From: Octopus vulgaris
Lineage: Eukaryota
Assembly: GCA_951406725.2 (NCBI GenBank)
Contig: OX597819.1
Span: forward strand, 65,038,001 to 65,102,000
DNA: 64,000 nucleotides
Direction: 5' to 3'
Shown: piece after piece, positions 1 through 64,000 of the stretch
Numbering within the stretch: position 1 is the stretch's first letter
Layout: every line of letters begins with the position of its first letter
Notes under the pieces: generated by a model
Told to the model about the DNA's origin: nothing
The model's input: only the letters and a program-made list of their open reading frames with translations
The model's database searches: none
Program-made: the position numbers and the translations under genes

Positions 1-160
1 TAGAATCGTTGAGCAATCGAGCTTAGCAGCATTTTGTTCGACTTTACCTTACATCCTTTCAAGATCGTTAAATTCTGTACCAGTTGAATATTGGAGTCGA
101 TGTAATAGATGTAACCCTTTTCAGAAACTACTGGTCTTACGCCAAAGTTTGAAATCAATA
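1..160 (+). mobile_element. tRNA-derived SINE family B, degraded partial copy
   Basis: Blocks 'agaatcgtt..gcttagc..gactttaccttacatccttt..gtaccagttga..gtcgatgtaat' align to the intact copy at 63036-63267. Confidence 0.6.
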
Positions 161-1656
161 TTAAGAGATCTGGGTGTTTGTGCTTATTAAAAAATGAAGC
201 TAGATTTAGGACAAACTATTATGGTTTATTAGAGTCACAACAGTTGTGATGTCTACCTTATAATATATCTGTATATCTCAGTATGAATTACAAACCTGTT
301 ACGTAACCGTATACATATATACACACACACACACGCACACACATATATATATATATATGCATAGACACACACACATTCACACACATATATATATATTCTA
401 TTGTGTCTGTGGAGAGTCATTTTTTTAGTGCCTCGTAATTTAACACACTCACCGTTGCAAGCCAAATCCAAAAACGAAATATATAAATATCTACCTATAT
501 ATATATATATATATTCATATCCGTTCATATAAATTAACTCGATGCAACTGAAGTTAATATGTCTCCCTGTGGAGATCAAAATAAGATCGAGACAAGCCCG
601 CTGCTCTCAGCAGATGGTATTAAAACTAAATAAGTCGCGATCCTGATGGCATTGGTTTTATATTCCGAGAGATTTATCGGAATTACGTGTTGATTGTTTG
701 AAGATCTTTGAAAATTCTTACATAGATTTTTATTTTCTAATTAGAAGTGTAGTGAATGTGCAATCACACACACAAGTTCATACATGAACGCTTGTACATA
801 CATAGACATGCGCACGCGCACATATACAAACACACACACACACATGCACACAAAAACGTACATGCATACATATACATTCATATACATATACATATACATA
901 TTATGCATGTTCAAACATGCATATGACTGTGTTTATGTGTGTGTGTGTGCATGCTTTGCAGAGATTGTGTTTGTAACGCATAATTATGTTCGTTTAAAAG
1001 TTTGCACGCATTTGTGCTTCTCTGCATGCGCTTCGCATGGCATCTAATATGGCTTCCTAGGCAAATAAAATCGAATGTATGAATTGTATATTATTATTAT
1101 ATTCTTTATTATATTTTATTCATGTTTGAAAAAATATAAATAATACTATAATTGATCACAAAATAACAAAAAGTTAACTTTAATATAAATCAAGTGATGG
1201 TCTCTATGCTGAATCATGAAAAATTAATGTAAGGCGAAAGAAACAGTCAGCAAGCAGGTAGACAGGTGTATATTGATTTAACTAACATTGTGTGGGGTAT
1301 GTATACATTGGATGCATTTCAACAACATGTGCAGACATGCAGGGTATTAACATAAAAGCTCAGTGCACATTTTATTGCCGCCATTCATTGCAAATCAATT
1401 GAAACGTGTTGATAAGGGAAACGATAATGAAGAGATGAAACAAAAGCTCGAAAAGAGCGACAGAGTCAGATACGAAGAGAAGGAGAGAGAGAGAGTGGGG
1501 AGAGAACTGGAGGAGAAAGCGTGAGTAAATTATAAAAGAGTGGAATATAAATACATACATACATACAGAAACAAACTTATATGTCTATGTATATATAAGT
1601 GTGTGTGAGAGTGTGTATGTGTAAGCACGAACACACATACATACACAGAGAGTGAA

Positions 1657-1714
<58 letters not shown>

Positions 1715-1781
1715 ATATACCTTAGTCTGTCTGCTTCACTCTCTATTTCACAAACACACACACATACTCTCTCTCTCTCTC

Positions 1782-1833
<52 letters not shown>

Positions 1834-1876
1834 CATATATATGCATACATACTTAGGCATATATATATATATACAT

Positions 1877-1945
<69 letters not shown>

Positions 1946-2627
1946 TGCATCGTATGAAAGAGAAAATCAGATATAGAAAAGGGAGAAGAAATAAAAGAGT
2001 AGGTTGTAAGAGGAGAAAGAAAAAAAGAAAGACGAAACGAAATCAGAGTTTAGTAATACAATCAATTAAATGTGTGTTAGATTCTTGTTTTGTATAATAC
2101 AAGGTAGGTTGTTGTGGTTGTAATTGTTTGTTTAAATTGTTTTGTTTCTCATCTTCAAACGAAAGTTTTATTTGTTTTTCTTGCTATCATAACATACTAT
2201 TGTTCTGCGGTGTTGTACTGTAGCTGAGTTGGCTTTTTTTCATAATCACACTAAGTTACTGTTTTACTGGTTTGTTTAGATTCAAAATAGACGACGGTGT
2301 TACTGGCGGAGAGGAATCTCGTGAAGAAATATAGAAGGTTGGAAACAAACGGGTTTTTGTTTGTTTATTGTGATAGCTTTTAGAAATTATTAAGAGTATA
2401 TTTAGTGTTACTTTTTTTTTTTTTTTGGTTTCGTGTCTTATTGTTTTGCAATTCTTTTCTTTCCTTTGTGTGTGTGTGTGTGTTTTCACTTTTAAAGACG
2501 TCCATTAGTATTTTTGCTTATTTATGTGCGTTATAGTGAAACGAAATTTCTAATATAATTCTTTGAGAATCGTAGAGCATCAGATAAAATATCTTGCCGT
2601 GTATTCGTTGGCTCTCTAACATCATAC

Positions 2628-2744
2628 CTTGGTCGATGCCAATCATTAATCATTCCACAGGCCATAAAACGAGCACCACACATATTTTGTGGACAAAATC
2701 GGCTGTTCCTCTCCGCACAGCATTCCTCGTAAACATTTGACCTC
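2628..2744 (-). CDS. Candidate internal coding exon (117 bp) of an unidentified gene, Cys-rich
   Basis: Minus strand: acceptor tgtattag|G, donor CCAAG|gtatga; open frame [38 protein letters not shown]. No homology recognised. Confidence 0.2.
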
Positions 2745-2878
2745 CTAATACATGTAGAAGGCATTGCATTATATATATATACATATACATATACATATAC
2801 ATACACGCATATGCGAGATGCTGTTGAACAGTCCTTTTGGGAAAAGAGAATACACACACACATACACACATATATATG

Positions 2879-2949
<71 letters not shown>

Positions 2950-3094
2950 GTATATGTATATATATATGTGTATATGTATATATACATAAATACAGCCACA
3001 GCAAGAGATGTATTAGGACATGAAATGTAAAAGCCGGACTAGATTATTTTTATGCGCAACTCCAAAGTCTCCCGAGACAAAAAAGATGGCAACA

Positions 3095-3300
3095 ATATAT
3101 AGTTAATCCAAACATGAACAAAGAGAAAACGCAACAACGCGTGGACGTGTAACAAGTATAGTGCTATTAGACGCTCGGGAAATGAAAGAAAGAAGGATAA
3201 TTTAACGTTTCGAGCGGAGCTTTTCTTCAGAAACATAGCAAATGGAAAGGTCCAAAGAAGGGAAGACTAAGAAAGAAATTCACCGCGGTCACGGCGCAGA
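3095..3300 (-). mobile_element. PLE-type terminal-repeat fragment with degenerate hammerhead motif
   Basis: Minus 3233-3201 reads uuu-CUGAAGA-A-AAGC-UCC-GCUC-GAAACGUU-aaa. A related fragment lies at about 58430-58512. Confidence 0.55.
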
Positions 3301-4097
3301 AAACTCCCTTGCTTTAATTGTATCGCGGAAGGGCTAGTTGGAGCTCAATCTTCCGTGTAATTTTACAGGGGTTAGATAAACGGAAGGACCGTAGTAGTTT
3401 GTGTTTGAATTGGAGAATGGAATATGTTAAGTGAAATCATGATTAATTGATTGATTTCAATTAGCACACGTTATTGAGGTTTCCTTCGCATTTTTATGTG
3501 ATTACATTTTAAACGTTCTGAGAAGGAACCTCTGTATCTTAACAGCTTATTAAATTCTATGTCACTTGATTACAGCTTCCTCTTCTCACTTCAAAGCATA
3601 CGTGAAACCCTGCAGTAATTGTATTTCTTTTGTAGAAATCTTCATCGTGTACGAGTGCCTCTGCATACATATGAGATTTGTTTCATCTATAAACATGTCC
3701 AGTACACGTTGTGATGGAGGACCTTTCGTCTAGCCTTTGTCCTATGTAACCCTGAATTACCATACTGAAATTTTCATGTCACATGTTTAGTATTTAGTTT
3801 AGTTCTCCAAAATTCTAGTAGCAGAACGAGGAATCATACATTCTACTCAATTGTTCTGTAAATGTAATCCCCTATGAAAATTCTGTATGAAAGAATAACA
3901 GAGTAATTGCGGTTTAACATTATAACAAAGAACTAAAACTAAATTTATATAGTTTCTTCTTAAATTATACACCACATTCAAGCAGGAAAAGAAATAAATA
4001 AAAATGGAATTAAATACAAAACGAAAGCAAAACAAAATGCATAACAGTTTCTATAATGTTATCAGTTCTCAGCCAAATCCAGGCTTAAAAACAAAAT

Positions 4098-4263
4098 TAT
4101 TTACATTACTTACATTCGACGGATATTTGGCTTCATCTTGTTTTTTGTTAACACAACGTTTCGGTTGATATACCCTCCAGCCTTCATCAGGTATCTTGGG
4201 GAAATATCGAACTTGGGTTCTCATTCCTAACGGATTTTTCAATATAATAATAATAATAATAAT

Positions 4264-4296
<33 letters not shown>

Positions 4297-4298
4297 TA

Positions 4299-4395
<97 letters not shown>

Positions 4396-4575
4396 TCACT
4401 GCCAGTAATCAAACTCGGAATCTTGAGGTTAGTAGCCCGCGCTCTTAAGCACTACGCCATATGCCCGTGGGTATATCAGCCGAAACGTTGTATTAACAAC
4501 AAACAAGATGAGTAAAAATACCAATCAAATGTAAATAATGTAGATAATTCCTCATTTCTTAAATATAGAGTTGTA
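4098..4575 (-). mobile_element. Non-autonomous Penelope-like element: tRNA-like head + (AAT)n + hammerhead, with inverted terminal segment
   Basis: Minus strand order: tRNA-like head 4471-4392, microsatellite 4391-4245, body with hammerhead 4195-4150. 4471-4545 is an inverted copy of about 4100-4173. Homologous copies at 9775/11200, 17319 and 37880. Confidence 0.8.
4150..4195 (-). ncRNA. Minimal type-I hammerhead ribozyme motif (PLE-type)
   Basis: GAUAC-CUGAUGA-A-GGCUG-(10 nt)-CAACC-GAAA-CG-UU-GUGUU. Intact CUGAUGA/GAAA/UH core, 5-bp stem I, palindromic ACGU stem III. Stem II has one mismatch here; the inverted arm has the pairing CAGCC. Confidence 0.7.
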
Positions 4576-4754
4576 AAATCAAACTTTTATGAAACATTGA
4601 GCGTTACCACGGGGATATGATATGAATCCGAATGCCCGCCTTTTGTACATGCAGGAAATAAAAATAGTGAATTATATTATGAATAATGGCAATAGTTTAT
4701 ACAAATTCAGGAAATATTGATTGGAAAATATGACTCAAAGTCAGAAACTTCATG

Positions 4755-4935
4755 AGTTGGGGGTGAGATAATCGTTGACATCTATTCCAGTACTCTATTG
4801 GTACTTATTTTGTCGATTCCCAAACGATGAAAGACAAAGACGATTTGATGGCATTTGAACTTAGAGAGTAAAGAGGACGAAATGGCGCTTATCGTATTGC
4901 TCAGCGTGCTAACGAGGCAGCCGGCTTGCTGCCGA
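4755..4935 (-). mobile_element. SINE family B, degraded
   Basis: Reverse complement matches 63036-63170 (gatgaaagacaaagacga..tttgaactt..cgaaat..gtgctaacg). Confidence 0.65.
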
Positions 4936-6141
4936 AAATTTAGGAAATATTTGATCGTCTATCGTAGGCGTTTTATTAGTCACTCTTTACCAAGTGAAAA
5001 GGAGATGTCATCCGTATAGACACGACATCGAAAATATACTTCATAATAATAGAAATTTTATCTATACCATTTATAAAAATGTATATCCAACATCTTCCAC
5101 AAATCAATATCTGATGTAACCGCCGGCAAGCCAAACTGAAAAACAGGACAAAAAACAAAACAAGAACAAAAAAATCACACATTTAGTTACGTTGCGCAAT
5201 ACTTCAATAATGCACTGATTATATGTTGTCTTCAATAAAAACTCAAATAAGGATGTATTCTGGTTCACTCTATACAGTATTAGGAAAGTAGTGTCAGAAA
5301 AAGCAGGAAAATTTCTAACGTTGATAAAAAGACCATTTTCTAAACAATCAAAGGTTAAACTCAAGTTATTCGACAATAAATAAAGAAGTAAAGAAATAAA
5401 TGGAATAACGCCAGTGATAACATCGAACAGTTCAGAATCCAAAGAAATAGAAGTACAGACAAAACTAAATACAGATTAAATCAAGCTACTGAATACAACG
5501 GTGGAAAGGGCACTTCCTGTCCACTGAATAGCATGTGACTAATACATTAGTTACATGCAGTTAATGTAATAGTGTATCGATCCAAGGTATCAGCATTAAT
5601 AGCAATGAGAAGAACGGTATTGGTATCGTAGTAAATATATTCAGAGCACGTACACCACTCAGAGTACTCACTATTCAGATTCTGTTACAAAATATATTAC
5701 ATTAGACTGTCCCTGCGTATGTCATACATTAAGTGTCTGAAGGAAAAGGGAATCATTTACTTCGTGAACAGACGAAATGCAAATAGAAAATGGCGAAATA
5801 CACATACAGACAATAATAAATAAATGTATGTATAAATATGTATATGCTGTATACATTCATACACACAGACATACACACATACACACATATAAAACAGACG
5901 TGTGTTCCAACCGTTTCATAATTAATGACATGACATCATAAATTCTACTGAAAAGCAGGTTACATGTCAACAGATGTGTGTAAATGACTATATTTTATGT
6001 TAGGATTTGTCGAACTATTCAAGGACGTTGAAAGAATAACTGTTGCAACACAAAACGATTTATCTTGCTTTATTGAATCTAATTGCACAATACAAAACGC
6101 GAATACTATATATGTGACACATAAAGTCCATTTATATATAC

Positions 6142-6264
<123 letters not shown>

Positions 6265-7123
6265 GAGAGAGAGAGAGAGAGACATACACATATGAATGTA
6301 TCTGTTTTCCAAAATTCTACTGTACAAAATTCGCACATACATATTAAAGACAATAATATATAATAATTACATGACAAGGGTACAGTGTAATATACAAATC
6401 CATATAAATGCACATGGACCACACATAATAAATACTTGGACACACATACACAGAGATAAACACTGCAGAAAGACACAATGGAATAGGCAGGGCAAGATGT
6501 GTAACAGGGGACGGAGAGCCGTTGAATAGATGACAAAAATGTATGAGGAAAGAACTTTTACGGGTAAGTAAAAAAAAAAAACGAAAGATAGTACTACAAA
6601 AGAAAAAAAGTATAAATATATATATATATGTGTGTGTATGTGTGTGTGTATACACTTCATACATGCTTGCATATATGTGTGTGTATGTATGTATGCACTT
6701 ATGTGTTCATTTGCGGAACTATCAATCGCAACATGAGCCTCCTTTGAGATTCTCAAATCCTTATGCTCTTCGCATTTGTATTATAACGTTATCATCTATG
6801 TTGGCAAATGCGTTAATGGTCTAGGTATCACACTCCATTCTTCACACGTTCGTAGCCACCCACACTGGTAAACTCATACACTTGCTTACCTGCACGTACA
6901 CAAAGCAGGTCTATTCGCCATACACACATATATACAAAACAGATGTACTTACATACATGCATACAAACAAACATACACATATATAAAAGACTTTCTCACT
7001 TCCCGAGCGTTAAACTCATAAATCTGTTGTTTGCACGCCCGTCTTCGTCTTTTGCTTTGCTGTTTTTGTAAATTCCAAATACATACTTATATACATACAT
7101 ACATACATACATACATACATACA

Positions 7124-7159
<36 letters not shown>

Positions 7160-7872
7160 TATATACATATGCATGCACACAGAAATAGGCATACATATAT
7201 AGGAGCACACGGTCGCACACACAAACATATGTATAGTTCTAGCATTTGCGAAGGCGCCGCTTAATCCAGTATGACCAAGATTTCCAATGGTGCTTTATTT
7301 AATATGCCTATTATACATCGTAGCGTTAAAATTATGCCAATGACAACGATGAGCTTTATGACATTTTATTATCTCCTTTACATACAATTAAATTTATTTA
7401 CTAATGAATGAATTTCACACTTTTTTATATATCTGATGTTATGAACATCCGGATGAGCATAGGCGGTGATGATTCTCTGACTTGAAAAAAAAAAAGCACA
7501 CCCTGTCCAAATCTGATTGCTTCTCTGTTAGCAATCAGGCAATCTTTTCTTCATGGCATGTTATTTTGTGAGAATTATTAGTGCTTATAAAAATGACCCT
7601 TTTGTTCTGGACTTGAACTTAAATATTTTCAAATGACTGGAAATGAAGTTTATATGACTAAATGAATTCATGCTGTATGACACTTGATATGCGCTTATTT
7701 GTCTTCTTTATTCAAATACCAGATATGACTAAATCTGTATTATTTTGTTTGGATAATTTTGTCTTCGTTTCATACATGCATTTCCTCAATTTTTCATGTT
7801 CACTGCAGTGTTACATGTGGGTGTGGGTGTACTATACACACATATTCACACAGGAATATATATATACATATA

Positions 7873-7949
<77 letters not shown>

Positions 7950-8518
7950 ATATTCATATTTACGTACATATATGACGATATAAGCACACATCAACTTCTA
8001 CAAACAACATACACACACATTAAATTCTGTCATCCCATTCACTCACATACATTCGTTAGACTCACTCATCCCCATTCACACATACACACGCACTCACACC
8101 ATTTTCCCATACATATACACGGACAACTGCGCATCTTATTTCGCTGGAATCACCATTGCCTTATAGTTATTATTCTTATCATCTCCATTTCATTCATCGT
8201 CGTTTTTCCGCTCCATGTTCGATCGCTGAATTCTGCAGATTTGTCTCTCTCTTCCTTTATTTGATTCTCTCTTTGATTTGCTCTTTAACTCTTCCTTTTT
8301 CTCCTCTTCATTCTTTCAGATGAAGAGCGTAGGCTTGAACAGTAAAATATTTTTCCATTTTTCTCCCGAACGTTAAAATTATACACCTACTTCTGTTTCC
8401 TACAATTCTCTTCGTCTTATATTTTCTGTAAATTTGAACTATATATATATAAATATATATATATATACATACATACATATATATTGTCTGGGTGTCTTTA
8501 TAAATATATATATGTGTG

Positions 8519-8898
<380 letters not shown>

Positions 8899-9925
8899 TA
8901 TAGATATCGATACACGTACACAAATATGAGAGAATGATATCTTTTGGTAGAGAATTGATGAGGAATGAGCACCATCTTTTCCTGTTTGTGAATTTTAACT
9001 CTGTTGCTTTGGTTTATTCCTGTTCAAACTTTGAAGCTTATTATTTAATGTACTGCCACACTGTTTTTATTAATTTTTTTTCACCTAATTCAGTCCCATA
9101 TGCATTTACATTGATGCATGTGATCGTTTGCTTCAGCCACACGATTGGATTATACCTTGAATAAAACTGCATGGGAATGGTAAATTCGGATGTTTATGAA
9201 TTGCAATGGATTTGATACAAATCATCTAAATGCTACACAAAGGAACACTACAGCACTTATTCCAGCTAATATCCCTGTCGGATTGGAATTTATTGGACAA
9301 AAATACATTAATAAATAAATTTTGAAGATATAAATTTCTCCATTCATTATTATGATGAGACTTCGTATACTACATGAAATCCACTGAAGCAAACTCAACA
9401 TTTACGTATCGATAAAGATTCAGCTTAATTGCTTAATTTAAACGATTATGAATTTTTTTCTTTCATTCTACGTGGTTGGCTGGATCCGGATTGTATCACA
9501 TAGCTTACCAGGTATATGCACGGATTTCAAATCACTTTATGTTTATACGTATGTATGTATGTATGTATGTATGTATGTATGTATGTATGTATCTATGTAT
9601 GTATGTATGTATGTATGTATGTATTTATGTATGTATGTATGTATGTATGTATGTATGTATGGATGGATGGATGGATGTATGTTTGTCATCATTTAGTGCC
9701 ATTTCTGATAGGTAAAGAATCAGTTTCTAGTCGAGATCCAGGGCTCTTTCAATGGAATTTCAACAACACCAACGGACGGATATTTGTCTTCAACTTGCGT
9801 TTTTGTTGACACAAAGTTTCGGTTGATATACACTCCAGCCTTCATTGGGTATCTTGCGGAAATTTCGAAGCCGGGTTCTCATTCCTAAGGTATCTTTCGA
9901 CGTTATTATAATTATTATTATTATA

Positions 9926-9992
<67 letters not shown>

Positions 9993-9995
<3 letters not shown>

Positions 9996-10636
9996 GATAA
10001 ACTTAGATATGTTTCGACCAAAGATTGGTCCAGGCCATGTCTAACTTAATAGCACCACCTGATAGAATTATTCGAATTCTGTTTAAGTCAAGTTTTGTTT
10101 ATGGTCCATTCAAGTAGTGAGTTCTTGTTGGCTGAGTTGTATCCAATTATGGGTGGCTTATCTGGTATTCTTTGAAGGAATCTATCCAGACTCCGTTTAA
10201 AGTTGATGGGATCCTTTTCCTCTTTGATCTCCCTCGGGACAATGTTAAATAGGGCAGGGCCTGTTGATGAAAAGAAATTATGTTGCAGTGTACATGTATG
10301 CTGTGACCTGGAATTGGGTAGGGGACGTATGGCCCGTGGTCCCAGTCTTGGATGAACCTTGAAGCTAATGTTAAGGTCGTTTGGGCAAAGTTGGCGGTAT
10401 ATTCTCCACATCGTACAAATGATGTACCGCTCACGGCGACGCTGGAGAGAGTAAAGTTTCAAGGCTTTAAGGCGATCCCAATAATCGAGAGCAGCCATGC
10501 CTTCAATTCGTTTAGTGAGTGCTCTCTGGGGTGACTCAATCCTGGAGATGTTTTGTCTTGTATGGGGAGACCACAGTGGGCAGCAATATTCAAGGTGTGG
10601 CCGTACAAAGGAGGAGAAAAGTGTTATGATGACACA
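9993..10636 (-). mobile_element. CR1-group LINE, 5'-truncated: ORF2 C-terminus + 3' UTR
   Basis: Stop-free frame 10633-10088: VRPHLEYCCPLWSPH..IESPQRALTKRI..LDYWDRLKALKLYSLQRRRERY..FKRSLDRFL, typical of CR1/L2-group ORF2 ends. Confidence 0.85.
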
Positions 10637-10665
10637 TATTATTATTATTATAATTATTATTATTG

Positions 10666-10732
<67 letters not shown>

Positions 10733-10733
<1 letters not shown>

Positions 10734-11093
10734 TATTGCCGTTGCACTGCTTCTAACACCTCTTATTTTTCGACCACCTTCCGGGGTATTCGAGCTGTTC
10801 CAAGCAGCGCTGTTTTCTGCAAGTGCTCCACCTTTATTGCTGCCCCTATTTGTTCCACGTACTTCTCTAGATTTTTGCTCACTGTTCCCATGGTTCTGAC
10901 AATTATTGGTACTACTACTACCTTTTTCATCGAGCACAACTGCTTCACCTCCCAAGCTAACCTGTCCTATCTCTCGGTTTTCTTTCTTCCTTATCGCATA
11001 CCTTGTTGTCAGCTGAGCATGCCATCTCTATGATCCAGCATAGTTTGTTCTCTTTCTCAATTAAGACCGGCTTCTCATGGTCAGACTGACTCA
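10733..11093 (-). mobile_element. Dong/R4-clade non-LTR retrotransposon 3' end (restriction-like endonuclease region)
   Basis: KPVLIEKENKLCWIIEMACSADNKVCDKE and VVPIIVRTMGTVSKNL..LQKTALLGTARIPRKV (frameshifted); (TAA)n on both sides. Confidence 0.85.
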
Positions 11094-11114
11094 TATTATT
11101 ATTATTATTATTCA

Positions 11115-11184
<70 letters not shown>

Positions 11185-11640
11185 GTTGTTATTGTTGTTC
11201 ATGTCACTGACTGGAATCCAACTCGGAATCTTGGGATTAGTAGTCCTCATCTCTTAAATATAAAGTAATTTTGTGCGTGTGTATACGTGCAGATTCCTAT
11301 GTTTTGTTTTACATCTATCTTCTCATGCTTATAGCTACATATCTACACATACTCATATATACTTAAATGATAAACATCTCGAGAGTTTTACAGACGTTTA
11401 CAGTTCCATTGATGGATCCGATCGGTAGTTTCCGAATAAACTTTTTCTTTTCTGGTTTTGGGAGGACTAATTTTCTACAGTTTAGTATTTAGGCAGTGTC
11501 TAACGTATGCCAGGTCCCGAATTATTTCAGGTATAAACCTAAACTTGTAATAACTGAAAAACTGAAAATTTCTCAATAATCCAGCGTAGGTACTCCCATT
11601 TTCACTGATCTTCAGCTTTATGTACGTATGTATATATGTA

Positions 11641-11736
<96 letters not shown>

Positions 11737-11737
<1 letters not shown>

Positions 11738-11897
11738 GTAGGAGTGACTGTGTGGTACGTAGCTTGCTTACCGACCACATGGCTCCGGGTTCAGTCTCAC
11801 TGCGTGGCACCTTGGGCAAGTGTCTTCTACTATATCCTCGGGCCGACCAAAGCCTAGTGAGTGACTTTGGTGGACGGAAACTGAAAGAAGCCCGTCG

Positions 11898-11976
<79 letters not shown>

Positions 11977-12175
11977 GTATGTATGATTGTGTGTCTGTGT
12001 TTGGCTCTCCAACATCGCTTGATAACCGATGCTGGTGTGTTCACGTCCCCGTAACTTAGCGGTTCGGCAAAAGTACTAGGCTTACAAAGAATAAGTGCTG
12101 GGATCGATTTGCTCGACTAAAAGCCGTGCTCCAGCGTGGCCACTGTCAAATGACTGAAACAAGTAAAAAAATAGA
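11737..12175 (+). mobile_element. SINE family A (tRNA head, internal (TA)n), full length
   Basis: Head gtgactgtgtggtacgtagc..gggttcagtc; body ggcaccttgggcaagtgtcttc..gaaagaagcccgtcg(TA)n..cgcttgataaccgatgctgg..aaatgactgaaacaagt. Several paralogs in window. Confidence 0.85.
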
Positions 12176-12690
12176 AAGTGTAAATCGTGTATATATATAT
12201 ATATTATATATATATATATACATATACATATATACACATGCATTCATACATACATTTTTTCATACATACGTTCATATATTCACATATATATATATATATA
12301 TATACATTGATACATAGATACACGCATACCTATATATACATAGATACATATATACATACAATCATACGTACACGCATGCATACTTACAAACATATATATA
12401 CACATACATACAGACAGACAGACAGACATACGCATAAGTATGATGAGTGTTGCTATAGAAAGCATATGTTTAATTCATTAAGATGTCGTCGCTTAATCTT
12501 ATCTTGTTCCATACATCAGTTATCTGATTGAAACAACAAACAGGGCACCATTGAAAGTATAACAGATGTATAATGCAACAGATATAGACATCATTAAGTG
12601 GAAACACACAGACACAGTAAAAATAATAGCATTAACAGTAATAATATTTAATATTATAAACAAAAATAACATTAATAATACCACAAAAAT

Positions 12691-12691
<1 letters not shown>

Positions 12692-12755
<64 letters not shown>

Positions 12756-12795
12756 AAGAAGAAGAAGAAGAAGAAGAAGAAGAAGAAGAAGAAGA
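12692..12795. repeat. Compound (AAT)n-(AAG)n microsatellite
   Basis: Read directly. Confidence 0.95.
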
Positions 12796-13144
12796 AACTG
12801 ATAACGATCAGATGAAACAAGATAATATTAATCATATTTGCTTCTGTGTCCCAGGAGAAGAGTAAATGCAAAGGAAAAAGAGATAAGTATGTTCCAGTAC
12901 TCATACCTAAAGTGCGAAGCCAAGCATATTAATAAGACATAGCAGAAAACTAGATTTTGGTTCAAAACTACACACATGCACACCGGTATATATGTACATA
13001 TGTGTGTACGTATATATTATATATATATATATACACATATATGTGTGTATATGTATGTATATATGTTTATATATGTATGCATGTATATATATTTTTGAGG
13101 GTGTATTAGTGCAGGTGCACGTGCTCACGCGCATGCACACATTC

Positions 13145-13216
<72 letters not shown>

Positions 13217-13349
13217 ATGTATATATATATATATATGTATGAGAGTTAAGATACCCCACAAAATTTCATCGGTTCCTTTGCTCACATTTATTATTTCCAT
13301 ATATACACCAAATGGCTTCTATTTACATGTATTTTTATGTATGTATGTA

Positions 13350-13397
<48 letters not shown>

Positions 13398-14102
13398 CAC
13401 ATTTTAAGTCGATTTTATAACTGTATTTGTATGCATAAAATGGCGATTACCTAATTTGAGTTCATATCTTAACGCTTACTTATTGTCTCGAGTTCGACCC
13501 TTTCACTTCTTAAGCAATTCTATATACACTCTCTTATTCATTTTATATGCGTGTGATATAGGCTCTATCTTGTAAAAACTATTACTTCATTTATTTTGGC
13601 TGGCGAAAAGCTTTAAACGGTCGTTCCACGTTAGCCACCACAGAATGATAAAAACTTGCAAAATATGTTTTTACCTATATATTTCGACATAAACGTTGTA
13701 CATAAGGTTTTATAGAACTTTAAGAGTTGTGTTTTCTTCGTGAATTTTTTTGTCTTAATCAAAAAAAGAAAAAAACATAAAGTATTCAATGAAAGATAAT
13801 TTCAAATAAAACATAAATTTGCTATAACAGTCGATTGAGCTAAACATTTGACTGAGTTTACTGTACGTAGAACACTTTTCCTGGTAATATATTAAAGAAT
13901 ATCCTATCTATATCCTATCCTATATATCCTATCTATATCCTATCTATATATCCTATCTATATATAATAAGACCTGTAATATATTATTCCTCTGGTGAATC
14001 ATGTACTGCTGTAACTACATACCTCTCTGTCTATATATGTGTCACCAAACAGTTACGTAATTACTAATGTTAGAAAGCGGAGAGCCGGTTTGAGACAGAT
14101 TA

Positions 14103-14370
14103 TGGAGGTGCAATGGCCCAGTGGTTAAGGCAGCAAACTCGCGGTCGGAGGATCGCGGTTTCGATTCCCAGACCGGGCGTTGTGTGGCTTATTGAGCGAA
14201 AACACCTAAAGCTCCACGAAGCTCCGGCAGGTGGTGGTGGTGACCCCTATTGTACTCTTTCGTCCCAACTTTCTCTCACTCTCTCTTCCTGTTTCTTGAG
14301 TAACGTTGAGATGGACTGACATCCCGTCCAGCTGAGAGGAACACATACACCACAGAAACCGAGCGCATAA
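14103..14370 (+). mobile_element. tRNA-derived SINE family C
   Basis: A box tggcccagtgg, B box ggtttcgattcc; body shared with 8519 and 45250. Confidence 0.8.
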
Positions 14371-15126
14371 AAAGTGGTACAACGCTTCACAGGGAGGTCA
14401 ACTAACCACTGATGTATCAAGTATATTTGTATGACTCAAGGCAGATATTTCCAACAATCAACTAAGGCGTGCGATAAAATTATTTGTCTTTTCCATTAAT
14501 TTCTCTATTCTAACTAACCGACCAATCAACCAACTAACTAACTAGTCCATTAAGTAACTAACAAACCATCTAACAAATTCGAAGTGATCTCTCTTCTACA
14601 TAAATCTCATATTTAGAATTAATGCTGATCAACTTGATGTACCCAATGAAAAACTTTAGCAATACAGACCTAGTTTCTTTCGTTACCAATTCAAAGTGAT
14701 AGAATTTTTCCATATCATAATTCAGTACTATCTCAATATTGCAGTTCCTAAGTAGGTCTTGCTGGTTAACATATCAAACGCTTGTATTTGTGAAATATCA
14801 TTAAGTTTATTACTTTCATGCGCCATTGATTTATTCTGTTCCAAATAGTGTGGTGAAATGTTTGACTTTTGGAGTCAAATTTCTCAATCTCAATAACATT
14901 TTGTCGATCAGATATTGATCGGCTCTTAAGCATGACTACCAAATCGCAGAATTATGTAATACCAGAGTATACGAAACATACGTAGATGATAACATTTTTT
15001 CTATTCATTTGTACTTTTCTGGGATACTATGTCACCTTACACTGAATCCATTCAGTGTATGAAGTTTAGGTTTCGAAATTGGAACCAGGGAGTGGAATAT
15101 AATGTAATTTACTCTATGGATGGATT

Positions 15127-15446
15127 GAGATGGGGAGACTCCCTTCGGTCATGAATGACCATGGGATTGCATGTATAAAGTTACCCTCCGAGGTATAAGT
15201 CCGGGCAAAGTTGTTTATGGAAGGCCAGCAGTCGCCCATGCATACCAGCCTCCCCTCTCTACACCACTGATGTTATTCACCGGAAAGACAAAAGGCCGAT
15301 ACAGCTTGGCACCTGTGACGTCACAACTGATTTCTACAGCTGAGTAAACTGGAGCAACGGGAAATTAAATGTCTTGCTCAAGAACACAACTCACAACCTC
15401 ACGATCGTAAGCTCGACGCTCTAACCACTGAGCCATACGCCTTCAC
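15127..15446 (-). mobile_element. CORE-like tRNA SINE (family D) with RTE-like 3' stem-loop and 11-bp TSD
   Basis: Minus head tggctcagtggttagagcg; CORE-like cttgagcaagacatttaatttcccgttgctccagttt; TSD atggatggatt at 15116-15126 and 15447-15457. Confidence 0.85.
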
Positions 15447-15614
15447 ATGGATGGATTACTAACATCTTTAGAAGTGCGATTACAGCGCATATTAATTATT
15501 TACTGCTATTTTGCATCACTTTGTTTATGTGTGCATATGTATGTGTGAATGTATGTGCGCGTCTACGTGCGTGTATGTATGTATATATGTGTGTGTATGA
15601 GTGTGTATGTATTC

Positions 15615-15815
15615 TGTTATTCTTTTATTTTTTTGTTCGTTTCAGGCACTGGACTGCGGCCATGCTGGAGCACCGCCTTTAGTCGAACAAATCGACCCCA
15701 GGACTTATTCTTTGTAATCCTAGTACTTATTCTATTGGCACTAAGTTACGCTGTCATAAACACGCCAACATCGGTTGTCAAGTGATGGTGGGTGTACAAA
15801 CACAGACACACAAAC

Positions 15816-15894
<79 letters not shown>

Positions 15895-16042
15895 CGACCA
15901 GCTTCTTTTAGATTCTGTCTACCAAATCAACTCACAAGAATTTGGTCGGTCCGAACTTGCCCAAGATGCCACGCAGTGAGACTGAACCCGGAACTATATG
16001 GTTAGTAAGCAAGCTACTTACCATACAGCCACTCTTGCGCCT
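15615..16042 (-). mobile_element. SINE family A
   Basis: Reverse complement of 11737-12175 including the internal CA/TA microsatellite. Confidence 0.85.
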
Positions 16043-17318
16043 ATGTATGTATGTATTGCAATAATATTTGGACTACCCACATCCTTTTCAATTCTGTGAA
16101 GATTTTGTTTCGCCTAGATATATTTTTGCCACTTTCCTTTGAGATGTTAACCTGTTTATGTGTAAAAAGGACATTCTAATAGATTTATGCATAGCCTCTA
16201 ATATATCATATATTTAGAAAAATGACTGTGAGGTAAGATCTTTGCTTTCTAACGACATGGTTCCTTTCTGAGTCCTCAGCAGGGCACCTACAACAAGTGT
16301 CCTCTACAATAAACCCAGGCTGACACTTGTCGTGTGGTTTGGTAGAGGGAAACTAAAGGAACCTTCTCCTATATATATATGTGTGTGTATCTAGGTACAT
16401 TTTTCTATGTAAGTCCTGAAAAAACCATATGACAAAATTCGTTGACTTATATTTACGCCCCATGAAATGCAGCGGCTTTATAAGGTTTCGACTAAAACCC
16501 TTCAAATTTGTACCCCTGCTTGGCTGCAGTCTAATGACTGAAACGCCTGTGTTTCTCAACCATCTTCCATCTATAGACCACTCTCATTACTATTTTATTC
16601 TGGTAGACCCCCGCCTCCACATCCATTCGTTATTTAAAAATTAGTTCTATAGATGCTTTATTTTTTATCAAGATTCATATTTTGTTTTTCATTCATTAAC
16701 TTGTCTCAGTAGAATTATGTAAAACGTTAGAGGAAGAAACCTAATTGTTCCTTGCAATACATACCAATGCATACATTTAAAACAAAACTTTTCAAGTGCC
16801 TTTGAAACATTATTGTGAATACACAATTTACTATTTTGTTACGTGGATACTCAAACATCCTGTATGAACCCACAGGGACCATATCAACCCCTGAGGAGAA
16901 CTACTGAATTAAGTTATAAAAGACAAAGTACACAGTATATGACATTCAGTATATAATCCTTGCTTCAAACTTGTACAGCCTGGTCATTGAAATTAATTTC
17001 TTGTATGTTTTGTTAGAGATGACAATGAAAATTTAATAATGTACTTATAGATTCTAAAAGAATTATCACCATGAATTTTGAAAAATGTTGTATATGGCGA
17101 TAAATAAAATAGAAATGTATATAAAGCTACAGATACGGAAATACTTTTATTCTCAGACGAAGGATAATGGTAATAATATAGCATATATAACAGGATAAAT
17201 TGTCCCCGCTTTGCAGAAAAAAAACTGTCGGCGGCTAGGTATGAAACTCGAACTCACATCCTTCAAGCGCTTTACCCAACGACAAATTCTTCTGCAAATT
17301 GTGGATATATTATTCTAG

Positions 17319-17464
17319 ATTATTTACATTATTTACATTTGACAGATATTTGTTCTCATCTTGTTTGTTGTTACCACAACGTTTCGGCTGATGTACGCTC
17401 CAGATTTCATTAGGTGTTTTGGAGAAATTTCTCATTCCTAAGATATTTTTCGATGTTGTTTTTG

Positions 17465-17542
<78 letters not shown>

Positions 17543-17655
17543 TCACTGTTTGTAATCGAACTCGGAATCTTGGTGTTAGTAGCCCGCGCTCTTAACCACG
17601 ACGCCATATGTCCGTGGGACAAACAAGATGAGGACAAATATCTGTCAAATGTAAA
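17319..17655 (-). mobile_element. tRNA-head/hammerhead PLE family copy with inverted end; possible TCTAG TSD
   Basis: Same layout as 4098-4545; hammerhead core decayed (CUAAUGA); tctag at 17314-17318 and 17656-17660. Confidence 0.8.
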
Positions 17656-17848
17656 TCTAGCTTTATAAGACGCTATCGTACGTTAAATTAAACTTACATT
17701 GAAAGTCAAATAAAATTTGCTTTAGAGGCGTTGAGATGGATTGAAAAAATACAGATAAGAAAATAATTTTATTCTCAAACGCAGGATAATGCTAATAATA
17801 TAGCATGAACAGGATAAATTATCTATATTTTTCAGAAAAATCTGTCAG

Positions 17849-17919
17849 CGGTCAACCATGAGATTCGAACTCAACTCTAATATTACGCGTCAAGTGCTTT
17901 ACCATAAAGCTAAACTGCC
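17849..17919 (-). pseudogene. tRNA-derived remnant (Thr-CGT-like pseudogene or SINE head)
   Basis: ggcagtttagctttatggtaaagcacttgacgCGTaatattagagttgagttcgaatctc: A and B boxes visible, cloverleaf broken. Confidence 0.45.
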
Positions 17920-18199
17920 TGAACGACAAATTCTTCTGTTAATGACATTACCTGCAGTCAAGTATATAGAGATATAAATCTTATTTGTCGTGTTCATTAT
18001 CTGCATTTTGACAATTTTTGACTGAATGTGGACATTTTGTGTGATACACCATTATTTTGACTTCTGAAAATGAATGCGATTATTTTCCGACGGCTTACAA
18101 TGCATCAGCATATAACGATACCCGTATCAAATGTCGGTTGGAAGACTCGTTGATTAGTTGGTTGGCGAGTTGATTTCTCCTGCTGGGTATGATTTCTTA

Positions 18200-18364
18200 C
18201 AGGCGCTGGTGTGGCTGTATAGTAAGAAGCTTGCTACGCAACCACATGGTCCCGGGTTCAGCCCCACTGCGTAGCACCTTGAGCAAGCGACTTCTATTAT
18301 AGCCTCGGCCGACCAAAGTCTTTTGAATGGATTTGATAGACGGAAACTGAAAGATGCCCGTCGC

Positions 18365-18415
<51 letters not shown>

Positions 18416-18620
18416 CGCGTGTGCCGTTGTGTCTGTGGTTTTCCCCTCCCCATCATCGCTTGACAACCGATGTTCGTGTGTTTATTTCTCCAAAACCTAG
18501 CGGTTCGGCCTAAGAGACCGATAGAATAATAAGCTTACAAAGAATAAAACCAGGAGTCGATTTCTTCAACTGAAGACGGTGCACCAGCATCTCTGCATTT
18601 AAATGAATGAACGAAATAAA
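18200..18620 (+). mobile_element. SINE family A
   Basis: Colinear with 11737-12175. Confidence 0.85.
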
Positions 18621-21600
18621 GTAAAATCGTAGAAGAGAGAGAGAGAGAAATTAGAGACAGAGAAAGTGTTAGCGTAAGATGTGCAGGATGAGTACTCTTA
18701 TTACATTAATAGCAAGCTATGAATAAAGTTCCGCTATCCGCACATAGAAATAGAACCATCATATAGGTTATTGAGGGGCCGATGTAAATGACTGTGTATT
18801 TAAGGTAGTTTCAGATATTGGATAGCTAAGTTTTTGATGACGGAGTGTGCAATCATGCTAGAAAAATTTAGAAAATAATGACATTTATTGCAAATATTCA
18901 ATTAAAAAAAAAAAAACATAAATATATTTTCAAATTATAACTATTTTGGCTTGAAGAGGAGAAATAATGATTATATATATATACTATATTTTCTCATGTT
19001 ACTTCCGGTGTCTCTAAAACTTACTACTAGAATGTTACACGTGGTACGAGAGGTAATATTCTAGTAAGAATAATATGAGCTAATTGATTATATGGTATCC
19101 ACAATACTACCTTGTTTATTTAGAATATAATTAGTATTGCGATTCCGAATTCAGAATTCGGAGCTATTTGATAAACTCTAACATATAACAAGGCCAGAAC
19201 CACTGTACCTCCCCAGATTCTAATATCTTTCACACAATGCAGACAGATAAATACTTTTATTATTGTTTATTGGCATTAATAGAATCACGATTATTTGTCA
19301 ATATCAGCGATTATATAACTAGCTGCCATCTAACTATTTCTTATCTTTCCGTTTGTTATAGAATTTCCTATAACTAGTTACTATTTCATTCGTAACAACG
19401 TTATGTAACAACGAAAAGTGGATTTTGTCTCGATTTGTTCATTGTATTGACATTAAGAATTATTTTACTAATCGGACTTTACTGACAGTTCACTCGGGAT
19501 TGGTTTATTGTATTAGCATTGGCAATTTTCTAACAATTAATTTCCTGGAACTTTATTTTATTGATCCCGAAAGAACAAAATGCAATATCGTCCTCAGCAT
19601 GGTCCAACATCAGAAAGTAGAAAGCTGGAAGTAACATCGTAATAAATTTTCTCAGTCACTCTAAGGATCCTGCTGTTCTGAGTTGTCTCCAATTTATAAT
19701 GAAAGGTGAAATGCCACAGTTGACACTCGAAGGAATTTTAATACATCCATCTAAATTATCAACGCATAGGCAATTGGGATGATCTCCAAATTCTAACGTA
19801 GATGTAAATCTTTGCTTTTAAGGAAATGTATCAGTTGATGAAATATGCAAGTGAAAAGATCTAATGATTAATTGGTAAATATTTTGTTAACCTCAGAAAT
19901 TAATAATCCATACCAGCACAATGTGAACAAAAGGACATTTTCTACCACAGCGAAGAACTAACTTAGCACGCCCTGTGACATCGTGAAGTAGAACACATTT
20001 TCCCTATAGTCACTCAATAAATTCACCTGATATTTCTGGTATAGGAACAATTCCAGATATACATTAGTTCCAACTTTTGGCACAATGCTCGTAATTTCGG
20101 GCGTAGGAAAGTCGATAACGCCGACCCCGGTCTTCAAATGATACTTATTGACACCGAAAGAAAATGAAAGCCAAATCTGACCAAAGCAGAAGTTGAATAC
20201 AGAACATAAAAAGCGGACGAAATGACTCTAAGTGGAGTAAAGATCCAATTAGTGTCTCACATTGCTATCAGATATATACTGAAATTGATTGCTTTAATCG
20301 ATTATAACAAATTCAGAATTTGGATGGATTTATTTTATCATTTTTAGTCTTTTTCGTTTTATCGTTCGTTTTCGCTTTTTTGATGCCCCTGAGTAATATG
20401 ACTGTTGTATTTGAGATGTACATCACTTTGAATTCAGAACGTCTACGTCTTGCTAATGCAATATTTAACAGAAAAATAATTAAACAAGAGAATGAATAAA
20501 TACATAAATGGTTATCTAGGAAAAACATGTAAATAAATAGGTACATAAATAAATAAATAAATGTATAAATTGAGAAAGCTCACTGCGACAGCCTGAAAAA
20601 CCATTAGACATCAAACATCAAAAACGGAAAGAATAGAAACACAAGTCATAAAATCCCCAACAGGACTGACATCAACCCGCAGGGCTGATACAAGTCAGGC
20701 GGAACAAAAGAAAACAAATACACGTGCTGAGTATTACAATGTTAAAATGAAATCTGGTGAAGAAATACACCCTCATTTAACCTAGGCTTGCCTGCTTGGC
20801 TACGTTTATCGCGTTAAATGTAGGCTACTCTCTTCCCATCTCAGCCTTTTCATTCAGACTTGTATCGTATTATTTATGTTCAGTTAAGTCGTGTAAAACT
20901 GTCATCGTCGTCTGATTGCTTCTGAAAATAATGTCGCAAAGTAATTTTGCTTTCATATCTCATTTAAGATTTTAATTTATTTTTTCCTTTGTATTTATAT
21001 TTTTTCTGTTTCATTCTCACTAGCTTCTTCCGTCTTCAGCAGATGTCTATATCGTAGAAGATAAGTAGAGAAAATGAAACACATATTAGGGTGTGATGGT
21101 AAAGTTTGAACCCTATCGCATAATTCGATTACCTAAAATCGCATACATACACGTGTCCATGCACATATAATGGCATCTGTCCAAGTGTTCGCGTCTGTCT
21201 AGTTGCTCATATGAGTGTCTAATGAATTACACATTCAGTACATATCTTATAGTATTACTTAGTAAGAGAACGATATCTTAGATAATAGAATGTTACCCAC
21301 GCTTCTTTAATGTTCAAATGTTCTTCTGTACTAACTAGCAGGCTATCTAGTAACACGAACTTTATATGTTTATGTCATCATATAGTTTTTTATTATATAA
21401 CTTTTACTGTAAATTATTAATAAATGAATAATAATTCCCTCCACCTCTGCAACACAATGAGAGCCAATAATTTATATATCAGTTTGTTTATTGTGTTTTT
21501 GTTGGCATATTAGATTCCCATTATCAATAATATTAGTCTGTTGCAGTCTGTATAAGAATCTGAGACAAAATCCATCACTATAACCACGCTAATATTTGTA

Positions 21601-22199
21601 AGAAGACTAACTGAAAAATTATGAAAGGAAATTCGAAAATTATTTTCTTACAGAAGACTTATAATGTGTCGTTTGTGTATTTCGTTTCCTCAACCAGATT
21701 TTCCAGTGCATATCGCTGATGAGGTATCGAAGACGACGAAAAAATTGTGACAAACTTAAATAATTGATACTGTCGCCAAACTGTTAATCAAAGAGTCCTT
21801 TAACTATTTGGTTGAACGGTAAGCTCCCTTCATTTGCTGGTTTTGTTTCCAAATATTCTCACGAGACTTTGTCGTGACTTCTCGTGTTTATTCCTGTTTT
21901 AATCGAAAAAAGAGACGTACAACCGAATTTTCTATATCATAGGCTTTAAGAAATGTTGACATATGTTCTTAAAAGGAAACCTTTGGTAGCCTCAATACAC
22001 TAATCTTTATCCACCAATGCGGTATTTCACAATCATTCTCATTTTTCGTTATTTAAGCGTATATATATATACCGGAGTCATTCTTGTTGCTTATTTTGAT
22101 TATAATCACCCCACGGATTTTTATGGATAACACCATACAGAATTCTGGTGCATCTAAATTAAGTACCATATCCATTTGAATCTAAATTTTTGCCGAACT

Positions 22200-22275
<76 letters not shown>

Positions 22276-22279
<4 letters not shown>

Positions 22280-22748
22280 GTGCGATTTCACAATAACAGG
22301 GCTCTTACCGATGAATTCTCCCTGAGTAATTGTGCTAGAAATACCAGCGATAATAATTAATTTTATTTTATCGCATTTTGACTTTGTTTACATATTTCTC
22401 GATAAATTTTGAGCGTTAGACAATATACCAGAAATCCCTAGTTTGTCGGGTACGTTCTGCGTCTGCGCAGTGATCTGATTAGTTAGAGAGAGCAAATTAT
22501 TAGACGCACATGTTTCTAGTGAGGTGCGATTTCACAATAACAGGGCTCTTACCGATGAATTCTCCCTGAGTAATTAAATTATTTTTATTACTGAAAAGAA
22601 CGAAACTGCAGTCTAAGAGGAACCGAGTTAGTAAACGTTTATGTCTTCATTTCACAAAATTTATCAAGCTTCTGTGTTTCTAGTACATACTTTGCCTTTT
22701 AATGTAATTATATATGAATAATATAAGGCTTGTGCTAGAAATACCAGC

Positions 22749-22749
<1 letters not shown>
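22276..22749 (+). mobile_element. PLE-type partial-tandem repeat in (TA)n with long-stem-II hammerhead-like fold
   Basis: About 56-bp direct repeat at 22276-22331 and 22520-22575; terminus tgtgctagaaataccagcg at 22331-22349 and 22731-22749. Confidence 0.7.
22546..22619 (+). ncRNA. Hammerhead-like motif, variant core CCGAUGA
   Basis: CUCUUA-CCGAUGA-[AUUCU..AGUAAU/AUUACU..AGAAC]-GAAA-CUGCAG-UC-UAAGAG: 6-bp stem I, palindromic stem III, GUC cleavage triplet. Confidence 0.6.
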
Positions 22750-22789
<40 letters not shown>

Positions 22790-23239
22790 CTCAAATAATC
22801 AGAAAATAAAGATAATCTCAAATTAACAAACACATCGATTGGACCACATTTATAGCTTATGTTTCTTAATACAAAGCATGACATAACAAATAGGTGACTT
22901 GGCAAATCTTACGGCCATCCATTTCCGCATCCATTGCCAAACGCTGTCTATAAATAATTGCGAAAATGAAATTCTTCATCTTCATACGACATTCGAAATA
23001 AGGTACAGGGCTTCATCAGAGTAAAAAAGAAGAGCATCCAATGAAGATGGAATAGGAAAGGAAACATGGCCTAGAAAAGAAGTCAAGAAGCCCAACATAT
23101 TAAAAGCATATAATCTACCATCCTGGCGTTTCGAGGTTCGTAGGTAAAAGAGTGAGCTTCAAATGTATATATATTTTAATATATGTATATGTATACACAC
23201 ACACACACACATATATATATGTTGATTCGCTAGCTTCTG

Positions 23240-23425
23240 CACGCATTTTTTTCTCTCCTTGTTTCTTTCCGTGTTTCTTTTCTGTGTATCTTTCTGTTGA
23301 AGAGCGTAGGCTCGAAACGTAAAAGACTTGTTTTATTTATATTCCTGAGCGCCATACTAATACAATTGTTTGTTTGTATTCCACCTGCCTTCGTCTTTTG
23401 TTTATTTTCATAAATCTTCCTGTTA
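23240..23425 (+). mobile_element. PLE-type terminal-repeat fragment with hammerhead-like motif (core CUGUUGA)
   Basis: 23289-23326: UCUUU-CUGUUGA-A-GAGC-GUAG-GCUC-GAAACGUA-AAAGA. Related fragments near 6986-7080, 8300-8440 and (reverse) 45625-45705. Confidence 0.6.
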
Positions 23426-23427
23426 TA

Positions 23428-23442
23428 TAGATAGATAGATAA

Positions 23443-23474
<32 letters not shown>

Positions 23475-23475
23475 C

Positions 23476-23543
<68 letters not shown>

Positions 23544-23552
23544 GAGATAGAT
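23428..23552. repeat. (GATA)n microsatellite
   Basis: Read directly; similar tracts at 45722-45862 and 55900-55988. Confidence 0.95.
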
Positions 23553-23555
23553 AAT

Positions 23556-23902
23556 TTAGATAAAACTTACATATGTTTCGACCAAAGAGTGGTTCAGGCC
23601 ATGTCTAACTTAATAGCACCACCAGAGCGGATTATCTAAATCCTTTTAAAGTCAAGTTTCGTGTTATCATGGTCCTTTCAAGTAGGGAGTTCTTGCTGAG
23701 TGAGTTGTATCCAAGTATGGATGGCTTATCTGGTATTCCTTGAAGAAATTTGTCCAGACTTCGATTGAAGGTGATTGGATCCTTTTCTTTTTGATCTGTT
23801 TCGTAAGAATGTTAAACACGACCGGGCCTGTTGAGGAAAAGATATTGTGTCGCAGTGTACCTATATGTTGTGATTCTGAATTGGGCAGGGGACGTATGGC
23901 CC

Positions 23903-23903
<1 letters not shown>
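23556..23903 (-). mobile_element. CR1-group LINE 3' end, same family as 9993-10636
   Basis: RAIRPLPNSESQHIGTLRHNIFSSTGP.. then a frameshift; shared 3' UTR (gtttcgaccaaaga..caggccatgtctaacttaatagcaccacc). Confidence 0.85.
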
Positions 23904-23956
<53 letters not shown>

Positions 23957-24004
23957 TTGTGTGTGTGTGTGTGCGCGCGTGTGTGTATGTGTGTGTGTGT
24001 GCAT

Positions 24005-24341
24005 GCATATATGGGTACAGGATATAAAAAATACGTTGAACAAAATGAGAAAGTAAAGCATAAAAACGGTCGCGGCCTTCGGACTAAAACATTTTTAAGG
24101 ATTTAAGGATAGAAACGAACTTTTTCGGACAACGAAAAGGAACAAACAAACAGAGAAACGAGACATACAACATAAAGAATATTCCCCTTCTTCAGTTGTC
24201 CGGGAATATTATTTGTTGTATGTCCCGTTTTTCTGTTTGTTTTATTTCGTTCGAAAAAAAGTTCGTTTCTATCTTTATGTCTTTATGTTTCCGTTTCTCA
24301 TTGTTTTCAACGTTTTTTCTATGTCCTGTACCCATATATGC
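24005..24341. repeat. Fold-back element (imperfect inverted arms, about 15-nt spacer), probably PLE-derived
   Basis: catatatgggtacagga.. at left mirrors ..tcctgtacccatatatg at right; spacer holds CUGAAGA on the minus strand. Confidence 0.8.
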
Positions 24342-24474
24342 CTGTATATATACATATTTAAGTAGGTATGTACATAAATGTATGTAAATATATCTATATC
24401 TATATATCATTTATATTATTATATGATCGAACGCCACGCACCCTTTTCCAAGAGTATATATATACATATATATA

Positions 24475-24510
<36 letters not shown>

Positions 24511-26164
24511 TGCATGTGTGTGTATGCGTGTGATTGCTCGCATATGTGTGGCTGGAATCTTCTGCAACACTTGTCTTGATGTGTTGCTGCGTGGTAAAAT
24601 AATGTCGTGTAGTATGAAAACCAAATCCCCCAGCTGGCATCATTACGGAAATAACAAGTCTGAGCGATTCCATACTAACCATATCACTAATATTCACATC
24701 AACAATCATCAATAATGCTTCTGAATTAGTATCTTAATCTCCAGCATCTGTTGCACTTTTTCAGAGAAACATATATATTTGTGAAAGATGAGCTATTTTC
24801 ATATAGGTTACTTGATCACTTCTGATGTGAAGATAGGGTCTGCATTAAAATGGAGATGTAAAAGAAGACACAGAAATTCACATGTATATATGAGAAAACT
24901 TTAGGCTGTAAAATCGACGGAAAATAACAGCAACATTGACTCATGTTAGAAGCCATATTGTATCGAACATATTTTCCAGATGTAGCTGCTAAACTTCCTT
25001 AAACTCAGTCTAAAATCTTAATTAACATAGCTTGTCTTAGAGAGTGAAGACGTCTTTATAGAACAAAAAAAGTTTATTTGTTTTGGCAAGGGGAGAAAAC
25101 TTCTCATTTTGGATCATTTCACTCAAATTTGATACAGTTTTACTACATCAACGAGGAAACCAGGAATAAAATAAGGTTTTGCAAATAATTTGGATGCTCG
25201 TGTTTTATTGGTCATTGATATGATTGTGGTTTCGATCACTAACCCGGGTGATACGTTGTCTTCCCGAGAAAAACATTTAATTTCACGTCGCTCTAATTCA
25301 CTCAGTAGGCAAAAATAAATAAACCTGCGGCAGTTGGTCGTTCCGTTCACGGAATTGTGTGCCTATCTTCCAGGAACATTTGATCCCTGCATTCGGCATA
25401 AAGAATCAAGTACATATAGAGAACATCAAAACGATGCAGTTTTGTATATTTTCTATGCATCTATGGAAATGTACACTGCATACAAGCTGAAATTCTTGTG
25501 ATAAAATTTCTGTTACTCGACTTTAAGACGAAAGAGAGAGAAAGGAAAAAACTCTTCGAAATTAACAGCGAAGAAAAGACTTGCTTCTGGTGAATGCCAA
25601 GAATAACGGCTTCCGTTGATGTTTTAAAGAGGTGCTCAACACTGAAATTCGGTAATTATGCAAGAGGTAGAAGATAAGGCATTCTGTAGCATACTGAATC
25701 TATTGTAGCTCAAAATTAAAATACTGCGTCAAATTTCAAGCTAAATTGTTTTCTAAATATCAACTTAAAGATATTAAAATAAATTCCCTGTCTTCTTTTT
25801 CAATATTATTTAAAAATAAGCAGATAGTGAATTTGAAAAAAAAAACAACTTTGGGGACAAAACGGATAACTATCAAAACATTTGATGGTGTACGCAATCT
25901 GAAAACTCAGAGCAATTGTTCGGATTAGTTCAGACCACTTAGAAGTTGGGAATTATCTTTTAATTAGTCATTAGTCAGAAAGTGACAGACACGAACATCT
26001 GCGATTATCAGAACACTATCTAAAAGTACATGGGTTTTAGATAAGAAGAAAAAGAAAATAGTAGCTCTCTACGTGATTGCATAAGTGTGTATTTCAATGA
26101 AATAGATATGTATATAACATATGCACGTGTGCACGTATATATGTATGTTGTCTGTATGCATGTG

Positions 26165-26202
<38 letters not shown>

Positions 26203-26272
26203 AATATACGTTTATATTCACACAGATATCTATATGTGTGTAGATATTTATGTCTGTATATTTGTGTACATA

Positions 26273-26314
<42 letters not shown>

Positions 26315-26318
<4 letters not shown>

Positions 26319-26892
26319 CCGCTGGTTTGGCTGTGTAGTAAGAAGATTGCTTCTCAGTCCCATGGTTGGGTGTTCAGTCCCACTGCTCGACACTCTGGCC
26401 AAATGTCTTCTACTATAGTCTCGGGCCGAACAAAAAAAAGGCTTGTGAGTCGATTTGGTAGATAGGATGTTTTTAATATACCTATGTAATATATGAAAAA
26501 AAAAGACATCTAACACCAGCATCTTCTATTCTTTTACTTTTTATAGACATTTGACTGCAGCCATACACGTGCACCGCCTTAAAGGGTGTAGTAGTCGGAG
26601 AAAATCGACCACAGCACTTATTCTATCGGAGTCTTCGGCCTTACCGCTAAGTTACGGTGATATAAATATACCAGCATCAGTTCTCACGCAATGACGGGGA
26701 ACACACACACATGCACACATGCATATACATTATTTTTCTTCCAGTTCCTATCCACCAAATTCACTCACAGGGCTTTGGTCGGTCCGAGACTACAGTAGAT
26801 GGCATTTGGTCAGATTGCAACGCTGTGGGACTGAACCTCCAACAATGTGGTTGGGAAGCAATCTTATTACCACACAGCCATACCAGCACCTA
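26315..26892. mobile_element. Two SINE family A copies in opposite orientation (26315-26470 plus, partial; 26530-26892 minus)
   Basis: Both align to 11737-12175. Confidence 0.75.
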
Positions 26893-27481
26893 TGTAATAT
26901 ATACATGTATATTCATACGTAAGAACACACATAAACATATCCATATATAATCATATACATGAAATCATACCTAGATACATACATAAATACATACATATAT
27001 GTAAATAAAATGTGGAAGTTTGGGAAAAGCTGTGTGTTTTTTAGTAGTGTATGTTGGAAGTAACATTTCTGTTGAAATAATCAACAACGTGATGACATTT
27101 CTGAGTCTCCAGACATATTTACATCGGAAGTGGGGGCGCTTAGAGCACGACGAAGATACATGAAGCTTTCAGGCAAGTGATACAGCTGATTAGAAGCAGA
27201 TCTGTTAGCAAAGCTGGAAGTGATTTAGGTAGGCGTGGATTATTTTTAATGTTTGGATGTGTTTTTGCGCTTATCTGCGCCTGTGTATGCGTGTACATGT
27301 ACGAATTTACAAGCTAGAAACAAGGATTAGCGGCGTGATAGTTGTTGCAATACATTTTGAAATGACATATGTACGATTAGGTACTCATGCGATAAATATG
27401 TTCGCATGCTTACATACATATATACATACATACACACACACATATATATATATATGTACATACATAATAATAATAATAATG

Positions 27482-27563
<82 letters not shown>

Positions 27564-27897
27564 GGGTATCTAAGAGATACAGCCGTGCTTGAAAGAGCAG
27601 TCAAAAGTACAGTAAAAACCACCTCAAATGTTATATATATATACATATATATATATACACATATGCACATAGACACACTGATACGCCCATACAAATACAC
27701 ACATACGCTTATAGGTGAATATATACATGCATGCAAATATTAAAAAAAACACATTTAAAACAGACACAGATGTAATGCTGATTTAACTAGCTTCATACAT
27801 ACTCTCAGAGACACACAAACATTCATATGTGCATATAGAAATGGAGATCTCTCAGTATATAAGTAGGTGTATGTATATATATATATATATATATACA

Positions 27898-28245
27898 GAA
27901 ATTCAGGGTGAGTACTTGATAATCGTAAGCACCTGTATATACCGTTTGGTGGTGTAGGTGGTGGAGTAAATTAATCAAAATAAAAACATGATACCAAGGA
28001 TTCAGCGGTACATATGTTTCGGGCCTTTATTAGACGGATTTATAACAATGCATAATGTGTGTCTATGGCCTTCTTCAGCCGCGCACAACTACTACCTCAA
28101 GGACATGTATTACATCAAAAATTCTTGGTTGGGGATGCAAATCCTCTCATTCGCGTACGACATAATGCGGCAACAGCATAAAAATGAAGCGTCCATCTCG
28201 TTCTTCTCTCAATGTAGAATGAGGAAGTTTGGATGTTGAGGTAAT
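27898..28245 (-). mobile_element. PLE-type terminal repeat with hammerhead motif (28005-28082), same family as 31346
   Basis: Minus: GCGG-CUGAAGA-AGGCC-(long)-GGCCC-GAAA-CAUAUG-UA-CCGC; close match to 31346-31663. Confidence 0.8.
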
Positions 28246-29270
28246 ATAAATAAATGAATAAATAAATATATACATATATAAATACAGACAGACGTGGAGG
28301 AACCTGGTAATAAGAGCAAATAGGGATAAAGATGGAGGGGCGAGAATTCAGGACGAAGGATAAAAAAATATATAAAAATGTGAAAAATAAGACTGTAAGT
28401 ATAGAAAAATATAAAAATGTAGTATAAAGATATAAAGAGATATAAAAAATATAAATGAATATAAAGGTATAAAGCTATAAAAAAATTAAAAAAATTAAAA
28501 ATTAAAAAAATTAAAAATTAAAATATTACAAAAATTTAAAAATAAAAAAAATATATATATAAATTATCAGAAATATAAAAGAATATAAGGATAAGGATAT
28601 ACATATATTTCTATATATATATTTGTGTGTGTGTATGTATGAATGCATGTATGTATGTGTGTTTATGTGTGCATGTATCTCTATGTGAGTGTGTGTGTAT
28701 GTATACATGATTTTGCATGTGTGAATACCTTTTAAATTGAGATATGAGCATGAAAGTTTAGCCTATATGTTTATGTTTTGGTATAAACATATATATATAT
28801 ATTCCAATCGATACGTATATATATTAACAAGTGCACACACACAAGCACAGTGTGACGTGCACAGAAAGCGGTCATACATTCGTGTGTTGGTGAGTGACCA
28901 TAGAGATTTTTTTTATCTGCTGTATATTGCTTTGCCAAGGAGTAGCACACGCTGTTTGTAGTTCACATAGTTTTATAATTGATACTGAAATAATTAACAC
29001 AAGGAGACATGGAGTAACGAGGGCATAGCATTGATGTTGTGAATGTTGACTAATGGACTTTGACACATCAAATGATTGATTGATGCCTCTAAAGATTACT
29101 GAAGCAATCGAATATTATACTGGTTATGTATTTGATTAATAATGAGAGTAACTTGTGAAATACAAAACGTGCTTGCGGTTCTTATTAGCAATATGACCCA
29201 CCGTAATCACAGCAGCTTCTTTTGTAACAAGTTTCAGATCAATAATATTGGAAATCAAATATACAAAACA

Positions 29271-29358
<88 letters not shown>

Positions 29359-29559
29359 TTATATATATGTGTGTCTATATACATATATATACATATATAT
29401 GTATATATATATAGATACATAAACATATATACAGATAGATAGTTAGATAGTTAGATATATTATACACATGCATACACACACACACGCACACACACCACAC
29501 ACACTCACACACACACACTCATATATATATATATACTTTATTTAAATATACTAATATGT

Positions 29560-29616
29560 ATAACAAAAGCTGTTACTTGGAGTTTCACGTTCCCGTTCGT
29601 CGGACAGTTTTGTTAC
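29560..29616 (-). ncRNA. Hammerhead-like motif, variant core CCGACGA, long stem I
   Basis: UAACAAAACUGU-CCGACGA-ACG-GGAA-CGU-GAAA-CU-CCA-AG-UA-ACAG-C-UUUUGUUA: all three stems pair. Confidence 0.6.
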
Positions 29617-29618
29617 AC

Positions 29619-29940
29619 TATTCCTGTGCACATGAATACTTTTCAAAACCGTACGTTGGTAAAACGAAGCGCAAGTGACTGCGTACATTTGTTAGTTCGA
29701 AGATGTTAGCAGTAGAGTACACCTTACGGTGGAATATACTAAGATTTGCATTGGCAATTCCATACATGGGAGGATTAAACCCATGTCGATTAAACAGAGA
29801 GTATGTATTTAAAATTTTACTTTCTGATGTACATCTGTCCACTGAAGTCATATGTATTATACAGAAATCTTTGCTAAAAGAATTATAGTCCAATTTTTCA
29901 GTTTGGCATATTTGTTTTAGTTTTTCGTTGAGTTTCAAGA
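29619..29940 (+). pseudogene. Degenerate Penelope-like GIY-YIG endonuclease remnant
   Basis: Frame from 29619: YSCAHEYFSKPYVGKTKRK*LRT..FKILLSD..IIQKSLLKEL, resembling the YIGxTxRxLxxR motif and C-terminal helix. Confidence 0.5.
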
Positions 29941-31049
29941 ACATTGTTACTTCGCAAAATCTAATATAAATTTGGTTTCAGTGTCGAAAAGAGTTTAGCC
30001 ATTAACTGCTTTGTTGAGATTGCTTATTACTCAGTTTACAGCGTAAAAATCTCCCATTTTAGTGCTATTCTGTTATGCTTTGTAAAGCAATTTGCATGAT
30101 GAATAAAAGAGATTAAGCACGAATGCTTCTATAGAATTATATAAATGTCAAGGATTTTGTTTATGTGCTTAAGAATATACCTTCCGCTACAGATAATACA
30201 TTGCGTATATTTTAACCCCCACAGCCCTTACATTCTCCTTGCTTTCCGTTTCCCCAAATATTTTGAAATGTCATCGTTCCTGCAGAAGGCTTCCTGGTGT
30301 GTTCTGTCCCTACTCCTCCTTAGCACTTTTAGTACGTGGTCACAACCGCACCTCTGTTTTGCTGGATTTAGACACCCCGTTATATGAATCTAATATGAGA
30401 TAATAGCCGGCATAAATAGCGGTTAGTTGTTTCGACTGGTTCAATTTTCAGTTACATTTTACCTCGTATAGAATGAGAGGAGGAAAAGTAAAAGAGACAA
30501 CCTCAGATTTCATATAAGATGTGCAAGCAAAATGCACATGCGATGGTTGGTCAAATGCACATGCGTAAGTTCCACAGAAATACAGTGAAGTGGCAAAGTA
30601 TCATGGAGACGGTGGAGGAGAGAGCGTGAATGATAAAGTAATTATAGGAAGATTTATATAGCTGACAAATTTGAACTGTGCAATGATTAATTTTCCTTTG
30701 AAAGTAAGCATTCATAACTTCATTTTGGATGATCAAACAGAAATGTGATATAAGTACATAATTATGATTGTTACATGTATGTTGTAGTTTCTAATATTAC
30801 TCATTGTGACACCAATACATTTCACGAGTTACTATACATATTAAGAGTAATGTTCTGGATTGATTTGGATTGCCTCTTTTCAGTCCATTGTAGAACGGAA
30901 GCCTCGACATGCTTACTACCTCAACTACGGTCTGATCTTGAGGCCGTGGATTTAAGCTTAGATCTCACTGGTTTTATGACACTTTTCCACCACAGTGGCT
31001 CAACAGAGTTTTTATAGTCATTTTTTATAGTCATTCTCAAGAGTAGTTA

Positions 31050-31205
31050 AGTCGATTACTTTCACGAGTGCTCAACTATTTTATCGATTCTGAGAGGATG
31101 AAAGGCAAAGACAACCTCGACGGAATTTGAACTCAGAACGTAAAGGTGGACGAAATACTGCTAAGTATTTAGCCCGGTGTTATCACGATTCGGCCAGCTC
31201 ACCGG
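31050..31205 (-). mobile_element. SINE family B
   Basis: ggatgaaaggcaaagacaacctcgacggaatttgaactcagaacgtaaag is the reverse complement of the 63036 family. Weaker copies at about 19545-19680 and 20070-20230. Confidence 0.75.
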
Positions 31206-31345
31206 GTAATGCCCTAATATATATATACACATACATATGTATTTATGTATGTATGTATGTATGTATGTATGTATGTATGTATGTATGTATGTATGTATGT
31301 ATGTATGTATGTATGTATGTGTGTGTATAAATATATATATATATA

Positions 31346-31902
31346 GAAATTCGGGGTGAGTACTTGATAATTATAAGCACCTGTGTATACCGTTTGGTGG
31401 TGTAGGTGGTGGAGTAAATTGATCAAAATAAAATAAAAACATGATGCGAAGGATTCAGCGGTACATATGTTTCGGGCCTTTATTAGACAGATTTATAACA
31501 ATGCATAATGTATGTCTGTGGCCTTCTTCAGCGCGCACAACAGCTTCCGCAAGGACATGTGTTACATCAAAAATTCTTGGTTGGGGATGCAAATCCTCTC
31601 ATTCACGTACGACATAATGCGGCAGCAGCATAGAATTGAAGCGTCCATCTCTTTCTTCTCTCAATGAGAGAAGAAAGAGATGGACGCTTCAATTCTATGC
31701 TGCTGCCGCATTATGTCGTACGTGAATGAGAGGATTTGCATCCCAACCAAGAATTTTGATGTACACATGTCCTTGCGGAAGCTGTTGTGCGCGGCTGAAG
31801 AAGGCCACAGACATACATTATGCATTGTTATAAATCTGTCTAATAAAGGCCCGAAACATATGTACCGCTGAATCCTTCGCATCATGTTTTTATTTTATTT
31901 TG

Positions 31903-31904
<2 letters not shown>
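31346..31904. mobile_element. PLE-type insertion forming a near-perfect palindrome (arms 31422-31663 and 31665-31904)
   Basis: About 240-bp arms, 1-nt centre (ctctca-a-tgagag), (TA)n on both sides. Confidence 0.9.
31791..31868 (+). ncRNA. Type-I hammerhead ribozyme motif with intact core
   Basis: GCGG-CUGAAGA-AGGCC-ACAGA..UCUGU..GGCCC-GAAA-CAUAUG-UA-CCGC; palindromic ACAUAUGU stem III, GUA cleavage triplet. Confidence 0.7.
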
Positions 31905-31963
<59 letters not shown>

Positions 31964-33162
31964 CGACATTAATATTCCTCATTCGCTCAGTGTTCGTCAC
32001 CGGCTTACCGTCCGATATTGTTGGGAGCTAAATCAATCCATCAGCTTTAATTTGTGCTAATGCCTTTCATCCAATAATATTGTGCCAAATACAAAGTTCT
32101 TCATTTCTTAAGGATGATAATGTCTTTAAAAAGCTTCCGAGATATGTACTAATTTGATTTTGCCCGCGTTTTTGTTAATGTACAACCGTATTTTCTTAGA
32201 TATGAGAATTATTATTTTTTTCTCTTTTTGATGCCCCATTAATAAAAATATATCAGATTTATCAAAATAAAAACTAAACCAAAAATGAAATGTTGGTGCA
32301 TTACCATATTAATTGTTAAAATTTCGGCTGGTCTCCACTGCATTAGATGGAATAATAACGCATTTCCTTGTTACCAATTAATTTAATGCATACCTAATTT
32401 AATAATATAATAGTCCCATTTGTATCCTTATTAAGTGACACTTGATAAAAAATGATGCGGCAGTGTCTTAGGAGACTTATTGCATATCACTGATTACATT
32501 ATTTTATGTTTCCCCACACTTTTAAAGACTTTAATGAGTGATAACTAAGATAACTCGCATCTAATTATAGTATGTTGAGCGACCAATTACGGGCGTCCTA
32601 CTTTCACTATTAAACAAACGTAGAATAATATAAAGAAAAAATGTGGTGGATAAGTTGATGGATAGAAATTAAAACCTAAATTTGTAAAGAATATCACTTA
32701 TTAGAGAATGATACAATATCGCATAACTGATAATTTAAAATAAGAAGGGAGGTGGGAAATTCAAACTGAAGTTAAGCCTAATTTGAAATCCGAACATAGA
32801 GACACGTTTCACCGATGCTGCAGTCGATGCCATCAGGAACCAATGAAAATATATGATACGACAAAAATAATGGGCAAGACGCACGCAGACAGAAAAGAAA
32901 ACGTGAAATAATAGCAATATAAAGGCCCAGACAAGCAAACGAAAAATATAAATAAAATAAAACTGGAGCAGACGGAGAACTGACAACGGAAATAATACTT
33001 TGTCATATATTTGACAATGGCGAGTGGTAAATAATTGTGAAAGCTGTCTTTTTCTAAAGAATTTATCTCAGCTCTTGTTAACTTCTTGTTCGTTGGAAAG
33101 GTACGTTACGATACACACATACAAGTAGAGATAAATACATAGTTAATATAAGCACCCACACG

Positions 33163-33240
<78 letters not shown>

Positions 33241-33968
33241 CACGTTTGCACACAGCCACACACTCATATACACACGCCCACACAGACACTCATACACGCA
33301 GACATACATGAAGTCAGTGTTACATATAGGAGTGTCTCTGTGTGTGTACACAAACGCATACATATATAGAAACGTATATATTAATAAATGGAAAGAGAGA
33401 GAAAGACAGAGAGAACGAGAGAGTGAGAGAGAGTGATTCAAGAAAGAGACAGAGAAACAGACAAAGACATAGATAGAGAGAAAGAATCATACACACTTAT
33501 ACAATATTATATTTCTGAAATATATGATTACGCATGTATTTAATATAAACGTATGGATATATTGAAAGGCACACGTATAAAATAACATACGCAAACACAA
33601 TTTCTCTCGCACACACATTATATTCCAGCTATCCTCGACTATCTGTACATGGCGATGTCATCTAAATTTTCCGAATTGTCATTGGAAGGAACAAATAAAA
33701 TACACAATAGAAAAACTGTCGAAAGAAAAAAATAAGTAAAATAGAATTATATAAGAACATATGATATAGGTAAATCGAATAAACACTATGAAGAAGAATA
33801 AAACTTACTGTCTACCGGAAATTATCATCATCAATTATTGTATTGACGGCATATTCCTAGCGGTTTCATGATATGTACATACATACATACATATGCGTGT
33901 GTGTGTGTGTCTGTGTGTGTATATACATATGTTTGTGTGCCAATGTATATAGTATTTCATAAACATAC

Positions 33969-34109
33969 ATCCTATGGGTCGATGGTGGAGAATCACTCAG
34001 GCCACTAGACGAATAGAAGCCTTCAATGATACGTAGATTAATAGACGATGCGTTGGTTATGTACGTTTTATTCGACGCCCATTCTCTCATCACTATTGTC
34101 ACTAAATGC
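33969..34109 (-). CDS. Candidate internal coding exon (141 bp) of an unidentified gene
   Basis: Acceptor catattcag|G, donor GGAT|gtatgt; only one open frame, [46 protein letters not shown]; unique sequence between microsatellites. Confidence 0.3.
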
Positions 34110-34141
34110 CTGAATATGTATACAGCCACCTTACACACGCA

Positions 34142-34189
<48 letters not shown>

Positions 34190-34726
34190 CATATATATAT
34201 ATGTATACATATATATATGTATGTATATATATATATATGTATATATATAGATGTATGTATATAATATATGTATGTATATATATATGTATGTATATATAAA
34301 TGTATGTATATATACATCTATATATATACATATATATATATATATACATACATATATATATGTATACATATATATATATGTATGTATATATATATTTATG
34401 CTCTGCAATGACTTAATTCCGAAACCTGCGTCCGTAGGTAAATTAATATAGGATGATTTTCGTCATTTCTTTCTCTTTTGCCTGCGTCGTTTGTTTTTTA
34501 AGTGCTTTGGTTTTACTGGGATCTCCCTTTTAAAATAGAAAGAGTAGCCAAAACCTTTTGACTGCTATTTCTAAATTCGGTATGTGGTGAGGCAAATCGT
34601 TGCTGAACCCTTAATTACTTAGTATTACTTAAACCTTCCTTGAATGGGTCTTTTACATGCCGAACTCTTCTTGGTGAAATTAATGATTATTTCTAAATTA
34701 ATAATTAATTTCACTCTTTATTATTG

Positions 34727-34784
<58 letters not shown>

Positions 34785-34856
34785 GTATATATGTATATAT
34801 ATATACAGATACATACATACAGATATTTATATATACGTATATATACACGCACGCAC

Positions 34857-34928
<72 letters not shown>

Positions 34929-35759
34929 GTACATACAACGCTTATTTTTACCAGCAAGGTTATAAATTTGCTGCTGTGTTAGCATCGTTTTGTTTCATTG
35001 CTAGAATGTTCTATAAAGTATATATCTATAAAGTGTTTGATAACACTCTATATGACATCGAAAATGTCAACCACATATTGTTATACAGAATTGATTGCGA
35101 GTACATAAAAGATGAAGGAATATATGTGCTTGCTTCTTGTTTTAGCTTCTTTCGAACTCCTCAAAATATTTGAAATCTGCTGTGCATACGACTAATTCTT
35201 AATTTAGCGAACATATACTCTATACGAACCGCTACGATTTTAAGTGAACGGGATACTCAGTTTATGGTGTTGCAACTGGTCATTGTTGCAATTTCTTTCT
35301 GTTTTGCACTGTATGTTTTCCAAGGAATTAAGAATGTCAAATATGTTGTATATATCTCAAAGTGATGAAGCTAGATATCGTCAATATATTTATTATTTAG
35401 CTGCCGTTAATCTGTCAAATATATGCTAAATATACTAAATGGGAAACTCATTTCATTCCAAACGCTAATATTACTGGTTTTATAAGTATTTTGTTCATGC
35501 ATTCTTAGGAAGCTGCACGGCTGCTGATGCATTTTCAAGCAAATTTGAAATGTATTGCATATGCTCTTCTTCTGCTAGTGAATATTTTCTGTATATAGAC
35601 GTTAGTTCTACCATAAGGTCATCTATAGAAATAGTCCGTAATATATTATAGCAGAGCAAATGCAAATGTATTTTGGAGTATATGGCAAAAGTTAACTCGT
35701 TCCCATGTATATTGATTTCATGTAAGTTTGTAGAGTTCGTGGATATTACAATCGATCCA

Positions 35760-36270
35760 GCAAAGAGAGGACAACCGACAGCCAAGATTTTTCAAGCCAG
35801 TTTCAGGTTTGTTTGGAGAAACTTTTCTACGTCCTTCCTCATCAGAGAGAAGATAACTACGTGACAATGCCGAATTTATGCATCAGCATGTTGTGGAAGA
35901 GAAGGAACAGACCGCCTTAGCTGAGATCTTGAAAGTTTCAGTGGCGAATGTAAAGTAAATCTCAAACCAGTTGTGTCCCTAGGTAACACCTCAATGCCAA
36001 GATTTTTGTAAGTTATCCATAGTAGAATCTGGAAGGAAAAAATTCCTCGAGACATTTCTTTACATTTCTCTAACCGAGAATCCCATCACTCATACCAATC
36101 AAAAGTATTCTCTGTAGTGGCAAAGATCATTTAAAACAATTGCACTGCTCGACCCTAGATATTAATGGGCACTTGATGAATTTGCAGATGCCGTGCCCCA
36201 TATCCATGACTGCAGTTCTGTCAAAGAGACAAGATACGCGAAGAGAAACACCCGACAGCGGTAACGAGAC
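35760..36270 (+). mobile_element. Highly decayed RTE-like reverse transcriptase fragment
   Basis: Stop-riddled frame with GTDRLS..SRIWKEKIPRD..SYQSKVFSVVAKII, resembling G.D../IW...IP.D/NYR.ISLLSV..KI of non-LTR RTs. Confidence 0.35.
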
Positions 36271-37879
36271 CTGCTCAGAATAAACCTAACACTGCACTTC
36301 GCACAGCTTTAGTGCATCAACGGCACACTGAGCGTGCTTTCCAGAAGGCACTGGTAACAAACCAAAATGTTTGCAAGGACAATTTTAATTCAAACTGATC
36401 TATCGATATTAATATAACTCGTTTATGTAATTCATTACTCTGCCATTATATTTCATAGCAACATCACTGCGATAGTTAATCTATGTAAACGTTATTTACG
36501 TTATAAATCTTAATTCTGCAATTGAATTCCTTTTTAATGTGAGTCTGATTCTATTCTAGTATACATTTTTAGTTTTCCTTTTCAATGTCATATTCAACAG
36601 ATATCTTAACAGTTTCATTCCGATGTATTTTTAATAACTATTCTATTATTTTTGTCTGAATTAGATGTCTAAATCTAAAATTGAATCTTGAATTTTAATT
36701 AATTTGCGAATTTTACAATACATTTGGTGTGTTGTTTGCCCAATGCCACACTCATTTTAATATCACTTTCAAAACATTCATCAGTTTCTTTACAGAAGTT
36801 TTGTTTCCTATTTATAGATCTTTTTCTAAGACAATGGAATTACATTAGATTTAGATTACCTGGAGCGTAACCATTGTTTCATTAAGCCTATTCTTTAGCT
36901 TTTCCATAACGAGACAGATGAATAACGCGAAGAAATTAATTTATTTCCCTAACAAATCCTTCCTCTCAACATAAGTAAAAGATTGCATTGCTACATTTCT
37001 TTTCTTTAATTTCGAATTATAATAAAACATTCTGAGACCAGCGACCTCAGAAACTGCATTATTGTATATATACACCCTTTGTGTGTACGAAAGTGAGTTC
37101 ATAAAGAATAGTTGGCGATATCGGCAGGTGTGAATGGAACACTTTTAAGAATCCCGCTATTTCTTTAATTCGAAATTAAGAATTTATCTTTCTTCCAATG
37201 TTCATGTGTAGGAGAGTGATGAAGTTAAAACTGATGTAAGTTAGTCGGCGTTGAACAGTTGATGGCATGCTTTAGTTTAGATGAAATGGGTTCTCTTGCA
37301 ATGTAAAATGGTTAAACATAGAAGACGCCGAGGGAAAGGATGTTGAAAACCCAATGCAGCTTAATACAGAAAGCAGGGGTTATATCTATGTCCTGACACT
37401 TCTTAGATATGTGTTCAAAGTGTGGGATATGCGGATGTCAAACATGTATCGCTGCTAAATATCAATATGCTTTCTACCCACAACCGAAATAACAGAGGAT
37501 CTCAAATCGACTACTTTAAAATGACAAGGACATCTCCAACAGCAGCAGCAGCCGTTCAAGTATTTGGACCTGGAGATCTCCATTTCCAGCGACTTCGAGG
37601 GCCACCTCCCAGTGGTGTCGGGCATCAACGAAGAGCCCTCAACTACAACAAGACGACCAAAGTTTTTTGTCCAAGGTCTTGGGTCTCCCGCACCTTAGTC
37701 CTAGACCATCACCTAATCACCCTTACCCGTCTTGTTGCTTAACAACAACAACAACATCAGCAACAACAGCAGCAGCGTTATGAGAAAGGTAGGTAAGAAC
37801 AATGCAGTCAGAAAAAAGGAAGAGTAAAGTAAACACCACTCCGCAAAGTCTGTAAATCATAATATCAAATAAACCCATA

Positions 37880-38312
37880 CATCATTTACATTATTTACAT
37901 TTGATGGATATTTGTCCTCATCATGTTTGTTGTTAATACAACATTTCGGCTCATATACCTGCCAGCCTTCATCAGGTGTCTTGGGGAAATTTGGAACCTG
38001 GGTTCTCATTCCTAACGTATAGATGATCATGTATGGAAAAATGGAGACCACCTCCCTCTGTGGGACAAAGTTAAAATGATAGAGAGAAGACACCACTGAA
38101 AAATACGAAAGCTAAAAGAAGCAGCACATATACTAGGACACAACAACCTCCTAAGGAGACCGAGTGCAGATATGAATAGCATATGGGAGGCGGTATTATG
38201 GACGGATAGGAAAATATTAGATTTATAAGCCCTAAAATTCACTCTGTAATTGACCACGGGTATATAGTATAGTGGTTAAGAGCGCGGGCTACTAACACTA
38301 AGATCCTGAGTT
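37880..38312 (+). mobile_element. Penelope-like fragment: inverted hammerhead-bearing repeat + GIY-YIG C-terminus + tRNA-like 3' UTR
   Basis: 37880-38020 is the family body (hammerhead 37935-37980, minus); 38019-38228 is the ORF end; 38254-38312 is the same tRNA-like head as 4392-4471, now on plus. Confidence 0.8.
38019..38228 (+). pseudogene. PLE GIY-YIG endonuclease C-terminus (one internal stop)
   Basis: DHVWKNGDHLPLWDKVKMIERRHH*KIRKLKEAAHILGHNNLLRRPSADMNSIWEAVL..* fits the PLE pattern H....H...W..V.I......R..KE..I....N.......IW; TGA at 38097-38099. Confidence 0.8.
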
Positions 38313-39723
38313 GCAATGCCTTCCTCCGATATTCTTATCGCATGTCCGTACTATCGGACCCCTAACCCCCTGATGCGTATTGTCACCTCTTCATATTTTA
38401 ATGAACATATTTAATGCAGGCATTATAGTAATGGTATTGTAGTCGGTGGGCGTAGGAGCAATTCACAGATATTTTCAGGTGATAGAGTGCTTCTGGTTTA
38501 TCAAGGGCCCTAGCATTCACTAACACTTGTGCAATGCTTAGAATTAGAATTTCAAAAACGCCAATGAACAACTCTCAACCAACCACCAAATACGTGCCAG
38601 ATAAGCGAACAACTCTCCCTGCTAGTGCATCTTTTAAAAGGAAAATCTAAGGACACAATGGATAATGTATTCCAGAAAAGGATACTCTATCATCACTGCC
38701 AAATCACCTTTGATCGATGATTTGTTAAAGAAAATTAACACAAATCGCTAATTCAGCGCCTACAAGTATCAATACAAAAAAGATGACATTAACAGAAGAA
38801 AACTTGTAAAAACAGCAAGAACATCAAACATGTCCTAGATAAAAATTCGTTTAAAAAGTAGTTCTGACATTTACGGCGGAAACGTCTTTCATCGCTGCTC
38901 CCTCCCAGCTAAAAAAAGTAAAAATATCCAGCTACGACTACAACAGTGACGATGAAGGATGCGACGGATAATCGAGTCCCAAAAGTGATGCATCTCAAAA
39001 GAAGGAAACTAGCTAACGGCTGTAAAACATTTGATCGTAGATCTATATGGAATAATGAACAATTTCAAGGACAATAATAACCACAAATACAAGAATTAGA
39101 ACACTATCACACCCACGTTTAAAATACTTTTATAGAAAATGTTCTTACATGGTCTAAAGTTTTTGGAATCGAGTTTTTGCTGAGTAAAATCTGTATAGTA
39201 TTTCAGTGAAAGATCATTTTATTAAAAATATGGTAAAGAAAATTCCATTACTTTCGCTATATTGGTGAAAGTTTGAAATTTCATTATTGCATATTATATC
39301 ATTTATCACGTTGTCATTTCTGATAAACGTTTCATGAGAAAACAAACTTATATAATTCGCAGAAGCAATCCTTCAAGAGTGTGTTTTCTTTCTTTCTCAC
39401 TCTGCTAATGTATTTATATACTTTGTGGTTATGCAATTTTTCTATGTATTTGTTGTTTCAATTTGTGCATACATCTGTGTATGTGCATGTGTGTGTAGGC
39501 TTGTGAATTTTATAGCATTGCTTCTATATTAGTTTCCGTATATGTATGTATGTGCGTATTTATAGAAGAAAATGTAAGTATATTATATGTGTAAATATAT
39601 CAAGAACAACTTGGATACTTGTGGATATATAAGTATCTTCGTGTGAAATTGTAGGTGTTTACAAATATATAAGTGTATGCAAGCGTGTACGTGAGTATAC
39701 ATACATATACACACATATATATA

Positions 39724-39773
<50 letters not shown>

Positions 39774-40505
39774 TACATACAGACACATAGACACACACAT
39801 AGGTATTTCGAAACTTTAATAGGTTAAAACAGTTTTGCATAGATCAATCGAGAGACGGAGAATTATGAACAGTAAGAGGGAGAGAGAGGGGGAGGAGAAG
39901 AATAAAAGGGAGAAAGAGAGAGGAGAAGATAGAGATTTAGACGTTATTACATCATTACCTCATCAGATACTAATTGCATCAATCTCCTGTTTCATTCTTA
40001 TGAAAATTGTTGTTCTTTTATTATATTTCTATGTCTATATTATTAAAGACTACACAAGTTTATTTTCTTATTATCTTCGTTTCCGTTATATTCATTATTT
40101 GAAATATGACGTCTAACAAAAACAAATGTCTGGAGACCAAACACATTTTGTATGTTTTTACGTGATGATATTAATAAATTAAATAGTCGGAAATATATAT
40201 AATAGTAAGATATAACAGATTTAAATGTCTACGAAGTTTTCATAAAATTTACGATATTTTTCAACGGAAAAGCCCTAAAATTCTGCAATTTTTTTAAATT
40301 TAATTATTTGGTCAGGCGTACCTATGTGTGTCTCTGTACATATGTACCATGAAAACTGCTTTTGGCATGTTTACGTCCCCGTAACTTAGTCGTTCGAAAA
40401 AAGATACCGATAGAATATGTACTAGCCTTACAAAGAATACTTTCTGGGGTTTATTTAAGGTAGTTCCCAGCATGCCCTCAGTCAAATGACGAAAATAAGT
40501 AAAAG

Positions 40506-41535
40506 AACAAGAGCACTCAGAGGGCGCAACGCCAAGGTCCTCTCAATGATTAGCCGAAGATGATTTTTTAAAACGAGAATCTATGAAATAACCTCGACTG
40601 CTCGTACAAGCGAGAATACTAAAGCTAAACCCAACCACTCAAAAAAAAAAAAAAAAAAAGAAACGGAAAATTAATCCAGAATCCTTGTCTGGTACCAGGT
40701 CGATCCCAATGGTAGTCATGGAATGTGAAGGTGGGTATGCGGGTCGTGTTTGTAATGTGTGTGTGTCGTCTGCAGTGGACAGTTTTCTCTATGATGGCCT
40801 TGTTTAGTCTATCCACTGATATAGTGTCTTTATGACCATTAAGGTCAATTGTGAAAAATTTATCCGTGCGTGAAAGAAAAATGAAAGAACCTGCATACGA
40901 TGCTTTTAACGGATGTTTAACAACATCGTTGCGCACAAAAACATAAAAACGTGAGTTCAAAAAGTAAAGCTTCCTTCAAGGCAGAGCTGGAAATGCAATT
41001 GTGAAGTACGTAAGAGGTTTTAAACAGAAGCAATATATTCAAAATTGGTAAAACTAAAAATTGTCGAGGATAAATTAAACTTATTATTGTTACTGAATAT
41101 GTTATTTAATTTCCGAACGGTTTTGCTGCCACTTGTTTATGTAGTTTGTTTTCTTTATCCATCAGTTTCTACTAAGATGGAGACTCAAGTAAAATTAATA
41201 ATAGAAAAACGAAAATAAAACTTTGGAAACAGTATTGCCACCATAACTTATGTGGGAAACATGAGCGTGCTTTCAAGGGAAATAATCAGAGAAAAACTTG
41301 AAAGTGAACGTAAGATCGTAATACTTCATGTAAAGTAAATATAACAAATAATCCAGAATTCTTGTCCGGTAACGCATCAATCTCAAAATCTAATCAGTTT
41401 GTGGTGCTCATGAGGCCAAATATCTCTAAAAGTTTCAACCAAATCCATCTAGCGGTTCTTCAGATATCTTGTGCACGGTCAAACAAACAAACACGAGTGA
41501 AAACGATATCCTCGCATTCGCTAAGGCGGGGGTAA
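40506..41535 (+). mobile_element. Helentron-associated (HINE/DINE-like) element, interrupted
   Basis: Start aacaagagcactcagag, repeated core taatccagaat.cttgtc.ggta (about 40672 and 41352), (caaa)n, and a GC-rich terminal hairpin near 41510-41533. Class assignment is by resemblance. Confidence 0.45.
40787..40960 (-). pseudogene. Ty3/Gypsy integrase C-terminal (GPY/F region) remnant
   Basis: YVFVRNDVVKHPLKASYAGSFIFLSRTDKFFTIDLNGHKDTISVDRLNKA matches the pattern VFVR.D.V..PL..PY.GPF.VL.R..K.F.I..NG..DTVSIDRLKPA. Confidence 0.8.
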
Positions 41536-42263
41536 CAACATGATGAAAGAATACACTGATGCCGGCTAAAATTCGAATACTCACAGAAATACGCAGACAT
41601 GCACAGACAAACATTCATATAATCGCACTCACACGCACACACTCGTACATACACGCGCATACATACACACATATCTACACAAATACACATATATATAATG
41701 CACATATATTTTAGACTTGTTTACTTCTATTCATAAGCAACCCTGTCCCACATACACGCACATATGTATTATACGCATTTATTTATGTGCTTGCACAATG
41801 GAGTTGCTTAATTAACCGAATATAAACATTTCTCGAATCCAAACGAGTACATTTATGACAAAGAAGTTTATCTTTTCAATGAATCATCTTTCTGTCTCCC
41901 AATAGTTATGGTATCATTTTTGTGAAAATATCAATCTTCTTACAGACACAAACATTCTTAACCACAGAAAATCACATTCAGTTTGTAATAATAAACTTGT
42001 TGTGGAATTTGAATATGTCGAGGAGGATAATTTTTATAAGGAGGAGAAGGGAAAGAGAAAACAGGTGGAGGAGAATGACAACGACAACGACGGTAACAAG
42101 AATCGAGTTGATGGCGATAATAGCGAAAATGACAAATTGGTAATTATATGACTTTTGCAAGTATGTTAGATATCGGATGCAAACATGATATTATGCAAAA
42201 CGTTTTGTATATCCTATTCGTAAAGATGACAATAATTATGACATGTGGAGAGTGTTGATGAGG

Positions 42264-42420
42264 CTAAGGAGTGGCTGTGTGGTAAGTAGCTTGCTTACCA
42301 GCTACATGGTTCTGGGTTCAGTCCCCTGCGTGGCACCTTGGGCAAGTGTCTTCTACTATAGCCTCGGTCCGATCAGAGCCTTGTGAGTGGGTTTGGTGGA
42401 CGGAAACTGAAAGAAGCCCG

Positions 42421-42471
<51 letters not shown>

Positions 42472-42655
42472 TGTGTCTGTGTTTATTCCCCCAACATCGT
42501 TAGACAACCGATGCTGATATGTTACGTCCCCGAAAATTAGCAGTTCGGCAAATGAGAACGATAGAATAAGTACTGGGATCGATTTGCTCGATCGACTAAA
42601 GGTGGTGCTCCAGCATGGCCACAGTCAAATGATTCAAACAAGTGAAAGAGCAAAA
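42264..42655 (+). mobile_element. SINE family A
   Basis: Colinear with 11737-12175; followed by family B fragments at about 42675-42875. Confidence 0.85.
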
Positions 42656-42924
42656 AAGATATTATGTTTTATTATTCTAGCACGCAAAGTCTTTGTGTTC
42701 TGAGCTCAAATTTCGCTGAGGTCGACTTTGTTTTTCATTCATTTGGGTTCGATAAATTAAGTATCAGTCAAGTACTCGGGTCGACGTAATGGCCTCACCC
42801 TCTTCCCCCAATCTCAGGATTTGTGCCTACAACACAAACGATTATTCTACCAAACAAGGCGGTGAGCTGGTAGAGTCCAGCAAGAACTTAGAGACACTTT
42901 CATGCGAGCGTACATAAATACATA

Positions 42925-43250
42925 TGGAGCAATCCGTCGGTCACGACGACGAGGATTCCAACTCATTTAATCAGCGGGACAATCTGCACGTGAAGTTAAC
43001 GTGCAAGTGGTTAAGTATCCCACGGAAACGTGTACCTTTAACGAACTTCTCAGGGAGAATCAGCGTGACACAGAATGTGACCAGGTTGGCTCTTTGAAAA
43101 ATACGTACTTTTCTTTTTTGCCAGCTAAGTAGACTGGAGCAACGTGAAATAAAGTGTCTTACTCAAGGACACAACATATTGCCGGGAATTGAGCTCACGA
43201 CCTTACGCTCATAAGCCTAATATCCCAACCACAAACCACTCGCCTTCATA
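42925..43250 (-). mobile_element. CORE-like tRNA SINE, family D head with an alternative tail
   Basis: Head/CORE shared with 15127-15446 (ctggagcaacg.gaaat.aa.tgtctt.ctcaag.acacaac); tail shared with 45468-45615. Confidence 0.75.
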
Positions 43251-43487
43251 GCCATGAGTCTTTATAATGTACAAATGCATATGTGTGTGTGTGTGTGAGA
43301 CATGTATACGTATATATATATACACACATATATACATATAAGAAAGATTTTTCTTTTTATGTAAGTTATATCTGAATGCGTCCAAATGTTAAGTTATGAA
43401 TGGCAGGATCGGCCCAAATAATGTTTTTCATAAATTTTATCGGTCTCTTTTCATGGGTCACTATCTCACGGAGAGATAAACAGAATG

Positions 43488-43535
43488 GCAGCGGTCGTCA
43501 AGCAGCGGTCGTCAAGCAGCGGTCGTCAAGCAGCG
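43488..43535. repeat. 14-bp GC-rich tandem repeat (gcagcggtcgtcaa) x3.4
   Basis: Perfect copies, read directly. Confidence 0.9.
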
Positions 43536-43827
43536 CTGGTATATAGATGTAAGTGTGTGTGTGCGCGCGCGCGTATGTATGACGGCGTTCTATATAATAT
43601 TTGTTCACCAAATTTCCTTACAAATCCTTGGTTAGCCCAGAGCTCTTTTAAGATATACGGTGCCAAGTTAGCATGCGCTGGGACTGAAACTAAAACCGCA
43701 TGGTTGTTAAGCGGGTTTCTTAACAAAACAATCATGCTCCAACCAGTGGCACACCCGAGGTTATTAGCTGAAGATTCACCACATAATGCAGATACCTAAA
43801 GGTACATATTTTTGCAAAGACAAAGTA

Positions 43828-44377
43828 TTAGGTTGTCCTGAAGGTTCGTGCCGATTTACAGTAGCTTATCTTTCGACATATTTCAGAACATGTTTGCGTC
43901 CGTAAAATAGGATTTGACTACACCTCTATTTAGAGCACAGTTTCAGCTATTTTTTCGTGGAAGAAAGTTTATGTTACTATAACCTCTGTTAATTCTGTAA
44001 CCCTTTAAAATGGAAGATTAGAAAGTTCATTTGCGACACTTGATGCTTTGGGAACCAGACAAAAATTACTGCAGCTCGTCTGGTATGTGTTACTCCACCC
44101 TCCATATTCACCAGTTATTGCTCCTTTGGATTTCCACTTATAGTCTTAATGTTAAAAAATTTCAATTCCTAGGATGACGTAAAAAGATACCTTGATGAAT
44201 TCTTTGCCATGAAACCACCTCGATTCTGAGAAGATAGTATTTTCAAGTTAAAGGAAAGATTGAGACGCATAGTGCAACAAAGGGATTCATATTTTGTTGA
44301 TTAAAAATGTAATGGCAAGTATTTATTGACGTTTTTCTTTCCTTTAAATATCGGCACAAACTTTCCGGACAATCCAA
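43828..44377 (+). mobile_element. Internally deleted mariner transposon
   Basis: About 28-bp imperfect TIRs (ttaggttgtcctgaaggttcgtgccgat / atcggcacaaactttccggacaatccaa) flanked by TA; remnants MED*KVHLRHLML and HPPYSPVIAPLDFHL (YSPDLAP signature). Confidence 0.9.
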
Positions 44378-45104
44378 TAGAAGGCAAATTTCAGATTTCG
44401 ACTCATTTGCTCCGTTTGGTTTTTTGATTTTCGAATCTATAGTTCATTTATTGGTTTACACATTGAATGTTGCAGTGTAGTAGCAAGCTAGATTTTGTAT
44501 AACAATATATTCGTGGCATAGAAAGAAGAGAATATTCTTTCTGGTTCTTTGATATTGTCAGCAGAAATAAGGATTTGTGGAAATAAAGCAGTGGAATACA
44601 AAAGAGAAAATAAGAAAAATGTGATGCGGAAGAAAGAAAAGAAAAGGAGGGAGTAGAGAAGATGAACAAAAAAGAAGAAGTAAGCCAACGTTTGTGAGGT
44701 GAGTTTGGAAATGAATATAAATATAAGCGTAAGGAAGATTATCCTTGTTAGGTTTCTGTCAGTAGCTTCATTCAAGTTAGGTAATTGATATTTGCTTTTA
44801 TATTTTTGTTTGATTTGTTATCACCCTTTATTTTGCAAACACACAAACCCAAAGATACATAACCTGTGGAAGCACAGATCATGTGCAAAACAAGTTATAC
44901 GATAGCTTTCATGCTACACTGAAACATATGTTCAAATAAGCAAGAAGCTGGTGTTTAATTACTTGCGATGTATGTAAGAGGAATAGTAGCAAACGATGCT
45001 TATCAACATTTCTTCAGTATCGGGTAGAATTTTCTATACAACGTGCAAATAAGAATTTTGGGTGAGCCTCAACATATATGCTTACGTGAGAGATTAGGTA
45101 TTGA

Positions 45105-45164
<60 letters not shown>

Positions 45165-45249
45165 TAATGTGCCTGTGCTTACATGTGTATACACGTATCT
45201 CTCCACATATATGTATATATACACATATTTCTGTATATGTGTGTGTGTA

Positions 45250-45615
45250 GTTGCATTGGTTAGGGCAGTGGACTCGCGGTCATGGGATCGCGGTTCGATT
45301 CCCAAAACGGGCATTGTGAGTGTTTACAGAGCGAAAACCTAAAGATCCAGTGGCTTCGGCAGGGTGGGGTTGTGAACTCTGCTGGATTCTTTCATCACAA
45401 CTTTCTCTCAATCTTTCTTTCTGTTTCTGCTGTACCTGTTTTACAAAGGGCTACACTTTTCACAATCTGTGTCACGCTGAATCTCTCCGAGAATTACGTT
45501 AAGGGTACACGTTGTCTGTGGAGTGATCAGCCATTTACACGTTAATTTCACGAGAAGGGTCTTCCGTTGATGGGGTCAAATGAAGCCCTGGTCGTCGTAA
45601 CAGTCGGAGTGCCAC
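45250..45615 (+). mobile_element. SINE, family C head with the tail of the 42925 element
   Basis: ggttagggcagtggactcgcggtc..ggttcgattccc head, then gtgtcacgctgaatctc..cgttaagggtacacg..cacgttaatttcacg. Confidence 0.75.
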
Positions 45616-45731
45616 GATATATATATAGGGAGAGTTTACAAAAAAAATAAAAGACGAAGACAGGTGGTGTACAAAACAAACAAATGTATTAGTATAACGC
45701 TGTATTAGTATATATATATATATAGATAGAT

Positions 45732-45863
<132 letters not shown>

Positions 45864-47053
45864 GTAGAGCACTTATCATCATGTTCATACGTTTAAAAAC
45901 TGTTTGTCTCGCTGCTACAATTAAGTAACAGAAGTCTAAATATATCTTTCGCTTTTTTGTTGGAGTTCAGTGCTTCATATTAATTGATTAAAAGATGTTT
46001 CATTGCTGACCAGTTAACTGGTTGAATGTGTGAATCCAGGTAAAAAAGATCGCAGGAAAAGAAGTCACAGGATTTTGCCCAGGGATGTTTTTTCCGAGGG
46101 GTTTTGTGTTAGGGGTGTTTTGTTCGGATCACATAAATTAATTTTGCCTTTTTTTCATGTGACTTTTTTTCCTAGCCAAAATCGTGACTTTATTACTGTG
46201 ACTTTAATATTGGTCACCGAAAATGTAAGATAGGCAAAATGCTGTCCTCCAACCCATTTAGAATAAGATGAATTGGCCAACCCATGCTAGCATGGAAAGC
46301 TAACTTTGCTGCTGATTAAGAACATTCTCCCTTCCCACCCCCTGTTTTCTATTATCCCAGGAGGTTATTTATACAGACACCTCGTGATTGGGAAATGTTT
46401 GCATTGTTGATATTTTTTGGTCCATTAGCCCTTTCGTTACCAACCCGGCTGAGACCAGCTCTGACTCTGAGTACAAATGTCTTGTTTTCATATGTTTTGA
46501 ATTAAAATCTTCCACCAAACCTTAGCCACAATTTATGTTCCTGACGCTAGCTTAATGATAACCAAGTTATTTTGAGTTTATATGAGTTATATAAGGTAAT
46601 GCATGCGATGTTTTACTTGCAATTTAAAGTACAATGGTCCGCTGTGTGTTTGGGATTTGTTTGTAAGTCGGTGCTGGTGCGTTATCATCTTTTAGAAGTC
46701 TCTGTACCTGTGAATGTTAAGCTGTTGGAAAATGTATTGAAAAGGTTCTTCATATTACGCTCAAATTAGAAGTGTATATCTGTTTCTATGTGTATAAATA
46801 AAAACATACGCTCTTATGTAATCCACACAGTTCGAGATCAAATGCATTTTGTTAGCCGTTTCAGGTTAAGAGAGCATGCAATGCTATAATTCACCTCCTG
46901 CACAATAGAACGCATTCATGCATGTATACGAGCTATCGTGTACCAGCACATTTTAGTAGTCCTTTTTCCCGCTTAATAATAAAAAAGACATTAACAAAAG
47001 AGTCTTCGTAACATATATCCTTTAGATTTTAAATACAAATACACACGCACACC

Positions 47054-47090
<37 letters not shown>

Positions 47091-47526
47091 ACACACACAC
47101 AAACACACATACATTCATTTCAGTATCTCTGGTAGTGATATACATAATTGCTTACATACGTACATGTGTGATATATATACATATATACATTCATACAAAT
47201 ATATTTATGTATGTACACAAGTATGTATGCAAGCGCGTACATATACACATCGGTTTACAGGACGGTCTAACGTACGTATACATGCATAATACATACACAC
47301 ACACACATATATGCACATACACACATATATATACATATATGTATGTATGTATGTGTGTGTATGTATAAATATATAAGTATAGCGAGATAGATAGATAGAT
47401 AGATAGATATATACATAGATATATAGATATTCAGATATATTGATATATATATACATTGATCCATATATGCGTATATACATGTATATATATATATATGTAT
47501 ATATGTATATATATATATACATTTAT

Positions 47527-47585
<59 letters not shown>

Positions 47586-48346
47586 ACACATAAATGTTCT
47601 CATAGACACAGATAATGTGGTAATAGTCAATAGTAAATTGAAGGTAGAGTAGGTAAGTTAAAAATATAATTTTAGCAGATGGGTGTTGTTCTGATGGTGA
47701 GGTTAAAGAAAGGCACAAAGAGCAGCGAGAGAGGGAGGAGAGAGAGAGAGAGATGATGATGATGTTGGTCGTCGTCGTTTTGTGGAGACAGAAATGGTGG
47801 CTTTGGAGGTGAAAATTGTTGTGATTTTGATTGAATTGTGAAAATTTTATTTTGTTTTTAATTGAACTAAGTATTTTTTTTATATCACCTATCACTTAAC
47901 GCGTGCGCATAAGTGCAATTCTTTGAAAAATTCACGTTTATTTCCGTGGCAGTTATATGGAATTCAACTTTTTTTTTATGTGAAAAATGGAAAAAGCATG
48001 AGTGAATGTTCTATAAATGCTGTGTATTAAGTCTATAAAATTATGCGTAAAGTCTACAAATTGTATACATAAAATGCATAATGTAATCATCGTATTCCAG
48101 TTTCAACGGCATCATCGTGTCCCAATTTTTCAATGAGTAGCAGACGAGCGATTATCTTTGCATACAGATACAAGACAAGCTACGCTTTCAGGTTTTTTGG
48201 ATAAAAATTTCCGAAATAATGCAGTAAGTTTATCATTAATTCCGTGAGATACTCCCGGGTCCCGCTAGTTATTACTATTATTATGCTGTGCATCCAGAAT
48301 CATTACAATATCTGACAAGATTCTTAGATAAATTTCTTGTTGTTAA

Positions 48347-48555
48347 CCGGTGAGCTGGCAGAATCTTTAGCACGCCGAGCAAAATGCTTAGCCGCATTTC
48401 TTGCGTCTTAACGTCTTCAGTTCAGATTCCGCGGAGGTTGACCTTACCTTTCGTCTTTTAGTTGTTGGTAAATTTAGTACAATTTCATAGCTGGGGTTGA
48501 TGTAATGGACTTAAGCCCTGCCATAATATTTCAGGCCTTGTGCCTATAGTAGAAA
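48347..48555 (+). mobile_element. SINE family B
   Basis: ggtgagctggcagaatc..aaatgcttagc..ttccgcggaggttgac..ggccttgtgcctatagtagaaa followed by (ATT)n. Other copies at 60762-60975 and 62190-62305. Confidence 0.8.
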
Positions 48556-48561
48556 TTATTA

Positions 48562-48601
<40 letters not shown>

Positions 48602-48615
48602 CATCATCATCATCA

Positions 48616-48682
<67 letters not shown>

Positions 48683-49192
48683 AATTACTACTACTACTAC
48701 TATTATTATTATCATCGTCGTCTTCATCAACAGCAGCAGCAGTAGTAGCATCAGCTGCAGCAACATCACCTTCATCATCATCATTGCTTTATTAATGATA
48801 ACATTAATTATTAGAAGTTTGAACTACTAGAAAATGTCAATTGCAAAGACAAATTAATAACAAAATACTAAAATCAAAAGACGAAAACTATAATATCAGC
48901 AGAGATAACAAGTATTAATATTACAATTTCTTGTTAAATTCAATTATGTGCGTCAAATTGCTTTTGCCCAAAACAATAAAACACTTTTTTTCTTTTCTTG
49001 TCACCTGCCATCTTACAGAAAACAGCGTGCCTTGTCCCATCTCTTTTATGTTTGTTTTCCATTTTACATGTGTTTTGCAAAAGCAGATTTTGTGTATATA
49101 TTTGTTATTATTTTTGTTGGTAGTAGCAGCACCTCTAGCGGCGGCAGCAGCAGCAGTAGTAGTAATTTAGTTGTCATAATCATCATCATTAC

Positions 49193-49237
<45 letters not shown>

Positions 49238-49361
49238 GACTGAGTGAGAGAGCAGTGCATGCCATCAAAGTGACACTGGGGTAATATATACGAAACTCTG
49301 TATAACCATCATGACTACCTGTCTGATAAGGGTGCACTCGGTACATGAATCACAGCCATAT

Positions 49362-50246
49362 CATACCCGTTCAGATATTGTGTAGCCACAAGAAAACTGC
49401 ACATGATCAATGGTTTCATTTTGTTGTTGACATACACTACATGCTATGCATCTACCTTTCTTAAACATATTGACCTTGTAGCTCCTTGTAGCTAATCATT
49501 GATGTTGGGCTGCTACGACAAAACCACCTATTTCTGATTTTAAGCTAGAAGACAGTAACCATTGATGAGTAAAGGCTTTATCAACATCGGCATTATTTGA
49601 TGTATTTGAGTATTTCCTATTGAGAGGTTTTCCTTGCCATTTATCTGTAAGAATATCTAAGGCAGCAGTTTATCACGGGTTTTCATACGGTTAACTTTTT
49701 TTGCGTTTGTTTCCAGTACATGTAATTCTGGGATTCGTTGTATTTGCGATTCACCTAGATATTCTTTTGCCCATTTCCTTACTGAGTATGACGCTTTCCT
49801 ATTTGCATGCTGTAAGAAAAGTTCTAACATCCAGTCATCAGAGTTTTTCAGGTAGGTGTTTAGGTCAATTGTGGTAATCTTCATTGTTAATTCCAGTTGT
49901 GAAAGTCCATGGTGACATTTTCTTGCTAGATAAAGTCGTTCAATATTAGCCTAAGGGTGATGCATTTTATGCATTTTCAACAATTTACGTATTTTTCTTG
50001 TCAAGATTACATATTTCATTTTTTGACCAGTTAGTGATATTGAAACTATACTTTACGACTTGTATGGCTAAAATATTGATCGCTTTGATCCTGTTTCTTG
50101 CATTCAGCTCTGTCTTGAGTATTGCCCTTACTGCTCCTATGCTATCATTATTTTCTTATCCTTTACCTCGTCATTGAAGGATTGATTCCATCACCCCCAA
50201 ATACCCCTGGGGTTTTGTAGCTCCCCGTTCTAAATCCTTTATGGCA
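49362..50246 (-). mobile_element. Dong/R4-clade ORF fragment (post-RT region to zinc knuckle), decayed
   Basis: RAILKTELNARNRIKAINILA..LDKKIRKLLKMHKMHHP*ANIERLYL..WQGKPL..LKSEIGGFVVAAQ..CSMCQQQNETIDHV. Confidence 0.85.
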
Positions 50247-50254
50247 TTATGCTC

Positions 50255-50320
<66 letters not shown>

Positions 50321-50339
50321 GTATTAGTATTATTATTAA

Positions 50340-50405
<66 letters not shown>

Positions 50406-50444
50406 CATTATTATTATTATTATTATCATCATCATCATTATTAT

Positions 50445-51727
<1,283 letters not shown>

Positions 51728-51899
51728 GAGTATTATTAACATGCCCGAATTGCATGTTTTGATGATATTAATGTATGTTTTGCATGTCACGTATTAGCAA
51801 GTAAATGATACGTAATCGGAAAATGTATAGAAGGAAGTGAATGGGTTGAGGGTGTAAACCCAAGGCTTTGAGAGAGCTGTAGCTAGATTTCAATGGTTC

Positions 51900-53330
51900 A
51901 AGTCAGACCTATACACTGGAAATAAATATGGAGGATATAACCATATTGAATCATATTTTTGCGAAATAGTTTCCGTTATCATTAACATTCGCAAACTTAT
52001 GATCTTTAATTAGAGAAAGAGCTAATACCATTAACTAACCCCAATACCAAATAAAAACGCTGGCTATATACTGTAGGTTCCCAAGAATATTAGAAAAATG
52101 TTTAGCAGCACAGATTTTGTTTTAGTTAATTTGAAGAGCAGTAAGAGGTTTACATACGAGTATACGCTACAATGTGAGGGTCGTCATTAGTCCTGAAATC
52201 GACTGCCATAAATATCTAGGTATATCAGGATTAAAAACATGAAAAGAAGGCACATATGTGAAAATGCTGAAAATGCTTTTGAAGATTAAGCTTTGCTCCA
52301 GATATTTGATCACATTCATGTTGAAGTGAGGTGTCGAAAATCACACCATATAGTGCTGACAGCTTTACTTAAGGAAAGAAGATGCTGTAGAATGTTATAA
52401 AGTGTGCAATACATTTTATCGACGAGCAAATCTTTTCATATGTGGAAAACTTGAAACTGTGGGTCCGTTATGATTGAAGACTGTGTTGCCAATTAAATAA
52501 ATATTATTACATTTTTCAGGTAGCAAAACAACTATATTTTTGTTCTATAACGTAGAAAATATTAGCCTGGTTCAAACAAATACAATGAAAAAGAAAATAT
52601 CAAAGGAGAGAAGAATTGTGGAAGTCTAAAGCAAATGCGGAAACATACTTCTATACAATACAAAACTCAAAGAAATGGAGAAGTACATGATTAGATGAGA
52701 AAATGAAACCTGAAAGAATACTTTCATCCAATGAGACAAATGTAGGTTACGTGCGAAGGGACTGTAGATTGTGACCCGTATTGCAAATGGTTGTAAAATG
52801 TTAGGGCAAAGGGACTACGAAAGACGTCATGAGAAAGTGCATCAGTATTAAGCTGCTACGTGACAAACAATATAGTTTGAAAGTAGATCAGAAAGGGTAC
52901 GAACAGATGCTTATTCCGTTAGAGAACGAAAGAAATCTCGTGAAGGTGTAAAGTGCATACATGTAGAAACATTGAGGTAGAAAAAGAACAATGGGATATT
53001 TACATTATTGATACAGCTTCCTAAAAACCACTAAAAATATGCGTACAAATATGCATTAGAAATACGTTACTGATCGGAAGTTTTGAGAATGTGGAACACA
53101 CGAATTAAAGGTATATCAATAATTGGCGCTCGAATCCACCCGTACAGAACATCCAGATATTCATATGAGTGCGAATAACATCACCTGAAATTGTAAGAGT
53201 ACAGAAATCGATACAACTTAGAATAACCAATATGATGGAGAAGTAGTATAGTTACAGACCAAAGGATATATGATCGTGGATAATGGATAATACAGAATCT
53301 ATCCTCAAAGGGAAAAAAATGAGAGAAGGA
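51900..53330 (+). mobile_element. Old Dong/R4-like element remnant
   Basis: HKYLGIS (about 52207), DKCRL..IANGCKMLGQRDYERRHEKV (about 52735-52840), VQKSIQL near 53200; ends at (TAC)n. Confidence 0.65.
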
Positions 53331-54297
53331 CTACTGCTACTGCTGCTGCTACTACTACTACTACTACTAATACTACTACTACTACAATTGGTACTATCTT
53401 TATGTATTATGTTGTAAAAATCATCTTTTATCCCGTGATTTGCATTGTAACTAGCTACAAATCATTAATATTTAGCATTATAAAATATTTGTTAATGTCA
53501 CATGTCTATTCTGCTTCGTTGTCGACATATTCTCATACATAGAAAACATGATTTCCTTTTTTTTTTTTTTTTTGCAATTAGAATTATATTTGTTCATGAG
53601 AATTTCCTGGCCAGCATCAGTAACGAGGAAAATACATTGCGTACTAATCAAATCGCATTTTATTTGAGAAAAAATCATAGCCACAGACTCCTTTCCAAAA
53701 TGGGCAGTCGATAAAATTAATAACCAACAATATGGGTTGTTGCAATGTAGATGCTGAGTCATGTTCGTTCACGAGAGTGAAAAGTGTTACAGAGAAATTT
53801 GAGCTACAAAAGTAACGGAGTGAAGTAAGAGAACAAACAAATAAACAAAGCACAAAAAGTGACGTAGTAATATCCTTTGATGTACTAAAAGCGCCGACAG
53901 GTGTAAGAAAATATAGAAGAAGGCACGGCTGGTAAGCTAGTATAGTATCCTCAGCTCAGGTGTAAATAATAAATGAATTAACGGCCATTACAGACAAGCT
54001 CACTGCATTGTTTTTAGTAGTGGTCGTGGGGCGATGGATGTTATGCTCTGGGTTGAGAGTAAGCCGATAATCTGTGTTATCCGACGTTTAGATTGAGTAA
54101 CAATGATAGAATTTCAAAATCCTGATTGTGATACAAACAATATGGCAGAAAAATATTCAATGAAGGTCCTGAAACATTTGATCTTGAAACGAAAAGCGTC
54201 AAGGTCGAACACGTTTCTGATATCAATAACTGTTTCATCGCCTGATTAAAATGTCAGTCACATAAGTATCAGAAACGGAGACGGAAACAACAACAAC

Positions 54298-54382
<85 letters not shown>

Positions 54383-54492
54383 ATATATATTATATATATT
54401 GTGTATATATATATATATACATAAATATAAATATATCTATATATACATATATATACATACATATATATACATATATATGTATATATACATAC

Positions 54493-54523
<31 letters not shown>

Positions 54524-54526
54524 CAT

Positions 54527-54590
<64 letters not shown>

Positions 54591-54968
54591 AACATATAAA
54601 TATAGAGATAGATAGGTAGATAGCACAAATAGAGATTGATAGATATATAAATGTATATGTATATATTGATCTGTTATATATATATATATATATATCAATC
54701 TATCTATCATCTAATCTGAGTGTCTGCCTTTCTGCCTTTCTACACACACACACATAACTAAAATTTCAATTTCGCATTAACAGCTTATTCACCCAATTTG
54801 TTCAGTAATCCGATAAGGGGAAACTTAAAATAACAGTCAACTTTAAATTGATTAATAAATTTGAATTTACGAAATCCCAGCATCAGAAAATGTTTACTGA
54901 TATTCATAACTTCATTCCACAATACTAAATACTAAACCATTACATTTATCCTATGTGAATATACTTAG

Positions 54969-55009
<41 letters not shown>

Positions 55010-55116
55010 TACAGCCACACTCACACACACACATACTTACAAACAACTACATATGCATATTCAAAATTAGGTACATACGTATGTACATGTATATGTATAT
55101 ATATACATACATACAC

Positions 55117-55163
<47 letters not shown>

Positions 55164-55166
55164 CAC

Positions 55167-55210
<44 letters not shown>

Positions 55211-55810
55211 ACACATATATATACACACGCACATACTTTAACCCTTTAGTGAGCATACGCTTGTGTGTTTATAGATATCTGTTGAAACCTATCCCTCCCT
55301 CACCTTATCACTCTTTCTTCTTCAGGTTATGCATATATCTACATACGCTCATACAACTATATCGCCACAGCGAACAAATCACAAACACACACACAACGAT
55401 ACACAAACACACCTAACAAACGTGTACTTTGTGATACCCAAAACGCTATCTATTTCAAGCCGTAAACAACTGTTCCCAATGGAAAAGAAAAGAAAAAAAT
55501 GAGACACAAATTCTTTGATGTCGTTCCTTTGGAATAAGATAATCTCCACATCAGTCTGGTGTTTCTACAACTAAACGAGTGTGTGGGTGGTCAGGTAGAA
55601 TACTTTCGCAACATGGGATTTTACAGAAGATAGAACGTGTTCTATGGCTATAATATTCCCTTGGCATAACACTCGTTTAATATTACGATTTATTGTTTCT
55701 TAGATCAATTCAACTATCTGTCTGGATGTGTTATATCAAGCTGTTCTATCTACTTATGATGCGTCTATTTCTTTATACATACATACATACATACATATAT
55801 ACATACACAC

Positions 55811-55864
<54 letters not shown>

Positions 55865-55900
55865 GTATATCGATAGACATAGACAGCAGACAGATAGCTT

Positions 55901-55988
<88 letters not shown>

Positions 55989-56291
55989 TTGATATAGGTA
56001 GAATGTTAGAGGTTTGTTGGGTGGGTTCCGTGTCTGTGGGAGTTTCTGTCTTGAGCGTATTGTGCTGTGTGTTTGTTTATGAAAGCAAGAACTTGATACA
56101 GAGATTAAAGTAATCAATGATTTTAGAAATATAAGGTGTTGATATGTTTATGATTGGTGACTGGTTTGCAGAGTAAACTTTATTTGGTTTTAAATGCATC
56201 TGTCGACATATAATGGCCATGTGAGAGTCTGAAGTCATACATATTCAGGTAAGTATATATGTTTTTTTAATGTCTTTTATATATGTGCATG

Positions 56292-56618
<327 letters not shown>

Positions 56619-56754
56619 TATAAGTGCAGCTGTAGGTGTGTGGTAAGTAGCATCCTTACCAACCACACGGTTTAGGGTTCAGTCCCACTGCATGGCAACT
56701 TGGACAAGCTGTGAGTGGATTTGGTGGAGAGAAAGAAGCCCGCCGTATATATAT

Positions 56755-58090
56755 TTTCCCCGTCTGTCTTGATAGACAATGGGTCGCGCCAAGGGTGGGG
56801 CCTACTTTGATGATGAGCAGCGTCTGCTGTGACTGAACAGTCCAATTCTAGAGTGGCAGTCCCTGGTACAGTTGCTGCACACGAACATCGATGGGTACGT
56901 GTGGGGTGTTGCTGCAGTTGTCCTCCTCCTGTCCCGCCTGTCCGACCACAGCTGTGCTCTCCTTTCCTCAGCCATGGAAACGCCTTTCCTCACTGTCCGA
57001 CGCCAGGCAGAGCGGTCAGCAGCTGTTACTTCCCACGTGTCCACACAGATGTTGGCAGTCCTCAGGTCGCGCTTGCACACATCCCTGTATCGTAGCTGTG
57101 GACGTCCCTTGGGTGGTGATCCCGTGGTAAGTTCGCTGTACAGGATGTCTTTAGGCATGCGACCGTCCTGCATGCGGCAGACGTGTACGAGCCAGCGCAG
57201 TCGTCTCCGCACGATGAGGGCATGCATGCTTGGCATATTAGTCTGTTCTAGGATGACTCCGTTTGGTACTCGGTCCTTCCAGGAGATGCCAAGCATCCGT
57301 CGAAGACACGGCATGTGGAAGCCGCTGAGGCGGCATTCTTGCCGGGTGTATGTTGTCCAGCTCTCGCTGCCGTAGAGTAGGGTGCTCAGCACGCAGGCTC
57401 GGTACACTGCGATCTTGGTGGTTATTGTGAGCATGTTGTTGTCCCACACTCTCCTGGAGAGCTTAGCCATGGCAGCAGCAGCCTTCCCAATCCGTCTGTT
57501 CAGCTCCGGCTCGAGGGACAGGCTGCTGGAGACCGTCGATCCCAGGTAAGTGAACTCGTTCACCACCTGCAAGCTGTGGTCGCCGACACTGATGCTGGGG
57601 ACCCCTCCGACGTCCTGGCCCATGATCTCTGTCTTTTTCAGGCCGATGGTAAGGCCGAACTCTTGGCAGGCATCCGCCGGGGAGCTGACCAGCCTCTGGA
57701 GACCCGGCTGGTTGTGTGATGTTAGGGCGGCATCGTCAGCAAAGAGGATCTCTCTGATCAGCACCTGACGGACTTTGGTCTTAGCTCTGAGGCGCGCAAG
57801 ATTGAACAATCCACCATCAGCCCTAGTGTGGAGGAACACTCCGTCGTCGGACGTTCTGAAGGCATAGGACAGGACAAGGGAGAAGAAAATTCCGAAGAGC
57901 GTCGGCGCCAGAACGCAACCCTGTTTCACTCCACTCTGGATGGGACACGACTGCACTGTTCCCTGCATACCGTCGTGAAAGGAGGTGATGAGTTTCAGCA
58001 GTCTGGGAGGGCAACCTATCCTACCCAGGAGCGCAAACAGCCCCTCCCTGCTGACTGAGTCGAACGCCTTAGCCAGGTCGATGAAGGCCA
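56755..58090 (-). mobile_element. RTE-clade LINE, 5'-truncated, recent
   Basis: Markedly GC-richer than flanks, uninterrupted ORF, short 3' UTR with stem-loop, duplicated cgtatatatat at 56744-56754 and 58091-58101. Confidence 0.95.
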
Positions 58091-58091
58091 C
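56802..58091 (-). CDS. RTE reverse transcriptase, C-terminal part (429 aa, lacks endonuclease and N-terminal RT)
   Basis: FIDLAKAFDSV, GVKQGCVLAPTLF, LFADD, FTYLGS, LLYGSESW, RRLRW.HV.RM, GRP, terminal CSNC..HSRRC. Confidence 0.9.
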   Translation of the reverse strand: MAFIDLAKAFDSVSREGLFALLGRIGCPPRLLKLITSFHDGMQGTVQSCPIQSGVKQGCVLAPTLFGIFFSLVLSYAFRTSDDGVFLHTRADGGLFNLARLRAKTKVRQVLIREILFADDAALTSHNQPGLQRLVSSPADACQEFGLTIGLKKTEIMGQDVGGVPSISVGDHSLQVVNEFTYLGSTVSSSLSLEPELNRRIGKAAAAMAKLSRRVWDNNMLTITTKIAVYRACVLSTLLYGSESWTTYTRQECRLSGFHMPCLRRMLGISWKDRVPNGVILEQTNMPSMHALIVRRRLRWLVHVCRMQDGRMPKDILYSELTTGSPPKGRPQLRYRDVCKRDLRTANICVDTWEVTAADRSAWRRTVRKGVSMAEERRAQLWSDRRDRRRTTAATPHTYPSMFVCSNCTRDCHSRIGLFSHSRRCSSSK

Positions 58092-58143
<52 letters not shown>

Positions 58144-58382
58144 ATATATTTGTGTGTTTGTGTTTATCCTGCCCCCACCCCCATCCAACATCGCTTGACA
58201 ACCAATGCTGATGTGTTTACGTCCCCGTAAATTAGTAGTTCGGCGAAAGAGAACGATATAGTGAGTACTAGGCTGACAAAGAATAAATCCCGGTCTCGAT
58301 TTTCTCTTGAATAAAGGCGGAGATCCAGCATGGACGGAGTCAAATGACTGAACCACATACAAGAATAAAAGAATTCATACGG

Positions 58383-58432
<50 letters not shown>

Positions 58433-58687
58433 CGATAATCAATCTAAACAAGAACAAGCAAGGAAAACAACAACGCGTGGACGTGGAACAAGCACTGTGT
58501 TACTGGACACTCTTCATGAGAAATATATATACATATGTATGTATGTATGTTTGTGTGTATGTATGTATGTATGTATGTATATGTATATATGTATAGTTAC
58601 TGCAAATAAGTTATCAAATATCGCCAGTAGATATTGTATCTATACTCTATGTTGGTGCATCTACAAGCGAGGTTTTTCTCAATTTAG

Positions 58688-58893
58688 GAGCGGGTGCTGA
58701 AAAGTACCTAGTATAGGAGAATCTGTTAATTATGATTTTATACACAGTATACCATTCTGAGATTTACACACTTATTGCAATATTCTTTCAGGTTTTCTGA
58801 GCTCTATAATTATTTTAAAACCTCAGAATGTGGGGCATACCTCCTGGACTTTACTGATACTCTTAAAGCCAAGTACTTTTCAGAACCACATTG
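58688..58893. mobile_element. Mariner-type MITE, decayed
   Basis: Imperfect TIRs ggtgctgaaaagtacctag / ccaagtacttttcagaacc. Confidence 0.5.
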
Positions 58894-60657
58894 TAAGTCT
58901 TGTTATTTATGCATTTCAATATTCTCAGCGTACTTCTAATGCTGATAAGTGTGTGTGTGTGTGTGTGGTTTTGTGCATGCGCGCGTGTGTGAGTGTTTAT
59001 AGTTGTAAAGGATTGTGTTCGGAAGAAGCGGGTCCTTTAGCATACTCTAAATCCTGCTATTTAACAGCGCATACTGTTACGTATTTTATAAATTCACATT
59101 AGATGCAATTTGTATAATCTTGTCCTGCTACATTGCACATTGTTATATTGATACCATACACTTCCCTCTTTCGGAATTCAGATATCTGTTTGTATTTTAT
59201 TCTCAGTATTGCCATTAGTTTCGTTAGTTTTGAACAATTTTACTTCCAACCACGATGGAATTAACTTTTAAATTAATTCTGCAATAAAGAGTATACTGCA
59301 CACTACTTCTGAAAGTACACAGAATTCATTCAATACGTTTATGTTTTGTTCTCACAACAATATATTAACAAAACAAATATATGATATCTAGATAGATTGA
59401 GAGACTATTATTCAAACGGTGAGAGAAATATGAATATTTTAAGTAGATAAAGTAACTTGATAAAATATATTAAACAAGACAGTTGATTCATCTAAGGAAC
59501 AATAAAGGTAAAATGTGAATAGAAATATCTATAGACATGTAACGCCCGCTGTCTTCTATGAAATCTTATGAAAGCCACCCACTCAATAGATTAGTTGCGA
59601 AAAATACAGACTGATATTCAGATAAACTTGTTATTTACCGCATACTCGCTAGTAATTAATATCACACGTAGACTAACATACTATTTCCAGCCATTGTTAT
59701 TAACTGTAAAAAGAAAAAATAACCTCGTTTGATATGTTACAAGACAGAACGGATGTACTCATACCTAAAATACATATATACTTCTTGTTTAGGGCACATC
59801 AGGAAATAGACCATCTTATTTTTGAAGCAGAGGTTTGACATACGAAATATCATTAGATATATATAGAAAATAAGATTATTGGAAGCTGAAGGAAGTGTAG
59901 CACTTGGTCTTTTGAAATAATATAATTAGTGCTATAGATTGGTTAATGTCCATCGCTGACAAAGGCTATTGTAAACTTCTGCAAGAAAGACAACTATGTG
60001 TTTAACCCCACAAAGGCTCTTGTTTGTAGCACTCATAATCGTCAAGTTGATTTCTTACTTCAACGATGGAAAAATGGTCTCTATTCTACACGAAGGAAAC
60101 GATCGTTAATCCCAACATGATGCAAAAGCATTCAACCGTGTCATTCTCCGCGGATGCTATCAATTTTCAGTGAAGGAAAGAAGAAAATACAGAGTAATTT
60201 GGCTTTTGTAAGTTGTGAATATCAGACCACAGATTATAAACAAAGGAAAAAGAAATTAACAACTTCTTTAAAAGGTTACTTTTCATTGAAGGAAATATCT
60301 TTGCTCTGACATTTCTAGACGGTACCTGTACTATTAATGATTATTTGCACACCACATTCTGAACGAATACTTGAAATATTTTTACATACAAGAATCCCAC
60401 CACACTACTTAATCCTGATCCAAAACATTTATCAAATGTAAACACATGACACATTTCTTTTGTCAATCTGGCAGTGAAACGAAAAGATAAAGTGTGAATA
60501 TGAACGAGAATAAGAATGGTCAGAAAAGAAATGAAACCAAGATTTGCGTCCTCTTTATGGATATGGATAGGTTTTCATGTGTACGACTGATTTTGGCTCG
60601 ATAATGCGTAAAGTACAACTGCCCAAAATGTTCCATTGTGATAGACATTAATTATTA

Positions 60658-60719
<62 letters not shown>

Positions 60720-60989
60720 GTTGTTGTTGTTGTTGTTGTTGTTGTTATTACTATTATTAAAGTGGCGAGGAGACAGAATCGTTAGCAGGCCGGACAAAAT
60801 GCTTAACGGTATTTCGTCTGTCTTTACGTTCTGAGATCAAATTCCGCTGTGGTCAACTTTGCTTTCACCCTTTCGGGGCCGATTAATTAAGTACCAGTTG
60901 CGCACTGGGTTGATCTAACCGACAGGTCCCCTTCCCCAAATTGTTAGGCCTTGTGCCTTTGGTAGAAAGGATTATTATCATTATTATCC

Positions 60990-61960
60990 ATACACTGACT
61001 CCGTCAATTTTTGTCTAACCGTCGAACTTTGCTCTACTTTACATCTGACCAATCTACAGCGTGCACACTTCCGCTTTTTTGGAAGCGTCGTATTCCACTG
61101 GTCAACCGCTTCATTAGTTTTTACCATCCACTGAATGGAAAGCCGGGCATGCAGTGACTGTCGACGTGTAGACAGACGCTGAGGTTGCGATATTTCCAGT
61201 GTTTTCTTGACGATGAGCTGCTGTGACTACCGTTTTTCAGGCACGAATTTCCACTGCTCGTCTTTTTGTCTGAGCAGCAGTTCTAGTTTAATTGTAATCA
61301 GTAGCAGGGCCCCTGGCACTTAGAGTGTTGTCAGGCGCTCGCAGTCCTCTGTCGGTTGATCAAAGCGTTATGTGCAACTTCAGCGCAGGCTTTCTTTAGA
61401 AAGTGCGACAACGTTGTTTGGAAGATTTTGAGCGTTGTTGAGAATGAGTTGGCTTTCTGTTCTGGAGAACTTTCGGACCGGGGCCTATAGATAACTTCCA
61501 GAAATTATTAGTTGGCTCTGCTACCGAGGGTCATTGCCGGTTCGTGATAACATCTACATTCATGGAAGTTTCGTCAGTTGGGCTTGTCCGAGCTGTACAC
61601 AGACCGGCGAAATTATTCTGCTGGCTCTCATCCACTGCCCAACGATTGGTGACTTGTGAGCTTATGTCGAACAACTGCTGTTGCATGTAGGATAGATCCA
61701 TCTATCGGCTGAGTCTTTCGTGAAGATCACCTCGTCACATTCTTTTTGCCGGCGAAGACAAGACAGCGTTTCTCTGTTTTAGCGAAAAAGGTTGTGTAGT
61801 GAACAAGGTTGAAAGGTTCAGAAGTCAGACAATTTTCTCTTTGGTCAAGCCTTCATCAACTTTAAAGTGAGGATGGATAGTGAAGTGATGCTCCCCAACA
61901 ATTTTGTTAAAGGTTAGGTAAATATAGCACGAATGAGCAGAATAAACGGCCTCCTCTAAG
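60990..61960 (+). mobile_element. Tx1/L1-clade ORF2 C-terminal remnant
   Basis: HPLNGKPGM..LRLR, and LCYRGSLPVRDNIYIHG..CPSC...GEII...LIHCP....L*AYVEQLL resembling the zf-RVT zinc knuckle; many stops. Confidence 0.7.
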
Positions 61961-62318
61961 CATGCGTCACTAGAACAAGGGTAAATGAAATAGAGAAGGA
62001 ACATGCCATAGAGGTTAGGAGGGTTGTGGGTTTTGGGGAGTTTTCACAAGTAGTCCTTGGAAGTCTTCCAGTCACGGGTATTTAATTGTTCTATTTTCCT
62101 TGTTATTTTGCTTTCACACGTTTCAATCCCACTTTATTTCTGTTGTATTACCCTTATGCCAACCTCAATCTTTTATATGAACCTTCAGTTCCGAAGTCAA
62201 ATTCTTCCAAAGGTGACTGAGTCTTTCATCACAGTTGAGTAGTGGGGTCGATGTTATCTACTCTCCGTAACTTCAGAATAGTGGCCATGTGCCAGAGTTT
62301 GAAACCATTATTATTATA

Positions 62319-62369
<51 letters not shown>

Positions 62370-63035
62370 GCTGTTGTTATATCGAAGTCGAGCCTTAGTT
62401 TTGGAGAGCAATCTGTTTAACTACACGGCTGTGGACTAATCCAAGCGTTTTGTTATATGCATTCGAATCTCGAGCAGTCCCGTCTACCTCATTTCCGTGC
62501 GAGCAGAGTTACTTCCCAAAGCAGACCGTCTGATTTTCGTCGATCACTTGTTTCGCTGAGAAACTTATTGCACTCGCCAACCACTTTTTTCTATAAATTT
62601 CTAAAATTGAAGCTTCTGTGACAACAGTACCTCACTTCTAGACTGCAGAGTGCATCTAACGAAATTCTAAGTGCCCACCTGACTATATTCTAGGTGCCAG
62701 GGGCTTGCTTGATATTGTTCTTTTCTTAAAGCAGGACTGCAATAAAATGCAGGTTATTACAAACAGACCAAAATCTATAAACAAGAATGTTATACAATAC
62801 TTTCACATATTTTAAATCAATTTTTGCTATAAAATTTAATTATAATGAATAATTAAAGATGAAATAATTAAGCGACATTTAATCGAAAGAAAAAGAAACT
62901 CTTACATACTCTTTCAGTTCCACTTACAACTCAGAACTTTACCATTTCACAATGCGCTTACTCGTAGTTCCGTCGTGACGTCTTTCATCTTGAGCATTTT
63001 ACTTCCTTTTCTTTTAAGTATATTTTATTTAGGGA

Positions 63036-63267
63036 AGGCGGCGAGCTGGCAGAAACGTTAGCATGCCGGGCGGAAAGCGTAGCCGTATTTCGTCTGTCGT
63101 TACGTTCTGAGTTCAAATTCCGCCGAGGTCGACTTTGCCTTTCATCCTTTCGGGGTCTATAAATTAAGTACCAGTTACGCACTGGGATCGATATAATCGA
63201 CTTAATCCGTTTGTCTGTCCTTGCTTGTCCCCTCTGTGTGTAGCCCCTTGTGGGTAGTAAAGAAATA
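63036..63267 (+). mobile_element. SINE family B, intact, 16-bp TSD
   Basis: ggcggcgagctggcagaaacgttagc..gagttcaaattcc; TSD tatattttatt(t/c)aggg at 63019-63034 and 63268-63283. Confidence 0.9.
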
Positions 63268-64000
63268 TATATTTTATTCAGGGTTTCCTCCTCATTTTTC
63301 CTCATCGTAGACAGACTTCGAGAAATGTTTCATAGTGTTATCTCTTTTATGTCACATGCCATTGTATGAATGCTACCGAGTTGGGGGTATTGCTCCCTAA
63401 TTTTCAGTATCTCGCACTTCAACTAGGAGACTAGGAAATGATGCGATGCTTTTGCCCATTCTCGCAGCTAACATCGAATTTATGATTGGTAACGCTGTTG
63501 AAAGAGTAACCTCTGAAACCTTGCCTTTCTTCTGACTTTTTCAACATTCTTTTTCGCTGGCCCTAACAGAAATCCATAAGCAAGCTGCTTAGATTTGAGC
63601 GAACAATATTTAGTATCGTAACCTTCTCGTCTGTGGATATATTGACATCTTTCTACAAATTTCCTACGAACGATAACAGCTAGGTGGTTTTTTGCGGAAA
63701 ATTTCCATGCTCAGCAATGTAAGCATGCAAAAATACGTGAATTTCCTTCTTCCCCACTTTTGAATAAATGTCTTTGCTGAAGAAAAAAAAGAAAAGGAAA
63801 AATTTGTCTTTCAGTTTTTTATTTTCATTATTGTTTATTTTTAACCAGGTTGTTCATGCTCAAATTACGTTACTGGTAACATTAGCAAAAATAAAACAGC
63901 GGATTTTTTTTTTCTTTACTGGCATTGTTTGACAACAAGTGTGTGTGTGTGTACGTTGATTCTCTTGGTACATGTATCTTTATGTTGTGCACATTTGAGC

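Follow-up and report, generated by a model that had tools for sequence, protein, structure and literature searches.

A tRNA-derived head with A and B boxes in the pseudo-LTR of a Penelope/Poseidon-type retrotransposon of Octopus vulgaris

Results

The composite unit and its copies in the window

The stretch of Octopus vulgaris DNA analysed here (the window: 64,000 nucleotides, positions 65,038,001 to 65,102,000 of contig OX597819.1, assembly GCA_951406725.2) is AT-rich and microsatellite-rich. On its minus strand at 4098-4575 lies a composite of a tRNA-derived head, an (AAT)n tract, a minimal hammerhead and an inverted arm, as a preliminary description of the sequence had proposed. The composite is a single insertion of two truncated copies placed head to head (Table 1). 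The leader in front of the head forms a short hairpin with tRNA positions 1-5 and shares a microhomology overlap with the stem-II loop of the hammerhead in the inverted arm. The hammerhead has a 5-bp stem I, an extra A after the core, a stem II with one mismatch in this copy and the palindromic ACGU, and is predicted to be cut between positions 4155 and 4154. Both the dimer-type minimal geometry and the predicted cut position agree with the preliminary description. The Penelope "tail" that ends the inverted arm is a continuation of the 5' region of the ORF.

Table 1. Features of the composite unit and further copies in the window (window positions)
Feature	Position	Strand	Remarks
Single insertion: 5'-truncated pseudo-LTR (pLTR) copy (-) head-to-head with a more truncated inverted copy (+)	4096..4573		Flanked by a 9/10 direct repeat
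Left target-site duplication	4086..4095	+	10 bp, one mismatch to the right copy; score 6, weak alone
Right target-site duplication	4574..4583	+	
7-nt leader preceding tRNA position 1; wall of 5' ends	4467..4473	-	
tRNA-derived head, 75 nt, cloverleaf stems decayed	4392..4466	-	Closest of 30 genome tRNAs: Arg(UCG)
Pol III A box (tRNA 8-18)	4449..4459	-	Predicted
Pol III B box	4406..4416	-	Predicted; two substitutions at conserved positions here, family majority intact
(AAT)n microsatellite, variable length, belongs to the element	4244..4391	-	An (ATT)n stretch extends this copy
ATG opening the 838-aa RT + GIY-YIG ORF in long copies	4222..4224	-	
Minimal type I hammerhead in coding frame	4150..4195	-	CUGAUGA, GAAA, ACGU and UU present
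9-nt repeats that keep the reading frame; copies have their inner 3' end here (unit positions ~240-258)	4096..4115	-	
Inverted arm, unit positions 169-278	4469..4573	+	Ends in the Penelope tail, ~4547-4573
Second composite copy	17316..17656	-	5' boundary 17618 as in the first copy; core broken; short inverted arm 17619-17656
Third copy	9775..11266	-	Hammerhead segment 9775-9898 with a broken core; head piece 11200-11257; tail piece 11244-11266
Fourth copy	37878..38312	mixed	Hammerhead arm 38020-37878 (-) joined to 38017-38312 (+)

Four copies had been counted in the 64 kb. The hammerhead segment is present at four loci, and the full composite at two of them (4096 and 17316). The core and the ACGU palindrome, described as intact, are so at one locus of the four (4098), the others carrying CUAAUGA (17316), CCAAUGA (9775) and AUGU (37878). 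A common switch point into the inverted segment had also been reported; the copies at 4471 and 17618 do leave the head at one base, 5 nt before tRNA position 1, but their inverted arms are entered at different unit positions, 169 and 199. In the third copy nested insertions split the microsatellite, and the hammerhead locus lies ~1.2 kb from the probable head. The fourth copy is an inversion, in whose plus-strand part (38017-38312) 236 nt of the GIY-YIG coding 3' end is followed by the head, and thus ties the unit to a coding element within the window.

Other retroelements lie in or beside (AAT)n tracts and split unit copies (L014:529-1450, L015, L016, L062:8210-9547 and window 10091-10732). 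Judged by motif, we take them to be a third Penelope-like element (PLE) and R4/Dong-like and L2/CR1-like pieces. The window also contains another tRNA-like high-copy repeat with (TA)n at its end (18204-18365).

Across the family, the A and B boxes of the head are kept at tRNA spacing while the stems are lost. The B box is intact in the family majority and departs from it at two conserved positions in the copy at 4098. The Rfam search proposed there as a check of the hammerhead returned neither a hammerhead nor a tRNA, at the gathering cut-off or at E≤10, and ARAGORN found no tRNA, a lowered threshold included.

The unit is the pLTR of a coding element

A genome search with the hammerhead segment gave 30 loci, one of which (L018) has GIY-YIG-like coding sequence directly 5' of the head, the arrangement also seen in the window at 38017-38252. 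When the GIY-YIG coding piece served as the query, coding sequence ran on into the head at 30/30 ORF-selected loci. The majority sequence of 105 loci contains one ORF of 838 aa, which opens 20 nt past the microsatellite, encloses the hammerhead and the 9-nt repeats in frame and has its stop 29 nt short of tRNA position 1. The element is thus ordered as ORF stop, leader and tRNA head, (AAT)n, ATG, in-frame hammerhead, 9-nt repeats, tail and the remaining ORF. At 30 ORF-start loci a truncated unit copy precedes the ORF in most cases; since the truncated unit runs straight into the ORF in full-length copies, the unit is a pLTR.

Longer copies carry a reverse transcriptase (RVT_1, E=5.8e-8). The majority ORF is 57% identical to the full-length protein P0001 (847 aa), which keeps the hammerhead-coded peptide, and 30% identical to P0006, a protein with RVT_1 and GIY-YIG matches. 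The Pfam GIY-YIG model did not match four of the family's own C-terminal pieces; the C-terminal region aligns at E=3e-19 over the PF01541 match of P0006 and, by eye, contains two Cys and two His (CCHH). Inspection by eye also showed that the linker joining RT to EN lacks a Zn-finger in the majority ORF, unlike that of Neptune/Nematis and that of the control PLE introduced below. The Penelope/Poseidon clade was called from the domain content and from this linker, a criterion taken from PMC8557442. We regard the Penelope identity of the element as practically certain.

About 14 loci were found in 75 evenly spaced 10-kb genome samples (750 kb), so the family is not a chance pattern; with a genome size of 2.8 Gb this extrapolates to ~52,000 copies (95% range 29,000-88,000). 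The copies are mostly short and 5'-truncated, none of the 14 sampled loci reaching >51 nt upstream, and diverge from the majority by ~5-6%, with no intact-looking copy. The family is also present in contigs of four sequencing runs (organisms A, D, E and F), many of which break at the head start; the reference copy lacks 1 nt at that point and contig depth does not rank the parts, so we take these contigs to show presence only. No relative with DNA context came up in two metagenome scans.

Further features were scored on 143 loci picked solely by similarity to the hammerhead/tail region, excluding two duplicate loci and five query self-hits. An inverted partner arm is present at 89/143 loci and a same-strand tandem neighbour at 3/143. 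Of the 75 scorable pairs, 70 have the tail on exactly one arm, 2 have it on both and 3 lack it. The 3' ends of copies gather at unit positions 239-259 and 272-281. Target duplications, mostly of 10-13 bp (score ≥8), flank 51/74 paired loci, compared with 1.2% in shuffled flanks. A pLTR, inversion and tail of this same kind have been described for Penelope-like elements by Craig et al. (PMC8557442), and the inverted terminus is the 5' inversion that is standard for Penelope. Three short insertions (L025, L153 and L309) have pieces of the ORF interior or start caught at the inversion junction, which points to template jumps within the element RNA. Two short insertions contain ORF-start filler, and the template RNA therefore extended past the tail.

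The hammerhead is of the minimal PLE type

The hammerhead matches the minimal type of PLEs in its core, in the extra base after A9, in the G10.1-C11.1 pair and in the palindromic stem III. The same minimal ribozyme was described by Cervera and De la Pena (PMC4209133), with a short helix I, an extra base between 9 and 10.1, G10.1-C11.1 and palindromic 15.2-16.2, mostly as single motifs in truncated copies and with opposite-strand pairs; between their account and this unit there is no difference in the ribozyme itself. Divergence among copies is 6.1% in the core and 6.9% in the flanks. A core that decays like its flanks is expected of dead copies and carries no information on the master copy. 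Cofold dimer folding did not return the active dimer, a result that carries no information. Two more minimal-hammerhead matches, in unrelated sequence, were found in the random sample (L068:~199, minus strand; L079:~2292, plus strand).

A wall of 5' ends at the head

We numbered positions so that the base before tRNA +1 is 0. The 5' ends of the copies pile up over ~20 nt at the head, forming a wall ~14 nt before the A box. Eighty-one of the 143 loci reach tRNA +14; 58 of these end between +14 and -6, 11 go past -20, and 12 are fold-backs or near-boundary ends scored to -19. Among 127 refined arms the largest peak of ends is at -6 (20 arms), with a local peak at 0/+1 (17 arms). Where arms pass -1, 37/58 end at -2 to -7; without fold-backs, which make up 25/127 arms, 23/39 end there, as against 7/16 across the next 23 nt. 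The microsatellite zone holds the ends of 32/143 loci, some of which may be split by insertions exceeding the 1.5-kb flank.

As a control we used a PLE of the same genome without A and B boxes; it is younger, belongs to another clade, and its loci were retrieved with a long-copy query. No 23-nt window contains more than 5/29 of its ends, and it has no wall. Copies reaching >100 nt past the stop number 17/29 in this control and 3/143 in the family with the head, a count that excludes L014 (a 25-nt match into another PLE) and L153 (ORF-start filler). The control element (L063:2798-3922, minus strand, and L380-L439) has copies 97-99% alike, a Zn-finger in the linker, a (TA)n end and a non-standard hammerhead-like 3' region.

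The shared 5' boundary, noticed earlier in two copies and accompanied by the proposal to plot such boundaries genome-wide, thus proves to be real: over 143 loci the ends are not random but piled at the head, and the control is without a wall. Most simply, the boundary marks the 5' end of an RNA, and we consider this probable. Against it, the ends spread over ~20 nt and not over one base, and two of the few full-length copies with an upstream pLTR reaching the head run past the wall (to -61 and -181). Since the wall lies at the edge of a hairpin and 25/127 arms are fold-backs, the behaviour of the reverse transcriptase could produce part of it.

The sense strand is depleted of T runs

Vertebrate Pol III stops at four T. 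The yeast Pol III terminator needs five T (bioRxiv 2021.08.27.457903). Over 2,640 nt the sense strand of the element contains no TTTT and 30 AAAA runs. The expected number of TTTT is 4.5 under a base shuffle (P=0.007), 2.9 under a synonymous shuffle (P=0.028), 2.5 under a dinucleotide model (P=0.07) and 1.4 under a trinucleotide model (P=0.22); TTT occurs 13 times where 21 are expected (P=0.01). In single copies the observed-to-expected ratio of TTTT is 0.21; seven sets of other retroelements taken from the same loci have 0.71-1.3, and the majority ORF of the control PLE has 8 TTTT against 8.6 expected. For five-T runs the expectation is just 0.53, so their absence is uninformative. The Phe content of relatives (2.2-6.1%) is too indirect to be used. 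The deficit is modest and comes from one evolutionary sequence; it suggests Pol III transcription and is not proof of it.

RNA reads follow the genomic copy profile

In raw RNA reads of a related organism, the depth is ~1,000-fold per direction over the hammerhead and tail, 130-330-fold over the head and mostly <12-fold over the ORF. The two directions are equal and there is no sharp start or end; the strandedness of the library is not given. This depth follows the profile of genomic copies, which is what passive co-transcription would produce, and speaks neither for nor against a Pol III transcript.

Discussion

The inverted arm, the one-sided tail, the target duplications and the minimal hammerhead are already known for Penelope. 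The unusual part is the head, derived from a tRNA and carrying A and B boxes, which lies after the stop codon and before the start codon that follows. The unit is the pLTR of an autonomous Penelope/Poseidon-type element, and we lean towards reading this head as an internal Pol III promoter, with transcription starting at the wall. The choice of Pol III as the polymerase is favoured by a little, judging from the sequence. It is weakened because Pol III RNA, having no cap, makes a poor mRNA and because the Penelope promoter that has been studied is LINE-like (PMC2377424).

In the model that we favour, Pol III would start ~13-14 nt before the A box, in the leader of the upstream pLTR of a tandem master, and read into the TTTT-free ORF. 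The element protein would bind the ORF 5' region, and reverse transcription would be primed internally at the tail, for which Poseidon_Ac gives an in vitro precedent. By running off the RNA 5' end, the reverse transcriptase would leave short solo pLTRs that share one boundary. Some cDNAs may fold back owing to the leader hairpin, and second-strand switching or fold-back would yield the inverted arm. Long copies may arise where the template is a multimeric transcript, at its downstream junction. Cutting by the hammerhead would require a dimer or the help of protein, and is perhaps dispensable for copying. Translation of the ORF would use a separate capped read-through RNA or cap-independent initiation.

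An unlikely reading, although the most probable one after the favoured model, makes the head a passive passenger: a tRNA-derived SINE head was captured once in the pLTR, the RNA is made by Pol II or by read-through, and the 5' ends pile up through stalling, template switching and fold-back of the reverse transcriptase at the leader hairpin. The leader and tRNA 1-5 do form a hairpin (-5.4 kcal/mol), the fold-back arms and the local peaks at +1 and +4 on the hairpin's 3' side are as it would have them, the copy at 4471 has microhomology between head start and hammerhead loop, and the T-run deficit is borderline under the higher-order nulls. However, arms that are not fold-backs still stop on the 5' side of the hairpin (23/39 within 6 nt), and the stronger hammerhead helices (-12.6 kcal/mol) have no comparable pile (12/143). 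A passive head also leaves the T-run deficit, and the intact boxes beside decayed stems, unexplained.

It is improbable that the wall is a Pol II start from an internal pLTR promoter, of the kind known from Drosophila Penelope, that coincides with the head by chance. The Penelope promoter is internal and LINE-like and starts transcription in the pLTR (PMC2377424), and capped RNA would account for translation; but the control PLE has no wall, the position of the wall fits A-box geometry, and the T-run deficit is not predicted.

The preliminary description had leaned towards a retrozyme or a stand-alone repeat like SM-alpha of Schistosoma. In this reading an independent short retroelement, SINE or retrozyme, spreads via hammerhead-processed multimeric or circular RNA and borrows Penelope enzymes. 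The mostly short copies that start at the tRNA head, and the SM-alpha precedent (PMC6765202), fit such an element. The reading is nevertheless largely refuted and very improbable. Coding sequence for GIY-YIG precedes the head at all 30 ORF-selected loci and the hammerhead lies inside the 838-aa ORF. The differences between 86 short and 39 long copies are confined to CpG sites, gaps and a few shifts in frequency, and none is a diagnostic substitution; copy ends lie at the tail sites and not at the ribozyme cut, and same-strand neighbours are rare (3/143). Poseidon_Ac requires ORF sequence downstream of its RT start (PMC11167929), and this segment is missing from the short copies; the retrozyme-like array of this genome also looks different. 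That array (L065:2300-4560 in C1:20000001-20010000) consists of head-to-tail ~359-nt units with a canonical-looking type I hammerhead (five on plus, two on minus) and looks like a true non-LTR retrozyme.

Cleavage of a long Pol II transcript by RNase P at the tRNA-like fold, giving a common 5' end, is hardly credible: it has the local peak at 0/+1 in its favour, but the largest peak lies upstream at -6, the fold has no intact acceptor, D or T stem, and ARAGORN detects no tRNA at a lowered threshold either.

Retrozymes are tandem arrays with canonical hammerheads (PMC7229834); here same-strand neighbours are found at 3/143 loci, and in place of a non-coding canonical type I hammerhead there is a minimal motif inside an ORF. 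Like a tRNA-derived SINE, the copies have a tRNA head with A and B boxes at their 5' end, but the head also belongs to the coding element and no diagnostic substitutions mark a separate non-autonomous lineage. Members of TRIMp3 are non-autonomous with true LTRs, and this is a coding Penelope-like element with pLTRs.

The closest relative in organization is Poseidon_Ac (PAc) of the green anole (Frangieh et al., PMC11167929), which has a single ORF of similar size with RT and C-terminal GIY-YIG, a hammerhead overlapping the ORF start, and two clusters of 3' ends 30-40 nt apart that define the tail. Its RT is primed at two internal sites that define the tail and needs downstream ORF sequence, and in vitro it does not require ribozyme cleavage (PMC11167929). 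The available portions of that paper describe no tRNA-derived promoter, and the octopus element differs from Poseidon_Ac in having the ATG before the hammerhead and a microsatellite between head and ORF. The TRIMp3 elements (Cassandra, Helenus and Ajax; Kojima 2024, PMC10886601) likewise have a Pol III promoter derived from a small RNA in a terminal repeat, with the boxes kept and probably from a captured SINE. They are short non-autonomous LTR elements, whereas the octopus head sits in a 2.7-kb coding Penelope-like element; for their autonomous partners, use of Pol II is argued to be necessary (PMC10886601). SM-alpha shares a Pol III-type head beside a type I hammerhead, in a unit of ~300 nt (PMC6765202). 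SM-alpha and the non-LTR retrozymes are, in contrast, non-coding head-to-tail arrays with canonical hammerheads (PMC6765202, PMC7229834), while the octopus unit, which belongs to a coding element, is dispersed and forms inverted pairs. Full-text searches brought up no paper on a tRNA-type promoter in a Penelope-like element; Repbase, Dfam, SINEBase, early octopus SINE papers or supplements may hold the family. The available portions of the giant squid genome paper (PMC6962438) contain nothing on such an element.

These observations carry a caution: a repeat that bears a ribozyme and looks like a SINE can prove to be a solo pLTR. Should Pol III transcription fail, the family would be an ordinary one of the Penelope kind that has captured a SINE head. 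The wall also lets the internal-initiation model of Penelope transposition be read from the genome, with the short copies as run-off products. Autonomous retroelements are assumed to need Pol II, as stated for LTR elements (PMC10886601). Here a coding element combines A and B boxes with a wall of 5' ends to match and with the absence of TTTT, which makes it directly testable whether Pol III transcribes a retrotransposon ORF. More tentatively still, an autonomous coding element may have its entire 2.7-kb RNA made by Pol III, using a tRNA promoter that it captured, and may have lost the T-run terminators from its ORF by purging; the run-off cDNAs would then form a SINE-like swarm of ~50,000 copies, and this would be a direct route from Penelope to SINE- or SM-alpha-like repeats.
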